Source of the DNA: Escherichia phage EI-SP-GF
Reading direction: 5' to 3' (one strand)
DNA length: 64,000 nucleotides
Sequence record: OR992645.1
The position numbers and the translations under genes were made by a program. How positions within the stretch are numbered: position 1 is the first letter of the stretch; each line of letters begins with the position of its first letter. Of the stretch, positions 1-64,000 are shown in pieces. The notes below the pieces were generated by a model. That model saw only the letters and a program-made list of their open reading frames with translations, was not told the DNA's origin and searched no databases.

Positions 1-630
1 TTTGACGATGGTCAGCTTAATATTACTGGCTATAACAAGTTCGGGGAGTGTCGCACTGGGGATCGTAACCCTATAAACTACCCGAGCGAGACGGCCTGGA
101 ATGTTGATCATGTGTGGAGAGCAGACCGTGCGTTTGTGATCCGGACTTTTGATAACCAGTTTTTCTACATCGGCTGCACTGCAGGTCTTATCGGATCCAC
201 TGCGGCAGGTGGTAACGATGTTTGCGTAAACGAGTGGACACCTCTTCCGGAACAGATTGTTAAAGGATTGCACCTTGACACCCACCCAGAGCGCCTTATT
301 GAGGTAATGGGAGGTATTAACAACACTGTCTGGGTTATTGCAGAGGCAGAAGGTACTGGCATACTGAACCTGTATGGGTCTGGTAACAACACCTACGGAT
401 CTTTACATGTAGATAAAAACCAGCATGCAACTCCTGTAAAGATTGGTGAAACATCAGAAAATCCTGAAACAGGCCCTTGGAAAAACCCAAGTATCAACTG
501 CGAGGTGCATGACAACTCTGTTATTTTCGGTGGGCCTAGAGGTTTTTGGATTGCTGGATACGACTTTCTGAGAAACAACAGTAGAAACGACCTTGTTTGG
601 CCCCTGCTCAGATTACTCGCAACGATTTGA
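1..630 (+). CDS. Structural (tail-fibre-like) protein, C-terminal fragment; 5' end outside window
   Basis: Frame 1 is open from base 1 to stop at 628-630; Gly/Asn/Thr-rich fibre-like composition; may be fused to next ORF by frameshift. Confidence 0.5.
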   Translation, partial: FDDGQLNITGYNKFGECRTGDRNPINYPSETAWNVDHVWRADRAFVIRTFDNQFFYIGCTAGLIGSTAAGGNDVCVNEWTPLPEQIVKGLHLDTHPERLIEVMGGINNTVWVIAEAEGTGILNLYGSGNNTYGSLHVDKNQHATPVKIGETSENPETGPWKNPSINCEVHDNSVIFGGPRGFWIAGYDFLRNNSRNDLVWPLLRLLATI

Positions 631-3600
631 AAGGCATTCCTGCAGATGAGGAGTGGAAAGGATTCATGTGTGGTCCGAACGGGGCGATAATTGCAACGCA
701 GAGGATGCACAAGCCTAATGATCAGCAACTTGTTAACGTATTCTACGGGCAAGATGTCTGGGGAGATGATACATGGCGTTCCTTAAATATTACCTACACC
801 CATGAAGTAATAATGGCTCGTGGGTACGGAACAAGTGGCATTTTCTTCAATAATGGTACTAAGCAGTATCGCGGATTCTCTCGCAACCTGTGCAACGATA
901 TTGGAGCACAATCTGCAAACAATAATCCTCGCGCCAATTTTATCCATTATCAAGCTCTTGCTACAGCCAAGTATGTTGAGCAACGACTGCCAGTTAGCTG
1001 GACAGAGAGTGTTTACTTCCAGGGTATTCATAGAGAAGGTTTTTTAGGGACCTTTACCGTTGTTAATGGCAAACTTTGGTGGTCAGGCATCCCAAGGGGA
1101 AGTTTTGCAGGATCTAATAACCTGTTTGGCGGCAGACTTAACAGCCAGGGGTTCACAGAGGTTCCTGAGAATTGGTATAAAAATGTCCCAGTAGATAGTT
1201 GGGATATTGATGATATTTTTGACGTTAACGGTGTTAGCAGTGTTAGCAATATTTACATCGGTGACACGGTCAAGATGAAATTGAAGCCTCAACCAGAGGG
1301 GGCCACGTTCATTATTGACAAGATTGAACTGGTAAATGCTGCAGGCACGGTTGTTACAGATGCAAATTACCAATTCTCCACCAACTGGAACCACGGCGGG
1401 GCCAACGAGGTTGTTGTTACTCAGTATAACAGAAATGTTAACAGACGCGGTCTGTACTCTGTAAAAATAACCTATCATGACAAGCATGGCACGGGCAGAA
1501 CTCACACAACAAGGACTTTGAACTGGAACACTATAGTTCCTGCGTATCCGTCTGATGGTAAATGGCACACTGTAGGCAGAAACAAACAGTTCCATGTTAA
1601 CGATACTGTGTACTTTGGGCTTAACGCTGCTCAGCCAGCTCCAGAAAGCGATACAGCGTATATGGTTCGGCTGCACAGGCAAGATGCTGGGTCTGTTACC
1701 TACGATGTGACCCAAGAGATCTACAATCAGAGACGCTCCACGTATGACAATATTGTGAAAACACAAGCCTTGTGGGAGTTCAACCCTAACGGCAAAGGTG
1801 GTAAAATGTTGCAGGTTAACGAGCAAAACGGAACATCGTTAACTGTCCACGAACACCCAGACCCTTGGCCTGACCCTGGTAAACCTAACTCAGGTGCTCG
1901 CACACTGCAAGTTGTCAGTCATGATGTAGGCTATTTTGGGATACGTTGGGAGGCCACAGTAAAATATGCCGATGGGACAACAAACAACATAGGGATTACG
2001 CTTGGTGGCACTAGTGAGAGTAACTCGCTGAAAATTGCCTACACTCCTAGAGGTATCTCTATTGACAACATGGATATAGTCCGTAACGGTTACGGAGATG
2101 TAAACATCAAAGTTACTCTTGGTGAGCATCTTGGCGGAGAAAGGATCATTATGTATGCCTTTGATCATGACCCTCGAACCAACGGAACTTATGCAAATCA
2201 GGCCTGGAGTTACCTGATAAGTGCACCTGAGCCGAATACTAAAGAATTCTACTACGGTATGAAGCGAGATGTGTGCAAGAAAACAGGAACACACGACTGG
2301 ATTGCTATCTGTGTTAAAGATGAGAGAACAGCTTGGGATGAGCCTGTTAACCGCTGGTTCATAGGTATTCCCACCAGAAGTGATAAATACGTTGAAGAAT
2401 ATATTGTATGTATGGGCGGCACCAACCTCAACATGTGTTGGAACGAGGACGCAAACAAATATTCTGATTATGACTATATGAGGGACTACTCTTGTAATCA
2501 ATGGTTCAACCAATCCGGGTATGCTAATAGACAGTCAAGGGTAAACCCTGCAATCTTCACAGATACGCAGGTTTTCTTGACAAAACAGGCCAACGAGGTT
2601 CAGACCTTCAAGAACAACTATGATCCTAACAAGTGGTTCTACAACTGTTCCGGAGCAATATTCTGGGGGCCTGGTGAACTGCCTGATAGTGGTTCTTGCT
2701 TCGAGGCTGCAACCTATGGCAGTGACTATATTATGGGGCAGGTCAAGAAGTACAAGATGATTCCAGGACCTGAAACTTTAGGTAATGCTGTTGACCCGTA
2801 CATAAATTTCGCAGCTATACATGCTAATATGGATGGAGAGAGATATCCGTTTGTTGTTCCGTTAACTTGGGGGTACAAACGTGTCGTGATGATTATTAAA
2901 TGCGATCTGATCGGGAAGCAAGTTCTTGCAGAAAATGGAACATCCACACACCCTTTTGAAGTTGCTCTGCACTACCAGTTTGCAGACTCACCATATGCAG
3001 GGGATAAAAGAATATCCGACACAGACTCTAAGCGCTGTAAGAAAGTTTTACTTGGAGCCGGGTGGTGGTGGTACGAGTTTGATTTGACAGATAAGTTCAC
3101 AGATGATACCAAAACTCTCACAGGTATCCGTCTGGACCTTGGTGAGAACATGCATAAAAGTGTTTGTGATGGTACCTACGGTGACCCTACGGTATATCTA
3201 AAGTATGTTTCTCTTGAGCATCGCGAAGAGGATGTTTACGGTCCAAAACTGAGATTGTTTGGCGCATGGATTGCCAAAGACAGAGTAGGTATGGGTAAGA
3301 AGGTGAGAGGCTTCTTGATAGATGTAGGGACAGAGGACATGCTGGTTAATGCAGTATGGCCTGAATTACCCGGAACTCAGTGGAACAACTCTGCCAAATC
3401 TATAAACTGGTACAATATTCACAGAGCTATGTGGACCACTAACTGCTACTTGTGGAGAGAGCTTAACGATCAGGCCTTTGGCTTTAGTAACGGCAGAAGG
3501 ATGGCGATCATTTGCTGGACAACATTGCAAAGATGTTATGACCATGACTATGAGATTGGTGGTAGGGCATGGAAAGATATCAGGGACAGAGTTATATACA

Positions 3601-5477
3601 ATTTTGCAGACGATAATGGTGGCGGGGCATATAACTTTGGCACAAGCCGACTTATCCATTTGAACGGATCCTCAGCCTACAAGAAAGAGGGTTACTCTGG
3701 GTCTATGATTGAGTGGGGTCTGGTGAAAGATGCTCGCGTATTGATGGGTCAACAACTTGCTGCTGCAATAGGACCTAGCGCAGTGCAGTCGGTTAAACCA
3801 GCGTGGTTCGATATCCCAATATGGTCATCTGGAACACCAGGAACTGCGGCAATTAACCCTACCACCGGAGATTTGGAAATCTCTTGGGAGGACTTAAAGC
3901 AGGTCGGTGGCTGGGATAAGACTGGGTACCAGGTGCAATGGTGGAGATCTGACGGATCGTTAGCGGCTGATGAGTTTGTTAAGGACAATTTCTACACCAT
4001 GTCCTCTGCAAAAGCACAACAATTGTTTGGTCAGGCCACCCCGTCAACGATCACTATGTCCATGTGCTGTAAAGACAACAGGACGGGAGCTCTGGGACCA
4101 AGGGTTGCTAAAGTTTTCTCAGGTATTAAATGGAATCTCCCTGTTCAAAGTGTTTCATGGAAGCAAATAGGTGATAACAAGCTGCTGGTTACTCCTGCCT
4201 GTCAGTTCAACGCAACTCTTAACGTTGATCCTGCTGTTGCGGCAAACTCAGCTAAAGCTTCTGACTTCTCTGTGTCTAACACTGCTATGGCAGATGTGAG
4301 GAAGATTGACACACTGAACGCCAGAATTACCTGTAAAAACACTTATGGCACATTCCAGATCATCAACAACTTCACAGATGCTGATTCTAAGGTAGTAAGG
4401 ACAGCAAGCCAGACTATGCAGTTGGGCACTCTGGCATACTCTGCCCTGATCACTGAACAATCTCCTACTCTTCAGGGTGGGGGTGTTGGTAAGTTGATCA
4501 CAACACCTGTGTGGAAGCCAAATGAGTGGGTTGTGTTTGATTTGACTGTAGACTTCTCCAGTGACAATAACTGGACATGGGTAAGGAATTGCTTGCCACA
4601 GTTGATGGGCGGTCCAAATTCCGTTAGTGATAGCCACGACTCTACCGATCCGAGCGTGTTCCAGGTGGGGAAAACTCACCCAGAGACTGGGGAAACGTTG
4701 CCTGACAGGAAGTATGCTTTAGTTTGCATCTCCAACGGCAAGGCAGATATAACCTTCTCGGGGATACACTCGTATAACGGCACTTACAACTTCTCTAAAA
4801 AGTACAGCCTCAAGGCAGGTAACATTATAGACGAAGTTGGTCCGTTATATAACCCAGGTAACGGTATTGGGATTGTAACTGGTATTCTTCCTATGCAGGA
4901 GCCTTCTATAACCCCAGCCAACGTGCCTGGTATCAGAAAAACTTGGGAAAGTAGCAATACCAATATTGCAACAGTGGATGCTACCACAGGACTGGTAACA
5001 TTTAAGGCTACCGGGAATGTCACCATAAGGTTTGTAGTTACAGATGATGCAGGCCGCAAAACGTCTTCAACATCGTTTACTGTCAAACAGATGGCACCTC
5101 AGTGGTTTATTTGGGAAGGAAATCCTCTTGACGGGGCTTACCCTAGACCTGCAGGAACGTCTAATATGAGGGTCTTTACCGGTCCAGTCATGGACAATCC
5201 AACCACAACCACCAACCCTGCATTTTTTGGTGCTTACATACCTGAAATTATTGGCCTACCAAGGAACCAAATACAATTGCTTTTCGGGGCAGGCGTTGAT
5301 GGTCTAGCCACTTTCGGGTACAGTGACAACATTGATGCAGCCAGAAGCTCGGGTTGGATTGGATTTAAGTTCCAGTGGAACCCTGGTGGTAGAACATTAG
5401 GTCTTGCAAGTGTAGGTGTTATGCTGCCTGGCAACCAGCAATACCATCTCGAAGCTTATACAAACTTCCCTAGTTAA
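597..5477 (+). CDS. Large tail fibre / host-recognition structural protein (about 1600 aa) with C-terminal Big_2-like Ig domain
   Basis: 4.9 kb ORF; Ig-like segment ...TWESSNTNIATVDATTGLVTFKATGNVTIRFVVTDDAGR...; start uncertain (frame open from 585, TTG 597, first ATG 666); followed by strong terminator. Confidence 0.75.
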   Translation: MAPAQITRNDLKGIPADEEWKGFMCGPNGAIIATQRMHKPNDQQLVNVFYGQDVWGDDTWRSLNITYTHEVIMARGYGTSGIFFNNGTKQYRGFSRNLCNDIGAQSANNNPRANFIHYQALATAKYVEQRLPVSWTESVYFQGIHREGFLGTFTVVNGKLWWSGIPRGSFAGSNNLFGGRLNSQGFTEVPENWYKNVPVDSWDIDDIFDVNGVSSVSNIYIGDTVKMKLKPQPEGATFIIDKIELVNAAGTVVTDANYQFSTNWNHGGANEVVVTQYNRNVNRRGLYSVKITYHDKHGTGRTHTTRTLNWNTIVPAYPSDGKWHTVGRNKQFHVNDTVYFGLNAAQPAPESDTAYMVRLHRQDAGSVTYDVTQEIYNQRRSTYDNIVKTQALWEFNPNGKGGKMLQVNEQNGTSLTVHEHPDPWPDPGKPNSGARTLQVVSHDVGYFGIRWEATVKYADGTTNNIGITLGGTSESNSLKIAYTPRGISIDNMDIVRNGYGDVNIKVTLGEHLGGERIIMYAFDHDPRTNGTYANQAWSYLISAPEPNTKEFYYGMKRDVCKKTGTHDWIAICVKDERTAWDEPVNRWFIGIPTRSDKYVEEYIVCMGGTNLNMCWNEDANKYSDYDYMRDYSCNQWFNQSGYANRQSRVNPAIFTDTQVFLTKQANEVQTFKNNYDPNKWFYNCSGAIFWGPGELPDSGSCFEAATYGSDYIMGQVKKYKMIPGPETLGNAVDPYINFAAIHANMDGERYPFVVPLTWGYKRVVMIIKCDLIGKQVLAENGTSTHPFEVALHYQFADSPYAGDKRISDTDSKRCKKVLLGAGWWWYEFDLTDKFTDDTKTLTGIRLDLGENMHKSVCDGTYGDPTVYLKYVSLEHREEDVYGPKLRLFGAWIAKDRVGMGKKVRGFLIDVGTEDMLVNAVWPELPGTQWNNSAKSINWYNIHRAMWTTNCYLWRELNDQAFGFSNGRRMAIICWTTLQRCYDHDYEIGGRAWKDIRDRVIYNFADDNGGGAYNFGTSRLIHLNGSSAYKKEGYSGSMIEWGLVKDARVLMGQQLAAAIGPSAVQSVKPAWFDIPIWSSGTPGTAAINPTTGDLEISWEDLKQVGGWDKTGYQVQWWRSDGSLAADEFVKDNFYTMSSAKAQQLFGQATPSTITMSMCCKDNRTGALGPRVAKVFSGIKWNLPVQSVSWKQIGDNKLLVTPACQFNATLNVDPAVAANSAKASDFSVSNTAMADVRKIDTLNARITCKNTYGTFQIINNFTDADSKVVRTASQTMQLGTLAYSALITEQSPTLQGGGVGKLITTPVWKPNEWVVFDLTVDFSSDNNWTWVRNCLPQLMGGPNSVSDSHDSTDPSVFQVGKTHPETGETLPDRKYALVCISNGKADITFSGIHSYNGTYNFSKKYSLKAGNIIDEVGPLYNPGNGIGIVTGILPMQEPSITPANVPGIRKTWESSNTNIATVDATTGLVTFKATGNVTIRFVVTDDAGRKTSSTSFTVKQMAPQWFIWEGNPLDGAYPRPAGTSNMRVFTGPVMDNPTTTTNPAFFGAYIPEIIGLPRNQIQLLFGAGVDGLATFGYSDNIDAARSSGWIGFKFQWNPGGRTLGLASVGVMLPGNQQYHLEAYTNFPS

Positions 5478-5490
5478 CAGGAGACAAATA

Positions 5491-5519
5491 AAAAGGGGCC
5501 AAACGGCCCCTTTCTTTTT
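5491..5519. terminator. Rho-independent terminator, bidirectional
   Basis: GGGGCC-aaac-GGCCCC hairpin flanked by A-run 5' and TTTCTTTTT 3'; lies between convergent genes. Confidence 0.8.
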
Positions 5520-5523
5520 ATAG

Positions 5524-5724
5524 TTAGTAATACTCCCAACATGCCCCATCTTCAGACGGCTTGACTCGCTTACCCTTGTGGTCCACATAAGTGTAACCGC
5601 AACCTTCGCAGATAACAGGTGCCGCATAACCTTCCTTCCACTGATCTTCTGTGATCAGTCCTTCCAGATCTCTGCAGTCAAAACCAAACAACTCTTCAGA
5701 ACAATTTTTGCAAAAATCAGCCAT
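5524..5724 (-). CDS. Small zinc-ribbon protein
   Basis: 66 aa, CxxC...CxxC (FCKNCSEE...ICEGCGY). Confidence 0.6.
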   Translation of the reverse strand: MADFCKNCSEELFGFDCRDLEGLITEDQWKEGYAAPVICEGCGYTYVDHKGKRVKPSEDGACWEYY

Positions 5725-5727
5725 TTC

Positions 5728-6210
5728 TCAGTCCTCGCATTTAACAAATTTTTCTACAGATCCACCAAGCACAGCTTGTTGTTTGATGGCACTTTCTTCA
5801 TCATAGTGGATAGACTTATGTTCCGTACCTCCGAACTTACCTGTGTGGAAGGTGTGCACCCAAATCTCTTTGGGAAGGGATTTATTCTCTTCTTCCACCA
5901 ATTCCCACATACCCCACAAGTGATCTGTGATATCTTTGATGAAATATCCCTCGCCGAGGTTTGTATTCACACTATAGGCCGATTCGTGATCTCCGTGAAT
6001 ATAACGGAAGGCAGTATACTCTTTCCCTGGCGTGAAGTGGGTATCCATCAGTATAGCTGTTAGAGAATTAGGGTCTCGAAAGCCCAAGAACTTTAGTTTA
6101 ACAATTTCGACGTTCACACTTGCAAGATTATCCATGACAATCTCCTCTGCTTGGTTGATGAGATAATCATATATAAATCTGGTGTTGATGTCAAGCTTAA
6201 TTTTAAGCAA
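5728..6210 (-). CDS. Hypothetical protein (possible phosphoesterase-like, IHGDHES motif)
   Basis: 160 aa ORF tightly packed with neighbours; motif resemblance only. Confidence 0.55.
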   Translation of the reverse strand: MLKIKLDINTRFIYDYLINQAEEIVMDNLASVNVEIVKLKFLGFRDPNSLTAILMDTHFTPGKEYTAFRYIHGDHESAYSVNTNLGEGYFIKDITDHLWGMWELVEEENKSLPKEIWVHTFHTGKFGGTEHKSIHYDEESAIKQQAVLGGSVEKFVKCED

Positions 6211-6298
6211 TTTGAGAGGGTATTTTATTTAGAGAGGTAATCACACAGAGGTAGGCAGTTTATGAAGGCACAGGCCTCGTTTGAGGCCTTAAAACAGA

Positions 6299-6679
6299 TT
6301 ATGACGATTTGACGTAGCGCTCTGACAAAGCTGGGAAGCCAAAAGCAGCACCTACACTACCGTACGCTATCCACCATTGAAGTTCATCGTGACACCATTT
6401 TCCGATCAGAAAGGTGCTGGGGTAGCGAGTCAGTATTTTGGCATAAGCTTTAGGGTCTGCATCCTCTGGGATAATGATGCTTGGAACATCTTTGTTATGA
6501 CCACAGCAGCAGTTTAGAGTTTTCAATCCTGCCGCCCATAGACTCATGATAGGTTTAGCCATGCACTTATCAAGGCACACACGTTTTTTGCCGTCACGGA
6601 GCTTTTTAGGCACATCAACGATAACATTTGGATGCTTGGCACCTTTCACTTTCCAATTATAAGATTTACACTTGCACAT
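6299..6679 (-). CDS. Cys-rich hypothetical protein
   Basis: 126 aa ORF; CKCK...CCCGHN cysteine cluster. Confidence 0.55.
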   Translation of the reverse strand: MCKCKSYNWKVKGAKHPNVIVDVPKKLRDGKKRVCLDKCMAKPIMSLWAAGLKTLNCCCGHNKDVPSIIIPEDADPKAYAKILTRYPSTFLIGKWCHDELQWWIAYGSVGAAFGFPALSERYVKSS

Positions 6680-6710
6680 TTAGTCAGTCTCCATCTAGAA
6701 AGCCATACTT

Positions 6711-6880
6711 TACTTAAAGTCTTTGTCACCTATTACGATTGCACGAATCCACTCATTGTGATGCTCAATGGATGTAAGGTGTAACATAATGCAGTGATTG
6801 TCATTACCGAACACGGCTCGATAAGCCTTAGCAGCACCATGATATAACTTCCACATCACGTAATGGTATCTTCGTTTCAT
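6711..6880 (-). CDS. Small hypothetical protein (56 aa)
   Basis: ATG at 6880 immediately abutting stop of upstream gene; not in ORF track (below 60 aa). Confidence 0.3.
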
Positions 6881-7356
6881 GGTTCTTTCTCCGGTTCAGG
6901 ATCTGGGTAATCTTCAATAATAAAGGGCCATCCGTTACGCTTAGCGTCAGACTTATACTCAATCTCCTTCATTGCAAACTCTAACTGATTCTTAGCCGGA
7001 ATGCAAGCTGGAGAGTCATCAACCCAGATGTCTGGGTAGATATCAAACTGCGCCAGATAAGCGGCCTTCTGAACGCCTCCAGTATAAAACACTCCAACAT
7101 CGAGCTCCTTGCGCCAGTATTCGATGTCCACGTTGTCTTGAGTGATGAATCGGGAAGTCACAAGATAGACTGTCCACCCTTCCTTCTTCAGGTCCTTAAT
7201 AAGGCGGGAGAAGATGAAAGGGCTCGCATTAAACGTTCCATCAAAGTCAATAGCAATGATGTGTGTGCCGTGACGAGTCTCATATGGATTACTCGTGGTG
7301 AGATTGCTGTAGTTAAAAGGTACTTCTTCTCCGCAGTAGCTGTAGTCCATATTCAC
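6877..7356 (-). CDS. HAD-superfamily phosphatase (nucleotidase-like)
   Basis: Motif I IAIDFDGT (DxDGT) near N-terminus, later VDDSP; 159 aa. Confidence 0.7.
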   Translation of the reverse strand: MNMDYSYCGEEVPFNYSNLTTSNPYETRHGTHIIAIDFDGTFNASPFIFSRLIKDLKKEGWTVYLVTSRFITQDNVDIEYWRKELDVGVFYTGGVQKAAYLAQFDIYPDIWVDDSPACIPAKNQLEFAMKEIEYKSDAKRNGWPFIIEDYPDPEPEKEP

Positions 7357-7628
7357 ACCTTCTCGTTGATAAATTTACGGGCGGTTTGGTGAGTTGTTTC
7401 TGCTGTCTTCAGAATGATATTAATTTTATTGTCAAGATCATTCATCTCAGCAGTTAATTCAGGAATCTCTCCAGCATGCATGGTGAAATCATACATAGAC
7501 ATACCCAGGATCTCATTGATGCGGCGGTTGCATTCTGCAGCACGCTGGTTCATTTTCCAAGCTAACACCAAAGCCTCCTGCGTAGCCTCCAGTGCAAAGT
7601 CTAATACGTCAGCTTCTTCTTTCGTCAT
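7353..7628 (-). CDS. Hypothetical protein
   Basis: 91 aa ORF, 4 nt overlap with downstream gene. Confidence 0.55.
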   Translation of the reverse strand: MTKEEADVLDFALEATQEALVLAWKMNQRAAECNRRINEILGMSMYDFTMHAGEIPELTAEMNDLDNKINIILKTAETTHQTARKFINEKV

Positions 7629-7684
7629 CTCAGTCTCTCTTGTTGTATTGTTGATAGGTGTATGAATGCTTTATAACTCACCTT

Positions 7685-8251
7685 TTATTCAAACTGCAAT
7701 AGCAAATCCACTACCGCGCTAGGTCTGTCAACAAATTCCCCAGGCCCACATGCCCACAGAGGGTATCCGTCTACATACCGCCAAATCCAACCTGCAGTGT
7801 GGAGTTCTAGCAGGGCAGTACCGTCTTTACTGTCAACCACTCTTTCCCACAGTGTTGGGCAGCGAAGCTTGAGGATCGGATCCCCTCCCTTATACCCATC
7901 CATGTAGATACCCATCGCAAAGTTTAACATCATCTTTTTGTGCACTGACCTCTTACTGAGGGTGCTCATCACTTCCTCTTTGTGAATGTTTGTAAGCTTC
8001 TCCTTGGCTACCCGCAGATCGTTGCAGCCATTGTTCAGAAGATCTTCCAGACACTTGATCCGAAGGTCGTGAATATCTTTGTCGTGCACCGTTGGTACAG
8101 GGTCGTAGCGATAGAGCACCGTTGATACAAGGTTGCTCGGGTGTGGGTCTGACAGCAACCCATAACCCCAATACTCCTCTGTATCTGAAAGGACAAGACA
8201 CCCAATGTCTCTGTCAAGCTTTCCTGTGTTGTAAGCCACATTGACCGCCAT
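7685..8251 (-). CDS. Hypothetical protein
   Basis: 188 aa ORF in co-directional array. Confidence 0.6.
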   Translation of the reverse strand: MAVNVAYNTGKLDRDIGCLVLSDTEEYWGYGLLSDPHPSNLVSTVLYRYDPVPTVHDKDIHDLRIKCLEDLLNNGCNDLRVAKEKLTNIHKEEVMSTLSKRSVHKKMMLNFAMGIYMDGYKGGDPILKLRCPTLWERVVDSKDGTALLELHTAGWIWRYVDGYPLWACGPGEFVDRPSAVVDLLLQFE

Positions 8252-8253
8252 GA

Positions 8254-8499
8254 TTATAGCTCCACTAGCAAAGTGCTCTCAAAATGCCTCTCATGCAGAC
8301 CGTTATAAGGAACCACTTCCACAACACCGTCGCGGATGTATGGAGCCATCATGGTGACATAATCACCGAACGGGTTGACATTATCACTAACCACGACCAC
8401 ATGCTGGCCCTCCTTGGCAGAGTGCCAGATAGATCTGCACTTCATCATGTGTTCGAGAGCGCCAGGTAAAATCTTGTTACGTTCTTTACGGGTCTTCAT
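8254..8499 (-). CDS. Hypothetical protein
   Basis: 81 aa ORF, tight spacing. Confidence 0.5.
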   Translation of the reverse strand: MKTRKERNKILPGALEHMMKCRSIWHSAKEGQHVVVVSDNVNPFGDYVTMMAPYIRDGVVEVVPYNGLHERHFESTLLVEL

Positions 8500-8945
8500 A
8501 ACAGATATAGCTCCTTATGAAAGTGGGCTTTCAATTTCTCACCGAGAAACTTCTTGATACCTTCCTCTAAAGTGTTTTCGATGTAGTCCAACTTAACTGC
8601 TTCGATGGACATATCATAGATCGCCAGCTCTAAGCTGTCAAGTCCCATCATAGCATGAACCATAAGATTTTCATCTTCAGATACATTCAGGGGACTTCCT
8701 ATAACATCTGGAGGTAGAATAGTTTCCCAATTATTCTGGGCGGTAGATCTCCCGCCATCCACCTTACGTCTCAGCTCGAATGTATTCTTAGTGTAGAACA
8801 CTTCATAAGAAACGATACGACTGTCACTCTCATAATGGACGAAGTTCAAGTAGGAGCCCAGCCGTAGTCGGCAAACTTCTACCCCAAACCATTGTTTCTT
8901 ATAAGAATTCAGGCTAATGCTGTCGCATTCACGTTTGCTCAACAC
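8496..8945 (-). CDS. Hypothetical protein
   Basis: 149 aa ORF, overlapping stop/start with neighbour. Confidence 0.6.
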   Translation of the reverse strand: MLSKRECDSISLNSYKKQWFGVEVCRLRLGSYLNFVHYESDSRIVSYEVFYTKNTFELRRKVDGGRSTAQNNWETILPPDVIGSPLNVSEDENLMVHAMMGLDSLELAIYDMSIEAVKLDYIENTLEEGIKKFLGEKLKAHFHKELYLL

Positions 8946-8961
8946 GGCTCTCTCCTTCTTG

Positions 8962-9195
8962 TTAATCTTCGTAAATAATGATTTCTGCTTTAGGTTTTCG
9001 TGCTTTCAGGTCCAGCTCTATCCAGTGCACCATCGCTGTTTCAAGAAAAACAGCCTGGATGCATCCGTCTTCAGCGTGCCCTACCAGCATAACAAGATCT
9101 TCACATTCATCATCTGCATCACGGACATACAAGATCTCTCCAGATTCAAAGTCTTTCACAACCTGATTGCTGGATAATTTACGAATTTTTGCCAT
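8962..9195 (-). CDS. Hypothetical acidic protein
   Basis: 77 aa ORF. Confidence 0.5.
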   Translation of the reverse strand: MAKIRKLSSNQVVKDFESGEILYVRDADDECEDLVMLVGHAEDGCIQAVFLETAMVHWIELDLKARKPKAEIIIYED

Positions 9196-9196
9196 A

Positions 9197-9460
9197 TCAG
9201 AAACCCTCTAAAAAGCTCTTGTAGAAAATAATCTCAGTATCCACACCAGTCACGATCTTGTCGTTCCTGATTTCATCTGTAAGATAGGTGTCAAAACGCA
9301 GCACCTGTGTGGTATTGTCACACATCCACTCGGCTGTGACCATGGCAAAAATCTTGGCATCTTCATTATCTGGTGTGAATGTTACCACCTCACCGCATTT
9401 AAACTTTTCGATAGGTTGCGTGTTAGCTTTTGGTTCTGCAATGGTGATTTTTGTAGTCAT
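9197..9460 (-). CDS. Hypothetical protein
   Basis: 87 aa ORF. Confidence 0.5.
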   Translation of the reverse strand: MTTKITIAEPKANTQPIEKFKCGEVVTFTPDNEDAKIFAMVTAEWMCDNTTQVLRFDTYLTDEIRNDKIVTGVDTEIIFYKSFLEGF

Positions 9461-9717
9461 TACTCTTCCTCCATAGTTTCACCAAATACTTCGATACGAG
9501 CGTCAAGCTCTGTTGCTTTCAGCTCCCCGACAAAATCTTTCAGTTCTTTCTCGTCAAGATCGTATGCCCACACACAAGATGAGCATGCAGATTTCACGAT
9601 TAGCAGTGTAGATACACGGCCTGACTCTGTAATCATGCTCACAATGGTTCCTACAGGGAACGTGTTGATAGCTTTTTTAACTGGGCGTTCAGCTTTAATT
9701 ACTACCTCTGTTGCCAT
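9460..9717 (-). CDS. Hypothetical protein
   Basis: ATG at 9717 preceded by AGAGAGGA RBS (track start 9726 lacks RBS). Confidence 0.5.
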   Translation of the reverse strand: MATEVVIKAERPVKKAINTFPVGTIVSMITESGRVSTLLIVKSACSSCVWAYDLDEKELKDFVGELKATELDARIEVFGETMEEE

Positions 9718-9732
9718 AAATACCATCCTCTC

Positions 9733-11214
9733 TTACTTAGCATACTCGATTAATTCCACAGTTTTCCCAAAGCTCGGGATATAATTTTTATTATACCCTT
9801 CAGTGAGAACCCATAAAGTATCGTACTTTTTCCACTTGTTGTCAACAGCCTTTTGTTCAAAGTTATGCTCAAAGTAGAGGTCGGTAAGGACGATGACATC
9901 TTTTGCATTCGGTATGTTAGCATCCAGATACTCGAACACGCAGGCGGCTGTTGTGCCCCATGTTGAGTGGACCTCATAGTTGATCATCTCATCGATGTTA
10001 CCGCGAGTGTATACTTTAACCTCTCCAACCTCGGTTGACCAACAGAACATCGTAACCTTAAACTCTTTATACAAATTGCACAACCCGGTGATCTCATTGA
10101 ACATTTTCTTTAAAGTTCTTTGCGAGATCGATCCAGAAACGTCCAAAGCCACTACAATATCTATGGTGTTTTCCGGATTACGACCAGGAACAATAATGTG
10201 TTGATTCTTGTTTATAGCTCTAACTTTTCGCATTGTGGTGGTCAAAGACCCAGATCGGCGACCAGGTTTTCTGTAGGTTAGCTCGGCCTTTCGTTTAGAC
10301 AACATACGTTGCTTAATAATATCTATATAGTTGATTACAGGCTTGCCTCTGTTTTTGACAAACTCGCGCACCGCCTCAGGGCAACGACCTCCTGAAGCTT
10401 GCATTGCTGCTTCCAACATGTCACCAGAGTCCTGCATGGCCTGATCTTTATCAGATTGACTGATTACTGGTTGCGGCTGATCATACCCCATAGCCTTTCC
10501 AAGATCATCACTAGTGCCACCGTTCCCGCTCATGTGATCATCGGTTTGTCGTTTATCTCCTTGGGAGTTCTCGCCTTTACCATTCTTACTTTTACCGCTA
10601 TTCTGATCTCTTTGTTTATCAAGAACTGCATAGACGTTCTCAGCAATCCATCCATGAAACTTCATGTCGCAGTAGCAATTAGCTAAGAAGCCAAAAGGCT
10701 TACCTTTTACGAACTCAGTGCTTTTCCCCTTCGGGAAGAAAACACAAGGAGGCTTGCTAAAGTCAACCACAAGACCTGTGTTGATAACGTGATCACAAGC
10801 AATATTGAACAGTTCCGGCTCAAAGCTTTTACCACGGACCAGATGATCACAGATAATATGCCCCACCTCATGTGACAGAAGGAAGGCCACCTCTTTCACA
10901 GATTTTGGGGAATAGAAAACCTCAGCCATCTCAAACTGCTTGTCAGTCAGAGATGCTTTAAGAATGGTTTTACGCTCATCTGCCAACCCCATAATGAACT
11001 CAGGGCTGTAGTAGATGCGTTTATGGTCTGTTGCCATAGTGGAGCACCATGTGTGGTTTTCTACGAACTGCAACCCTGACAACAGTGTGCCATAAAACGG
11101 CAGCTTTTCAAGAAGGTACATGCGAGCGGCCTGCAGCATTCGCAAGGCATCATCTTTTTGTGCGGTAATGATTTCTGAACTTCTGCTATCCATTAAAACT
11201 CCAGAAGGGGCCAT
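9733..11214 (-). CDS. Fused putative zinc metallopeptidase / von Willebrand A-like domain protein (DUF2201-type)
   Basis: HExxH (LLSHEVGHIICDH) in N-terminal half; MIDAS-like DxSxS (IVVALDVSGSIS) in C-terminal half; Gly/Ser/Asp-rich linker. Confidence 0.75.
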   Translation of the reverse strand: MAPSGVLMDSRSSEIITAQKDDALRMLQAARMYLLEKLPFYGTLLSGLQFVENHTWCSTMATDHKRIYYSPEFIMGLADERKTILKASLTDKQFEMAEVFYSPKSVKEVAFLLSHEVGHIICDHLVRGKSFEPELFNIACDHVINTGLVVDFSKPPCVFFPKGKSTEFVKGKPFGFLANCYCDMKFHGWIAENVYAVLDKQRDQNSGKSKNGKGENSQGDKRQTDDHMSGNGGTSDDLGKAMGYDQPQPVISQSDKDQAMQDSGDMLEAAMQASGGRCPEAVREFVKNRGKPVINYIDIIKQRMLSKRKAELTYRKPGRRSGSLTTTMRKVRAINKNQHIIVPGRNPENTIDIVVALDVSGSISQRTLKKMFNEITGLCNLYKEFKVTMFCWSTEVGEVKVYTRGNIDEMINYEVHSTWGTTAACVFEYLDANIPNAKDVIVLTDLYFEHNFEQKAVDNKWKKYDTLWVLTEGYNKNYIPSFGKTVELIEYAK

Positions 11215-11226
11215 TGGCCCCTGTCA

Positions 11227-12216
11227 TTATTTAACGTGCTTGAAAATACCAGCCAACTCGGTCATTGTCATGCGAGTGGTCTTCATAAGGTCTGTCATAG
11301 CCTTCTCCATGATTGGAGATACTACCATGAAGTTACCTTTGGTGAAACCTTTGTTCCAGTCGGTAACTAATAGGGGTTTAAGTCCGGCACCGAGACGTTC
11401 ACCAGTTAAAGCACAACATTTTCGAATGTATGTGCTCTTAAACTGGCTGAATGACAGATCAACTTTCATACCTGCATCGTAGAACGTCTGGCAATAGAAA
11501 GTGTAAGCTTTGGCAATCTCAACATCGTCAGGCAGTGCAGGAACCTCTTCTGTAAGCTCTTCTTCGACCCCTTGAGGCTCTTTTTCCTCTTCGTAAGCCT
11601 GTTGCGTCATCTCTTCAATCTCCTCTACTACAGGCTCGTTTACAATGTCAGAAATGTGCTTGTTGGCTCCACGATTAGCCATGAAGTTTTTAAAATCCTG
11701 CATTGGTGACATATCTTCCTCCCATTCTTCGTCAAAGAGTGCTAGTTTATCCTCTTCCGTTCCATATTGCAAGATGAAATCTTCAAAAGTGTAATCACCT
11801 TTCAATTTCTCCATACGCTCTTCGCTCAGGTGGAGCATCATCTGCTGGACAATTTTTCGATCAGTTTTATCTTTAATCAGGACTGCGGTCTTTTTATCTA
11901 CCAGACAATCCTTTAGAGAGTTGCATCTCAATCCCACCACACAACAGTTATCAACCGCATAAGGACCTTCATCATCTATCCGCTCTAGAGATGGGTAGAA
12001 AGGATTTCCCAGTCCGTTTTCATCTGTGTGCATGTCGAAAGGTATAAGGGTATAGTCGCATACCCCCTCTCCTAAAAGTTTTTTACCAAATAGGAGATAT
12101 TCTTCCCATGACAGGTTGAACTCTATATCTCGTTTCCGTGCATTATTCTGTTTGCGTCTGTATTTTTTGAGCAAGCGCTCTAACTCTTCTGGTGTATAAT
12201 ATTTTTCAAGATTCAT
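11227..12216 (-). CDS. HNH_3-like endonuclease-family protein with acidic C-terminal half
   Basis: SLERIDDEGPYAVDNCCVVGLRCNSLK resembles the RID..GY..DN...N..K motif; start moved to ATG 12216 because a minus-strand promoter (12249-12277) lies inside the longer ORF. Confidence 0.5.
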   Translation of the reverse strand: MNLEKYYTPEELERLLKKYRRKQNNARKRDIEFNLSWEEYLLFGKKLLGEGVCDYTLIPFDMHTDENGLGNPFYPSLERIDDEGPYAVDNCCVVGLRCNSLKDCLVDKKTAVLIKDKTDRKIVQQMMLHLSEERMEKLKGDYTFEDFILQYGTEEDKLALFDEEWEEDMSPMQDFKNFMANRGANKHISDIVNEPVVEEIEEMTQQAYEEEKEPQGVEEELTEEVPALPDDVEIAKAYTFYCQTFYDAGMKVDLSFSQFKSTYIRKCCALTGERLGAGLKPLLVTDWNKGFTKGNFMVVSPIMEKAMTDLMKTTRMTMTELAGIFKHVK

Positions 12217-12248
12217 GAGTTGTCTCTTGTTCTCTGTGGGTGGAGAAA

Positions 12249-12277
12249 TCTTACCAAGCGCCTGGGGAGATGTCAAC
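12249..12277 (-). promoter_or_regulatory. Sigma70-like promoter (TTGACA-17-TAAGAT), minus strand
   Basis: Reverse complement of 12249-12277 reads TTGACA, 17 nt, TAAGAT; divergent from plus-strand promoter. Confidence 0.5.
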
Positions 12278-12289
12278 CTCAAAAACGTG

Positions 12290-12318
12290 TTGACTTTACT
12301 CTAAATCTCCGATATAGT
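12290..12318 (+). promoter_or_regulatory. Sigma70-like promoter (TTGACT-17-TATAGT) for the plus-strand replication block
   Basis: TTGACT 12290-12295, 17 nt spacer, TATAGT 12313-12318; AGGAG RBS and ATG at 12359 follow. Confidence 0.65.
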
Positions 12319-12358
12319 GCACCCATTCGAAAGAAAACTAACATAGGAGCACTTATTC

Positions 12359-13258
12359 ATGGCAAATCTTAACAGTTTTAGCACCAGGTGGCAACAGGAT
12401 ATAACAACCAATCTTTCAGCTGGAGATATCCTTTCTGCAATTTACGAGGCTTTGGATGATAAAGCTACTTCAAGATCGGTTTGTACTAATCCGCTAATTC
12501 CTATGGTGATGAAGGTAATTGAGCGGAGGTTGGTATCTGGGTCCGATAAGTGGACATACCTTGATAATGGAGGGCATACTTACTCCAACGGATATGTTGA
12601 TATAAAAGTGGAATACGCAGTATCATACCGCCGGAGCGGTTCTGTAACTTTCAACTTCTCTGGAGGTTTCCGATCTCTGGCAACTTCACCTTTTGTTTCC
12701 TCAGAGGAGAAGTATGAGCTGCCATTTCTTTGGATGATGGCTAACGCGACAGGAAAAACCCCCGTTAGCATCCGAGTAAAATACAACTACAACGGATCTA
12801 GTAAGATCTATGCCGAGAGTGTCTCAGCAAGTTTTTATTTTGTGATGGGGGATGGAATCCTCAAACATATAAAGATGTGCGATATGCATGATGTTATAAA
12901 TGAAGTGACTGATAAGAATGTCCTAGTGAAAGACCTCAATAATTTTTATACACCTGGAGACTATTACGTCAACCGCCCACTGTGCATCTTTAATGCCGCA
13001 CACCCTTTAGGTGAGTATTTGATCGCCAATAGCGATATTGCCAATAATCGCTTCGAGGTAGCAAGAGTACAGAATGAGGTGTTGACATCTTGCAAGAGCG
13101 GTGATAAGTTTACCGAAGAAGAGATGGGTGTTTTAGAGATGATGGGATATAAGTGTAGCCTTTGGGTAGATGAGGTGTTTAATGACGGCATCTATGGACA
13201 GGATATTTACCCACTAAAGAAGTATACTGATTCCAGTTTAATTTACGCGGAGATTTGA
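12359..13258 (+). CDS. Hypothetical protein
   Basis: 299 aa ORF with AGGAG RBS, first gene after promoter. Confidence 0.7.
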   Translation: MANLNSFSTRWQQDITTNLSAGDILSAIYEALDDKATSRSVCTNPLIPMVMKVIERRLVSGSDKWTYLDNGGHTYSNGYVDIKVEYAVSYRRSGSVTFNFSGGFRSLATSPFVSSEEKYELPFLWMMANATGKTPVSIRVKYNYNGSSKIYAESVSASFYFVMGDGILKHIKMCDMHDVINEVTDKNVLVKDLNNFYTPGDYYVNRPLCIFNAAHPLGEYLIANSDIANNRFEVARVQNEVLTSCKSGDKFTEEEMGVLEMMGYKCSLWVDEVFNDGIYGQDIYPLKKYTDSSLIYAEI

Positions 13259-13260
13259 CT

Positions 13261-13533
13261 ATGATGAAGTCATGTGGTAGTGTATATTATGTTGGTGAGA
13301 ATGTTCAGGCAGATAGTGTGTGGAAATCCATTAAGTCCACCACCGATGATGCCTTCTTGAGCGGGTTATGTTTCCCCAATCCTGGGGACATTCTCCCTCA
13401 CCCTGGGGATTTTGTTGTCAACAAGACAGACGGTTATACCGTGTGCCTGATGGTTGAAAAAATCTTTTTAGACACTAGACACAATCACCGTCTTGTGCTA
13501 AAATTTCAAGAATGTAAAATGACAGTTGCCTAA
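13261..13533 (+). CDS. Hypothetical protein
   Basis: ATG 13261 with GGAG RBS (track start 13255 is TTG). Confidence 0.5.
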   Translation: MMKSCGSVYYVGENVQADSVWKSIKSTTDDAFLSGLCFPNPGDILPHPGDFVVNKTDGYTVCLMVEKIFLDTRHNHRLVLKFQECKMTVA

Positions 13534-13545
13534 GGAGGCCTATCA

Positions 13546-13902
13546 ATGTCTAAAGTTACTTATCGTGCAGCTATTTACTGCAATGAGCAACCAATCAATA
13601 GTGATGGTCACTGCTTTTTTAAAGAAAATCAGTTGGGCTGTATTGCCCTCCCTGATGAAGGGGAAGGTTATATGATTGCATTGACAGGGTTTGAGCCTGA
13701 AGCCTTGGAAGCCAATCTGGACTACCTAGTAGAGAAGGGTGCTGCAGACTTGGTTGCCAATGGCCTCTCCATAAGCCTTGAAGAAGTGGAGCGCTTCATG
13801 GGCAATTACCGTGTAGTGCGTGAGTTCACTATCGAGGTGGAAACTCCAGAGTGGGGTAGCACTGAAACTAATGCTGAAGAAAAAGAAGAGGGGGTAGAAT
13901 AA
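13546..13902 (+). CDS. Hypothetical acidic protein
   Basis: AGGAGG RBS; 118 aa. Confidence 0.6.
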   Translation: MSKVTYRAAIYCNEQPINSDGHCFFKENQLGCIALPDEGEGYMIALTGFEPEALEANLDYLVEKGAADLVANGLSISLEEVERFMGNYRVVREFTIEVETPEWGSTETNAEEKEEGVE

Positions 13903-14159
13903 TGAAAGTGCAGATCTTGACTAATGCCGAGAAGATGTTTATCGAAGATACGCCTTTTGAAACTGGTGAGCTACAGTTTGTATATTTTGTTGACTTAGAT
14001 AAGGTTTTTCCTGCGCTGAATCTGGGTTTGGAGAAAGTACCTTATAAAACTCTATGCCAGGTTGTCCGTGCCTTAGCAGCAGATGGAGAGTTCCACACCC
14101 TTGAAGATATCCAGACCTATGGGTATCTTGAACTGCAACGAGAAGAAGAGGTAGACTGA
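13902..14159 (+). CDS. Hypothetical protein
   Basis: TAATG overlap with upstream gene; GGGGG RBS. Confidence 0.55.
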   Translation: MKVQILTNAEKMFIEDTPFETGELQFVYFVDLDKVFPALNLGLEKVPYKTLCQVVRALAADGEFHTLEDIQTYGYLELQREEEVD

Positions 14160-14161
14160 TA

Positions 14162-14542
14162 ATGGCCCAGTGGAAGACAACAGTTGACCTTCATGATCAG
14201 TGGTTAGGACGCATAACTGAAGACGGGAAACTGGTAGAGTGGGACAACAAGCATGTTAGCGAGTTGGCAAGTATTGTGGCTGGCAAGTTACGCTCCAAGT
14301 TCCCTGAACAACTGGATCCTGATAATTCAAAGTTCGATCCTGAGTTGGAGGATGTTGTATACTACTTCGATACCGTGGATGACTACGATGCGTGGCTTGC
14401 AGCACGGAATCTTTACCCGCAAGGCTCTGCTATGCGCCAGATGGAAGAAGATTATCCTCCGTGTGAGCAATTCAATAGCGCAATGACTTGCCTCTATGAT
14501 TGGGCAGATAAGAACCTTGTCTGGATTCGAACTGCATTCTAG
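14162..14542 (+). CDS. Hypothetical protein
   Basis: 126 aa ORF with GAGG RBS. Confidence 0.6.
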   Translation: MAQWKTTVDLHDQWLGRITEDGKLVEWDNKHVSELASIVAGKLRSKFPEQLDPDNSKFDPELEDVVYYFDTVDDYDAWLAARNLYPQGSAMRQMEEDYPPCEQFNSAMTCLYDWADKNLVWIRTAF

Positions 14543-14545
14543 TAG

Positions 14546-14851
14546 GTGGTGGCAGGGATGCCGCTTAGAAGAGTAATAAACATGTTATACCAGAAACACG
14601 AACTTTGTGCAGAAAAAGAGTTAAATTTTGACAAAGTTATCCACAGATATTGTTACGGGAAAACCGGAAGATACCTAAAAAGGTGGACTCCAGCATTCTT
14701 TCACCCCAGCAGGAGACTAAGCCCTGAAGAAGCAACAGCAGAAAGGGTTGCATACAACTGGGAAGTTGTGTACGATATTGACAGATCCGATGTGACATCT
14801 GTTTTGGAAAACTTTGAAAACACTTACACACAAGTAGAGGACTTTTACTAA
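14546..14851 (+). CDS. Hypothetical protein
   Basis: 101 aa ORF; start ambiguous (GTG 14546 or ATG 14558). Confidence 0.5.
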   Translation: MVAGMPLRRVINMLYQKHELCAEKELNFDKVIHRYCYGKTGRYLKRWTPAFFHPSRRLSPEEATAERVAYNWEVVYDIDRSDVTSVLENFENTYTQVEDFY

Positions 14852-16035
14852 TGTCAAGAAACGTATTTGAAAGTGGTCAAATCACTGTCCGTGAGTTGCC
14901 AGCTATTATTCAGTTTGCCCAGCGTCATAACCGATCTGTCCTGATTTTAGGACCAATGGGCGTGGGTAAGAGCCAGGTGATGAAGCAGATTGCCGATAAT
15001 ATGTTCGGTGAGCGAGATGACAACCTGGTTGACGTGCGACTGTCAGATAAAGATCCTGCCGACTTATCTGGGCTACCTATCCCTGTAGAAGCGGATGGAA
15101 CTACACGTACAGTGTTTGCAATTCCAGAATTTTGGCCTTCGGATCCGGACTGGAGCGGAATTATCTTTCTGGATGAGCTTACTCATGCAGATAATTACCT
15201 GCAAAAGGTTGCAATGCAGATTATGCTCGACCACAAGTGCGGCACCTATGCATTCCCTAAAGGCTCTGTTTTTGTGGCTGCGGGTAACCGTTCTACAGAT
15301 GGTGCGGTTCTTTCGGCGCTCGAAGCTCCTCTGGCTAACCGCTTTATCATTGTAGAGGTTACAAGCAATGCAGAGGTGTTTATTGAGGACTACGCATTCC
15401 TTAATGGGGTGCATTCCTCTGTAATTGGATATCTGAAAAGAGTTCCATCAGCTATCGATAATTATGAGGCTATGGCTGAGATTAATTGTCCATCTTTTGC
15501 CACACCGCGATCTTGGGTTGCTGCATCTGATATCTTGCACGATTTTGACAGCGGTATTATTTCTGACGCTATGGCCCGTGTTCTTCTGCAAGGTGCTATT
15601 GGTCACACTGCAGCGGTAGAGATCTGGACCTACCACACCAAGAAACGCAACTTACCGGAAATCGGTCGGATTATGGCAGGTGGTTGCAAAGAATACGTAG
15701 GTCCTAAGCAGCCAGACATCTTGTGGATTCTTGGATCTGAAGGTTGTATCGCTATTCGTAATATGATGGAAAATGCAAGTATCTCTGACGAAGATCTTGT
15801 CAGCTGCGTGGCAAACTTCCTCGATTTCCTTTGGGAAAACTTCAAGGACGAGAACCGAGATTTTGTATTCTCAGTCTTTATGGCGATGATGAAACCTAAC
15901 GCCTTAGGAAATGCCTTGCTTATCGGTAAAGGGCGTGACAAGATCGTTGCTCAACTGATCAAAGCGTACCCAAACCTGATGAAGATTGTAAAAGAGTTTG
16001 GTGAAGAGTTTAGCGCCATTTTAGCTAAAGCTTGA
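14851..16035 (+). CDS. MoxR-like AAA+ ATPase (AAA_5 type)
   Basis: Walker A GPMGVGKS, Walker B IIFLDELTHA, sensor AAGNRS; 394 aa. Confidence 0.8.
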   Translation: MSRNVFESGQITVRELPAIIQFAQRHNRSVLILGPMGVGKSQVMKQIADNMFGERDDNLVDVRLSDKDPADLSGLPIPVEADGTTRTVFAIPEFWPSDPDWSGIIFLDELTHADNYLQKVAMQIMLDHKCGTYAFPKGSVFVAAGNRSTDGAVLSALEAPLANRFIIVEVTSNAEVFIEDYAFLNGVHSSVIGYLKRVPSAIDNYEAMAEINCPSFATPRSWVAASDILHDFDSGIISDAMARVLLQGAIGHTAAVEIWTYHTKKRNLPEIGRIMAGGCKEYVGPKQPDILWILGSEGCIAIRNMMENASISDEDLVSCVANFLDFLWENFKDENRDFVFSVFMAMMKPNALGNALLIGKGRDKIVAQLIKAYPNLMKIVKEFGEEFSAILAKA

Positions 16036-16044
16036 GGAGGTTGT

Positions 16045-16425
16045 ATGGCTAAAGTAGGTAAGCGGGGAAACTACTTGGTGGTATTGACCGAGGAGCCGGA
16101 GAAGGAGTACGAATGCAGCTCCACTTGTGTGATCGATATCCGAGAAAAAGATGTGGATGAAATCTGGTTTAAAATACTGGACGCTTGCGACAGCAGTGAC
16201 TATTTCTTCATCTATGTCAACGATAAAGCTGGGTTCTTCCATGACGATGGGGAATTACCGTATGAAATTTATGAACTTGTAGAGGCTTGCCATCGTGGAG
16301 ATGCGGAGTTGTTTGGTCTACGGCTGAAAAGCGGTAAATTCTTCTATCAAGATGAATGCATGAATCTTCACAACTTCGTAGAGGGGACTTGCAACGATGG
16401 AGAGATTTTGGCACACTACGATTAA
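16045..16425 (+). CDS. Hypothetical protein
   Basis: GAGGAGG RBS; 126 aa; followed by terminator. Confidence 0.6.
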   Translation: MAKVGKRGNYLVVLTEEPEKEYECSSTCVIDIREKDVDEIWFKILDACDSSDYFFIYVNDKAGFFHDDGELPYEIYELVEACHRGDAELFGLRLKSGKFFYQDECMNLHNFVEGTCNDGEILAHYD

Positions 16426-16437
16426 TTTCTAAGACAC

Positions 16438-16467
16438 ACCCCCGCTTCGGCGGGGATTTTCTATTTG
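16438..16467 (+). terminator. Rho-independent terminator
   Basis: CCCCGC-ttcg-GCGGGG hairpin followed by ATTTTCTATTT. Confidence 0.65.
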
Positions 16468-16475
16468 GAGCTATT

Positions 16476-16976
16476 GTGAAAATTAAAATCTTTGCTATTA
16501 TTTTGAGCGCATTTTTATCGCTGCCTGTTGTTGCAGCACCAAAACAAAAAGTATATCACACTTGCAAGCCGTCGGATACTAAGGAAAACATTCTAGCATG
16601 CAATATCTACAGGGAGGCTAGAGGGGATGGCACGATGGGTATGCTGGCATCCGGATTTGCCACACTAAACAGGAAATCCCACCCCAAATACCCAGACACT
16701 ATAAGAAAGATTGTCTACCAACCTAACCAGTTTTCGTGGACAAACCACGGCAAAACTTTTAAGGTGACAGAAAAAGATTCATGGGATCACGCTAAAAGTC
16801 TTGCAAAGATGCTTCTAAAGGTCTATAATAACAACCATGTTGCATACATGGCTATGGATATAACAGGTGGAGCAACACACTACCATACAACAAAAGTACG
16901 ACCGAAATGGGCAAAAAAGATGCAGAGGACAGCTCAATTCGGGAGTCATATCTACTACAAGGAGCGCAATAAATGA
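16476..16976 (+). CDS. Secreted cell-wall hydrolase, SleB-like (Hydrolase_2 family)
   Basis: GTG start after GGAG RBS; N-terminal signal peptide VKIKIFAIILSAFLSLPVVAAP; NIYREARGDGTMGMLASGFATLNR resembles the SleB catalytic region; the track start 16356 would read through the terminator. Confidence 0.65.
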   Translation: MKIKIFAIILSAFLSLPVVAAPKQKVYHTCKPSDTKENILACNIYREARGDGTMGMLASGFATLNRKSHPKYPDTIRKIVYQPNQFSWTNHGKTFKVTEKDSWDHAKSLAKMLLKVYNNNHVAYMAMDITGGATHYHTTKVRPKWAKKMQRTAQFGSHIYYKERNK

Positions 16977-18955
16977 TTGTAAACAGCAATGAAACTAAAG
17001 CGGTGCTAACTGGGAATATGGAGGTAACCCGGGGATCAATTTCTCTGAACAAAGAGACTTTTGGGCTAATCATCAAAGGGATTTATGAAGATAAGGTACT
17101 GGCAAGCTGCCGTGAACCGATCTTCAATGCTGTGGACTCCCATGTTGAGTCTGGACGGGGTGATGTTCCGATCATCATTCACTCTCCTACAGACCTTGAA
17201 CCATACTTCTTTGTGCAGGACGTTGGATTAGGCATGTCAGAAGAGATGGTCCGCAACACCTTCATGAACCTCGGAGAGTCAACCAAGCGCAACAGCAACG
17301 CTCTGGTAGGCAATAAAGGTGTTGGTTCAAAGGCCCCGTTCAGTATGGTGGACACTTTCGATGTAATCAGTGTGCACAACGGTGTGGAAAGCACATACCT
17401 ATTGTTCTTAGACCAGGGTATCCCAAATGTCACCAAGATCCGTGAGCGGAAGACTGAAGAGCACAATGGGGTAAAAGTTCAGTTTCATGTTAAGAAAGAG
17501 CATGTTCTGAAATATCGTACCGCTATTGCATCATGCCTGCGCTATGCAAAATTTCCGTTCACTGTCACCGATCCGATGACGAGCAAGATGCTGGAGGGGG
17601 ACAAAGTAGAGGCGCAGTATCGCTACGAGAAAGATGGTTGGAAAATGACTATCCTGAAAGGTTATACCAGCTCTGATGAGAGCCGTGTTGTGATGGGTCA
17701 CCAACCTTACCGCTCTAAGTTCCTGGAGACATTGACCGATTACCCTGCAATCTGCGTGGAAATTCCTATTGGGGATTGCAATATTAACCCTGGGCGTGAA
17801 TGGACCATAGAGGGCCATGACGACGGTGGATTCCAGGATCGCCTGGAGGCCTTTGTCAAAGAAGGTATACGTCTTCGCGGGGCAGAAGTTGTTGCAGAAC
17901 TGGAGACGGCAAAAACCTCCGCAGAAGCACGTGAAATGATGAAGAATAGTGGGGTGTTCGGACACATCTTCGGTAAAAACTTTATGTGGAACCGTTGGGA
18001 AGAAACAGGACTTGGAGACTTAGGCGATTGTGAAATTTTCGCTGGCGGCTTAAATAAAGGCCGCATAGGCTATGCTCGTTATGGAAAGTCAGAGTTCTTA
18101 CGGGGAGTCTATTTAGTATTTAACGACGGAGACGGCAAATATAACCGAAATAAGTGTAACTACTTAAGCGAGATCACCGGACGCAACGTTTTCTATTGCC
18201 GTAACACGGATCTGGTGGAAGAGTTTAAAGAAGCGGCACACCACCCGTTCTTTGCAGATACGGTCAAATTGTTATCAGAGCTCCCTCGCCGACCTGTCAA
18301 GAAAGGTGAAACAAAAACTCGTTATGAGCCAGGCTATTGGGTTAAAAAACTTGAGAAGGATGGTTACTTCCGCCGTGAACGTATTACTAAGGCAGAGTTC
18401 CGGAAGATTAAACACTGCATCCCTTATGAGGGTGATATCCAACGTGGAAGTTGTTGGCTGGGGCAGATGAGTAACATCTACCAGCAAGATTATGACCGTG
18501 TACGTGCGGCACTTCAGATTCCTGAAGGTGAAGATCTGTATCTGGTATCTGAATCTCGTCTGCTTTGGACTGATCCTGATTGCCAGTATGTTACAGAGAA
18601 GAATGTGGAGCACCTGTTGAAAGAGGATGCTTGGAAATTCTTACTGACCCGTGCAGCAAATGAGACTTCTTATGACAGCCTGTATAGACAATTAGGGAAA
18701 ATTATTCCCATGCAAGATTTTGGAAATTATCGGCCACATTTCCACAAGTGGGAAGGTAACACCACGTGGAAGCACAGTGAGCTAAATCATCGTGCCAAAA
18801 TCTTAATCGCCAACCGAGTTAAATGCGGGAAGGCCTATATTGCAAGATTGGAAAAGAAATACCCACTTTTGAAGCATGTAGGCTTGAAATATTGGGACAC
18901 CCCTGCTATGATTGAATACCGTGAGCTGATTGATACAAAGAATAACACCAAATAA
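16973..18955 (+). CDS. rIIA: rIIA-like protein with N-terminal GHKL ATPase fold
   Basis: GHKL N-box EPIFNAVDSH, G1 box VQDVGLGMS, G2 box GNKGVGSKA; 660 aa, similar in size and position to phage rIIA. Confidence 0.65.
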   Translation: MIVNSNETKAVLTGNMEVTRGSISLNKETFGLIIKGIYEDKVLASCREPIFNAVDSHVESGRGDVPIIIHSPTDLEPYFFVQDVGLGMSEEMVRNTFMNLGESTKRNSNALVGNKGVGSKAPFSMVDTFDVISVHNGVESTYLLFLDQGIPNVTKIRERKTEEHNGVKVQFHVKKEHVLKYRTAIASCLRYAKFPFTVTDPMTSKMLEGDKVEAQYRYEKDGWKMTILKGYTSSDESRVVMGHQPYRSKFLETLTDYPAICVEIPIGDCNINPGREWTIEGHDDGGFQDRLEAFVKEGIRLRGAEVVAELETAKTSAEAREMMKNSGVFGHIFGKNFMWNRWEETGLGDLGDCEIFAGGLNKGRIGYARYGKSEFLRGVYLVFNDGDGKYNRNKCNYLSEITGRNVFYCRNTDLVEEFKEAAHHPFFADTVKLLSELPRRPVKKGETKTRYEPGYWVKKLEKDGYFRRERITKAEFRKIKHCIPYEGDIQRGSCWLGQMSNIYQQDYDRVRAALQIPEGEDLYLVSESRLLWTDPDCQYVTEKNVEHLLKEDAWKFLLTRAANETSYDSLYRQLGKIIPMQDFGNYRPHFHKWEGNTTWKHSELNHRAKILIANRVKCGKAYIARLEKKYPLLKHVGLKYWDTPAMIEYRELIDTKNNTK

Positions 18956-18965
18956 GGAGACAGTT

Positions 18966-20171
18966 ATGATTTTCATCTACGAACACTTCAAAACTCGTAA
19001 AGAAGCACGCGACCGCCGTGCAGAACTTGAGAAGAAGGGTTTCACATGTGCCATTGAGAAAGGTGACACAACCTGGACACTGGCAGTTGGTGCCCCAGAG
19101 TTGTTCGATCCTGACCGTGACAGCGTCTGCTACACCCGTGAGGATTTTGAAACCCGCGAAGAGGCCCGTTTATTTCGATACGGTCTGGAAGATAACGGTA
19201 AGTACGCTATGATCTTAGATTTAGGCGAAGGTTCCGTTAAACGTTGGGGCGTGGTATACCCACTGTGTGTTGTTCACGGTGTGGGGTTCACTGGGGTAGC
19301 AATCAAGTCAGAAGAACCTTTAGTAGAAGTCAAAGATCCGGTGCTGGAGGTGGTGAGCAGTGTGTCTCAGCAACAGACTCGAAGCATCGAGCCTTTGGTG
19401 GTTATTTGCGGGGAACTCCTCCAGATCACCTGCAACGAAGGCATTTTTGAAATTCGCCGCAGTGAAAGTGAGGAAGTTTACCAGAAAGTCTTCGACCATA
19501 TCTCTGTTCAGGAATATGACGAGGCAATTGGTGAAATCCTTGTCTGGCTGGAACGCAAGAATGAGTTCACCACACTTGCAGACAACCTGATCATGAAAGA
19601 TGGTAAGCTCTACTACTACGGTGTAGAGATGCGATCCACCATTGCAAAGAAAATTGAGAAAGATTATGCAGACGGAACACTGGATGACCGCTATGTGAAA
19701 TTCCTCGTTCGCCTGCTACGCAATCCTTCTGCAAAATCTGTAAACATGCTCTACGATTTTATGCAGGCAAACGACATTCAGATTGCAGAAGATGGTCGAA
19801 TCATTTGCTACAAAGGGGTTCAGTTTAACGGCGACAAGTGGGTGGATTGGCACAGTGGTAAAGTCCCACAATACCAGGGGGCTTTTGTATCCATGCCTCG
19901 TAACTTTGTAGAGGATGATCCGGAAGCTGCATGCTCTTATGGCCTGCACTGTGCCAGCAAAGAGTATGCAAAGAGCTACGGAACTGTGATGACGGTTATG
20001 GTTGACCCTGCCGATGTAGTTAGTGTACCTTACCAACACAACAGCGCCAAGTGTCGTGCATGCCGCTACGAAATCGTAGTAGCTCCAGAATCACGCAAAG
20101 ATGGCGACCCAATTGAGTACGTGGTTGACCGCGACGGTAATACTATCGACATTATCTACGAGGAGGCGTAA
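18966..20171 (+). CDS. Hypothetical protein, possibly rIIB-like (by position only)
   Basis: 401 aa ORF directly after rIIA-like gene, AAGGAGA RBS; no motif recognised. Confidence 0.55.
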   Translation: MIFIYEHFKTRKEARDRRAELEKKGFTCAIEKGDTTWTLAVGAPELFDPDRDSVCYTREDFETREEARLFRYGLEDNGKYAMILDLGEGSVKRWGVVYPLCVVHGVGFTGVAIKSEEPLVEVKDPVLEVVSSVSQQQTRSIEPLVVICGELLQITCNEGIFEIRRSESEEVYQKVFDHISVQEYDEAIGEILVWLERKNEFTTLADNLIMKDGKLYYYGVEMRSTIAKKIEKDYADGTLDDRYVKFLVRLLRNPSAKSVNMLYDFMQANDIQIAEDGRIICYKGVQFNGDKWVDWHSGKVPQYQGAFVSMPRNFVEDDPEAACSYGLHCASKEYAKSYGTVMTVMVDPADVVSVPYQHNSAKCRACRYEIVVAPESRKDGDPIEYVVDRDGNTIDIIYEEA

Positions 20172-21541
20172 TGGAAAAAGGGCAGTACGATGTAGGCACA
20201 GATGCTGCCCTTGTTGCAATCATGAGTGGTGAGAATGTCTTCGTAAGTGGACCTGGTGGAACCGGGAAGACATATCTTATCAACATGATCCAGTCCATGT
20301 ATGGAGACTCTTGCATAACGGTTGCCCCGACAGGGGTAGCCGCTTTAAACGTTAATGGAGCAACAGCGCACCGAACTTTCGATCTTGCCGCAGGTGTGAG
20401 CATGGAGTCAGACTGGACAGCAATAAGGGCAAAAACAGCAAAGCCTCTGAAAAGCAAGGCATTTACCATCCTAATTATCGATGAAATTTCTATGATCCGT
20501 GCTGACAAGTTCATAGAGATGGATAGAAAACTCCGCTTTCTTCGGAAAAATGACAAACCTTTCGGGGGCATTCAGGTGTTATTGTTTGGAGATTTCTACC
20601 AAGCACCTCCGGTTGTCTCTTCTATGGAGAAGGAAGCCTACTTCAACTTCTACCACACAGATCTGTGTTGCTATACAGAGTCTTGGGAGGATCTTAATCT
20701 TCACAATATAGCTTTAGTAGACCAGTTCCGTCAGGAATCTGTTCGCTTCGCCACAATGTTGAACTGTGTTCGTGAAGGTCGTCGCATAAAAGAGGTTGTA
20801 GCAGAGCTTAACACTCGTTGCTATCATGGTGGTGTCCCAACCGATGCCTTGACCATCTGTGCCACCAATAAGCAAGCAGAAGAGGTGAACAGACGTTTCT
20901 ATGATGCCATCAAGGCCCCAGAGAAGACCTACATTGGTAAAATGAAAGGTAAGTTCCCCTCCACACTACCTGTGGAGCAGGAAATGAGGCTGAAGATAGG
21001 GATGAAGGTTATGATAACCTCAAACGATGTTGACCCGACACACAAAGTTCCGTACTATGTCAACGGGACACGCGCCACAGTGGTAAAATTCAAGACCAAG
21101 TCTGTGGTGGTTGAGCTGGAAGACGGGACACAGGTTGAAATCGAGCCGAGATTGTGGGAGAATAACGAGTACAAACCTTCCCAGAGGTACAATATTGCCG
21201 AAAGGAAGATGGAGAAGTTCATAGAGAGGGTTGTGATCGGGTCTTATGAGCAACTTCCTTTGAAATCTGGGTACGCAGTAACATCGCATAAAAGTCAAGG
21301 ACTTACGTTAGATTGTTACAACCTAGACCTCGGAAAGAACGGAGCTTTCTCTCCCGGAATGACGTATGTTGCCTTGAGTCGGGTTAAGACGATACAAGGA
21401 ATAAACTTGTTGCGTCCATTAAGAGAGGTGGATATTATTGTTGACCCGAGAGTCGTAGAGTTTTATAATACAACTTTCCCTGGCTTAGACGAGAAAGTCA
21501 GGAAAGATTTTGAAACTAGAGCAGAAAAGGGGGACGTATGA
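20171..21541 (+). CDS. dda: SF1 DNA helicase, Dda/Pif1/RecD-like
   Basis: Walker A GPGGTGKT, motif TVAPTGVAA, Walker B LIIDEISM, later VTSHKSQG. Confidence 0.8.
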   Translation: MEKGQYDVGTDAALVAIMSGENVFVSGPGGTGKTYLINMIQSMYGDSCITVAPTGVAALNVNGATAHRTFDLAAGVSMESDWTAIRAKTAKPLKSKAFTILIIDEISMIRADKFIEMDRKLRFLRKNDKPFGGIQVLLFGDFYQAPPVVSSMEKEAYFNFYHTDLCCYTESWEDLNLHNIALVDQFRQESVRFATMLNCVREGRRIKEVVAELNTRCYHGGVPTDALTICATNKQAEEVNRRFYDAIKAPEKTYIGKMKGKFPSTLPVEQEMRLKIGMKVMITSNDVDPTHKVPYYVNGTRATVVKFKTKSVVVELEDGTQVEIEPRLWENNEYKPSQRYNIAERKMEKFIERVVIGSYEQLPLKSGYAVTSHKSQGLTLDCYNLDLGKNGAFSPGMTYVALSRVKTIQGINLLRPLREVDIIVDPRVVEFYNTTFPGLDEKVRKDFETRAEKGDV

Positions 21542-21879
21542 GTTTGTGGAGAAATATAGTTAACTACGTGTGCGGTAATCCAAATCCTGAAGAGAAGGAT
21601 GTTGTGATTCACGATTTTACTAAAAGATCTCGTGAAAAAGACCTCCTGCTAACAAAGGTGATCGATAAAGACCCTGCAGTAGGAGATTGGGCAGGTTTTG
21701 CGTTTACATCTGACAAATACACCTTTAACAAAGGTGACTACCTTGTTGTGGATTTTAACGAAGACATCGAGGGTGCTGAACCTTACTATCAGACCCTTAT
21801 CGTTGCAGAGTGTGTTGAGCTCTCTGCAAACATGCACAGTTTGATTCTTTTTGAGCTTGACTCTGAAGACCTTCAGTAG
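21538..21879 (+). CDS. Hypothetical protein
   Basis: 113 aa ORF, overlapping start/stop, GGGGG RBS. Confidence 0.55.
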   Translation: MSLWRNIVNYVCGNPNPEEKDVVIHDFTKRSREKDLLLTKVIDKDPAVGDWAGFAFTSDKYTFNKGDYLVVDFNEDIEGAEPYYQTLIVAECVELSANMHSLILFELDSEDLQ

Positions 21880-21939
21880 TAAGATGTGAGTCTAAAGGGG
21901 AGGCACTCCTCCCCACAAAAACTAAGGAAGCACTAAACG

Positions 21940-22242
21940 ATGAAACGTTATAAACCATACACTTTTGAAATCGATTTCGAACTTGACGATATGTTTACTG
22001 TGGAAGCTCAGGCAGTTGTCCAGTTGCCAGACCCGGAGTGCCGTGATTCTGATGTTGACTATTACGGATTTAGACAAATTACCGATGTGCATGTTTACCA
22101 CAACGGTGAAGAGGTGAACTTCCACCAACTGCCAAACGATATGCGCCACTCAATTTACAAACGTGCAGCCCGTGAACTAGAGTCCTATCTGGATGCAGCG
22201 ACGACAGCAGCTGCGTTTGCGGAAGAAGTAGGAGGTTTCTGA
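21940..22242 (+). CDS. Hypothetical protein
   Basis: AAGGAAG RBS; 100 aa. Confidence 0.55.
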   Translation: MKRYKPYTFEIDFELDDMFTVEAQAVVQLPDPECRDSDVDYYGFRQITDVHVYHNGEEVNFHQLPNDMRHSIYKRAARELESYLDAATTAAAFAEEVGGF

Positions 22243-22637
22243 TGATTACAGGTGTGAAGATTATCCAATACCACTTAACCAAATTGGAGGATGCTGAAAA
22301 AGAGCTTGCAGAAGTTCTGAATAGTGGATATACTTTGCTATCATGCGCCTGCTCAGACACCTACGCTGTGTGGACACTTATCCGGAAGGAAGAGCCTGCG
22401 GGGATCTTGGTGCCAAACCCTAAGATCATTAGTGAGGTGGATGACTACGCTCAGGACGGCCTTCCAGAAGGCTGGGAAGTATGGGAAGGTGGTGAAAACC
22501 CTGCGCCAGGTAAGTGGGTAAAATACAAACTACGTAGCGGTGCACAGCACGCTGGATACTCTGATAACCTGGACTGGAGTCATTCTTCACCGGAATCATT
22601 GGTAAGTGCATATGATATCATAGCTTTTAAGGAATAA
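22242..22637 (+). CDS. Hypothetical protein
   Basis: AGGAGG RBS; 131 aa. Confidence 0.55.
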   Translation: MITGVKIIQYHLTKLEDAEKELAEVLNSGYTLLSCACSDTYAVWTLIRKEEPAGILVPNPKIISEVDDYAQDGLPEGWEVWEGGENPAPGKWVKYKLRSGAQHAGYSDNLDWSHSSPESLVSAYDIIAFKE

Positions 22638-22649
22638 GGAGAAGGCGGT

Positions 22650-23132
22650 ATGTCAGATTTTATGTGGAAAGTGGGTTATGCCTCTCCTGAAATGTGCGAG
22701 GCTTGCTTTGTAAAAATAGGCCGCGAGGATATTGACAAAGTAATCTTTAAGTTTCGTGATGTATCTGTGATCGGCAACCGAGTGCTTAAGCACTTAAAGA
22801 ATCTGAAGCTCACCAAAAAGAAGTTCTTCGGACTTTTCGAAGAGAAAGTTGATGCTTGGACCCATTGCATTCAGGAAGCTAAATCTCACTACAGTGCTAT
22901 CGTTACCCCAGAACGGGTAGCCAAGATGGAAGGATTCATCAACAGCACAGAGTTTGAGTGCCTAAAGGCTGCCCTTGATAGCTATCCAAAGTGCCTCAAA
23001 CACCTTGACAAGTATGTAGAAAAGGATGGTGAAATGTATCTCACTCTGGACGCATACTATGAGATGCAAGAAATTTTAAATTTAGATTTGACATTGGTAT
23101 CCACCGAGTATACAATAGGTATCCGGGTTTAA
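22650..23132 (+). CDS. Hypothetical protein
   Basis: AAGGAGAAGG RBS; 160 aa; followed by terminator. Confidence 0.6.
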   Translation: MSDFMWKVGYASPEMCEACFVKIGREDIDKVIFKFRDVSVIGNRVLKHLKNLKLTKKKFFGLFEEKVDAWTHCIQEAKSHYSAIVTPERVAKMEGFINSTEFECLKAALDSYPKCLKHLDKYVEKDGEMYLTLDAYYEMQEILNLDLTLVSTEYTIGIRV

Positions 23133-23138
23133 CACTAG

Positions 23139-23166
23139 GCCCTGCCCGAAAGGGTGGGGCTTTTTG
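23139..23166 (+). terminator. Rho-independent terminator (hairpin identical to the one at 33948)
   Basis: GCCCTGCCC-gaaa-GGGTGGGGC hairpin with two G-U pairs, then TTTTTG. Confidence 0.7.
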
Positions 23167-23183
23167 CATTAGGAGACAGCAAA

Positions 23184-23948
23184 TTGAAATTTATCTACAA
23201 AGACCACTACCACAAAGGTGTTGTGTGGAGTCTATTTGACGGGTCTGGTGGTGCAGTTATTGACTGGGCAAAAGCTGGGTACCTGTGCCTGTGCTTTAAT
23301 GCAGAAGGTGCTGACCACGGTAGTTATGCAGAGGTGATAACCGATCATCCCAATATTCACTATGTGGATTATTGGATTGACCCATGGTTCCCTCAGGAAA
23401 CTTTTTGCATGTACCCAGCTCCAGACTTTATTCTTGCATTTCCTCCGTGCACGCATTTAGCGGTGTCGGGTGCTGCACATTTTAAGAAAAAGCTGGCTAA
23501 GGACCCCCTGATCCAAATTAATGCTGTAAAGGATGCTCGGGTTGCGGAAGAGCTGGGAGAGATTTACGATTGCCCGTGGCATGTAGAGAATCCTGTTGGT
23601 GTTATGTCCACACTGTGGCGCAAACCTGATTACCGTTTTCATCCTTCTGACTATGGCGGGTATTTACCGGAGGATGATGTAAACCCCTGGTTTCCTGAAT
23701 TTATAGCTCCACGTGATGCCTATCCAAAAATAACTTGCGGCTGGATAGGTAATGGATTTATAATCCCGGCCACAAAACCTGTCCCGCAAATAGTTGACGC
23801 GGTTAGCGGGTATTCCATGCAACACGCCAAGCTGGGTGGAAAGAGTGCAAGAACGAAGATGATCCGAAGCCTCACACCACGTGGCTGGGCAAAAGCCGTA
23901 TTCTTAGCAAATGAGCCTGTAGTAAGGAGCAGAATTAATGGGAAGTAA
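23184..23948 (+). CDS. DNA cytosine-5 methyltransferase-like protein (compact)
   Basis: Motif I LFDGSGG, motif IV PPCTHLAVSG, motif VI ENPVGV; start taken as TTG 23184 after AGGAGA RBS because the longer ORF begins inside the terminator. Confidence 0.6.
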   Translation: MKFIYKDHYHKGVVWSLFDGSGGAVIDWAKAGYLCLCFNAEGADHGSYAEVITDHPNIHYVDYWIDPWFPQETFCMYPAPDFILAFPPCTHLAVSGAAHFKKKLAKDPLIQINAVKDARVAEELGEIYDCPWHVENPVGVMSTLWRKPDYRFHPSDYGGYLPEDDVNPWFPEFIAPRDAYPKITCGWIGNGFIIPATKPVPQIVDAVSGYSMQHAKLGGKSARTKMIRSLTPRGWAKAVFLANEPVVRSRINGK

Positions 23949-26016
23949 ATTTATGGCATCTGCATACAACCGTTTCGGTGAGCCAAACCCGAAAGCAACT
24001 AAGTATAAAAGTGGGGGAAGTGTGAAACGAGACTATCGTGATGAAAAAGAAGTTGAAACTGTAGAGACTGTTTTAGAAAATACTAAAATTGTCCCTGTTC
24101 CACAACAAAATATCGGACTGATGGCTGCACAGTATTTCGGTGTACGATCATCCCTATCCCAAGAGGATGGTGTAACTGTTACTGCCACCTACTTCCCGTA
24201 TTATGACCGCTACGGTAATCTATCTGGCTTTAAAAAGCGTGACTGGACAATCCCTAAAGAGCAAAGGGGCCATTTCTCAGTTGTTGGCATAGTAAAAGCC
24301 AACTCCCAGATGTTTGGTCAAAAGCTGTGTGCATCTTCCAACAACCGTAAGCAGATTAACGTTTGTGAGGGAGAAGGTGATGTTATTGCAGCATGGCAGG
24401 CTGCATATCAGGTGCAAGTAAAAGGAATTCTCACCAATGCTAAAGCCCCAGCGAAGGTGGAGCAGTGGGCTAAAGAGGTCCAGGATGGGATCGATGCAGT
24501 TATCAACGGCGGCGATCTTGCAGGAAAACCCTGCCTACCTTTTGTTGGAATTAACTGCGGGTGTGCAAACGCAGTAGACACTTTTGCGAACAATGAGAAA
24601 TTTATCCGTAGCTACGGAACAGTAGTCCTTGCAATGGACAACGATGCAGCTAACGAGGTAGAGAAGCAAAAACACGTTATCAAAGGTGTTGAAGCCACAC
24701 ATAATATCGCGGCATTTTTGATGGCTGATAACGTTTACCACGTGGAATACCCCAGTGAGGTAAACGACCCTGACGGTGTAAAAGATATCCGTGACATGCT
24801 GAAGGCTAAAAAGCTGGAAGATATTGTCAACATGTTCCGTCACCCAGTCAAATATGTGCCTGATGCTGTATCTGATTTAGAAGACTTCTCCATTGAATCT
24901 CTTCGTAAGAAGACTTCTAATGGCGTAGATATCAGCGCGGAGTTCCCTAAATTGCAGAAGATGCTGAAAGGACTTCACAAAGGCACCTTGATGATGCTGA
25001 CAGGCCCATCTGGCGGTGGTAAAACAACTGTAGCCAAGAAACTAGAACACTGCATTGCAAAATACTTGATGGATCCTACATGCCCTAAAGCCGATGATTA
25101 TGAAGAGGATGATCGCCTGTGTCTGATTCACCTTGAAGAGGACCCTGAGGAAGCAATTAACTCTCTATACGCCAACCAGTTGGGGTTTGATGTTAAAGAG
25201 TTTGTTGAAGACCCTAGTCAGTTCCTGACTGATCAGGAGCATGCTGAGATTCACCAATCTTGGGCCAAGGCTGGAAAAATCAAAGTGTTCAAGCATTTTG
25301 GGTCTATTCCTGTAGATGAGTTGATCACTAAGCTTAAACAAATGGTGTGTCTGTATCACTGCCGTTATATTGTGCTGGATCACCTATCCATGGTAATTTC
25401 AGGGCTTAATGTTAAGGATGAGCGAAAAGAGCTGGACATGGCTATGACCCAACTAGCCGCGTTCTGTAAGCAGTTTAATGTATTTATCTTGGTGATCGCT
25501 CACCTGAAACGCACAGAGATTGTGCCTCCAAAGGACAAGGATGGGAATCCGTTACCTTTCTGGTATCCTGTACGAAAAGAGAACCTTCGAGGTAGTGCCG
25601 GATTGGAGCAACTTAGCTGGGTAGTTGTTGGGGTGGAGGCAGAAGAGATGGTGGATCGTTCCCGTGGACGTGTCCGACTGGTAGGTCTTAAAAACCGCCC
25701 AGCAAAAACGTTAGGCATTGCGGATACCTTAGTTATGGATCCTCACACAGGTAAGTTCCATGATGCCAGCAATTGGTACTGGGACAAAGAAATGCAGATG
25801 TTCACAGACGGCGAAGGCGGGGAGGTTGTTTGGAGACCTCAAGCTATGTTTGAGGATCAAGAGCACGCAGTTGTAGAAACACCTGTAGGTAGGGTTGTGG
25901 CTGATAAGGTTGTAACTCCTACTGTTAACCCTGTTGACACACAAGAAGACCTTCCGTATGATGATCCGTCCTCTGACCCTGTTCCCGGTTTTGAAGACGA
26001 TGAAACACCTTTTTAA
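23938..26016 (+). CDS. Bifunctional DNA primase/helicase (TOPRIM primase plus DnaB-like helicase, T7 gp4-like layout)
   Basis: TOPRIM motifs VCEGEGDVIAAW and VVLAMDNDAAN; helicase Walker A GPSGGGKTT and IVLDHLSM; 692 aa. Confidence 0.8.
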   Translation: MGSKFMASAYNRFGEPNPKATKYKSGGSVKRDYRDEKEVETVETVLENTKIVPVPQQNIGLMAAQYFGVRSSLSQEDGVTVTATYFPYYDRYGNLSGFKKRDWTIPKEQRGHFSVVGIVKANSQMFGQKLCASSNNRKQINVCEGEGDVIAAWQAAYQVQVKGILTNAKAPAKVEQWAKEVQDGIDAVINGGDLAGKPCLPFVGINCGCANAVDTFANNEKFIRSYGTVVLAMDNDAANEVEKQKHVIKGVEATHNIAAFLMADNVYHVEYPSEVNDPDGVKDIRDMLKAKKLEDIVNMFRHPVKYVPDAVSDLEDFSIESLRKKTSNGVDISAEFPKLQKMLKGLHKGTLMMLTGPSGGGKTTVAKKLEHCIAKYLMDPTCPKADDYEEDDRLCLIHLEEDPEEAINSLYANQLGFDVKEFVEDPSQFLTDQEHAEIHQSWAKAGKIKVFKHFGSIPVDELITKLKQMVCLYHCRYIVLDHLSMVISGLNVKDERKELDMAMTQLAAFCKQFNVFILVIAHLKRTEIVPPKDKDGNPLPFWYPVRKENLRGSAGLEQLSWVVVGVEAEEMVDRSRGRVRLVGLKNRPAKTLGIADTLVMDPHTGKFHDASNWYWDKEMQMFTDGEGGEVVWRPQAMFEDQEHAVVETPVGRVVADKVVTPTVNPVDTQEDLPYDDPSSDPVPGFEDDETPF

Positions 26017-26074
26017 TGTTTAACCAAGAGTGGGAGGGGTAGTACAACCGCCTCCCCTTTAAGGAGAACTGTAT

Positions 26075-28852
26075 ATGAGTATGTGGTCTTTCGACCTGGA
26101 GGCCTCTGGTTTACTAGAAGACCTAGATCTTTATTATCACTGCGGCTTGTTTAAAGAGCTGAATAAGAACCGTTTTATGCTGTTCCTTCCTCTAAATGAC
26201 CGCACACACTACTCTGAAGAGGATATAGAGAAGGCTAAGAACTTTATTCTGGCAAAGAAAACTCTTTATAAAGATTTTGAAGTTCGCATAGCAGATTTTT
26301 CAGAGTTGGAAGGTTGGCTTACAGGCAATTCTGACTGGTCACCCACAGCTTTGAACTGCCACAACTGCTACAGCTACGACTTTATGCTGATGGAGAGATT
26401 GTCCGGTATTCATTTTGATATGTTCCGTGACCCTAAGTGTATGGGGACTATCAACGACCACCAGGTTAATCTGTTTGATACGTTGGCGATGAGCCGAATC
26501 TTGTGGCCTGATCGCCCTTTACCAAAAGGTTGTCCGGACTCTGTATTCAACCCGGTTACTAAGAAAATGCAGCCTGTTGGTCCTCACGGACTTATGGCAT
26601 GGGGCTACGCCCTTGGTAACCAGAAAGTTCAAATTGATGACTGGCGCGATCTTCCGTTGTGGAAGTATGTGGATCGTGTATTCGAGGACGTTATCATCCA
26701 GGAGCTGCTCTGGAAAGAGCTGGTAGCGGAATCAAAAGGTGTATTCTACGGCAAATCTGACATGCAGAACTTTATGTACGATCCAGCCAAAGAGAAGCCG
26801 AAAGGGTTCAAGAAGATCACCTGGAAGAACGCATTACGTCGAGGCATGCTGCAGCACTTCCTGATGGAGCTGCAGGCCCGTCAGGGTGTATACTTCGACA
26901 TAGATGGAGCTATTGCTTTACGTGACCGTTGCGATGCGTGGATGAAAGAAATAGCTGATCGTGTTGAACCACAACTGCCTTTAAAAGAGCTGTCAATGTC
27001 TCAGCGGCCCAAGTTCCCTGAAAAGCCGTTTAACCAAGACGGGACAATCTCTAATAATGGTTGGAAATGGTTAAAAGATAAGCTTGGCTATCCTGTAGAC
27101 ATGAGCGCTTTAGAGTTCAAAGCCCCGCCTAAGAGAGCATTTACCTCTACAGGGGATGTCAGCAAGATGGGGATAAAATGGTGTGAAGAGATGGGCTGCA
27201 AAGACCCCGATAAGATGGCTGATTTCTTGAGAGGCTATATTAAGGGCACTTCCACACCACACCCTTTGCCTAAAGAGCTGATGGATCAGGCAATAAGTGA
27301 TCTACAGCAGAAGCGAATGCCGGACTGCAAGATACCTATGAAAATCAGCAATCAGGACGACATTAAGCGGTATCTGATCAGCGCTGGCTGGCTCCCGACA
27401 ATGTGGAGAACTAAGGATGTAACTAAAGACAGCAAGAAGAAAGCTCTACCTGATGCAGATGTTGATGCACGAGTATATGCTTATATGGACGAGCTTTTAG
27501 AGTCAGAGTATTGTGACCTAATTATCAACTTCTGGAACAAAACTGATGCTAAGTTCCAGACAACCGTGCACAAGTTCCGAAGCTTTCCTAACTCCGAAAG
27601 GATTAAAAAGGAAGTGTTCGGGAAAATACGTAGAAAAGCCAGGGCACTTATTACTTCTCCGCAACTGAAAGATACGTTTGGACACCTGTGTCCGAATCTT
27701 GAAAAATTGAACGGAGAGATGGCTAAAGATATCGTCTTGTGGTTATCATTGCGAAACCGCAGATCGGTCCTTGACCCAATCAAGGAGGATAAGGTTGATA
27801 CTGGTCTTCTTAATCACCCACGTTTGAAGATTGACCATAAGCTTCCTGCTAAAAGTTCTGGGCTAACAAACACTTCCAGACAGAAACACAGTATTTGTGC
27901 AAACATGCCTAAACCATCTCCTAAAGTGGTTATGGGTAAAGAGATGCGTAGTCTATGGGGTGTTCCTCCTGGATACTTTCAGATCGGTATTGACGGGTCC
28001 AACTTAGAGCAGCTTATCGGGGCTTGGGGTGCCTTTGAGTTCGACAACGGCCTGTATTATGATGTTGTAAGTAACGGAGACGCACACCAAAACAATGCTG
28101 AGGCATATACAAAAGTAGCAGGCAGAGAGGTGTCCCGTAACGACGGTAAACCTATCACGTATGGTGTTATGTACGGGGCACAAAAAGATAAAGTTGCAGA
28201 TATGCTGGACATCTCTCCAGAGTTGGGGCAAAGGGTAATAGATGCACTTTGGGATGCCAACCCCGGTCTTAAGGGGCGCAAAGAGGATCTGGAGAAATTC
28301 TGGGAAGCAACAGGTAAGAAGTTTATCTACTCTTTTGACGGTCATGCTATTTGGACACGCTCTAAACACTCTTTGCTTAATGCATATCAGCAAAATGGCG
28401 GTGCATCACTGTGTGACCTAGTTGGGATACTCATGCACCACCAGATGGTGAAGCGTGGATGGTATGATGAGGGTGTTCGTCGTATTATCTATTACCATGA
28501 CGAATATCAGCTTCAAGTGCCTGACACACCTAAGTATAAAACCGTATACACCTTCGACACAATTGAAGAGCTGGAAACATTTAAAGCCCAACAAGAGGCT
28601 AAACTTCATGTGTTCGACGGTCATAAGTACAAAAAGGCACGCAAAGATGAGGACGGAAACGAAGTGGTTGACAAGGATGGAAATACGGTATACGATCCTA
28701 TCTTGAACGATGACGGAAAGCTTGAACTTATCTGGAGCCCTGTGGGCGAAATGGTGGTGCATTGCTTCTGGCAGGCTTCTAAAATGATGGGCGTTCCGTT
28801 CCAGATCACAGGTGAATACTTGTGCGGTCGTAACTGGGGCGATTGTCACTAA
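26075..28852 (+). CDS. DNA polymerase, family A, with 3'-5' exonuclease motif
   Basis: Exo motif FDLEASGL at N-terminus; motif B RNDGKPITYGVMYGA; motif C YYHDEYQLQV; 925 aa. Confidence 0.85.
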   Translation: MSMWSFDLEASGLLEDLDLYYHCGLFKELNKNRFMLFLPLNDRTHYSEEDIEKAKNFILAKKTLYKDFEVRIADFSELEGWLTGNSDWSPTALNCHNCYSYDFMLMERLSGIHFDMFRDPKCMGTINDHQVNLFDTLAMSRILWPDRPLPKGCPDSVFNPVTKKMQPVGPHGLMAWGYALGNQKVQIDDWRDLPLWKYVDRVFEDVIIQELLWKELVAESKGVFYGKSDMQNFMYDPAKEKPKGFKKITWKNALRRGMLQHFLMELQARQGVYFDIDGAIALRDRCDAWMKEIADRVEPQLPLKELSMSQRPKFPEKPFNQDGTISNNGWKWLKDKLGYPVDMSALEFKAPPKRAFTSTGDVSKMGIKWCEEMGCKDPDKMADFLRGYIKGTSTPHPLPKELMDQAISDLQQKRMPDCKIPMKISNQDDIKRYLISAGWLPTMWRTKDVTKDSKKKALPDADVDARVYAYMDELLESEYCDLIINFWNKTDAKFQTTVHKFRSFPNSERIKKEVFGKIRRKARALITSPQLKDTFGHLCPNLEKLNGEMAKDIVLWLSLRNRRSVLDPIKEDKVDTGLLNHPRLKIDHKLPAKSSGLTNTSRQKHSICANMPKPSPKVVMGKEMRSLWGVPPGYFQIGIDGSNLEQLIGAWGAFEFDNGLYYDVVSNGDAHQNNAEAYTKVAGREVSRNDGKPITYGVMYGAQKDKVADMLDISPELGQRVIDALWDANPGLKGRKEDLEKFWEATGKKFIYSFDGHAIWTRSKHSLLNAYQQNGGASLCDLVGILMHHQMVKRGWYDEGVRRIIYYHDEYQLQVPDTPKYKTVYTFDTIEELETFKAQQEAKLHVFDGHKYKKARKDEDGNEVVDKDGNTVYDPILNDDGKLELIWSPVGEMVVHCFWQASKMMGVPFQITGEYLCGRNWGDCH

Positions 28853-28903
28853 TGTAAACTATCAACACACGGAAGTGTTGTTAGACAAAGAGAGGAGACT
28901 TTT

Positions 28904-29188
28904 ATGGTAGTAGAACCAACAAAAACATTTACCTCCATGACTATCCCTGTCATTATGCAGGTAGAATGCGTTCAGGTGTCCCAAGTATGGCCCGGTACTA
29001 AAATTCCAACAGGACCTGATTTCTTTCAGGTTGGCAAAGTGTACAATGTCTGGAAGGCACCAGATTGTTATCCTTTCATTAAAGATGACCGTGGAATGCT
29101 GTGGTATCTTGGAAATGATTTGACACTGCACCTTGGGAATGCTATTATTGCAGTATTCAGACTTAACAAGAAGGAGACTGATCAATGA
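28904..29188 (+). CDS. Small hypothetical protein, paralogue A of a tandem triplet
   Basis: GAGGAG RBS; shares pattern FF.VGKVY.V...IKDDRG..WY with next two genes. Confidence 0.6.
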   Translation: MVVEPTKTFTSMTIPVIMQVECVQVSQVWPGTKIPTGPDFFQVGKVYNVWKAPDCYPFIKDDRGMLWYLGNDLTLHLGNAIIAVFRLNKKETDQ

Positions 29189-29412
29189 CGACTTTGGTTA
29201 AAGCTACCTTTGTAGAAGAAAAGATGACAGACCTGTCATTCTTTAAAGAAGGAAAGACCTACGAGGTTTATTACGATAAAGCTCGTGCAAATAAAATGAT
29301 TAAAGACGAGGAGGGTATCTCCTGGTATATCTCCCATCTGGCAAATGGTGAGTATCATATCTATGGAACCACCCTACTTGCCAAGTTTGTAGCTGTTGAA
29401 GAGGATCTATGA
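29185..29412 (+). CDS. Small hypothetical protein, paralogue B
   Basis: AAGGAG RBS; FFKEGKTYEVYY...IKDEEGISWY. Confidence 0.6.
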   Translation: MTTLVKATFVEEKMTDLSFFKEGKTYEVYYDKARANKMIKDEEGISWYISHLANGEYHIYGTTLLAKFVAVEEDL

Positions 29413-29603
29413 AAGTAAAGTATCTGGCTGAAGGTATGAGTAGGTATTTTACCCTTGGAGAAGAATATTGGCCCTTTACAAGTAACGGCGATGTCTACGT
29501 GAAAGATAATTTCGGTACGCCGTGGTTTTTACACTCTAACGGGTTAGGATATTCTATTTATCGCAGTGCAATGAGTAACACAACCCTTGCAGAGTTTGTA
29601 TAG
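29409..29603 (+). CDS. Small hypothetical protein, paralogue C
   Basis: YFTLGEEYWPF...VKDNFGTPWF; 64 aa. Confidence 0.55.
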   Translation: MKVKYLAEGMSRYFTLGEEYWPFTSNGDVYVKDNFGTPWFLHSNGLGYSIYRSAMSNTTLAEFV

Positions 29604-29613
29604 AGGAGGTAGA

Positions 29614-29985
29614 ATGTTAGTAAAAGGTACCCACACAGTCAAACAGCGTATTGAAGTTGAGATTGATGATTGTGAGCTGAAGCATATTCTACGGTCATGC
29701 TCTAACGTTTTGCTCCTTAGTATTCTCCAGGAGCGAGCGGAGAACGAGTTCTTAAATGCACTGGCAGGCCACCCTGGCGACTTCTGTGTGCGTAAACGTG
29801 GAAATAACAAGCCTTGGCTATGGGAAATTGATGCCAGTTGGGATTACCACAAAAATGAAGGCATAGACGAACCTATCCGAGAGCTAACCGAAAATGAGGT
29901 TCAGATGTATGAAGATGTTTGCCAATGGGCAAAAAGTCAACAGACCTATCTCGATCCCTGGTGGATGATTGAAAATAGTCGTTGA
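29614..29985 (+). CDS. Hypothetical protein
   Basis: ATG 29614 after AGGAGG RBS. Confidence 0.55.
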   Translation: MLVKGTHTVKQRIEVEIDDCELKHILRSCSNVLLLSILQERAENEFLNALAGHPGDFCVRKRGNNKPWLWEIDASWDYHKNEGIDEPIRELTENEVQMYEDVCQWAKSQQTYLDPWWMIENSR

Positions 29986-30010
29986 CAAGAAGTAAGATTA
30001 GATATAAGAT
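29982..30010 (+). promoter_or_regulatory. Sigma70-like promoter (TTGACA-17-TAAGAT)
   Basis: TTGACA 29982-29987; GAGGAG RBS and ATG 30062 downstream. Confidence 0.55.
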
Positions 30011-30061
30011 GCTCCACACAAATAGGGAGTTGATTTTTAAACAATTGAGGAGACTGCTAAA

Positions 30062-30316
30062 ATGAAAATTACTTTGAAGCCAGAATGCGTTGCAAATGAC
30101 CGAGCTTTTAAAGATTGCACACTCGGTGCAATTTATGAAGCAGAGTTTTGTGAGAACCCTCTGGTAAAAGCCCTTCTGGAAGAAGGAACCTGTTTATCAC
30201 AAGAAGAACTTGATGAGTTGGAAAACTCGGCCCAGTGTCTTACCTTTAAAGATGATGAAGGGGATTCTGTCTGGTGCACTGTTAACGAAGTAGTTTTTGT
30301 AAAACCTGAGCATTAA
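30062..30316 (+). CDS. Small hypothetical protein, paralogue 1 of a tandem pair
   Basis: KPECVANDRAFKDCT...FKDDEGDSVWCT matches the next gene. Confidence 0.6.
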   Translation: MKITLKPECVANDRAFKDCTLGAIYEAEFCENPLVKALLEEGTCLSQEELDELENSAQCLTFKDDEGDSVWCTVNEVVFVKPEH

Positions 30317-30319
30317 TAC

Positions 30320-30348
30320 TTGACAATAGAGATGGGGTCTAATATAAT
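30320..30348 (+). promoter_or_regulatory. Sigma70 consensus promoter (TTGACA-17-TATAAT)
   Basis: TTGACA 30320-30325, 17 nt spacer, TATAAT 30343-30348. Confidence 0.7.
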
Positions 30349-30379
30349 GGCCCTATCAAAACGAAAGGAGACCACAGCA

Positions 30380-30652
30380 ATGACCAAACAATATCAACGA
30401 ATTAAAGCCAAGGTTAAGCCAGACTATCTGGAGAAGGACTCTGCTTTTCGGGACTGCACAGCAGACAAAATTTACACAGGGGCCGTCCTGCTAAACGATG
30501 AATTTGAAGTGGATGTGCTAGGTAAGGAGGCTACTATCAAGGATGACCAGGGAGATTATGTTTGTTGCACCACCAGAGAGCTGGAGGTATTAGAATACTT
30601 CGGTGAAATCTTCACCTCTCTTGATGATTACTTAGATGACGAGGAAGCGTGA
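30380..30652 (+). CDS. Small hypothetical protein, paralogue 2
   Basis: ATG 30380 after AAGGAG RBS downstream of promoter; KPDYLEKDSAFRDCT...IKDDQGDYVCCT. Confidence 0.6.
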   Translation: MTKQYQRIKAKVKPDYLEKDSAFRDCTADKIYTGAVLLNDEFEVDVLGKEATIKDDQGDYVCCTTRELEVLEYFGEIFTSLDDYLDDEEA

Positions 30653-31053
30653 TGAAAAACATTTGGGATATTAATATCTTTGAAGCCTCTGAGCTTGACG
30701 GTGCCGATGGAGTTATTATAGTCTCTGATGGAAAGGCAACATTGACCTCTGGACTGACCTATGAGGACACTACCTACGCACTGGGAGATCTTGCCTTGTT
30801 GAAATCCACAGGTGACTCTCTGGAAGAACGTCTGCAAGGATTTGCCTTTAAAGAAGGCACAAGCACCACACTGATGTGCACTACACGCACTGTTCAGTTG
30901 GGCAACGGAGTCTATATGGTCATTGCAGTGTGCCCCAAATTCAGCAACATCAATAAAGATGATGCTGACGCTGTCAACGACGTGGTTGTCCTCTTCGTTG
31001 GTGACGCTATGGCAGATCTGATGAATGCAGGAGAAGCAGCAAATGAAGACTGA
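30649..31053 (+). CDS. Hypothetical protein
   Basis: 134 aa ORF, overlapping start. Confidence 0.55.
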   Translation: MMKNIWDINIFEASELDGADGVIIVSDGKATLTSGLTYEDTTYALGDLALLKSTGDSLEERLQGFAFKEGTSTTLMCTTRTVQLGNGVYMVIAVCPKFSNINKDDADAVNDVVVLFVGDAMADLMNAGEAANED

Positions 31054-31345
31054 AAACATAAACCCAACAGGGTTCTTGAAAGTATACCGTGAACTGCTGT
31101 ATACTACAGAGGACAGTGTTCTAGAGTATCCAGAATACCTTTTGCTGTATAAGTATCTACAGGAAGCTGGTGAAAATCTACCAGTTAGTGCAGAAGGCGG
31201 TCCGAACTGGATATACAGCGCATGGAGAAAGGTTGACATTCTCCCAGATCCAGGAAAAGATATGGTAGTTTGGCAGCTTATCAACAACATCGGGATTCCA
31301 ATCTTTGATGAAGCTGTTAAAATCTATTTTGAACTTGACGATTAA
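31043..31345 (+). CDS. Hypothetical protein
   Basis: ATG 31043 after AGGAGAAG RBS. Confidence 0.5.
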   Translation: MKTENINPTGFLKVYRELLYTTEDSVLEYPEYLLLYKYLQEAGENLPVSAEGGPNWIYSAWRKVDILPDPGKDMVVWQLINNIGIPIFDEAVKIYFELDD

Positions 31346-31362
31346 TATCAGGAGACCTTAAG

Positions 31363-31608
31363 ATGGCTGAAGTAGTTGCTCGCGCAGGACAGAAAGTACG
31401 TTGTGTTGAAGTAGGTTTTGGTGGCAAAGGGTGTCAAAACTTGACTCAAGGTAAGGAATACACTGTTGTTTCTGGTGGTGGTGACGAAAGTATTGTGTTC
31501 GATGACCATATTCTGGATGTTGAAAACTTTGAAATAATTGACGATGATGGTGATCCGATCACCTGCCTGCTGAACGGGAGTTGGGGCACTTTCGAAGTAA
31601 TTGGCTAA
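31363..31608 (+). CDS. Hypothetical protein
   Basis: AGGAGA RBS; 81 aa. Confidence 0.55.
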   Translation: MAEVVARAGQKVRCVEVGFGGKGCQNLTQGKEYTVVSGGGDESIVFDDHILDVENFEIIDDDGDPITCLLNGSWGTFEVIG

Positions 31609-31645
31609 TAAATAGCTGTTGTAATTTACAGAAGGAGATGCTAAA

Positions 31646-32056
31646 ATGGTGTCTCCTTTATGTTGTTCAAATAAAATCGGAGATTCCACAATGGAACAAA
31701 TGAACGATCAAGCGTCGGTTGCGATGAACGAGCAAGAACAACCTCAAGAATTTTTCTTAGGGTTAAGCAAAGATCAAGTGTCTCTTCTGCTGGTACTTTC
31801 TTCTTTTATGGGAAGACTTCAGGAGCTCACACAACAACCAGAGGCTGAACAGTTATTTCAGGCTCTGCGCGAAGAAGAAAAATATCGTCGTTTGGATTAT
31901 GCCTTAGGTTGGGTAGCTCAGCAACGAGATATGCTAATGGCCCTTTCTGGGACGACAAGTTTTGCAATGGGCCTGTTGGCTCAAGTGCAGGACAAATTAA
32001 TTCAAGCAGGGTTTGCACACACAGCAAACACCAACGAAGAACAAGGAGACAAATAA
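31646..32056 (+). CDS. Hypothetical Gln-rich protein
   Basis: GAAGGAGA RBS; 136 aa. Confidence 0.5.
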   Translation: MVSPLCCSNKIGDSTMEQMNDQASVAMNEQEQPQEFFLGLSKDQVSLLLVLSSFMGRLQELTQQPEAEQLFQALREEEKYRRLDYALGWVAQQRDMLMALSGTTSFAMGLLAQVQDKLIQAGFAHTANTNEEQGDK

Positions 32057-33327
32057 TGAGCGTTATTCAACAATTTGCCAACCCGATGAATCCGCGTGAA
32101 ACTGTTTTACTGGCTCACGGTATGATTAAACGTGTCAGCATCAAGCCCATTAAAGGTGCTGATCCTACAACAGGTATTAAAACCACTGTGTGGCAAGGTA
32201 AGAAAATTGAATCCAGCCACACCATCTCTTTACTGATTTCTGAACTGGACTCCTCTGATAACCTGCTCCAAGGTGGTGAAGAAGTTTGGATCAGTATGGG
32301 TGATAAACTGCTTAAGCATGGTCATCAAGACTCCGTCTCTGTTAAAATTGACGACAAGTGGGAAACCGTAACGCCAGGATGGATCGTAAATATCCCTTTG
32401 AAGGCAAACGAGCATAACGGCAAGACCTACTACAAAGGCTCACTGGCTAAAATGGTTAAGTTGGGGGCAGGAGAGGCTCCAGCAGCGCCACAGCAACAAA
32501 AACAGCAACAAGGCACACAATCACAAGGCCAGAAGCAGAAACCTCAGCAGAATGCCAATCAGGACGTTTTACGCATCTATGGTGATGTGACTCAGATTGT
32601 TGGCAACGTGGTTACTGTCAATGATCACAAGATTGGTGAAGGTGCTATGGTTGTCACGGATGAGCAGCTTAAAGACCTGGTGGTAGGTGGTCGTGTTGCA
32701 GCCATTGTTGACAAAGACACCGGAAACATTATCAGTGGTTTCAAAGCCTACCCACCTAAGGCAGAGAACGGTACACAAGGTTCTGGTGGTAAGCGTAAAT
32801 CCTCTTACGACCCCATCGGTGTAGAGACAGGGCACAGTATCAATGCATTGCAGATCATCCTGGATCGCGGGTTTAAGATTGACAGCCCTTTAGATGTGGC
32901 TAAAACACTGCACGTGGTCACCATCGAGCTTAAGAAAGAGTACGCTCAAGCCACTAACCGAACTGAAGATGAAGTAGGTGCCAGTGTTGGTAATGCGGTA
33001 TTGAACGCTTGTCGCCGTATTGACAAGAAAACGAAAGTTGATGATTTTGCAGTAGCAATTACTGCAGAGGCAAAAGATGTCTTGACTAATCTTGCTGAAC
33101 CGTTGTATGATTGGATCAAGAACGGTGCTGGAGCCACTGACCATCAAGAGCCTCAAGCTGCCAAACAGGAAGCCGCCCCACAGCAAAACACTGTAGACGC
33201 TCCTCCTGTAGATGATGCGGAAGACGACCCGATGGATCAGAATCCGGCACAGTACGACTTCTGTGATGACATACCTTTCGCTCCGGTAGGTCTGCAATAT
33301 GGTAAAAGTAGAATCTACGCATTGTAA
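32056..33327 (+). CDS. Putative ssDNA-binding protein with SSB-like acidic DDIPF motif near C-terminus
   Basis: ATG 32056 after AAGGAGA RBS; Q-rich linker; acidic tail [23 protein letters not shown] followed by 16 more residues; OB fold not verified. Confidence 0.6.
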
Positions 33328-33922
33328 GAGGTGCATCAAGTGCGGAGAGGTGAAAAACCTCTCCGAGTTCTACAAACATCCAAAGATGGCTGACGGTCAT
33401 CTTAATAAGTGCAAAGAGTGCTGTAAGAAGGCCAGCAGAGAGGCTGACCAGTTTTCCCACAACTCTTCGGAAAAAGGTGTAATACGCGTGCTGTACAAGT
33501 CTCAAAAGTGCAACAGCAAGCAAAGAGGTCACCCTCCTCCGACTTACACCAAAAAAGAGTTTAAGGAGTGGCTATACCTAAACGGTTACAAAGAGTTGTA
33601 TGATCAGTGGGTAGCCAGCGGATACGACAAAAGGAAAAAGCCTTCTTGTGACAGGATAGATGATTTCAAAGGGTACTCTTTTGATAATATCCGTTTAACG
33701 ACTTGGGGAGAAAATAAAGATAAGCAGACGGAGGATATTCTGTTGCATAGAAGCACCAGCGGTAGACGGTGTAAAAATGTAAGGAGGCTGGACATGAATG
33801 GCAACGTTCTTAAAGAATGGGTATCCCACAATTCTTGCCGAAGAGAAACAGGGATATGTGTTGATTACTACATTCATGAAAAAATTCCAGCTCCCGATGG
33901 ATACCTCTATGAATACTTCTAA
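33299..33922 (+). CDS. HNH_3-like homing endonuclease with zinc ribbon
   Basis: CxxC...CxxC zinc-ribbon-like N-terminus; [27 protein letters not shown]; overlaps 3' end of SSB-like gene by 29 nt. Confidence 0.55.
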
Positions 33923-33947
33923 CATTTAGTTAACATAGCCCTGCCCG

Positions 33948-33976
33948 AAAGGGTGGGGCATTTTTGTATAAGGAGA
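33948..33976 (+). terminator. Rho-independent terminator (same hairpin as 23139)
   Basis: GCCCTGCCC-gaaa-GGGTGGGGC followed by ATTTTTG. Confidence 0.7.
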
Positions 33977-33983
33977 TCTAAAA

Positions 33984-34400
33984 ATGACATTAGAAGATAT
34001 CATTGTTAAACCTGAGAACTATGACCGATACAACCTGTCAACTCAATCTGTAGACCTTGGATGCGCCACGGTCAGTGCGTGGCTGGTTAACGGAAAAGAG
34101 CTGGATAAATGCTTAGAAGCTCACATGTCTATTAACAAGTTTCTGGATGAAAATACTCACTGGCTGGAAGGTGCAGGTGTATACGCTTCGTGGCTAGAGA
34201 GTATGGGATTTGACTACCAATCTGAAGAGGGGTGGTGGAGCTATCTGGCTATCTGTCCAGAGACATTGCAATGCTTCATGAAATATTCTGAAGATTTGGA
34301 GTACCGGGCGGTGGTTGACAGTGCTATTGCTCGTTATAGCCGTAAACCTTTTTCCCACGACATTAAAACTGTGGAAGAATTTGTTGAAGTTTTCTGTTGA
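33984..34400 (+). CDS. Hypothetical protein
   Basis: AAGGAGA RBS; 138 aa. Confidence 0.6.
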   Translation: MTLEDIIVKPENYDRYNLSTQSVDLGCATVSAWLVNGKELDKCLEAHMSINKFLDENTHWLEGAGVYASWLESMGFDYQSEEGWWSYLAICPETLQCFMKYSEDLEYRAVVDSAIARYSRKPFSHDIKTVEEFVEVFC

Positions 34401-34426
34401 CACAGGTTGTAAGGTGTGCAATTATA
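34397..34426 (+). promoter_or_regulatory. Possible sigma70-like promoter (TTGACA-18-ATTATA)
   Basis: TTGACA 34397-34402 with A/T-rich -10 candidate. Confidence 0.4.
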
Positions 34427-34496
34427 ACCTTGTTGAGCTGGAGGATGTGATGAACGAAGAAAACTGGGATGTATAACTAACAGGAGGCCACTGCCC

Positions 34497-34694
34497 ATGA
34501 TTTATCGAATCCGTGTGAGAGAAGATGCACCAGGTTGTTACTTTGACTGGCGTGGGTGGTGGTTTCTCCACCCAATGGATGGACTCACAGATAGAATGCT
34601 AGATGCTGCCCTTTACACAGATACTGACATAGAGTATAATCTTTACTTGAAGGATGGTATCGATAACGGCCTGTTTGAAGCAATTCCTGCGTAA
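34497..34694 (+). CDS. Hypothetical protein
   Basis: AGGAGG RBS; 65 aa. Confidence 0.5.
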   Translation: MIYRIRVREDAPGCYFDWRGWWFLHPMDGLTDRMLDAALYTDTDIEYNLYLKDGIDNGLFEAIPA

Positions 34695-34759
34695 GAGAAT
34701 GTGATCGCCATGTTTTATGATCTTCCTGTAGCACCACCTATTGATCCTGGAGAACTACG

Positions 34760-35185
34760 ATGATTTATGAAATGCCAAAACTGATTCGTGACGATGCACG
34801 AAACGCCCACACCTTTATTATGGGCAAGCGCATGGATATTATTTGCCACAAAGACTTCTGGGAAGGAAGCTACTTCACAGAATATTTTGGAAAAATGGAT
34901 GATGGCCTACTGATCCAGTTTTACACCGATGCGGAAAACAACATTAGTTGGGAGTTCGAGACCGAAGATATCCATAAACTTTTCACCTTCCTCGACATTA
35001 AGGTTAAGGCCAAGTTTGAAGAAGGTGAGTGCGACGATTGTGGATTTTATGAGGTAACAGATTTCTATCTTCCGAGCGGTAAAAACCTTTACTATGAAAG
35101 CCACTTCGGTAACTCCAATATGCCACAGTGCTGGACTGAGTTTTTTGAAATTGTGGAAGAGGAGCTGGAATATCGTGATTATTGA
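34760..35185 (+). CDS. Hypothetical protein
   Basis: GGAGAA RBS; 141 aa. Confidence 0.6.
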   Translation: MIYEMPKLIRDDARNAHTFIMGKRMDIICHKDFWEGSYFTEYFGKMDDGLLIQFYTDAENNISWEFETEDIHKLFTFLDIKVKAKFEEGECDDCGFYEVTDFYLPSGKNLYYESHFGNSNMPQCWTEFFEIVEEELEYRDY

Positions 35186-35633
35186 TACTGTAGAGGGAGA
35201 TTTAATCTCCCTTTTTAAGAGCGGTGCTGGTCACCTGATCCACGGTTGTAACTGCTTCCACACAATGGGTAAGGGTGTAGCAAAACAGATTGCCCGTGAG
35301 TTCCCTCAAGCATTGGAAGCTGATAAAATGACTATGCACGGTTGCCTAAGCAAACTGGGCGCGTTCTCCCGCTGGGAGCACTTATCTCCGATAGGTATTG
35401 TCTACGGAATAAATCTGTATACTCAGTTCTACCCAGGGCCTAATGCTGAATATTTCTCAATACTGAAAGGCTTTGAGCGAGTCAATGAAGTATTTGAGGG
35501 GTCGATTTTACCATTCTACATCCCTAAGATCGGGTGCGGCATAGGCGGTTTGAAGTGGGAACATGTAGAGGACATTATTAACCTTGCCACTTTTGATATA
35601 GATATTATAGTGGTGGAGTACAAAGGGTGTTGA
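35175..35633 (+). CDS. Macro domain protein, DarG/Poa1p-like ADP-ribosyl hydrolase family
   Basis: GDLISLFKSGAGHLIHGCNCFHTMGKGVAKQIAREFP and IPKIGCGIGGLKWEHVEDII match the DarG-type macro signature from memory; start GTG 35175 uncertain (in-frame ATG 35094 would overlap upstream gene). Confidence 0.7.
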   Translation: MIIDTVEGDLISLFKSGAGHLIHGCNCFHTMGKGVAKQIAREFPQALEADKMTMHGCLSKLGAFSRWEHLSPIGIVYGINLYTQFYPGPNAEYFSILKGFERVNEVFEGSILPFYIPKIGCGIGGLKWEHVEDIINLATFDIDIIVVEYKGC

Positions 35634-35658
35634 CAGCTATATTTTAAGGTGGTATAGT
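35630..35658 (+). promoter_or_regulatory. Sigma70-like promoter (TTGACA-17-TATAGT)
   Basis: TTGACA 35630-35635, TATAGT 35653-35658; GGGGAG RBS and ATG 35688 follow. Confidence 0.65.
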
Positions 35659-35687
35659 CACCACAACGATTAAGACAGGGGAGCACT

Positions 35688-35882
35688 ATGGAGACTAAAA
35701 TCCTAATTCTAGCTGTGATAGATACAACAGAAGGAGCCATGTTTGAATCTGCAGGAGGGTATTTCTACCTGCCCTATGGAAAAAGAACTTCCGAGCCGAG
35801 TAAAGATTCAATCCTCAAAGTGTTCCCGTGTGCTTTCTGGCTGGAGATTCTGGTAGAAGATTGCAGAGGACTAGGGAGATAA
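35688..35882 (+). CDS. Hypothetical protein
   Basis: 64 aa ORF downstream of promoter. Confidence 0.55.
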   Translation: METKILILAVIDTTEGAMFESAGGYFYLPYGKRTSEPSKDSILKVFPCAFWLEILVEDCRGLGR

Positions 35883-35884
35883 TT

Positions 35885-36079
35885 ATGAGAAACAAGAAAG
35901 AGCTTTACTCTGGTGAGTGGATAAACGATCAACAGGTAGGAGAGGTAACCTGCTTCCGGTGCTTTACTCGGTACAATCTTAAAACTGCACCAAAAAGTGT
36001 TCCAAAGACTGATGGTTATTACATAAAAGAACCCCATTGCCCGAAGTGTAAATGCCGATTATACTGGAGTAACCTGTAA
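35885..36079 (+). CDS. Small zinc-ribbon protein
   Basis: ATG 35885 after GGGAG RBS; CFRCF...CPKCKC. Confidence 0.5.
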   Translation: MRNKKELYSGEWINDQQVGEVTCFRCFTRYNLKTAPKSVPKTDGYYIKEPHCPKCKCRLYWSNL

Positions 36080-36083
36080 AAGG

Positions 36084-36111
36084 TTGACATCTGAAAACTG
36101 CAGTATATAAT
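36084..36111 (+). promoter_or_regulatory. Sigma70 consensus promoter (TTGACA-16-TATAAT)
   Basis: TTGACA 36084-36089, TATAAT 36106-36111. Confidence 0.65.
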
Positions 36112-36142
36112 ACAAACATAGACTAGCAGAGAGGGATAAATT

Positions 36143-36334
36143 ATGGTAATTTTTAATCGAGACGGTATCATAGTTAGACAGCACCCATTCCTTGAATACT
36201 ATCAAGTTGAGCAATGGTGTTACGGGGATTGCAGTCATTCCTATGGGCAAAGTTGGGGATATCGCACAGTTTTTGAATCAACAGACATTGATAAAGTAAA
36301 ACAGAAAGTTTTAGAACTTCTTAACAACAAGTGA
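36143..36334 (+). CDS. Hypothetical protein
   Basis: GAGAGGGA RBS; 63 aa. Confidence 0.5.
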   Translation: MVIFNRDGIIVRQHPFLEYYQVEQWCYGDCSHSYGQSWGYRTVFESTDIDKVKQKVLELLNNK

Positions 36335-36344
36335 GTATCGTACC

Positions 36345-36677
36345 ATGGTAACATTAGAAAGACGTAAAGCTATCGCCGCCACACTGGCAGACATTTTTTG
36401 GGATTGTAATTTAAAATCTACCCGAAATTGTGGCGCATCTGTAGATGTATTATTCCCACGGCCTACTATTGTTGCAATGGGCAACCTGCTCGATGTGGTA
36501 TATGGAGCATGGGACAAGGAAGGTGGATTCTATATCTGGCAACCTGACTACGGGACTTGGAAAGAGGTTAGTGGTTCTACGGACTTCACCCCTGCAGTGG
36601 CTAAAATGGATGGCTGGAAAATCTATGTCGGTAACGACATGGAACTGAAAGGCGAAATTGTTTACTGGTTACCTTAA
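36345..36677 (+). CDS. Hypothetical protein
   Basis: 110 aa ORF. Confidence 0.55.
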   Translation: MVTLERRKAIAATLADIFWDCNLKSTRNCGASVDVLFPRPTIVAMGNLLDVVYGAWDKEGGFYIWQPDYGTWKEVSGSTDFTPAVAKMDGWKIYVGNDMELKGEIVYWLP

Positions 36678-36697
36678 GAAAGTGCAGGAGATAAAGT

Positions 36698-36943
36698 ATG
36701 AACAAAGGGTGGACATTTGTAGACGGCGTTAAAAACATGCCTCTCGGAAAGTATATTGTAGCCATGGCAGATGAGAATGGCAAGGTGGATTTCGGAGTTT
36801 GCGAGATTGTTCTTGCAGGATCTGGTGACTATGCCCACAAAACTGGGATAATTAACGGTCATTTCTACTTTGATTACAACCCTGTCGTGGCGTATATGGC
36901 TATGCCAGAGTTAGAGCTCCCAAAGGAGGGTGCAGATGTTTAA
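36698..36943 (+). CDS. Hypothetical protein
   Basis: AGGAGA RBS; 81 aa. Confidence 0.55.
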   Translation: MNKGWTFVDGVKNMPLGKYIVAMADENGKVDFGVCEIVLAGSGDYAHKTGIINGHFYFDYNPVVAYMAMPELELPKEGADV

Positions 36944-37133
36944 GCTTAAATCTGCATGGAACATTGCTGTGGGTGATGAGATCCGCATTCCGGGTGGGAA
37001 GACCGTTATGAAGATATCCCGTATTGAATACGAAGGAGACCGTGTATTCCACATCTTTGCAGAAGATGGTCGGGAAATTTATGTACAAGCAGGCTCTCAC
37101 ATCTATATCCGTAAGAAAGGGGATGACAAATGA
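36930..37133 (+). CDS. Hypothetical protein
   Basis: AAGGAGGG RBS; 67 aa. Confidence 0.55.
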   Translation: MQMFKLKSAWNIAVGDEIRIPGGKTVMKISRIEYEGDRVFHIFAEDGREIYVQAGSHIYIRKKGDDK

Positions 37134-37459
37134 CAGAGATCATTATTTCAACTGCAGGGTATGTATTCCTGACAATCATTGCTCTGACCATTTTGGTGGC
37201 GGTATATGGATTTGTTATTCTACCTATTCTTGAGACAATTAGTTTGTGTCGGTGTTGGAGAAAGGCTTACGGTCCACAGCCGTGGAGGGACTGGCCCCAC
37301 CTGGTTCGCATAGCGTTCTCTTATGCTTATGATCACGCCAGCAGTGCATGCATAACAGGGTATCACGCTCACAATTGGAACTGGGAAGGGTTGGGTAGAT
37401 GGAATGTTATAAAGACCATACCTCTACGTATGCACAAGCCTAAAAACAAAGACAATTGA
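37130..37459 (+). CDS. Membrane protein (one N-terminal TM helix)
   Basis: Hydrophobic stretch AGYVFLTIIALTILVAVYGFVILPIL; AAGGGG RBS. Confidence 0.55.
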   Translation: MTEIIISTAGYVFLTIIALTILVAVYGFVILPILETISLCRCWRKAYGPQPWRDWPHLVRIAFSYAYDHASSACITGYHAHNWNWEGLGRWNVIKTIPLRMHKPKNKDN

Positions 37460-37480
37460 TACTTGAAAATCCCTGGCACA

Positions 37481-37530
37481 TCAAGTATAAGGAGGATTTC
37501 TAAAATGGATTTCCTCCTTTTGATATTTTA
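37481..37530 (+). terminator. Hairpin plus T-rich tract; candidate terminator closing the replication block
   Basis: AAGGAGG...CCTCCTT inverted repeat followed by TTGATATTTTA. Confidence 0.4.
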
Positions 37531-37770
37531 CCTAGCCGGATATTTTAAAATTCTTAGAAAATCAGAAAATGGATCGAAAACTAAAATGGATTTTTCAAGA
37601 CAGGCGCGATAAGATGTGCTGCTCATTCTATCGTTCGCACCGTACTTTAAGTTACTATTCCAGATTTTCCGCACATACCCTCACCCTTCTACCAGAACTT
37701 TCCCAGCTTACCTTTGACCTTTTATAACAATAAGCCCATTATTCTCAGTAGGTTTTGATACATCTCTCTC

Positions 37771-37858
37771 AGTACTCGATCTGTTTTTCGTTTCAAAGAT
37801 TGAATTTTCTGAAAATTTTTCTCGATAAATTTCTTAGTACTCGATCTGTTTTTCGTTT
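37771..37858. repeat. Direct repeats (23 bp AGTACTCGATCTGTTTTTCGTTT x2, plus degenerate third copy) in non-coding region
   Basis: Identical 23-mers at 37771-37793 and 37836-37858; related CGATTTTTCGTTTTCGG at about 37915. Confidence 0.7.
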
Positions 37859-38060
37859 TCTGAATCAGATTTTCTGGAAATCGTTCCGGAGCTCGACCTG
37901 AAATTTTTGGGGACGAAATCGATTTTTCGTTTTCGGAAATGGATTTTTAAAATTTGTATATGGAAATATTTAAGGAGGTATTATTTTATATAGAATTGTC
38001 ACGGTAGGTAATTAGCATGCTAACTAAATTTATGAAATGCGAAAAGTTCTCATTTAGAAT

Positions 38061-38260
38061 TTTGAATGATAATCATTCTCGTTTGCAGAATAACGGGCAC
38101 CCCCGGTGATTGTCTCCCGGCCCCTGTTGCCCCGGCTTGTTATTATAGTATCACACAGGACAAAGAAAGCAAGGATTTTTTGCATAAATTTTTAAATGAT
38201 AATGATAACCGTTCTCATTTTATGCAGCGCCCATCCCCGGTGGTTGTCTCCCCCGTCACC
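38061..38260. repeat. Duplicated roughly 65 bp GC-rich element
   Basis: Two copies sharing AATGATAAT...TTCTC.TTT...CCCCGGTG.TTGTCTCCC, at about 38061-38130 and 38190-38260. Confidence 0.55.
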
Positions 38261-38719
38261 GGTGCCTGCCGTCCTTTCGATAGGTATATTGTGCCACCTG
38301 TCGGGGCCGCTGTCAACACTTTTCAAAAAAAAAATTCTAACCTGATGCGCTAACCGTTGCAACCTGGCGGGGCCAGCCTGACCAGGTAGGAGAGAGTGAA
38401 AGCTTGCAAACCTGGTAGGCCTATGCTACAGGGCAGGTAACAATTGAAGAGGAGGTACAAAAATGAAAGGTAATTTGATCCCCTGGAAATGTAGCGATTA
38501 ATGACGCTGAGGCTATCGCCCTGGTTGAAAAGGCTATGGCGGGAGCGTTGGAACATAAAGAAGAGTACGAAAAAATGATGGTTAACCTGGTAGGGGCGGC
38601 GGCTGGAGAATTCTGCCCAAAAAATAATTCTAACTAATGGTTGACAGCTCGGATAGTTCTGTTATTCTTATCCTTGCAAGGTGAACAACACCACACTAAT
38701 TAACAGAGAGGATAAAATC

Positions 38720-38917
38720 ATGAACGCCTACGGAATTAAAGTACGTCGCAACACTTGCCAGGCCGTCACCGATCAAATGATTTGCCAGGTGGACGTAACC
38801 ATCAACAACGGGCAAGGCCTTTATAAATTCCGTCGCGGTCAGAGCTATACCCGGCAACAGCTTAATCGTTGCGCCCTGACAAAAGGCCAGATCAACCACT
38901 GGTTTAATAAAAAATAA
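38720..38917 (+). CDS. Small hypothetical protein
   Basis: ATG 38720 after GAGAGGATAAAATC RBS. Confidence 0.55.
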   Translation: MNAYGIKVRRNTCQAVTDQMICQVDVTINNGQGLYKFRRGQSYTRQQLNRCALTKGQINHWFNKK

Positions 38918-38920
38918 GTA

Positions 38921-38949
38921 TTGACATACAGTCCGACACCAAATACACT
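38921..38949 (+). promoter_or_regulatory. Sigma70-like promoter (TTGACA-17-TACACT)
   Basis: TTGACA 38921-38926; AAGAGGATAAAATC RBS and ATG 38982 downstream. Confidence 0.55.
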
Positions 38950-38981
38950 AAAAGCACAAAAGACACTAAGAGGATAAAATC

Positions 38982-39380
38982 ATGAAAACCACTACCTTTA
39001 ATTTTGATAATGCGGACTTTTCTTTTTCTGATGTCAAGAACTGCCGCCGTGATCGTGGATTTTACAAGGCTTATAATCTGGTGGGCCTGGACGATGACAA
39101 TAATTTGCACGAAGTAGCTGAGATCCGGTATTATGCCGCCGCCAGCGGGAACACTCAATACTGCGTTTTTTGGATTCACGACAACAAGAACAATAAGTAC
39201 GGTTATACTGGCGGGAAGGCGAGCGGTCACGGTTACGATAAAGCTAATGCAGCACTTGAGAGCGCATTAAATGCTATGGGGATCACTGCCAACGGCTGGA
39301 TCTATGAAGAAGAGTTTTTGTCGGCACTTGCTAACCACCTGGGCTATAAAAAGCACATTGTAACATGCGCCCACGAATAA
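38982..39380 (+). CDS. Hypothetical protein
   Basis: 132 aa ORF with strong RBS. Confidence 0.6.
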   Translation: MKTTTFNFDNADFSFSDVKNCRRDRGFYKAYNLVGLDDDNNLHEVAEIRYYAAASGNTQYCVFWIHDNKNNKYGYTGGKASGHGYDKANAALESALNAMGITANGWIYEEEFLSALANHLGYKKHIVTCAHE

Positions 39381-39387
39381 AAAATTA

Positions 39388-39416
39388 TTGACACGCTGCA
39401 AAATTAAAGTAAACTA
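39388..39416 (+). promoter_or_regulatory. Promoter (TTGACA-N13-TAAAGTAAACT type) with 5' UTR hairpin
   Basis: TTGACA 39388-39393; same TAAAGTAAACT block as in the 44 bp repeat; hairpin GGCGGGAATGTTTCCCGCC follows. Confidence 0.55.
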
Positions 39417-39463
39417 GGCACAAAAGGCGGGAATGTTTCCCGCCAACACAAAGGAAAAAGATC

Positions 39464-39859
39464 ATGAATAAGAACGTACGCCGCATCATGAACGAACTGG
39501 CAAACGATGAAAAAATTATTGATATGCATTTGGTCAACATTTGCCGCCGTTGTGTAACATATAACAACCGCGCCGCAAAAGCGCGTGAGATGAACGCAAA
39601 AGGCACCTTAAAGCCCTTTCAGGTGGTTGTAAAATCTATAACTAATGCAGCAGGCCAGGCGCATGACCACAACAACGAGAGCACTAATATTGATCCGTCT
39701 TACGTAATGAAACGGATCCGGACTTGCAAGAATAAAGATCAGGTGTATAACGTCATAGATTGGCTGGACTCCATGGGCGATGTTGTTTATAATAGGTTTT
39801 CTGCAGCTATCGAGATCCAGCTTGACAGACTGGACGGGAAAGTACTGAAAACTTACTAA
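39464..39859 (+). CDS. Hypothetical protein
   Basis: 131 aa ORF; GGAAAAAG RBS. Confidence 0.6.
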   Translation: MNKNVRRIMNELANDEKIIDMHLVNICRRCVTYNNRAAKAREMNAKGTLKPFQVVVKSITNAAGQAHDHNNESTNIDPSYVMKRIRTCKNKDQVYNVIDWLDSMGDVVYNRFSAAIEIQLDRLDGKVLKTY

Positions 39860-39861
39860 GT

Positions 39862-39906
39862 TTATTTTTAGATGGCCTTGACTCCAGGGCCATCAATAAA
39901 GTAAAC
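39862..39906 (+). repeat. Conserved 44 bp element, copy 1 (TTATTTTTAGATGGCCTTGACTCCAGGGCCATCAATAAAGTAAA)
   Basis: Identical in three copies; contains ATGGCC/GGCCAT inverted repeat and TTGACT...TAAACT promoter-like spacing. Confidence 0.8.
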
Positions 39907-39938
39907 TAATCCCAGTTAAGCTAAAAGGGGGCTTAAAG

Positions 39939-40058
39939 ATGAGCACTACACGCCAGCACACAAAGGTAACTATTATCGTTTGCATCATTGGTTATATCCT
40001 GGCGCAAATGTTGATGGGTAGCGCCAACAGTGTCGCAAAATTTTTCTTAAACTTTTAA
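39939..40058 (+). CDS. Putative small membrane peptide (39 aa)
   Basis: GGGGG RBS then ATG directly after the 44 bp element; hydrophobic core VTIIVCIIGYILAQMLMG. Confidence 0.3.
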   Translation: MSTTRQHTKVTIIVCIIGYILAQMLMGSANSVAKFFLNF

Positions 40059-40086
40059 TTGACAAGCTAACTTAGATCAGTATACT
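40059..40086 (+). promoter_or_regulatory. Sigma70-like promoter (TTGACA-16-TATACT)
   Basis: TTGACA 40059-40064, TATACT 40081-40086; hairpin CGGGAAAACTTCCCAG then AAGGAGA RBS. Confidence 0.6.
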
Positions 40087-40136
40087 AAACACATCAACGG
40101 GAAAACTTCCCAGAACACACAAAAGGAGAAAACACC

Positions 40137-40478
40137 ATGACTACTATGACCGCCGCAGAAAAAGCTATTCAGATCGCTGCCCTGAAAAAACAGATCGCAG
40201 ACCTTGAGAATAAGATCGATAACTTTGAAATCGACGAGGACAAGTACGACGAAAACTATGATGAATGGTTAGACGAGATCTACGGCGAAATTATGATCGG
40301 AAACATTTCTTTTCTTCCGTCGCGTATCCTCAAGGAGCTAGATCCTATCGCTTACCGCTGCGGATTTAGCGACTACATCGACAGCCTGGATATTGAGGAC
40401 GATGAAGAATACCAGGAATTACAGACAGAGTTGGAAGAAGCAAAAGAAGAGCTTGCGGAGCTGGAAGAAAACGAGTAA
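40137..40478 (+). CDS. Highly acidic coiled-coil protein
   Basis: 113 aa, Asp/Glu-rich (EDDEEYQELQTELEEAKEELAELEENE). Confidence 0.6.
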   Translation: MTTMTAAEKAIQIAALKKQIADLENKIDNFEIDEDKYDENYDEWLDEIYGEIMIGNISFLPSRILKELDPIAYRCGFSDYIDSLDIEDDEEYQELQTELEEAKEELAELEENE

Positions 40479-40480
40479 GA

Positions 40481-40525
40481 TTATTTTTAGATGGCCTTGA
40501 CTCCAGGGCCATCAATAAAGTAAAC
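40481..40525 (+). repeat. Conserved 44 bp element, copy 2
   Basis: Identical to 39862-39906. Confidence 0.8.
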
Positions 40526-40567
40526 TTTATACTGTTAACACTGAACTAATGCATAGGAGTTAAAACC

Positions 40568-40813
40568 ATGGCAGCACTAATCACTAAATATTACGCCCCT
40601 ACCAACACCAAAAGCGCCCGTATCATGGTAAAAGGCTTCGGACGTAAAAAGGTTTACACCTGGGATTATTCCCTAGACATGGAAGACAACTACACCAACG
40701 CGATGACTGATTTTATTAATGAACTAAATAAGCAGATCTTAACCAATTATAAGGTGACCGACATCGCCTATGTTGGGGAAGGTGGGATCTGTTTTGTCGG
40801 TATTGTCAAATAA
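40568..40813 (+). CDS. Hypothetical protein
   Basis: AGGAGTT RBS; 81 aa. Confidence 0.55.
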   Translation: MAALITKYYAPTNTKSARIMVKGFGRKKVYTWDYSLDMEDNYTNAMTDFINELNKQILTNYKVTDIAYVGEGGICFVGIVK

Positions 40814-40825
40814 ACTGTTTTTTCG

Positions 40826-40849
40826 GTGGCCCTGGTGGCAGGGCCATCT
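40826..40849 (+). terminator. GC hairpin (TGGCCCTG-gtgg-CAGGGCCA), candidate terminator or processing site
   Basis: 8 bp stem after stop of upstream gene; T-rich tract upstream rather than downstream, so function uncertain. Confidence 0.35.
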
Positions 40850-40888
40850 ATAAAGATAGTTTATTAACACCATGAAAGGAGAAAGTAC

Positions 40889-41242
40889 ATGATCAGCGGG
40901 GCTAGTTTTATTATTGGCGCTATTGCTACAGCTTTAATTGTAAACAAGATCCAGGATAAAAAGGAAAGAGGAAGTACCGCCCTTGCAGAATATCCATTTT
41001 GGACATTCAACGATAACGAAGATTATATTATAAAGTATAAAAATAAAGAAGGTTACCAAGTAACACCGCGACCGATCCCGGCTTACAAGATGCAGGAAAC
41101 ACTATACCGCTTGGAGGCAGGGGGCGCAAAAATTGTGGACTTTTGGGGATACGATCACACAGATCAGGAAGTTATAAAGCGCCGTATCCGGGCTATTCAG
41201 GCCAATATTGAAGTTAGCAAGGGGGGAATATATGAAGATTAA
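40889..41242 (+). CDS. Membrane-anchored hypothetical protein
   Basis: N-terminal hydrophobic MISGASFIIGAIATALIV; AAGGAGAAAG RBS. Confidence 0.55.
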   Translation: MISGASFIIGAIATALIVNKIQDKKERGSTALAEYPFWTFNDNEDYIIKYKNKEGYQVTPRPIPAYKMQETLYRLEAGGAKIVDFWGYDHTDQEVIKRRIRAIQANIEVSKGGIYED

Positions 41243-41429
41243 TTTTGAGAAAATTGTAAAGCGATCTCATGATTCCGAAGAGCTGCCGGAACGCCGCCAG
41301 CGTAACAATAAACTGAATAAGCCAAAAAGATTTGGGAAGATCTGGCGGAATCATTATGATCGTAAATTGCCGGGCCTCCTTTTGGAACGTGAACGGCAGG
41401 CGGAACGATACCGCCACAAAGGCAACTAA
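41232..41429 (+). CDS. Small basic protein
   Basis: ATG 41232 after GGGGGG RBS; Arg/Lys-rich. Confidence 0.45.
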   Translation: MKINFEKIVKRSHDSEELPERRQRNNKLNKPKRFGKIWRNHYDRKLPGLLLERERQAERYRHKGN

Positions 41430-41436
41430 CAACCAA

Positions 41437-41466
41437 CGCCCCGCCATCGTGCGGGGCTTTTTATTT
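41437..41466 (+). terminator. Rho-independent terminator
   Basis: GCCCCGC-catcgt-GCGGGGC then TTTTTATTT. Confidence 0.7.
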
Positions 41467-41587
41467 CTACCCTACAAATAGCGCCCCTGGTTGGCCCCAC
41501 AACGCCCTAAAAGCCCCCTACCCATGCAATCCCCTTTCTTAACCTGAAAACATCGTCAAAGGCTGTTTTAAAGCGTTAAAAATATTG

Positions 41588-41615
41588 TTGACATCTAAAA
41601 TATTCTAGATATACT
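41588..41615 (+). promoter_or_regulatory. Sigma70-like promoter (TTGACA-16-TATACT)
   Basis: TTGACA 41588-41593, TATACT 41610-41615. Confidence 0.6.
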
Positions 41616-41650
41616 AATCACATCAAAGCGAGAAGTAAGGAGTAAACGCC

Positions 41651-41911
41651 ATGCGTAAATTGAAAAATTTTGATAAAGTCGATGTTGTCCTAAATAATTT
41701 TTACTACTGCAATAACAAGGCCGTTTGGTGGCGTGATAGTTCCACCGATAAAGTCAAGGCGCGCTTTCTCCAGGGGCACTGGCAAGGCCGCCCAGTGATT
41801 AAAATCATGGGGCAATTGGTAGCGTTTAAAAATTGCCGCCGTGTTGATGACGTTGAAGAGATTTTAAACATTTTGCGCCACAATAATTTAAAAAATAGTG
41901 TTGACAAGTAA
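41651..41911 (+). CDS. Hypothetical protein
   Basis: TAAGGAGT RBS; 86 aa. Confidence 0.55.
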   Translation: MRKLKNFDKVDVVLNNFYYCNNKAVWWRDSSTDKVKARFLQGHWQGRPVIKIMGQLVAFKNCRRVDDVEEILNILRHNNLKNSVDK

Positions 41912-41928
41912 ATCTCAATAAGTATACT
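41901..41928 (+). promoter_or_regulatory. Sigma70-like promoter (TTGACA-16-TATACT) with 5' UTR hairpin
   Basis: TTGACA 41901-41906, TATACT 41923-41928, hairpin GGCGGGAAAACTTCCCGCC. Confidence 0.6.
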
Positions 41929-41985
41929 TAAACACACAGGCGGGAAAACTTCCCGCCACCAACAAAGAAAATAGGAGAAAATATC

Positions 41986-42609
41986 ATGACTACCGTTAAC
42001 ATTACCACAGGTTACAATTTAGCTTTCGACGTGCTGACCGACGAACAAAAAGAAAAAGCCGTGGAAATGGTCCGCGAAAGAGAAGAACACAGCGGGGATA
42101 ACTTTTTTGCAGAAAGTGTAATTGAGTACTATAAAGAATATGTTTTTCCAGAGTACGGCCTTGAAGATACCGATGTACATTGGTCAGGCTTTTGGTGCCA
42201 GGGTGACGGCGCGTCAATCAGTGCGGAAAACGTGGATTTAGAAAAATTCTTGCGTAAAGTCAAGTCTCTGACTAAATTCCGCTCAATTCGTCACTTGTTC
42301 GGCACAATGCACGATGGCGAGTTATCCGCAAGTGTTGAGCGTGATCCATATAGCCGCTATAGTCACGAAAACACTGTAAACGGGTACATCGATACTACAT
42401 GGCTAGACCTGACCACCAAGCAAGAAAACAAAGTGGAAGATCTGGAAGAGCTGATCACCGAGACGGTACGGGAGTTATCCCGCAAGGTTTACGTAGACCT
42501 GGAGGAGGCCTATCTAGAACAGTTCACTACCGAAAACCTGATCGGCCTTATTGAGGCCAATGATTGGCGGTTTGATGTCGATGAACACGGTGAGATGACT
42601 TTTTCATAA
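41986..42609 (+). CDS. Acidic hypothetical protein (207 aa)
   Basis: ATAGGAGAAAA RBS; no motif recognised. Confidence 0.65.
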   Translation: MTTVNITTGYNLAFDVLTDEQKEKAVEMVREREEHSGDNFFAESVIEYYKEYVFPEYGLEDTDVHWSGFWCQGDGASISAENVDLEKFLRKVKSLTKFRSIRHLFGTMHDGELSASVERDPYSRYSHENTVNGYIDTTWLDLTTKQENKVEDLEELITETVRELSRKVYVDLEEAYLEQFTTENLIGLIEANDWRFDVDEHGEMTFS

Positions 42610-42698
42610 ATAAAGTGTTGCAATAACCTAAAAACCTGCTATATTAAAACTCAAGGGGCAAGACGTTTGCCCCCACACAAAACAAAGAGGTAAACATT

Positions 42699-43079
42699 AT
42701 GAAAAACACTACTAAAGCTATTGACACCGTTATGTTTAACCTGGTTACCTTTCGCGAGGATATGAAAGATCTTCCACGTGAAACAGTGTGCGATCACATT
42801 GAAAACTATCGCAAACTAATCAAAGAGTTGCCTTTAAAACGTGATCAGTATGCGGCTAACGCCATGCTTAATGCCATGATCAAAAAGATGATCCAGTGTG
42901 ATTTAACTTTGGCCTATGACTATGCTGGTGGTCGTTTTGCAGTATACAATCAGCCCGTGCCCGGTATGGGCACCACCGAAGAATTGCACGCGCTCAATCT
43001 AAAACAAGACGTGTGGGATAGTATGCCCCGCGTGGTGGTGTGGGCAGAAAGCGGAAAGATTTACGGCGATAATTTTTAA
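42699..43079 (+). CDS. Hypothetical protein
   Basis: AAGAGGTAAACA RBS preceded by hairpin GGGGCAAGACGTTTGCCCCC. Confidence 0.6.
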   Translation: MKNTTKAIDTVMFNLVTFREDMKDLPRETVCDHIENYRKLIKELPLKRDQYAANAMLNAMIKKMIQCDLTLAYDYAGGRFAVYNQPVPGMGTTEELHALNLKQDVWDSMPRVVVWAESGKIYGDNF

Positions 43080-43143
43080 TCAGGTAACAGGCGGCATATT
43101 TGCCGCCTTATTGTTAAACAGAACTGCAAAAGAGGTACATAGA

Positions 43144-43515
43144 ATGGAATTTATTATTTTGGCTGTATTGGTTGCCTTGTTTAACGCCTGGATCGCTGGC
43201 AAGATGGGCAGATCCGCCTTTTTATGGTTTATTATATCTATTTTCCTGGGGGTGGTTGCAACTATTGTATTGGTTATCCTTGCAATTGTTGACAAGGGGA
43301 ATAATAGAAAGGGTAAAGTATTTTCAGACCTGTACGACGCTCAAACGTTTGTCAACGCCTATTATAGTGATCTTCCAGTCTCCCTACGCTGCAGCCTGGC
43401 ACAACAGGTTTTTGATGAGGCTAAAACCAGAGATCAAGCCCATGAGATATGTTTAACTGAGGCGGATCGCCTATTTGAGAGGAATAGAAAATATGTGGGC
43501 CAACCGTTTAAATAA
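43144..43515 (+). CDS. Membrane protein (two predicted TM helices)
   Basis: ATG 43144 after AAGAGG RBS and hairpin GGCGGCATATTTGCCGCC; hydrophobic N-terminus. Confidence 0.55.
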   Translation: MEFIILAVLVALFNAWIAGKMGRSAFLWFIISIFLGVVATIVLVILAIVDKGNNRKGKVFSDLYDAQTFVNAYYSDLPVSLRCSLAQQVFDEAKTRDQAHEICLTEADRLFERNRKYVGQPFK

Positions 43516-43738
43516 TGCCACGTTAATTAATTCCTTTAGTGAAGATTTGAAGCCAGCCGCCTGGCGTGACGGATTCAATAACGAACGCTTTATTTTCAGG
43601 CCTGATCTTGAGGAATTTTATAACAATGGATCGAACAACAGCGGAGATAATTTTTCTTGTGGTGTGTGTCGTGATAGGACTCCTGGGGGCCATTGTAGAT
43701 CGCGTCACTACTACCGGGAGGAAAGGGGGAGACGATGA
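43493..43738 (+). CDS. Hypothetical protein (uncertain; competing small TM ORFs in other frames)
   Basis: ATG 43493 after GAGAGGAA RBS; alternative 43626-43751 encodes a TM peptide. Confidence 0.25.
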   Translation: MWANRLNNATLINSFSEDLKPAAWRDGFNNERFIFRPDLEEFYNNGSNNSGDNFSCGVCRDRTPGGHCRSRHYYREERGRR

Positions 43739-43855
43739 CAACCAAGGATAAGCCATGCACCGATAAGGTGCGCCGCGTTATGGTATGGCTTGAGATTATC
43801 GCCCTTGAAATATTGCTAGGCGTAGGGATGTACTTTATCGCTGTAAGTAACTAGG
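43736..43855 (+). CDS. Putative small membrane peptide (39 aa)
   Basis: AGGGGGAG RBS; hydrophobic WLEIIALEILLGVGMYFIAV; followed by terminator. Confidence 0.3.
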
Positions 43856-43857
43856 AA

Positions 43858-43890
43858 CGGCCCCCGATCATGGGGGCCTATCTTTTTAAA
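43858..43890 (+). terminator. Rho-independent terminator
   Basis: GGCCCCC-gatcat-GGGGGCC then TATCTTTTT. Confidence 0.7.
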
Positions 43891-43993
43891 AAATTTTTCT
43901 TCCGTGGTGTTGCAATCCGGTCCGGAATGTGGATAATAACAATCAACGGGGAGCTAATCCTCACCACCACAAAAACCAGAAAGGAGAAACAAA

Positions 43994-44194
43994 ATGAGCA
44001 ACAATATCCGCGTTATTAACTTCAAAAAAGAAGAAAAAATTGCCGTGCTGATTGACGGTCAAGAAATCTTCAAGGGCGACTATGAAGATCATCAAACGGC
44101 GATTAGTATCACTCGCGTGATTGGTTACCATAATTTTTACCCCCAAGGAGCTGAGGCAGCGGTTAAACGAATCAAAGAGATTGTAGGCCTGTAA
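43994..44194 (+). CDS. Hypothetical protein
   Basis: AAGGAGAAACA RBS; 66 aa. Confidence 0.55.
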   Translation: MSNNIRVINFKKEEKIAVLIDGQEIFKGDYEDHQTAISITRVIGYHNFYPQGAEAAVKRIKEIVGL

Positions 44195-44197
44195 AAT

Positions 44198-44242
44198 TTA
44201 TTTTTAGATGGCCTTGACTCCAGGGCCATCAATAAAGTAAAT
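44198..44242 (+). repeat. Conserved 44 bp element, copy 3
   Basis: Identical core to 39862 and 40481, ending GTAAAT instead of GTAAAC. Confidence 0.8.
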
Positions 44243-44287
44243 TTAAACCCTGTTAAAATACCACGCAGTTAACAAGGAGTGATAGAC

Positions 44288-44587
44288 ATGTTTATCCAGG
44301 CTAATAATCTTTATTTCTTTGATGGTCAGATCGTAGATGGTGTGGAAGTGGAGATCACTGGGTGCCCTGGCGGTCAGGCTATGACTTTTCGGAATAATGC
44401 CTTTGATGATTCTCATATCGTTATGAGAATGGAAGTTACGAAGCTGGATGACAAGAAAACACTCATTGACTATTCTGTGAAAGATCATCCAGACTACCAC
44501 ATGATCTATGGTGATTTGTGCATTGTTGACCGTGACAAGGTGAGCGGCATTGTGATCGCTATTGTGAACGATGTTTTCTCAAACTAA
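44288..44587 (+). CDS. Hypothetical protein
   Basis: ATG 44288 after AAGGAG RBS. Confidence 0.55.
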   Translation: MFIQANNLYFFDGQIVDGVEVEITGCPGGQAMTFRNNAFDDSHIVMRMEVTKLDDKKTLIDYSVKDHPDYHMIYGDLCIVDRDKVSGIVIAIVNDVFSN

Positions 44588-44604
44588 TTTCAACAGGTGA
44601 TTTT

Positions 44605-44955
44605 ATGAAAGTTAAATTATATTACCTTAATGAGCTTAACCCCCTTGCCCAGGTCCGCGCCCTAGCTAATACCTTGATTTGTGAGAAATCTGTATATTGT
44701 GTTGAGCTTAACGCCATGCGTGAACGTCTCAAAGGTGGTTACTTTAACATCCATGCTGCAATCAACGGCCTGAATATGGAATTTATCCGTTTACGTAACA
44801 GCCGCCGGAATCTGGCAAGAATGGAACAAGATCCGGCCCACCTTCGTAAGCTGGTTATTGAAAATCATCTGATGTTTAATGCCGAGGGTGATTATTACCA
44901 TTTTCACCGCAAACGCTGGTACCGTGGCGGCAATACAGGCAAGAATGCAAAATAA
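44605..44955 (+). CDS. Hypothetical protein
   Basis: 116 aa ORF. Confidence 0.55.
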   Translation: MKVKLYYLNELNPLAQVRALANTLICEKSVYCVELNAMRERLKGGYFNIHAAINGLNMEFIRLRNSRRNLARMEQDPAHLRKLVIENHLMFNAEGDYYHFHRKRWYRGGNTGKNAK

Positions 44956-45157
44956 GGCCCCAGGCAGGGCCTACAGCGACCTAAACACTAGCAGGCTATG
45001 CAATCGCATAGCCTTTATTGTTTTGACGTTACAACGGCCCTAAGGCGCTTAAAAAATTTTTAAAGAAGTACTTGCATCATTCCCGACAATATGGATAATA
45101 AGAGTTGTCGAGGGGGGAGGCCCCCAATCATTGACCAGATAGATAGGAGTTAAAATC

Positions 45158-45442
45158 ATGGCTATTGTTACCGCTGGCGATGTAGTAGAAATGGAAGCAA
45201 AATACTTAAAAGCGGGTATGCATATCCTACGGAATGATCAAGAGTTATTATTAACGATGGTTGACTATAATCCCGGCCAGGATTATCCAAGCATCGACTA
45301 CTTTTTTGAGTATGTTAATGAAGAGTTGAAAGAGGATGAGGCCTACTGCGGTGAGTTCTGCAACTTCTTTTGTCCTGATGAGGTTGTAAAGGTTATTTAT
45401 CAACCTGGCGTAGCTTTCCCGCTGCACGCTATCAATAAATAA
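45158..45442 (+). CDS. Hypothetical protein
   Basis: TAGGAGTT RBS; 94 aa. Confidence 0.55.
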   Translation: MAIVTAGDVVEMEAKYLKAGMHILRNDQELLLTMVDYNPGQDYPSIDYFFEYVNEELKEDEAYCGEFCNFFCPDEVVKVIYQPGVAFPLHAINK

Positions 45443-45506
45443 ACCTGGCGGGGCCGAAAAGGCCCCTACAGCATAAAATTATGAAAATAAAGAGAGGTAA
45501 ATCATC

Positions 45507-45740
45507 ATGATGGAACAAATTAAACGCACCGAGGCTATTAATGGCAATGTGATCTATTTTGTTAGCAATAACGAGAAAGGCGTACCATATGCAGCGGTAA
45601 TAGTACAGCCTGACGGTGATTATTGGTTTACTGTATACGGATCTTATTCTTTCGGGCGTCCGGTGCATGATAGAATTTTGAAAGTAGCGAACCCTACCGG
45701 GAAGAATATCACAGCAGAAAAATTTTTTGAAAATAGTTGA
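45507..45740 (+). CDS. Hypothetical protein
   Basis: AGAGAGG RBS; 77 aa. Confidence 0.5.
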   Translation: MMEQIKRTEAINGNVIYFVSNNEKGVPYAAVIVQPDGDYWFTVYGSYSFGRPVHDRILKVANPTGKNITAEKFFENS

Positions 45741-45764
45741 CATGACCATATAAAACTGTAATAT
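45737..45764 (+). promoter_or_regulatory. Sigma70-like promoter (TTGACA-16-TAATAT)
   Basis: TTGACA 45737-45742, TAATAT 45759-45764. Confidence 0.55.
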
Positions 45765-45815
45765 ATAAATCAAAGGGAGCAACAAGCCCCACCAACCACA
45801 AAGAGGATAAAAATC

Positions 45816-45995
45816 ATGGCTATTATTGCAAAGACCGAGATCGTAGGCTTAGATTCTATTCTCCTCGCATATGAGGAAGCTATAGAAATGTATGTGGTTT
45901 CCTATGGTGAGTATATCCGTGAATATGAATCTATTGATCTAGCTTTTGAATGTTATATTCGCCAGGTTAATAAAGCGTACGATGATTATCGTTAA
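45816..45995 (+). CDS. Small hypothetical protein (59 aa)
   Basis: AAGAGGATAAAAATC RBS; below ORF-track cutoff. Confidence 0.4.
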   Translation: MAIIAKTEIVGLDSILLAYEEAIEMYVVSYGEYIREYESIDLAFECYIRQVNKAYDDYR

Positions 45996-46087
45996 AATAG
46001 TTTGACAACAAACAACCATCTAACAAAGCATAATACATAAGGTGGTAGAATGATCCGCCACCCCGGAACAAAGAAGAGGTAAACACC

Positions 46088-46333
46088 ATGAAAAGCAATA
46101 AAGGTTATAACGGTTACAAAAACAAAACTCATTGGAATGTAAGCCTTTGGATTAATAACGATGAGTCATTGTACCGGTTGGCCCAAGGCTTTATTAACGC
46201 TAATGCTAATCGTAATGATGCGGCGCGGGATATGATGCTTTTTCTGGAGCTAACCGGACAAGATAAGACCCCGGACGGCTTCAAGTACAGCACTACGGCG
46301 ATCCGTGCCGCGATGGTTGGAATGAAACACTAA
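46088..46333 (+). CDS. Hypothetical protein
   Basis: AGAAGAGGTAAACACC RBS after hairpin GGTGGTAGAATGATCCGCCACC. Confidence 0.55.
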   Translation: MKSNKGYNGYKNKTHWNVSLWINNDESLYRLAQGFINANANRNDAARDMMLFLELTGQDKTPDGFKYSTTAIRAAMVGMKH

Positions 46334-46524
46334 AAGCACATAGCCGCCTTACCCTGGGGCTGTGGTAGCGGCCCCATGAATAAGGTTACTAACAGAAGAG
46401 AATAAACACCATGAAACAGAAATTAATCGATGCAGTGATCTTGATTATTGCCCTGGGTATTGGCCTGATTGCAACCATGTCTAATATGATCTTGTCTTCC
46501 AACGGTATCGGGTGAGGTTGGCAA

Positions 46525-46740
46525 ATGATCACTAACAAAACTGGCAAAACAGAATTTTTACGCAACTTACAGATCGGCAAGCCTGAGATCTGGTACTGCA
46601 CTAAAACACCGCGTGACGAAATGAAAGACTTCACCGCCACGCTGCAACGGGTAAAGATATCTATCACGCAGAAAAAGGCCTTACTAGTGGTGGAAGGGGA
46701 AATCCCCCAAACCGTTGTTATAGTTGAGCGTACAGCATAG
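46525..46740 (+). CDS. Hypothetical protein
   Basis: 71 aa ORF; GGTGAGG RBS. Confidence 0.5.
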   Translation: MITNKTGKTEFLRNLQIGKPEIWYCTKTPRDEMKDFTATLQRVKISITQKKALLVVEGEIPQTVVIVERTA

Positions 46741-46831
46741 TTTAATTTATACCGATACCCGAAAATTAACCAACAAATCATAAACAGGCGGTTACCGCCG
46801 CCTTAAACGTAGCAGAAAGAGGATAGACACA

Positions 46832-47122
46832 ATGAAAAAGATGATCGCAGTGGTTGCCCTGGTTGTTGGACTTAGTGCGCCTGCAATGGCTAATGAGCTG
46901 GCAAAAGAGGTTAATCTAACGGATATTCATGCCGTCAATCGAATCGGGGTTACTTATCGCTTATGCCTTGCCACTAAAACTTTTAATGACGGTACAACAG
47001 AGTACTACGGATTCGAGGGTATCCGGTGCGGTGAACTTGCTCGCGACCTTAAGGAAGATCCAGACCTGGAAGATTTGCCGATGACGGTAAACGGTAAAGC
47101 TTACGTAAACCGCCAACAATAA
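46832..47122 (+). CDS. Secreted/periplasmic small protein
   Basis: Signal peptide MKKMIAVVALVVGLSAPAMA; AAGAGGATAGACAC RBS. Confidence 0.6.
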   Translation: MKKMIAVVALVVGLSAPAMANELAKEVNLTDIHAVNRIGVTYRLCLATKTFNDGTTEYYGFEGIRCGELARDLKEDPDLEDLPMTVNGKAYVNRQQ

Positions 47123-47138
47123 GTAAGGGCGATGTAAA

Positions 47139-47330
47139 ATGAATACTGAACAAGTTAGAAAGGTATTGGCGGTACTGCGTTATCATAATCATAAAAAGGT
47201 GATAGACGATCCTGATTATGTAGATTCAAGCCTGGAAGAGGACACGCTACAAGCTATAGGCCATATGCAAGAATTGCTTAAACGCATGACAGAGAAAAAC
47301 CGACCGGACTACATAGGGGGTAAAATATGA
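47139..47330 (+). CDS. Hypothetical protein
   Basis: 63 aa ORF. Confidence 0.45.
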   Translation: MNTEQVRKVLAVLRYHNHKKVIDDPDYVDSSLEEDTLQAIGHMQELLKRMTEKNRPDYIGGKI

Positions 47331-47638
47331 TCGCTATTACGCCAACCGTTTTAGATTGGTATCGGCAACGCATAGCGCCTCCACTGGCTATCTTCAAAGA
47401 TGCGGAAGCAAAACAACGCCGGATCTCAATACATGAGATCATCAACCTTAACGCTGGAGGCACACCATACCGCCCAGGACCTGGCCGTGAGATGGACAAT
47501 ACATTGGCGATCCTGAAGATACGCCGTAAACGGTCCTCCCTTACGCTGGATTCATTACACACAATGCAGTCTCCGTTCCAGGTGACTGGGAAACGGATCG
47601 CCAGGTCCTGGACAAAGGCCAATGACCGGACCGTATAA
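47327..47638 (+). CDS. Hypothetical protein
   Basis: GGGGG RBS; 103 aa. Confidence 0.5.
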   Translation: MIAITPTVLDWYRQRIAPPLAIFKDAEAKQRRISIHEIINLNAGGTPYRPGPGREMDNTLAILKIRRKRSSLTLDSLHTMQSPFQVTGKRIARSWTKANDRTV

Positions 47639-47772
47639 ATAAAAGTGTTTTGGTACTGATTTTGGGGTTGACTTGTTCGGCCCCTTTTGCTATTCTTATT
47701 AAACGGGCGGCACTTGGGAACAGGTGGAGACAATCACCGGGCCTGCCTGTCATATAAGAACTATAAAAACCG

Positions 47773-47801
47773 TTGACATCTGCCATGGGGTGGGGTAACA
47801 T
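47773..47801 (+). promoter_or_regulatory. Sigma70-like promoter (TTGACA-17-TAACAT)
   Basis: TTGACA 47773-47778; AGAGAGGAAAACAC RBS downstream. Confidence 0.5.
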
Positions 47802-47855
47802 TTATCTTGAAGGGGCAAAGGTGCCCACACAACAACCAGAAGAGAGGAAAACACT

Positions 47856-48128
47856 ATGTCAAGCTGGATTAATCAAGAAGTCGAATCACGTTTTAATGCT
47901 ATTTGGGATCTCATCGAAAAAGAAGACGGCACATCAAGCCCCTACCTCAACAATTTGGAATTCCATTTTGTGGAAGCGATGAACGCAGAACATGATCACG
48001 AAGGTGGTGCGGACGAGTTCGCTAAAGGGTATGGCTTCAACAATGCCAACGAAATGATCGAGGCGGTTGTACTCCAGGCTGAGGAAGATTATCAATTAAA
48101 AACGCTTGAATTCTGCCGCCGTAAGTAA
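47856..48128 (+). CDS. Hypothetical acidic protein
   Basis: 90 aa ORF with strong RBS. Confidence 0.55.
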   Translation: MSSWINQEVESRFNAIWDLIEKEDGTSSPYLNNLEFHFVEAMNAEHDHEGGADEFAKGYGFNNANEMIEAVVLQAEEDYQLKTLEFCRRK

Positions 48129-48188
48129 TAAGATAATGACACGGGCCGGGAGGCCCACTAATCAGAACCGCACAAAGAGGTAAACATC

Positions 48189-48452
48189 ATGAAACGTCTT
48201 GATCAGCTTAAACTAGTTCAGTACATGGCCTACAAAATTCTTGAAGTCCAAAAAGGTAGCAAAAAAGAGGTTTGCGAGAAAGCGTACAAGATCTTTACTC
48301 GTAAAAAAGACGATTGGATGTTGCGCCAGACTAAAAAGGCTGACATCTTGGGGTACCTGGAAGAAGAGATCCGACTTGAAGAGCAAGAAGAGATCCGCCG
48401 TAGTGAGGCAGATTATCAGGCAGCCTGGGAAAGCTGGATGAATAACAAATAA
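48189..48452 (+). CDS. Hypothetical protein
   Basis: AAGAGGTAAACATC RBS; 87 aa. Confidence 0.55.
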   Translation: MKRLDQLKLVQYMAYKILEVQKGSKKEVCEKAYKIFTRKKDDWMLRQTKKADILGYLEEEIRLEEQEEIRRSEADYQAAWESWMNNK

Positions 48453-48519
48453 TACAACAGGTTGCATGGTCAGGGGCGATAAAGCCCCTTGATCACATAA
48501 AAAATTATGCTATCCCTTG

Positions 48520-48548
48520 TTGACAGGGATCGGCAGTTTTGCTATATT
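48520..48548 (+). promoter_or_regulatory. Sigma70-like promoter (TTGACA-17-TATATT)
   Basis: TTGACA 48520-48525, TATATT 48543-48548. Confidence 0.6.
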
Positions 48549-48597
48549 CTTTTTTGAAGGGAAGTTGTAAGAAAATTAACTAAGAGGTAAAAACACC

Positions 48598-49017
48598 ATG
48601 AACATTAAATCTGATAATCCGGCATATAGCTTTGATAACGCTTTTTGTCACGGTCCGGCGGCGAAAGGATTCGAAATCGATGGTAAACTAGTTATTGTCA
48701 ATGTTGACGGGGAAGAGGTTGCAGTATATCCGGTGGCAGACGTTAAAAGCCGTCTACAATGCCGCATCGATGTTACCGCCTACCAGCTTGATCCGGTCCG
48801 GGTAGTTGCCCTGGTCCTGGAAGAAGAAATTAAAGCAATGCACCACAGCAACAAGTTTATTGGTGACGCTCAAGATAATATGAAGGTGTGCCGCCATAAA
48901 GTTAATGAAGTGCTTAAAGAATATGGCTTTAAAGATCTGATGATCAAACGTGAGGAAAAATTCCGCTACCGTAACGACCTGGCAAATCGGATTTTTGAAA
49001 TATACGAATCATTATAA
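48598..49017 (+). CDS. Hypothetical protein; last gene of plus-strand array
   Basis: AAGAGGTAAAAACACC RBS; 139 aa; followed by terminator. Confidence 0.6.
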   Translation: MNIKSDNPAYSFDNAFCHGPAAKGFEIDGKLVIVNVDGEEVAVYPVADVKSRLQCRIDVTAYQLDPVRVVALVLEEEIKAMHHSNKFIGDAQDNMKVCRHKVNEVLKEYGFKDLMIKREEKFRYRNDLANRIFEIYESL

Positions 49018-49036
49018 TTTCTTAACTGAATTATCA

Positions 49037-49063
49037 AGGGGCTTAAAGGCCCCTTTCTTTTTG
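49037..49063 (+). terminator. Rho-independent terminator
   Basis: GGGGC-ttaaag-GCCCC then TTTCTTTTT. Confidence 0.7.
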
Positions 49064-49670
49064 TCTGCTCTTCTCCTACCATAAACGGCCCTACCTGGCA
49101 AGTGGAATAATTGACTAGCCATCAATCCCACACACTGTACAAATATACATGGAAAATAACTATTGCATAATCTTTCATTGTGTGGTAGCAAGGCCATTTT
49201 TACCCGTTTTCTCTCCCAAAAGTGCACGTAATGCAGCTATTGCACAAATTTTAACCTGATGCATATCTCCAATATCTTGTCAACAACTAAAAATCTTTAT
49301 AAGTCATACACTTACACAGCATCGAAAGCGTGTTCTACGCGAAAAATCGAGTATAACTATAGCCGCCAGATCTCAGAATTCACGTACGCACGCCATTCTA
49401 TAGCCTGCAAAGTATTTATTCCAACCACAGAATAACGGAATAGTCAATACCTGCATAAAATAATTATTCGTGTAAACTGCATAACATAAATCAGCTCAGG
49501 TGTCAACATTTTTCGTAAACAGTCCGAAATTATCACGATGAGTTATCATAAACAGAGAAATCTTTAGTCGTCTAATGTTTACTGTACATTACTATACTGA
49601 CTGGAATCATTAGATGACTAAGAAAAAGATAAGAAATAATTAATAATGTAATTGTTTTACCTGTAACAAT

Positions 49671-49849
49671 AAGGCAACTATGCAAACGAATGGCATGGCG
49701 CGACGGAGTCGCGACATAATATAAAAGCAGTAACCATCACCCCCGTGATGGTTTTTCTGCAATCTATTATTCAGATCATAGTTGCCTTGTATTTAGTTAA
49801 TCATGACATAACAAGCAAGGCAACTGTAGATCTTCTAATAGTTGCCCTG
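49671..49849. repeat. Inverted repeats of AAGGCAACT / AGTTGCC(T/C)T (four half-sites) plus CGCGAC-gga-GTCGCG palindrome
   Basis: AAGGCAACT at 49671 and 49816; ATAGTTGCC at 49777 and 49838; GC palindrome at about 49698-49715. Confidence 0.65.
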
Positions 49850-49879
49850 CTTTTATATTATGTCATAGATTATTAACTT

Positions 49880-50110
49880 ATTAACTGTCAGCTTGTTGGC
49901 TGTTAGCTTGTCAATTGTTATCTTGTTAATTGTTTTCATGCAAACGAATGTCATGGCTTATCATCTCTGTGTAAACAGTTTGGGCGTAAACTATTCAGGC
50001 GTAAACAGTCTATGAGTAAACAGTGAGATATGGAATAGTAACAGCCGTTATTGTGTCATATTGTGCTGCAGTGCGTTATGTTGTGCCATATTGTGTCACT
50101 ATTATGTCAG
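49880..50110. repeat. Three short tandem-repeat families in non-coding DNA (CTTGTT-type, GTAAACAGT x4-5, ATATTGTG x3)
   Basis: GTAAACAGT copies between about 49971 and 50035; TTGTTAGCTTGT-like units 49885-49935; ATATTGTG units 50058-50095. Confidence 0.65.
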
Positions 50111-51557
50111 ACAAGTTTTTCCTCTCTTTGTCAAGTGCTGCATGAAAAATTTACAAACTGGTATGGTAGCATTTTTGCGGCCCTGTTTACATTCAGTTGT
50201 GTATGTATAACCCTTGTTGTGTGGGCGTTTAGACGTCTGGACGGTCAGAAGTCCGCAGGTTAATATCTAATCTATTGGCTGCTGACTATATCCCACACAA
50301 ATAGTAAGAAATATAATTGTTATATGCGTAAACAGTAACCCATGTTATCAATCCCTGTATGTATCGCCAGTGGTGCGCATAATGGGTATTATGTTAAATT
50401 GCCCGTAATGATAACCATTCTCACAATGATAGGTATTCTCATTCACTCCCACAAGATAGATTGCAAATGTTGTGCCACTGTGTGAACGGCCTGGCCTATT
50501 AATTTGCCTCACTGCCTCGATATTTGAGAATTATTATAAAAATGAGAAGTATTCCCATTCCGTCCGCCTGGCAGCACTCCAGTCGCTACCGGCTCCTGAC
50601 AGGGCAGCACTCCTGTAGGACAAGCACAAAATCGGGGCATAACTGCCTGTTCAGATATTTCTGGCTAACTCTTCAGGCCTGTGTGGGAAAAGCCAACCTC
50701 TCCGGCGGCGGGGAGGGGTCAATTAAAAAATTTAGGTGGTGTATGAAGCGCTCTTCAGGCAAGGTGTGTATTATGGGATGAAACCCTCTTCAGGTGATGA
50801 TATTTGTGGGTGTGATATTTGCTGGAAAGCCAGATATGACGGGACTCCCGGCGGGGCAGGGGTAGTACAGGCAGGGAAAATGTGAGGATGTGGTGGGAGT
50901 AAATTGATCAGGCAGGTAGGATATGGAATATGTTACAAGTATGTTAAATATGGAGGCAGGATATTTGTAAGATTTGTGTGTAAAATCAAAGACTTAAGTG
51001 GTGTTGTGGTATTTTCTATAAATAATTCAAGTTTAATAGGTAATATTTGTCTCTATCCGCTTTGTGTGGTAAACAGATTCTAATTGAATTGGTTTACAAG
51101 TGTATATAAAGTATACAAATTAAAGATATAAGAAACCCCCCTCCCCCTTCGGCTACCATTCACCTTTTCCTCTGACTGGTACTTAAACACTTATTCAGAC
51201 TCTTCAGGTTATCACCCATATACTATATGGCAGTGACTGGTGTCCTCCGGCCCCTCTTTCGTCACCCGTCCGCTTCGCCATGCTAATGCCATAGCTAAAG
51301 GTTCGGTTGTTCACCCTGTTCACTCAGGTGTATCTCCATACCCCTTCAAACCGAAGAGAACAGAAAACCCGAATTACTCGGTAAAAGAAAAGAGAAGAAC
51401 TTAATTTTATCAGGATAGGCAAGAATGTCAAGGGATGACTGCTCACTAAACAAGCAAACAGTCATGTGTGGTAGGTAAGTGATTGTGGTGGTGGAAAATT
51501 TAGTTGAAAGATGTGTTATAGTGCTTCCAGCACTTTAGCCGGGCGGCTAATTGTGTG

Positions 51558-51773
51558 TCAGTCCAGCGGTTCATCCTCCACTTCACTGAAATCAATGTTC
51601 AGGGTCTCTTCCCAACCATCGATCTCAGCACAAGAGTGAAGTTCTTTAGGGTTTACTCCCAAAGCCTCAGCAACAGAGTCTATATTTAACACCTCTGGCA
51701 GGTATGATTCATCGAATTCAAGGTAAATCAGGCCACGAGTGTTGTCAGCTCCACCAAATATTTCTATCTTCAT
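51558..51773 (-). CDS. Small acidic hypothetical protein
   Basis: 71 aa ORF, last gene of minus-strand array. Confidence 0.5.
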   Translation of the reverse strand: MKIEIFGGADNTRGLIYLEFDESYLPEVLNIDSVAEALGVNPKELHSCAEIDGWEETLNIDFSEVEDEPLD

Positions 51774-51894
51774 GAAATCTCCTCTGGAAATGAGAGTGTG
51801 AACAGGGTTTTATACGTCCCAATGCACAGGAATTATGCACGTTTGCCTCTTCAGGCCATGCTTTAGCATGAGGAACCTGTGTGGGCTCGGTGCT

Positions 51895-52233
51895 TCATAG
51901 TCTACCACCTCTGAACTCTTCGTGCTCAGGCATAATAGAGAACCAGATATCTACGATGTCCTCCCACGTCAGGTCATCAGCCTCAGGATCTACCTGGAGC
52001 GAAGATGGAGAATCTTCAGAATCGAAGTTTTCCTCTTTCACTGGCTCAGCCAATGGACATATGGTCACTCCTTCAGATGTCTCTTCAGATGCATGTGTGT
52101 TGATCATGTTCCACCCGTGAGTATTCCGGCAACAGCCGCTATGGACGTAATGATCATCAGGATCACCACTAAAACTTCGGACAATGTTCTCATTGTGTAT
52201 TCCATATTCTCCAAACTGTGTGGATACTATCAC
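51895..52233 (-). CDS. Acidic hypothetical protein (start uncertain)
   Basis: Minus-strand promoter 52224-52252 overlaps the annotated start; true start probably at an internal Met. Confidence 0.4.
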   Translation of the reverse strand: MIVSTQFGEYGIHNENIVRSFSGDPDDHYVHSGCCRNTHGWNMINTHASEETSEGVTICPLAEPVKEENFDSEDSPSSLQVDPEADDLTWEDIVDIWFSIMPEHEEFRGGRL

Positions 52234-52252
52234 TGTAGCGGTAATGTGTCAA
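52224..52252 (-). promoter_or_regulatory. Sigma70-like promoter (TTGACA-17-TAGTAT), minus strand
   Basis: Reverse complement reads TTGACA, 17 nt, TAGTAT. Confidence 0.5.
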
Positions 52253-52417
52253 CAGAAACGCCGCGAGGGTTTGGTTAAAATCCGAGCGTATGGTGATTTG
52301 GGTCAAAACGGACGTGCGTTCTCGCTACGCTCGAAATAGAGAGTTGTTTGTAGGAAGCTCTTAAACGCTTTGTAATGAGATTAACTACCCAAGGTATGCA
52401 ATCGTGCACCAGATAAA

Positions 52418-52445
52418 GAAAAGGACGCCACAGAGCGTCCTAGGT
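52418..52445 (-). terminator. Rho-independent terminator, minus strand
   Basis: GGACGC-tctgtg-GCGTCC followed on the minus strand by TTTTCTTTAT. Confidence 0.65.
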
Positions 52446-52465
52446 GTCTTAAATTTGATGTTTTG

Positions 52466-52777
52466 CTATACCCATGAGGGCTTATCAAGGTTGGAGTAGC
52501 TGAAAGGTGTCAAAAGGTGACTGTCAAAATCTCTCAAACTATCCAGATCTTTTTCCTCGTCCTGACACCATCTGTGCCTACATTTATTGTTGTAGTGCAT
52601 AGAATGCATAGCGTTCTGCAACTTAACAGGCACAAGCGATTCAGGAGTAGATAGTATTGTTGGGTATGCCAGGACTATCTCAAACAATGGAAACACATCG
52701 AAACTGAAGTTTGTTTCTGCAGAGGTTGATGGCATGTAGGAGTATTTAGCCGCCTTTGTAGACATAATCCACCTCAC
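52466..52777 (-). CDS. Hypothetical protein
   Basis: 103 aa ORF. Confidence 0.5.
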   Translation of the reverse strand: MRWIMSTKAAKYSYMPSTSAETNFSFDVFPLFEIVLAYPTILSTPESLVPVKLQNAMHSMHYNNKCRHRWCQDEEKDLDSLRDFDSHLLTPFSYSNLDKPSWV

Positions 52778-53106
52778 ACAGGTTTGATAATACCTTCACC
52801 GAATAACTCTTCGTATCTAATCTTGTCCGGATCCCACTCCTGGATAATTTCGAAGATAATATCCAACCCTGGGATAATCACTTCTCCAGTGTCAAGCTTA
52901 GCAAGAACAAAACCGGAAGGTTGAATGGTTTCCCAGTTACGGCGATCAGAATAAAATACTTCGAAAATATCACCAACCTCAATCCGTTTCTGTTGCTCAA
53001 GATGCTCAAGGTTCTCTTTCATACGGATGCAGCGGATTTTTCGTGCAGGCCATAGACCACCTGCATCACGTTCATTCAATTCTTTTACAGTGATCGGCAT
53101 ACCCAT
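52774..53106 (-). CDS. Hypothetical protein
   Basis: 110 aa ORF. Confidence 0.55.
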   Translation of the reverse strand: MGMPITVKELNERDAGGLWPARKIRCIRMKENLEHLEQQKRIEVGDIFEVFYSDRRNWETIQPSGFVLAKLDTGEVIIPGLDIIFEIIQEWDPDKIRYEELFGEGIIKPV

Positions 53107-53127
53107 CTCAAATCTCCTTCATAGGTA

Positions 53128-53150
53128 GTAAAAAGAGGGGCTTGGGCCCC
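53128..53150 (-). terminator. Rho-independent terminator, minus strand
   Basis: AGAGGGGC-ttgg-GCCCCTCT with TTTTTAC on the minus strand. Confidence 0.65.
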
Positions 53151-53159
53151 TCTTTGTCA

Positions 53160-53465
53160 TTATTCTACAGAGCGTTTGAACAGAATGTCTGCCTCAGACA
53201 TGTGCTCAACCTCTTCTTCGATTTTAGCTCGACGTTTTTCAGCCTCATAGCGAATATCGAACTCGGTAGCCACCAGAGATTTGATGAATTTAGGAGAATA
53301 CAGGTGATCCTGCTTCTCAACGAGAATGATATCCTTAATGGCATCTTTCAGATCTTTAATCTGAAGTTGGAGTTCCACCAGTTCTTCGATTGTTTTGCGG
53401 AGGCGATCACGCTCTGCAGTGTCAGAAGGAAGAGAGGTGAACAGTTCAACTTTAGATTTAGCCAT
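53160..53465 (-). CDS. Coiled-coil hypothetical protein
   Basis: 101 aa, heptad-like charged repeats. Confidence 0.55.
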   Translation of the reverse strand: MAKSKVELFTSLPSDTAERDRLRKTIEELVELQLQIKDLKDAIKDIILVEKQDHLYSPKFIKSLVATEFDIRYEAEKRRAKIEEEVEHMSEADILFKRSVE

Positions 53466-53493
53466 AGTAAGAGTCTCCTTATGTTGTTTTAAA

Positions 53494-53745
53494 TTAACGT
53501 TCTACAAAAATACCGTTCAGTTCAATAACCAGGAATTTCTGGTCTTCACTATCGTCTCGTGCCAGCACCTCACAGACGTATCGGTCATCTCCATCATCAT
53601 CGCAGTCAAATACAAGACTGAGGACTTTATCATGATAAACCTTCGCCACTACCGCCTCGTAAGTATTGCCGATTGTGAATCCAAGATAATCTCCAATGCA
53701 TTTGACAACAACATGATCGCCAGCATTCAAGTCAATCTTCGTCAT
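53494..53745 (-). CDS. Hypothetical protein
   Basis: ATG 53745 after AAGGAG RBS (the longer track ORF lacks an RBS). Confidence 0.55.
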   Translation of the reverse strand: MTKIDLNAGDHVVVKCIGDYLGFTIGNTYEAVVAKVYHDKVLSLVFDCDDDGDDRYVCEVLARDDSEDQKFLVIELNGIFVER

Positions 53746-53900
53746 TACTGCGCTCCTTGGGTAATAATACTGTATGTAAAACTTTAACCAGAGATGTGAA
53801 TAACGCCCCAAAACACACCGATAGCGCTAAAACAGACAAGGCCATCATTAAAGCTTCAGTAAAATCAGTCACTCCTCACCTCTTGTTAGTCACTATACTG

Positions 53901-54164
53901 TCATTTATCCTTGCCGTCAAGAACTTTTTTAAATCTTTCAGGTATATCGCCTGTTCTTAGATAGCTCATGACCTCACAAGGTTCCCATTTGAATTTCTTG
54001 CAAAGCAGGGCGGCTGAGATTGTTTCATTGCGAAAAGAAAGGATATTAATATCCCATTCTGAGAACCCCAACTTCCGAAGGGTAGCTACAGAAATCCTCA
54101 CCGCAACCCAGCAGCAAAAACATGCAACAAACGCCACTGCTATAACCCACATCAGGATGTTCAT
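53901..54164 (-). CDS. Small membrane protein
   Basis: N-terminal TM MNILMWVIAVAFVACFCCWVAV. Confidence 0.5.
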   Translation of the reverse strand: MNILMWVIAVAFVACFCCWVAVRISVATLRKLGFSEWDINILSFRNETISAALLCKKFKWEPCEVMSYLRTGDIPERFKKVLDGKDK

Positions 54165-54253
54165 ACAAGCACCTCACTGAAATACAAGACACAGTGTTAA
54201 GGTTGCAGACCAGCAAATAATTAACAGTGCCGTTGCAACCTTGGCAAGATTTA

Positions 54254-54541
54254 TCATAGTGCCTCTAAGATTTCATACCCTTCGGGTCGGAATACAAGCC
54301 ACTCCGTGGATCCGTTTGGTCGATACGCTTTATACAGAACAACCTGATCTCGGCACATGCACATAGCTACATAGTTTTCATCCACACCTGCAGCCTGCAT
54401 TGCATCTTCTTCTCCGGTAACTGCTTTGCTTACAACCTCCTTAGTAGGCAGGTGTGCGATCAGCTCGTCACCATCATTAATTCCAAAATGGCTGAGTTCT
54501 CCACTGGTATCTTTAATCTTGATCTTAACCAAATCCTTCAT
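54254..54541 (-). CDS. Small acidic protein
   Basis: 95 aa; MK..KIKIKD start and acidic EGYEILEAL end, like neighbours. Confidence 0.55.
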   Translation of the reverse strand: MKDLVKIKIKDTSGELSHFGINDGDELIAHLPTKEVVSKAVTGEEDAMQAAGVDENYVAMCMCRDQVVLYKAYRPNGSTEWLVFRPEGYEILEAL

Positions 54542-54870
54542 TAGTCTTCCCCCAAGTTCAAAGGTCCTAAGATTTCATATGCCAGATTAGAAGTTACCAG
54601 GGGATCTTCTGCATCTTTAGTATTATACCACCCGTGAATAACCAGAGTCCCACTTTGCTTCATGTCTAACTGGAACTGTTCTGCCGTTTCCTCATCCATC
54701 TCCAAGATCTCCATGAGGTATTTGATGTTAGGAAGGTATGCAGCTGTTACAGTCCCCTCTACCAGGCCTTCAGGCCAACCTACATCCGGATGACAAGTAG
54801 GGACCAGAGAGGTCAGCTTGATAGTGTATGCTTTTTCTGCACGAGCCTTCAGTAACGGATCAATTTTCAT
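54541..54870 (-). CDS. Small acidic protein
   Basis: 109 aa ORF. Confidence 0.55.
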   Translation of the reverse strand: MKIDPLLKARAEKAYTIKLTSLVPTCHPDVGWPEGLVEGTVTAAYLPNIKYLMEILEMDEETAEQFQLDMKQSGTLVIHGWYNTKDAEDPLVTSNLAYEILGPLNLGED

Positions 54871-55220
54871 TATTCTTCCTCCTCTTCGGTGCCTGCTTCC
54901 AGTAGTAAGTTAAGAACATCTTCAGCAGAAGGTTCGTAGAACTCTTGGCCTTCGTTGTCGATGATACGATAGTCATCACCACGAATAATTAGAGGATCGT
55001 CATCAAAACCTTCAAGACCTTTAACAACGACAACACGGTCGATTGCCATCATTGTAAGAACTTTATCAACATCTTCCTCTGCTACACCATACTGCAGCAG
55101 AATGTCTTTGGTAGGAGGGACAGCATCCACCACAACACCGTTACCAAAACCTTCCGGAAGTTTAGCTAAAATATCTTCCGGAACCACATTCATATCAAAA
55201 CCTGTGATCTCTACTTTCAT
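54870..55220 (-). CDS. Small acidic protein with poly-Glu tail
   Basis: 116 aa; ends EAGTEEEEE. Confidence 0.55.
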   Translation of the reverse strand: MKVEITGFDMNVVPEDILAKLPEGFGNGVVVDAVPPTKDILLQYGVAEEDVDKVLTMMAIDRVVVVKGLEGFDDDPLIIRGDDYRIIDNEGQEFYEPSAEDVLNLLLEAGTEEEEE

Positions 55221-55481
55221 TTACAGAACCTCTTCGTCAACTACTTCATAAAAATGGCTTGGGATTGCAATGGCGTTCTCGCCTTCACCTAAGAACACTG
55301 TCCCACTAACGATTAACATTAGAAGAACGTCTGCGATACCTTCCTCTGGGACGTTGCCAAAACCTTTAATCAGCTCGTAGGTTGGAAGATTTACCTCTAA
55401 GATGTCACCATCCTTAGAACGGAAATCAACACCGTCCTGAATCTCTGCCGTTTCAAGGTTTTTCAATTTAATCTTCATCAA
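55221..55481 (-). CDS. Small acidic protein
   Basis: 86 aa; MMKIKLKNLE...YEVVDEEVL. Confidence 0.55.
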   Translation of the reverse strand: MMKIKLKNLETAEIQDGVDFRSKDGDILEVNLPTYELIKGFGNVPEEGIADVLLMLIVSGTVFLGEGENAIAIPSHFYEVVDEEVL

Positions 55482-55557
55482 TCAGTCTCCTGTCTTGTTA
55501 AGATGAAGGTATTATTGCACACAGGGTTGGTGTTGTCAACACCTGTGTGTCATAAAA

Positions 55558-55953
55558 TTACTGAAACAGTGCAGATAAATTACCTTCTGGTGGGAACTTA
55601 TCTGCCAGGAATGGGGTTAGAACAGTGGCCTTCTGAAGATCAGGGGTCCACTCATTGTTCAGAACATCCCAGTAGTACGCAATGTTGCTGTGTGGGTGAC
55701 GCATTACGAACTTTTTCCCTTCGTAGCCATCTGAAACCTCTACAGAAGAAATAACAACAGAATCTTCAAGGGTTTCTTCATAGAAAGATCCGCCTTCAAA
55801 TTTCCAACGAGATGCAAGAGCCCCTGCCTTGAACGCTGCAGATAACGGACTGTCGGCAAGAACATACATTTCTTGCACTCTGTCGCTGCGATCTTTGCTT
55901 CTTACGTTGTATACAGTATCTGAGCTATACTCAACACGGTATAGGCTTACCAT
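55558..55953 (-). CDS. Hypothetical protein, paralogue of 57760-58158
   Basis: Shares KKFVMRHPHSNIAYYWDVLNNEWTP with the other copy. Confidence 0.6.
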   Translation of the reverse strand: MVSLYRVEYSSDTVYNVRSKDRSDRVQEMYVLADSPLSAAFKAGALASRWKFEGGSFYEETLEDSVVISSVEVSDGYEGKKFVMRHPHSNIAYYWDVLNNEWTPDLQKATVLTPFLADKFPPEGNLSALFQ

Positions 55954-56312
55954 TACCGCACCTCCTCAATAACTTCCACATCTGAACCTACCACAAATGC
56001 AAAAGGACAGGTTTCATGAAAGATATCCGGATCGCCGCCAAGCTTGCTAACAATCTCTCCACCACTAATAAACACAAGCTCACCGATATTCATCAGATTG
56101 CTGAAATAGTACCCATAATGATTAAAGAATGCAGCAGGATCAGGTAGACTAGTAGCCTCAAGCACTACATCAGTTGAGGTTACTTTCTTATCATAACCTC
56201 TCGCCTTTTGAGATGCAAGATCTGCAGAATCCTCAGGAGACCGGAGATGCACAGGGATTGTTTCACCAATAAAGCGTACTTTCATATTATCACCCAACAA
56301 CCATAGCTTCAA
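55953..56312 (-). CDS. Hypothetical protein
   Basis: 119 aa ORF; internal alternative start MKVRF. Confidence 0.5.
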   Translation of the reverse strand: MKLWLLGDNMKVRFIGETIPVHLRSPEDSADLASQKARGYDKKVTSTDVVLEATSLPDPAAFFNHYGYYFSNLMNIGELVFISGGEIVSKLGGDPDIFHETCPFAFVVGSDVEVIEEVR

Positions 56313-56553
56313 AAGGAGTCATGAACGAATAAACGGCATCATCATCTGCTTCAGGGAATGCTCCCAAAGACTTCATGTCTGAGCCCTTGACAAATACAAG
56401 GTTTTGATCAAAGGCTTCTTGGGGGTCAATCCGATACATATTTCGTAGAATATCGCTTACCTCCTCATCAAGAGGTGAGTATGCTGTGCACGTTTTTCCG
56501 ATCAAGCTTTGAGAATCAGGGTATCCACCTGAAGTTTTAAAATAAACAATCAT
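56290..56553 (-). CDS. Small protein related to the DLIAAGA family
   Basis: VFVKGSDMKSLGAFPE resembles VMVKGKDLLAAGAES. Confidence 0.5.
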   Translation of the reverse strand: MIVYFKTSGGYPDSQSLIGKTCTAYSPLDEEVSDILRNMYRIDPQEAFDQNLVFVKGSDMKSLGAFPEADDDAVYSFMTPFEAMVVG

Positions 56554-56644
56554 ATAGTATCACCTCTGGTAAGAGATTGGGATTCCTTTCCCACAAATAA
56601 TTACAAACCTTCCTTATCGAGGAAGCATGCTAATCCGAGCAGGA

Positions 56645-56914
56645 TTATTCCTCTACAATCTCATACACATCAGGAGTTACAATCAACTCTTCTCCGTTAC
56701 CCGGTGCAACAAACACCACCAAGCCTTCAGGTGTGTGCTTTTTAGCCATCTCGATAACATCTTCTCGCAGAGCTGGCTCCATCAGATCAAAGCCTTCACC
56801 CAGGGCATCACGAACCACCTTCATATAGTCCACTGGTTGTGCTTCAACAATCATGCCTTCAACCAGTCCACAGTTTTTGTCTGCCAGCTCAGTTTTGAAT
56901 AATTTAATTTTCAT
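56645..56914 (-). CDS. Small acidic protein
   Basis: 89 aa; MKIKLFK...YEIVEE. Confidence 0.55.
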   Translation of the reverse strand: MKIKLFKTELADKNCGLVEGMIVEAQPVDYMKVVRDALGEGFDLMEPALREDVIEMAKKHTPEGLVVFVAPGNGEELIVTPDVYEIVEE

Positions 56915-57051
56915 TTAGAGGTCTCCTCAATTATTTGATATTAATAGCCGTAACCTAACACATTAACTACAACTGCGATTGCAAACATAATTTCAAAGCA
57001 TGCAATCTCTACATTTGGGACTAATTTCTTAATCATGCCCATTGTAGCACC

Positions 57052-57369
57052 TCATTCTCCAAAGTCAATCTTTACTTTGCCTTTCCCCTTACCTTTCTTT
57101 CCACCACATTTAGCCAACTGACGTGCTGCAACATCTACCATACGGTCAGTTGCCTCGTAAGCATCACTGCCTTTAGCTTTGGCAATAACTTCTTTTCCGG
57201 AAGTGTCAAAAATGAACGCCATAACTTCCTGGTGATCATTTTCAACTTTTACACTCACACGTGCATAGTTGGCAGAGGGGTGCAAACGCTCCAGCTTAGA
57301 CATTTTGTGGGAAATGAAAGACACCATACCTTCAGTGATTTCTACGTTGCCAGTGATTTCAATTTGCAT
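57052..57369 (-). CDS. hpf: Ribosome hibernation promoting factor homologue (HPF/RaiA/YfiA family)
   Basis: MQIEITGNVEITEGM...KLERL...VSVKVE...GKEVIAKAKGSDAYEATDRMVDVAARQLAK aligns along its length with the E. coli HPF sequence as recalled; Lys/Gly-rich tail. Confidence 0.8.
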   Translation of the reverse strand: MQIEITGNVEITEGMVSFISHKMSKLERLHPSANYARVSVKVENDHQEVMAFIFDTSGKEVIAKAKGSDAYEATDRMVDVAARQLAKCGGKKGKGKGKVKIDFGE

Positions 57370-57416
57370 AACGTGTTCCTTTTAAAGAAGAGGGAACCAA
57401 ACCCTCTTTGAAAACA

Positions 57417-57445
57417 ATGATACTAAATCTGAAGCGTTGTGTCAA
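57417..57445 (-). promoter_or_regulatory. Sigma70-like promoter (TTGACA-17-TATCAT), minus strand, driving the HPF gene
   Basis: Reverse complement reads TTGACA, 17 nt, TATCAT; followed by hairpin AGAGGG-tttggtt-CCCTCT and AAAGGAAC RBS. Confidence 0.6.
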
Positions 57446-57451
57446 CAGTTT

Positions 57452-57742
57452 TTACAGCTTGTCGTCGATAGTTTTTAAAATATCCACAGCAAGATCTGCC
57501 ATTTTTCGAACATACTCTGCAAACTCAACAGGATCCTTGATCAAAGAATTCACAGGGTCGTACCCTAGAGCGTTCAAAATGGCTGCAGCATCTACAACCT
57601 TCTCATCATTTGCGAAGATCTCTCCATCAAACTTGTAGGTCCATTTTGAGTCAATCTTGGCAGAGAAGGATTGGTCAACGCTTGTTACACCATCCTTTTT
57701 AAACTCTCCGGTGTTATCAGTGTCCAGAACTAAATCCATCAT
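57452..57742 (-). CDS. Hypothetical protein
   Basis: 96 aa ORF. Confidence 0.55.
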   Translation of the reverse strand: MMDLVLDTDNTGEFKKDGVTSVDQSFSAKIDSKWTYKFDGEIFANDEKVVDAAAILNALGYDPVNSLIKDPVEFAEYVRKMADLAVDILKTIDDKL

Positions 57743-57759
57743 GTTAGTACCTCACTGTT

Positions 57760-58158
57760 TCAGTCTAGCTTTTCTTCAACAACCCCATAACTTGGGGCAG
57801 AGTCAAGAGCTTTCTGGTTTAAAAGTGGCGTAGCAGAATCTGCAAACGGTGTCCAAGTTTTTGTTCTGGCATTCCAGTAATGCTTCACTCTGGAATCTGG
57901 ATGCACTATAACAAAAACTTTTTCACTTGTCAACACATTAATTTCTTCTACACCCTTGCTGATAATTTCTCCGTCATAGCCACCAATCTGGTATCCTTCG
58001 TACCAGGTTCTTGCATATGCATAGCCAGCCTGCCAGCATGCAGCCTCCTCCGAGGTGGAGACTACGTAGAAGTCTTTCTCAAATTCTGGGATACGCCCTT
58101 GCTTTACGCTCCAAGACCCGCGAATTTTCATTGTAACTTTGAACAGTTTATTTTTCAC
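57760..58158 (-). CDS. Hypothetical protein, paralogue of 55558-55953
   Basis: KVFVIVHPDSRVKHYWNARTKTWTP. Confidence 0.6.
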   Translation of the reverse strand: MKNKLFKVTMKIRGSWSVKQGRIPEFEKDFYVVSTSEEAACWQAGYAYARTWYEGYQIGGYDGEIISKGVEEINVLTSEKVFVIVHPDSRVKHYWNARTKTWTPFADSATPLLNQKALDSAPSYGVVEEKLD

Positions 58159-58170
58159 AACGGTTACCCC

Positions 58171-58425
58171 TCACAGCTCTACAATCTCTGCATCTGACCC
58201 TGCCCCAAAGGCATAATAGGATTCTTCCCCGAAATAATATTCCGGTGCACCAGCAGCGATCAGGTCTGATCCCAAGATAAACACCACGTTGTGGCCTACA
58301 TAACTGTGATGTTGCCGCACAGGATCATCCCACGGCAACCCTTCAAAGTATACCGCAGGAACGACCTTTCCATTCAGGAAGGATTGTCCCAAGTAGACGT
58401 TAGAATCAAGAATTTTAACCTTCAT
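58171..58425 (-). CDS. Small protein, DLIAAGA family member
   Basis: MKVKILDSNVYLGQ...GSDLIAAGAPE. Confidence 0.6.
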   Translation of the reverse strand: MKVKILDSNVYLGQSFLNGKVVPAVYFEGLPWDDPVRQHHSYVGHNVVFILGSDLIAAGAPEYYFGEESYYAFGAGSDAEIVEL

Positions 58426-58642
58426 TCTCGTCCTCCACTATCTCTACATCCTCACCAAGGGCAAAGTTGTAGGTCCACTGACTGTCAAAGCAGTCCTGAG
58501 ATGCACCAGCGGCAATAAGATCTGCACCTTTTATTTTTAAAAGGTCAGGATAATCTTCGTTAGGGATAGCGGTAAACACTTTCCCCACTAAGGGCTCCTG
58601 ACCAATATAGAAGCTTGAATCTAAAACTTTAACTTTCATCAA
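58415..58642 (-). CDS. Small protein, DLIAAGA family member
   Basis: MMKVKVLDSSFYIGQ...GADLIAAGASQ. Confidence 0.6.
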   Translation of the reverse strand: MMKVKVLDSSFYIGQEPLVGKVFTAIPNEDYPDLLKIKGADLIAAGASQDCFDSQWTYNFALGEDVEIVEDENEG

Positions 58643-58926
58643 CGGTCTCCCTCAGGCGGTTGTGGGACGTAAACACTGTTACGAATATCGTCAGCAGTGT
58701 AGTAATAAGTGGTTCCAACCCTATCTCGGGCTGCAATGTACTCTGCTATACCAATAAGTGCCATTGATTTGGTGGCGTATCTTCCCAACTCGTTAGCTCC
58801 CCAGTAGAATTTAGACCAGTAGGGAATAAGACCGAACAAATATACCTTTTGACGAACTTCCCAGTAAGTGCCTTTTCCGACAAGTTTAAACTCTACTTCA
58901 CTACTGTTAATCTTTTTCATTATCAA
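58639..58926 (-). CDS. Hypothetical protein
   Basis: 95 aa ORF. Confidence 0.55.
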   Translation of the reverse strand: MIMKKINSSEVEFKLVGKGTYWEVRQKVYLFGLIPYWSKFYWGANELGRYATKSMALIGIAEYIAARDRVGTTYYYTADDIRNSVYVPQPPEGDR

Positions 58927-59219
58927 TCTCCCTCTACCGTGGTCGGATTGTCAGTAAGAAATTGAGCATTGGCTGGAGGCACGCCTGACATTTTCCACAC
59001 AACCATAAGTTTGTAACCAGGCACTCTATTAAGTGCAGATCGAGTAGAGTTTGTGCACGTATACTTTCGCTTTCCAAACCCGTTCTCCATCATAATCCAG
59101 TACCCAGTATCTTTGTCACCAGGTATCGGTAGACCACCTTCATCAACCCACTGAATGGACCACGGCACGATGGCTACAGCTTTATATTTAAACTTTTTAA
59201 ACCACTCAAAAAGTTTCAT
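58923..59219 (-). CDS. Hypothetical protein
   Basis: 98 aa ORF. Confidence 0.55.
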   Translation of the reverse strand: MKLFEWFKKFKYKAVAIVPWSIQWVDEGGLPIPGDKDTGYWIMMENGFGKRKYTCTNSTRSALNRVPGYKLMVVWKMSGVPPANAQFLTDNPTTVEGD

Positions 59220-59519
59220 AATTCAGCCTCGCATAGACATAATCACTATAAACAGGCAAATAATGAATCCGAATGCCACGCCACCCATAAACGTTAATAT
59301 TGATGCGACCATAATCAATCAGCCTCGTTTGGCAGCTCTTCCATTTTTACATACCGGAAAGTGTTGCCGTAATAGTTGATCCATGACATCAGCTCACTTT
59401 CTTGCTCTTCCTCTGGGATGGACTCTCGAACGCTGACAAGTTTTAAGAAAACCCAATCACAATCCACCCCCCATCCTACCAGACAGACAATAGTGCTTCA
59501 TAAAACCCTCCCGCCTGGT

Positions 59520-59714
59520 TTAGAATATTGCTTCTTCCATTGCACCTGAGAGCAACAAAGAGGTAATCTGGCTAACATTCATCTCAGACTCCACTTCCTC
59601 TCCTTTGAAAGGTTCGCGGCAGAATAGGACTGTTTCAGGATTTTTACTTCGAACAATATAATACAAATCATTCAAAGTGTTGTAGTAATAAGTGTTAAAA
59701 TGTAAGTTTTTCAT
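59520..59714 (-). CDS. Hypothetical protein
   Basis: 64 aa ORF. Confidence 0.45.
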   Translation of the reverse strand: MKNLHFNTYYYNTLNDLYYIVRSKNPETVLFCREPFKGEEVESEMNVSQITSLLLSGAMEEAIF

Positions 59715-59998
59715 TTTCTAGTCCCCTTTTTAGATTTTTGTGCAGAAACGCTTTCTGCAATACGAGACAGGCGTTCTTCTGAAGCTTTACCTACCCCAGG
59801 TTTCTTGAGCGGATTATCTTTATGACCGCAATCCAATTGGATGCTAGATACATCCCCAACCTTGTAAGTCAATTCTAGCAAAAGGTTGTCGTCCTTGTCA
59901 AATGTTTTTACGATAAATTTTTTATCGTCCTCCTTAACTTCATATCTAGTACCTGCAGTATACAGCATGGTGCCATCAGCGTAGGATATCCAGATCAT
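59711..59998 (-). CDS. Hypothetical protein
   Basis: 95 aa ORF. Confidence 0.55.
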   Translation of the reverse strand: MIWISYADGTMLYTAGTRYEVKEDDKKFIVKTFDKDDNLLLELTYKVGDVSSIQLDCGHKDNPLKKPGVGKASEERLSRIAESVSAQKSKKGTRK

Positions 59999-60342
59999 TG
60001 CACCTCCTTCTGCTGCAACAGCATCAACTCTTTGTTGGAAATCTTTACTGCTGTCTTTATTGTCCCATCTTCACGGAACCACGACCAGAATTCTACAGTA
60101 TCACCACTATCAAGCAAGGCATGACCATGGTAAAAATCTTTGTCCTTAGACAGTTTCTCATCTATATCTGCATCGACACATTCGTGATCCATAGCATTCT
60201 GCCTGAATGCATCGGTTATGCCAATGCACGCCTTACTCTCAAGGCTGGTATACCCAATATCTTTTAATTCAGTTTCCCAAGTCCAGTATCCTACAAAAGC
60301 TACAACAGCCACCCACATTAATATCGATTTAATCTTTGACAT
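59995..60342 (-). CDS. Secreted or membrane-anchored hypothetical protein
   Basis: N-terminal hydrophobic MSKIKSILMWVAVVAFVGYWTW. Confidence 0.55.
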   Translation of the reverse strand: MSKIKSILMWVAVVAFVGYWTWETELKDIGYTSLESKACIGITDAFRQNAMDHECVDADIDEKLSKDKDFYHGHALLDSGDTVEFWSWFREDGTIKTAVKISNKELMLLQQKEVQ

Positions 60343-60402
60343 TCTCTCTACCTCTTTCTTAGTTTATTTAGTTATGGCACATCCTTTGTGCCATAATGCA
60401 CA

Positions 60403-60864
60403 TTACTTAAACAACAGTTCAAAATAGTGCAAAATTAACAGAAGTTGAATTACGCCTAGCACAACTGCAAGTATGTTGATCTTAGAATCAAAAAACTTCT
60501 TAACTTTTACCCTAAAAGGCTCCTTAATGTCCTTTACGATCCTATTTATAGATGATTTCATATCCCTGATTACCATCCTAAACATTAGAGACGGATCTTC
60601 CTTCTCTGTAACGGAATCGAAAACATACTCTCTTCGGTCATAAGGACCTCCAGATCTGCGTATTAACCTCTCCACAGATACCTCGTACGACACACCTGTA
60701 ACGTAATCATCTATGACAAGTAGTGACGGGTCTTTATCGTCCAAAGGTATCAAAGTTATCTTTCCAGATTTTGTTAAAATTTCTCCTTTTTCAAGCAGTG
60801 TGTACCAATGCTCTCTACCAAGGTTGTTGAGGCACGTTTTTACATATTTAACAAACATCGTCAC
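60403..60864 (-). CDS. Hypothetical protein with C-terminal TM helix
   Basis: 153 aa; C-terminal NILAVVLGVIQLLLILHYF. Confidence 0.6.
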   Translation of the reverse strand: MTMFVKYVKTCLNNLGREHWYTLLEKGEILTKSGKITLIPLDDKDPSLLVIDDYVTGVSYEVSVERLIRRSGGPYDRREYVFDSVTEKEDPSLMFRMVIRDMKSSINRIVKDIKEPFRVKVKKFFDSKINILAVVLGVIQLLLILHYFELLFK

Positions 60865-61046
60865 CCCTCATCGCACGTCTGATATAGCCATTCTATGAAA
60901 TCTTGATACCACTCTCCCTCTGAGCGCTCCGTAGGCCAATAATCTTCCCCCTCTCTTGCATTAAAATCTGAGTATTCAACTTTCCACTCCTTTACCAGCT
61001 CGTGGAGAAGGTTTTCAGCCTGTTCTAAGGATTTATTTTTTGTCAT
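60861..61046 (-). CDS. Small hypothetical protein
   Basis: ATG 61046 after AAGGGG RBS. Confidence 0.45.
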   Translation of the reverse strand: MTKNKSLEQAENLLHELVKEWKVEYSDFNAREGEDYWPTERSEGEWYQDFIEWLYQTCDEG

Positions 61047-61129
61047 TACTGTCCCCTTTTTCAATATAATTATACATCAGCGCCGCGCCACCTAAAATGG
61101 CTACCAGCAGTAATACCCCAGAGAGCATT

Positions 61130-61282
61130 TCAATAAACATGGCTTGAAACATTAGAAGGCCCCCCTAATTTCACGCACCATTTTAAATACATATTCTTTT
61201 CCCATAAAGGTGCCCGGCTAAGATCTGCGTAGAATGCAATCTCTTTAAGAACAGTATAAACAGTTTTAGGTGCGGTATCCAT
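61130..61282 (-). CDS. Small hypothetical protein (50 aa)
   Basis: ATG 61282 after AAGGAGAAAAAGGAGAG RBS. Confidence 0.35.
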   Translation of the reverse strand: MDTAPKTVYTVLKEIAFYADLSRAPLWEKNMYLKWCVKLGGPSNVSSHVY

Positions 61283-61502
61283 CCCTACTCTCCTTTTTCT
61301 CCTTACGGATATTCTTGCGGTAATCAACTAGGCACATTATTACGATGAAGATAACAACAGGCCAAAAGGGCGCAGCAGTGATGATGGTGATAAAATCATC
61401 AAACTTCACCCTTCGGGTAGACACGATGCATATACCTGCCAAGATTACTGCTGTTATAACAGCTACTACCAGGTAACCTATCAGCACAGCATCTATACTC
61501 AT
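61266..61502 (-). CDS. Small membrane protein (two TM helices)
   Basis: LIGYLVVAVITAVILAGICIV and AAPFWPVVIFIVIMCLV hydrophobic segments. Confidence 0.5.
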   Translation of the reverse strand: MSIDAVLIGYLVVAVITAVILAGICIVSTRRVKFDDFITIITAAPFWPVVIFIVIMCLVDYRKNIRKEKKESRDGYRT

Positions 61503-61520
61503 TGGCTCCTCCTTTGTAGG

Positions 61521-62066
61521 TTAAATTGTACACTGCAGGTGGTTGCCGAGGGTGTCAAGAAAATTATCCCGTTCTTTCTCAGAGTTTTCATGGGTGTAGC
61601 TGAAAAACATATCTAGAATAACCTTATTGATATATTCCAGCTCCTCTGTGTTCAGGTACTTAGCAGGATCTACAATGACATCCCAAATATCATACAAACC
61701 GCACTCATGATACCCCCAACGCCACTCAACTGTCAAACTGAGCGGCAAATCTTTACCATCACAAACAACCTTCCATCTGCAGATGTTGGTATCTGGACGT
61801 ACCTGTGCACGGTATACCTGTACAAAATCCAATTTGAATTTGAGGTACTCGTCATACAATTTAAGTACAAAACTCTCGATTTGTGGAGACACTTTTGCAG
61901 CAAACTGTGCGTATTTGTACTTGCACTGGATGATCTTTCTGCGTTTTGCAGTTAAATTTTTTGCAGCCAGTTGTTCTTCAGTGTACCTCCACCTACGATC
62001 AACAAACGCAACAGGGTCTTTGTCCCCATAGAGGTCTTCCCAGTTAATCAGAAGCATACCTGTCAC
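61521..62066 (-). CDS. Hypothetical protein
   Basis: 181 aa ORF. Confidence 0.6.
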   Translation of the reverse strand: MTGMLLINWEDLYGDKDPVAFVDRRWRYTEEQLAAKNLTAKRRKIIQCKYKYAQFAAKVSPQIESFVLKLYDEYLKFKLDFVQVYRAQVRPDTNICRWKVVCDGKDLPLSLTVEWRWGYHECGLYDIWDVIVDPAKYLNTEELEYINKVILDMFFSYTHENSEKERDNFLDTLGNHLQCTI

Positions 62067-62296
62067 TCCTCCACAACTTCAAGGCCTTTGCCGCCTCGTT
62101 CTGGTAGATTACTTAAAGACAGGTAATACGTATAGTCAGGAGAGATCCTGCCAGACTCTGCACCTGCAGCTAGTAAATCTTTTCCCTTAACCATGACAAC
62201 ATTATCGTTTGCAGATAGCCGTTTTGCTTCCACAATTTTACCAACGCAGTCAACCAAGGAAGGGTACCCTAAATCTGTAAGAAATTTAACTTTCAT
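62063..62296 (-). CDS. Small protein, DLIAAGA family member
   Basis: MKVKFLTDLGYPS...GKDLLAAGAES...LEVVEE. Confidence 0.6.
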   Translation of the reverse strand: MKVKFLTDLGYPSLVDCVGKIVEAKRLSANDNVVMVKGKDLLAAGAESGRISPDYTYYLSLSNLPERGGKGLEVVEE

Positions 62297-62335
62297 GCTA
62301 CCTCCTGCTTTTACCGTCCCTGGTAAGATAAATTA

Positions 62336-62734
62336 TTACTGAACAGATCGCGGAGCTGGGAAGGATAACTCTTCTAAAGAGAAGATTTCATTTCCCACAA
62401 TCCATGTTGCCGGATCATCCGGGTTGACTGGATAGATAATCATCACCTCGTCCGTGTTACATACTCGCTTTTTACCTGTGGAGTTATCAGCAACTAGCAT
62501 GCGAGGCTCTTCAGAGATACACAAGTATCCACCACGTCCAACTGTCCCTTCTACAGGATCCTGGCCTTTTATCACGATGAATATCTTCTCTCCTGCGGTG
62601 ATATTACCTTGCACACTCACCGTTTGACCAACCTTGGATGTGCCAATCTTAGTGACTTCGAACATTACATCACGGATAACTGTTGCATAGTTACCAGAGA
62701 CTTTCTTACCTTCTTCAGTAATCTCAATCTTCAT
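62336..62734 (-). CDS. Hypothetical protein
   Basis: 132 aa ORF. Confidence 0.6.
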   Translation of the reverse strand: MKIEITEEGKKVSGNYATVIRDVMFEVTKIGTSKVGQTVSVQGNITAGEKIFIVIKGQDPVEGTVGRGGYLCISEEPRMLVADNSTGKKRVCNTDEVMIIYPVNPDDPATWIVGNEIFSLEELSFPAPRSVQ

Positions 62735-62970
62735 AATTTAGGCTCCTTAAATGAATCTATATAGTCAATTAAATCCCAAGCATCTCTATGGCCTGTCAGA
62801 GGGTATACTTCTCCAAGAGGGATCATAGCAATAAGCCTATCAAAAACCCAATCTGGACGCAACATTTTATGATGATATTCCCACTCACCTTCCACAGATT
62901 TTTTCTGAGTGATCAGAATCTCTGTGTAGTGTTTTGTCTGTCTTGAGTAGATTGAAAATGACTTATACAT
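62731..62970 (-). CDS. Hypothetical protein
   Basis: ATG 62970 after AGAGGGGGG RBS (track start is TTG). Confidence 0.5.
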   Translation of the reverse strand: MYKSFSIYSRQTKHYTEILITQKKSVEGEWEYHHKMLRPDWVFDRLIAMIPLGEVYPLTGHRDAWDLIDYIDSFKEPKL

Positions 62971-63006
62971 AGATGACCCCCCTCTTGTTGAAAACAAAAT
63001 ACACTA

Positions 63007-63291
63007 CTACCAGGTCACTGTCAAGTAGGCAACTGTGTTATTTTTCTCCGGGGAGATGCCAACAACATCCACCTGCAGACCTCCTGCCCTCAAATCCCCA
63101 ACGATGTGTGGGAAGTAGTCTGAGAGGTGTGATGGAAGATTTATCGAAAATCCGCATCCCAGAAAGCCTGCTAACGCCTTATTTTGTATCTCCCCTACAA
63201 TCGCATCATAAATGGAGTTAAGCTCGTCAGGGAGAGTTACAGGACGTTTTAGCGCTAACTGGTGCAACTTGTCCTTAGCACTCATTTTCAT
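63007..63291 (-). CDS. Hypothetical protein
   Basis: ATG 63291 after GGAGG RBS; overlaps stop of upstream methyltransferase. Confidence 0.5.
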   Translation of the reverse strand: MKMSAKDKLHQLALKRPVTLPDELNSIYDAIVGEIQNKALAGFLGCGFSINLPSHLSDYFPHIVGDLRAGGLQVDVVGISPEKNNTVAYLTVTW

Positions 63292-63821
63292 TTCAAGTCT
63301 GCCTCCGGAGGTGCCAACCACATAAATGGTGGTAGGTCTAAACGGTTCTTCTTGTCCCACACAAAATATGCATATGCTTGCCCGTCAGTTCTGCCATTCG
63401 ATTGGAATGATGGACGCTTAGATATTGTGATCACAGTGGTAGGGGCATTATCAAGCCACCATTCAAATCTGGCCTTGCTTTCCAGAAAATTAAGACGCAA
63501 AAGCATAATAACTACGTCGGCATCTTTCAACGCCTTGTCCACAAACTCACGAGCCAGGCTGTACGGCGGGTTGGTGATAATACAGTCAACATGGTTGTAT
63601 TCTGTATTCAGATAGTCAACACCTTCTTGGATTTCTCCCCATGCAGATCCTAACGGCATACGGGAGTAGAACACACCTGAGGCGCTATTCCTGCAAGGCT
63701 CCAAATAGGTCCAATCTTCTGGGAACGGAATGAGGTCATACAACCCTTCTGCACACCACTCTGGTGTCACATATTCATCATAGGCGTTACGTTGTTCGTC
63801 AGGTTTTCTAGCACAAGTCAT
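63288..63821 (-). CDS. DNA N6-adenine methyltransferase, small phage Dam-like type
   Basis: Catalytic IITNPPY motif; 177 aa. Confidence 0.75.
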   Translation of the reverse strand: MTCARKPDEQRNAYDEYVTPEWCAEGLYDLIPFPEDWTYLEPCRNSASGVFYSRMPLGSAWGEIQEGVDYLNTEYNHVDCIITNPPYSLAREFVDKALKDADVVIMLLRLNFLESKARFEWWLDNAPTTVITISKRPSFQSNGRTDGQAYAYFVWDKKNRLDLPPFMWLAPPEADLK

Positions 63822-63837
63822 GCAAATCTCCAGATCA

Positions 63838-63861
63838 TAAAAGCCCTCCGAAGAGGGCTTT
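63838..63861 (-). terminator. Hairpin (AAAGCCCTC-cgaa-GAGGGCTTT), candidate terminator
   Basis: 9 bp stem; short T-run on the minus strand. Confidence 0.45.
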
Positions 63862-63872
63862 AAGATTAATGT

Positions 63873-64000
63873 TTAAGCTTCTTCGATAATTCCTGCGCCC
63901 AGGATTTTTTCATTGAGCTCTTTTGCTGTTTTAATAATATTGTCCACCAGACGCTTGCGGGTCTTATCTTTAACCTGAACTTCTTCACCTCCGTTCAGGG
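63873..64000 (-). CDS. C-terminal fragment of a protein whose 5' end lies outside the window
   Basis: Minus-strand frame open from window edge, ending ...LVDNIIKTAKELNEKILGAGIIEEA*. Confidence 0.4.
   Translation of the reverse strand, partial: LNGGEEVQVKDKTRKRLVDNIIKTAKELNEKILGAGIIEEA

Follow-up and report, generated by a model that had tools for sequence, protein, structure and literature searches.

A divergent, tail-bearing HPF-family protein conserved in Vequintaviruses, with a promoter and conserved 5′ stem-loop of its own

What might a coliphage gain from a ribosome hibernation factor of its own? The question is raised by a gene on the minus strand of a 64,000-nucleotide stretch of Escherichia phage EI-SP-GF (OR992645.1; referred to as the window), which runs from an ATG at 57369 to position 57052 and encodes a 105-amino-acid protein of the HPF/YfiA family, the homologue of rV5 gp144. 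One way for viruses to reprogramme host ribosomes is through phage-encoded translation factors, and ribosome hibernation bears on the infection of non-growing bacteria. The gene and its promoter are already known, having been annotated in 2013 and tested in 2019; the exception is a stem-loop in the 5′ untranslated region. Kropinski 2013 (PMC3606486) listed rV5 gp144 as “sigma 54 modulation factor; PF02482”, Mizuno 2019 (PMC6375957) catalogued rV5 HPF among virus-encoded ribosomal proteins, and Mathieu 2020 (PMC6969025) remarked on hpf in rV5-type phages. Our search of the literature found no functional study of the phage HPF after 2019 and no Vequintavirus transcriptome. What is new here is the purifying selection acting on the protein, the lack of any cellular relative above 44% identity, the distinct C-terminal tail, the conservation of the stem-loop, and the probable three-gene transcription unit. 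What remains of value in the locus is the puzzle of a divergent HPF with a tail, conserved in a single phage genus.

The protein is a short-HPF-type member of the family, nearer to HPF than to RaiA and an equivalog of neither. A sequence-only reading of this DNA had assigned it to the HPF/RaiA family and proposed a profile search, and the assignment holds up: Pfam Ribosomal_S30AE (PF02482) matches at 48.2 bits (E = 1.9e-12), past its gathering score of 23.7, and TIGR00741 (HPF/YfiA family) scores 46.7 against a cut-off of 40.9. The more specific profiles fail, with 55 bits against a cut-off of 125 for NF007780 (the gammaproteobacterial HPF equivalog) and 18.7 bits against 158 for NF007654 (the RaiA/YfiA equivalog). 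Among solved structures, the top sequence match is E. coli HPF (E = 7e-12), the chains of which align to phage residues 1-89 at E of about 1e-11 with about 40% identity, so that the claimed end-to-end alignment to bacterial HPF is also correct; RaiA chains in the PDB match at E = 0.17-0.2. An AlphaFold2 model built from a 20-sequence alignment has a mean pLDDT of 85.6, with block means of at least 90 up to residue 80 and a core above 90, and comprises the elements E2-7, H13-29, E33-43, E46-55, E60-67 and H70-92. In Foldseek, this model superposes on Vibrio cholerae HPF (4hei) with an rmsd of 0.9 Å and on ribosome-bound E. coli HPF (6h4n_x) with an rmsd of 1.1 Å at 41% identity, and the top 37 entries of the PDB list are all HPF, RaiA or pY chains.

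E. coli HPF (YhbH; 95 aa; PDB 2rql, 4v8h, 6h4n) is thus the best match by both sequence and structure. Both are single-domain proteins, and the phage keeps the helix 1 lysines and the helix 2 RQL motif. The phage protein differs in having 10 more residues, its tail being rich in Gly and Lys where HPF ends in KHKDKLKQH; in having a valine for K79 of HPF; and in being driven by a near-consensus sigma-70 phage promoter, whereas E. coli hpf belongs to the rpoN operon and is a stationary-phase-induced gene. E. coli RaiA (YfiA or protein Y, 113 aa) shares the fold and the expected site, and like the phage protein has a C-terminal extension beyond short-HPF length, but the similarity is much weaker (E = 0.17; 18.7 against 158 bits) and the tails are unrelated in sequence. 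Given this weak similarity and unrelated tail, the name “RaiA” that RefSeq gives to the phage V5 protein is not specifically supported. The N-terminal domain of the long HPFs of Gram-positive bacteria and of plastid PSRP1 has the same fold; long HPF, however, is a protein of about 180-190 aa with a C-terminal dimerisation domain, in place of which the 105-aa phage protein has only a disordered tail. The HPF of Cronobacter phage GAP32 and the members of phrog_8990 are likewise phage-encoded Ribosomal_S30AE proteins of large myoviruses, but they form a family separate from phrog_12469, to which the window protein is assigned (E = 2.4e-70, against 1.9e-6 for phrog_8990). Since the GAP32-type and rV5 HPFs fall on different branches (Mizuno 2019, PMC6375957), independent acquisition is implied.

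Within its own genus, the gene is uniform. Many Vequintavirus (rV5-like) coliphage genomes match the window region at 97-98% identity, and 117 Vequintavirus records encode the HPF protein at 95-100% identity, behind the same promoter and beside the same neighbours; rV5 gp144 and the other Vequintavirus HPFs are the same gene, with no substantive difference, this copy having T56 where rV5 has N56. Those records name it “sigma 54 modulation factor”, “ribosome hibernation factor”, “hpf” or “RaiA”; in others the HPF gene itself goes under “ATP-dependent protease La type I”. Beyond the genus, an exhaustive HMMER scan of 1.84 billion cluster representatives returned a single cluster with more than 50% identity, P0004 (103 aa, 64-65%), carried by uncultured Vequintavirus-like contigs of up to about 137 kb in which the gene order is the same. 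This sister lineage has no match in the GenBank phage collection that was searched; it was also seen on Logan metagenome contigs (L003-L006, up to about 126 kb), and in NCBI P0004 carries the label of an E. coli RaiA protein. The cellular relatives all stand at 44% identity or less, the nearest resembling enterobacterial short HPFs, and the smaller searches gave 2 loci (IMG/VR) and 5 proteins (a word-indexed protein search). Judged from these comparisons, the phage HPF is an old, isolated phage lineage and not a recent capture. Selection on the protein in the phage is strongly purifying, a sign of functional constraint: 15 Vequintavirus copies give a pN/pS of 0.052 over residues 1-87 and of 0.097 over the tail, and the comparison with the sister lineage, in which synonymous sites are saturated, gives a dN of 0.26. 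As a side observation, 18 “Campylobacter phage” records (UNVERIFIED; C. jejuni host, chicken) prove to be Vequintavirus genomes sharing over 95% identity with this E. coli phage, and their attribution to a C. jejuni host looks doubtful.

What such a protein would do in an infected cell has to be read from its fold and residues. The reading towards which we lean, if not strongly, is that the phage HPF reversibly occupies the mRNA/tRNA (decoding) channel of vacant host 30S/70S ribosomes; channel binding is the most likely activity because the HPF fold is present, most of the rRNA-contact residues are retained and purifying selection is strong. Residues K22, K25, R28, G58, D69, Y71, D75, R83 and K87 are all retained. 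In S. aureus HPF, K27, R30, K84 and R87 form conserved basic patches on both helices that are implicated in 16S rRNA contact, and binding was abolished only when all four were mutated (Basu & Yap 2016). Three of these four positions are basic in the phage protein (K25, R28 and R83, for S. aureus K27, R30 and R87). The fourth, in helix 2 (S. aureus K84, E. coli K79), is V80 in the phage and threonine in the sister lineage, and among cellular homologues it is lysine in 13 of 18 and V, T or Q in 4 of 18. Other substitutions are shared by both phage lineages, namely DAY for the usual DMY/DLY and ATD for AID/AVD, and DKL to DVA is a lineage-specific change at an otherwise conserved position. On the channel model, the phage protein would bind as HPF and RaiA do, at a site where those proteins sterically exclude mRNA, tRNA and initiation factors; it would park and shield ribosomes idled in the course of infection, and it would compete with host HPF and RaiA for one and the same site. 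Its disordered Lys/Gly-rich tail probably contributes non-specific contacts to rRNA.

Three things count against channel binding: the failed equivalog cut-offs, the V or T at the helix 2 basic position, and a published negative result. Mizuno 2019 (PMC6375957) expressed rV5 HPF from pBAD24 in E. coli NM522 and found its peptides in the crude extract; none were detected in the 70S and 100S fractions, and 100S levels were unaltered. The cells were harvested at OD600 = 1 (late-exponential) and the ribosomes pelleted through 500 mM NH4Cl, and the authors offered growth phase, salt stripping or true loss of binding as reasons. A lack of ribosome association is what the sequence-only reading had named as evidence against its proposal, and to this extent such evidence is already in print, albeit for late-exponential cells and salt-washed ribosomes. 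With that wash and those cells, the negative is not decisive. Short HPF converts RMF-induced 90S dimers to 100S, whereas rV5 HPF had no discernible effect on 100S under conditions in which RMF was likely scarce; in such cells RMF is not expected to be abundant, and little 100S was present at the outset. Reversible, salt-sensitive binding would reconcile the channel model with the 2019 result.

The tail is the feature by which the phage protein departs most visibly from short HPF, and it gives rise to a different reading. It spans residues 88-105 (CGGKKGKGKGKVKIDFGE; codons at 57055-57108, minus strand), carries a net charge of +4, and has a pLDDT of about 45-50 across roughly residues 90-105, below 50 for residues 91-98, and on account of this low pLDDT it is predicted to be disordered. 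Eighteen residues follow helix 2, against 8 in E. coli HPF. Among relatives, the length of the (GK)n run and the last two residues are variable; the tail of the sister lineage (KYSKSKGIDKRTAKWDY) is unrelated in sequence and likewise basic. The longer tail of RaiA, which works against 100S formation, is directed towards the RMF site and that of short HPF is not. One could therefore imagine, tentatively, an anti-hibernation factor that takes the HPF/RaiA site and, with its basic tail reaching the RMF site, blocks the dimerisation to 100S that RMF and HPF drive, so that host ribosomes stay as readily reactivated 70S particles for phage translation in slow-growing or stationary cells. A basic, disordered tail that is some 10 residues longer than in E. 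coli HPF and evolves under purifying selection would suit this idea, as would the RaiA precedent and the V or T that the two phage lineages have in place of S. aureus K84, one of a pair of residues needed for dimerisation in that species; a competition of this kind was put forward by Mizuno 2019 (PMC6375957). Set against it, the tail has no sequence similarity to that of RaiA, for whose equivalog profile the protein scores only 18.7 bits, and it differs in sequence between the two phage lineages. Moreover, the 100S peak was unaltered on expression, though there was little 100S to begin with (Mizuno 2019, PMC6375957), and an occupied channel would still stop translation until the protein departs. 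A bolder form of the proposal, which we regard as doubtful, would have the phage HPF work against host hibernation: exchanging rapidly at the HPF/RaiA site and occluding the RMF site with its Lys/Gly tail, it would prevent or dissolve 100S particles or shield the 3′ end of 16S rRNA from ribosome-targeting nucleases. Were this true, Vequintaviruses could exploit slow-growing gut E. coli. The conserved tail and the helix 2 substitution offer concrete handles on function.

A further alternative takes the 2019 result at face value: the HPF fold would have been kept, stable ribosome binding lost, and some other RNA or protein adopted as the target in infection. The sole experiment did give no ribosome association (Mizuno 2019, PMC6375957), the identity to cellular HPFs is about 40% (none above 44% among the 1.84 billion representatives, the sister phage lineage aside), both equivalog cut-offs are failed, and the lineage-specific changes DMY to DAY, AID to ATD and DKL to DVA could mark such a shift. 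But most of the rRNA-contact and core residues are kept, the same substitutions are present in a minority of cellular homologues, and the negative test employed growing cells and 500 mM NH4Cl washes, all of which leaves a change of target rather unlikely in our view. Finally, a host shut-off factor, made early and in excess for the global silencing of host ribosomes during takeover, would fit a strong sigma-70 promoter inside a long array of small early-type genes and the steric exclusion of mRNA, tRNA and initiation factors by HPF and RaiA, but is highly improbable, since phage translation would be inhibited equally, family members bind vacant and not translating ribosomes, and pBAD expression (overnight pre-culture, growth to OD600 = 1) left ribosome profiles unaltered (Mizuno 2019, PMC6375957).

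How is the gene expressed? The gene upstream of HPF stops at 57452, and the 82-nt gap that separates the two is among the few intergenic gaps. It reads, in order, AAACTG-TTGACA-(17 nt)-TATCAT-TGTTTTC-AAAGAGGG-TTTGGTT-CCCTCTT-CTTTAA-AAGGA-ACACGTT-ATG. All of the control elements that the sequence-only reading had described are found there: a -35 hexamer TTGACA at 57445-57440 (rV5 “P144”) and, after a 17-nt spacer, a -10 hexamer TATCAT at 57422-57417, together matching 11 of 12 sigma-70 consensus positions, and a Shine-Dalgarno sequence AAGGA at 57381-57377, 7 nt before the ATG, all on the minus strand. The promoter is identical to P144 as given in Table S4 of Kropinski 2013 (PMC3606486), TTGACACAACGCTTCAGATTTAGTATCAT. 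It is not alone in the window: the pattern TTGACA-N16-18-TANNAT occurs 17 times in the 64 kb, against 0.77 expected (about 20-fold), and none of 100 shuffles reaches 17, which identifies these promoter-like sites as a real, enriched class. The phage clearly uses host-type promoters of this class. In an alignment of the control region from 14 Vequintavirus variants (intergenic identity to the window 86-100%), TTGACA and its AAACTG context are invariant in all 14 and in the sister lineage as well. At -10, about half of the relatives have TATTAT and the others TATCAT, and the sister lineage has TGc-AATTAT, an extended -10 with the same spacing; AAGGA is kept in 13 of the 14 variants, the remaining one having AGAGGAG at that place.

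Between the promoter and the Shine-Dalgarno sequence lies the stem-loop (57408-57388, minus strand; AAGAGGG, a 7-nt loop and CCCTCTT, forming 7 bp), the 5′ UTR hairpin of the sequence-only reading, which begins 2-3 nt past the transcription start predicted near 57410-57408. Its energy by itself is not exceptional: dG is -9.9 kcal/mol (z = -1.07), 35 of 200 shuffles fold equally well, and it stands at the 15th percentile of random 45-nt windows. Its conservation is another matter, in that sequence and loop length change among the 14 Vequintavirus variants, and yet each folds into a stem-loop in this position (-5.3 to -11.7 kcal/mol). MAFFT put the indels at the 5′ end rather than in the loop, and the stem pairs were tabulated by anchoring both arms. 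Pairs 1-5 do not vary, except that one haplotype has an A.C mismatch at pair 4. At pair 6, four haplotypes have G-C, three the A.C mismatch and three a compensated A-T, and at pair 8 a T.T has become A-T in six, which thereby gain an extra closing pair. One double-sided compensation with its intermediates suggests selection for structure but, in sequences so closely related, falls short of proof. The sister lineage has a short 5′ UTR without the stem-loop.

What the stem-loop would do can be narrowed by elimination. An intrinsic terminator is rejected: the structure sits downstream of a promoter and is followed only by CTTT and then AAAA, the terminator scan did not flag it, and it is absent from the terminator list of Kropinski 2013 (PMC3606486). 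A DNA palindrome serving as a protein operator is unlikely, the spacing between the arms varying from 6 to 10 or more nt among the variants. Nor is a 5′ stem-loop a general trait of the promoters of this phage: of the window's 17 promoter-like sites, only 3-4 have one after them. The most economical reading is that it would act as a 5′-terminal stabiliser against 5′-end-dependent decay, the mRNA opening with a conserved stem-loop 2-3 nt from its predicted 5′ end; the unremarkable energy and the absence from the sister lineage count against such a role. Elsewhere in the window, the promoters rV5 P168 (47773-47830, plus strand) and P174 (45737-45800, plus strand) are directly followed by short GC-rich stem-loops (GGGGCAAAGGTGCCC and GGGAGCAACAAGCCCC), an arrangement of consensus promoter and then stem-loop that resembles the HPF upstream region. 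Scanning the entire window for Rfam families and tRNAs gave no match.

The same promoter probably serves more than HPF. The homologue of rV5 gp145, a 33-aa hydrophobic ORF (56941-57042, minus strand), follows 9 nt downstream of HPF, and an 89-aa acidic ORF, the homologue of rV5 gp146 (56645-56914, minus strand), follows 26 nt past that; since no terminator comes after HPF and the two ORFs are so close, the promoter probably drives three genes, with the 89-aa ORF the last. The first hairpin of terminator type after HPF is at 56609-56625 (minus strand; 6-bp stem with 3 G-C pairs, tail GTTTGTAATT), which is only a weak match to the consensus and is a possible end of the transcription unit. Host sigma-70 RNA polymerase would thus transcribe HPF first, followed by a 33-aa membrane peptide (gp145 is “membrane protein, 1 TMD” in Table S3 of Kropinski 2013, PMC3606486) and the acidic protein. 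The sequence-only reading took HPF for an independently expressed early gene, which is too strong a wording: the promoter stands, but single-gene expression is improbable, no terminator following and two ORFs lying close downstream, and early timing is at most presumed.

In the sister lineage, no gene is called at the position of the 33-aa ORF, where the gene calls leave an 83-nt gap; the 89-aa ORF is syntenic. In several GenBank Vequintavirus records (e.g. nomine, ECP26 and S127 BCL3), the 89-aa ORF is entered as “sigma 54 modulation factor”. Neither a Pfam match nor any similarity to the HPF protein was found for it, from which we conclude that the label is a propagated annotation error, and a second HPF paralogue at this place is rejected on the same grounds. 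A promoter-like site, TTGACT-16-TACAAT (10 of 12 positions, with TG), lies at 57041-57068 on the minus strand, across the final HPF codons and the 33-aa ORF's start codon, and PhagePromoter makes a prediction at the corresponding place in phage Gotham. If real, this site would drive the 89-aa gene, bypassing the 33-aa ORF. Among the small genes of the minus strand between 55200 and 58650, several pairs look paralogous by eye: the 84-aa ORF at 58171-58425 and the 75-aa ORF at 58415-58642 both start MKVK(I/V)LDS... and contain ...DLIAAGA..., and the 131-aa ORF at 55558-55953 and the 132-aa ORF at 57760-58158 have HP.S....YW......WTP in common. None of these four has a Pfam match.

At some distance from HPF, about 2.5 kb between convergent gene blocks (49050-51550) hold no convincing ORF, a region that Kropinski 2013 (PMC3606486) described as the “non-coding” region of rV5. 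It is AT-rich, with a GC fraction of 0.35-0.39 against about 0.44 in the flanks, and has iteron-like GTAAAC repeats every 15 bp at 49971-50021; GTAAACAGT recurs at 49515 and 50323, and 49713-49730 and 49847-49864 form a perfect 18-nt inverted repeat. By its sequence features, it looks like a candidate replication origin.
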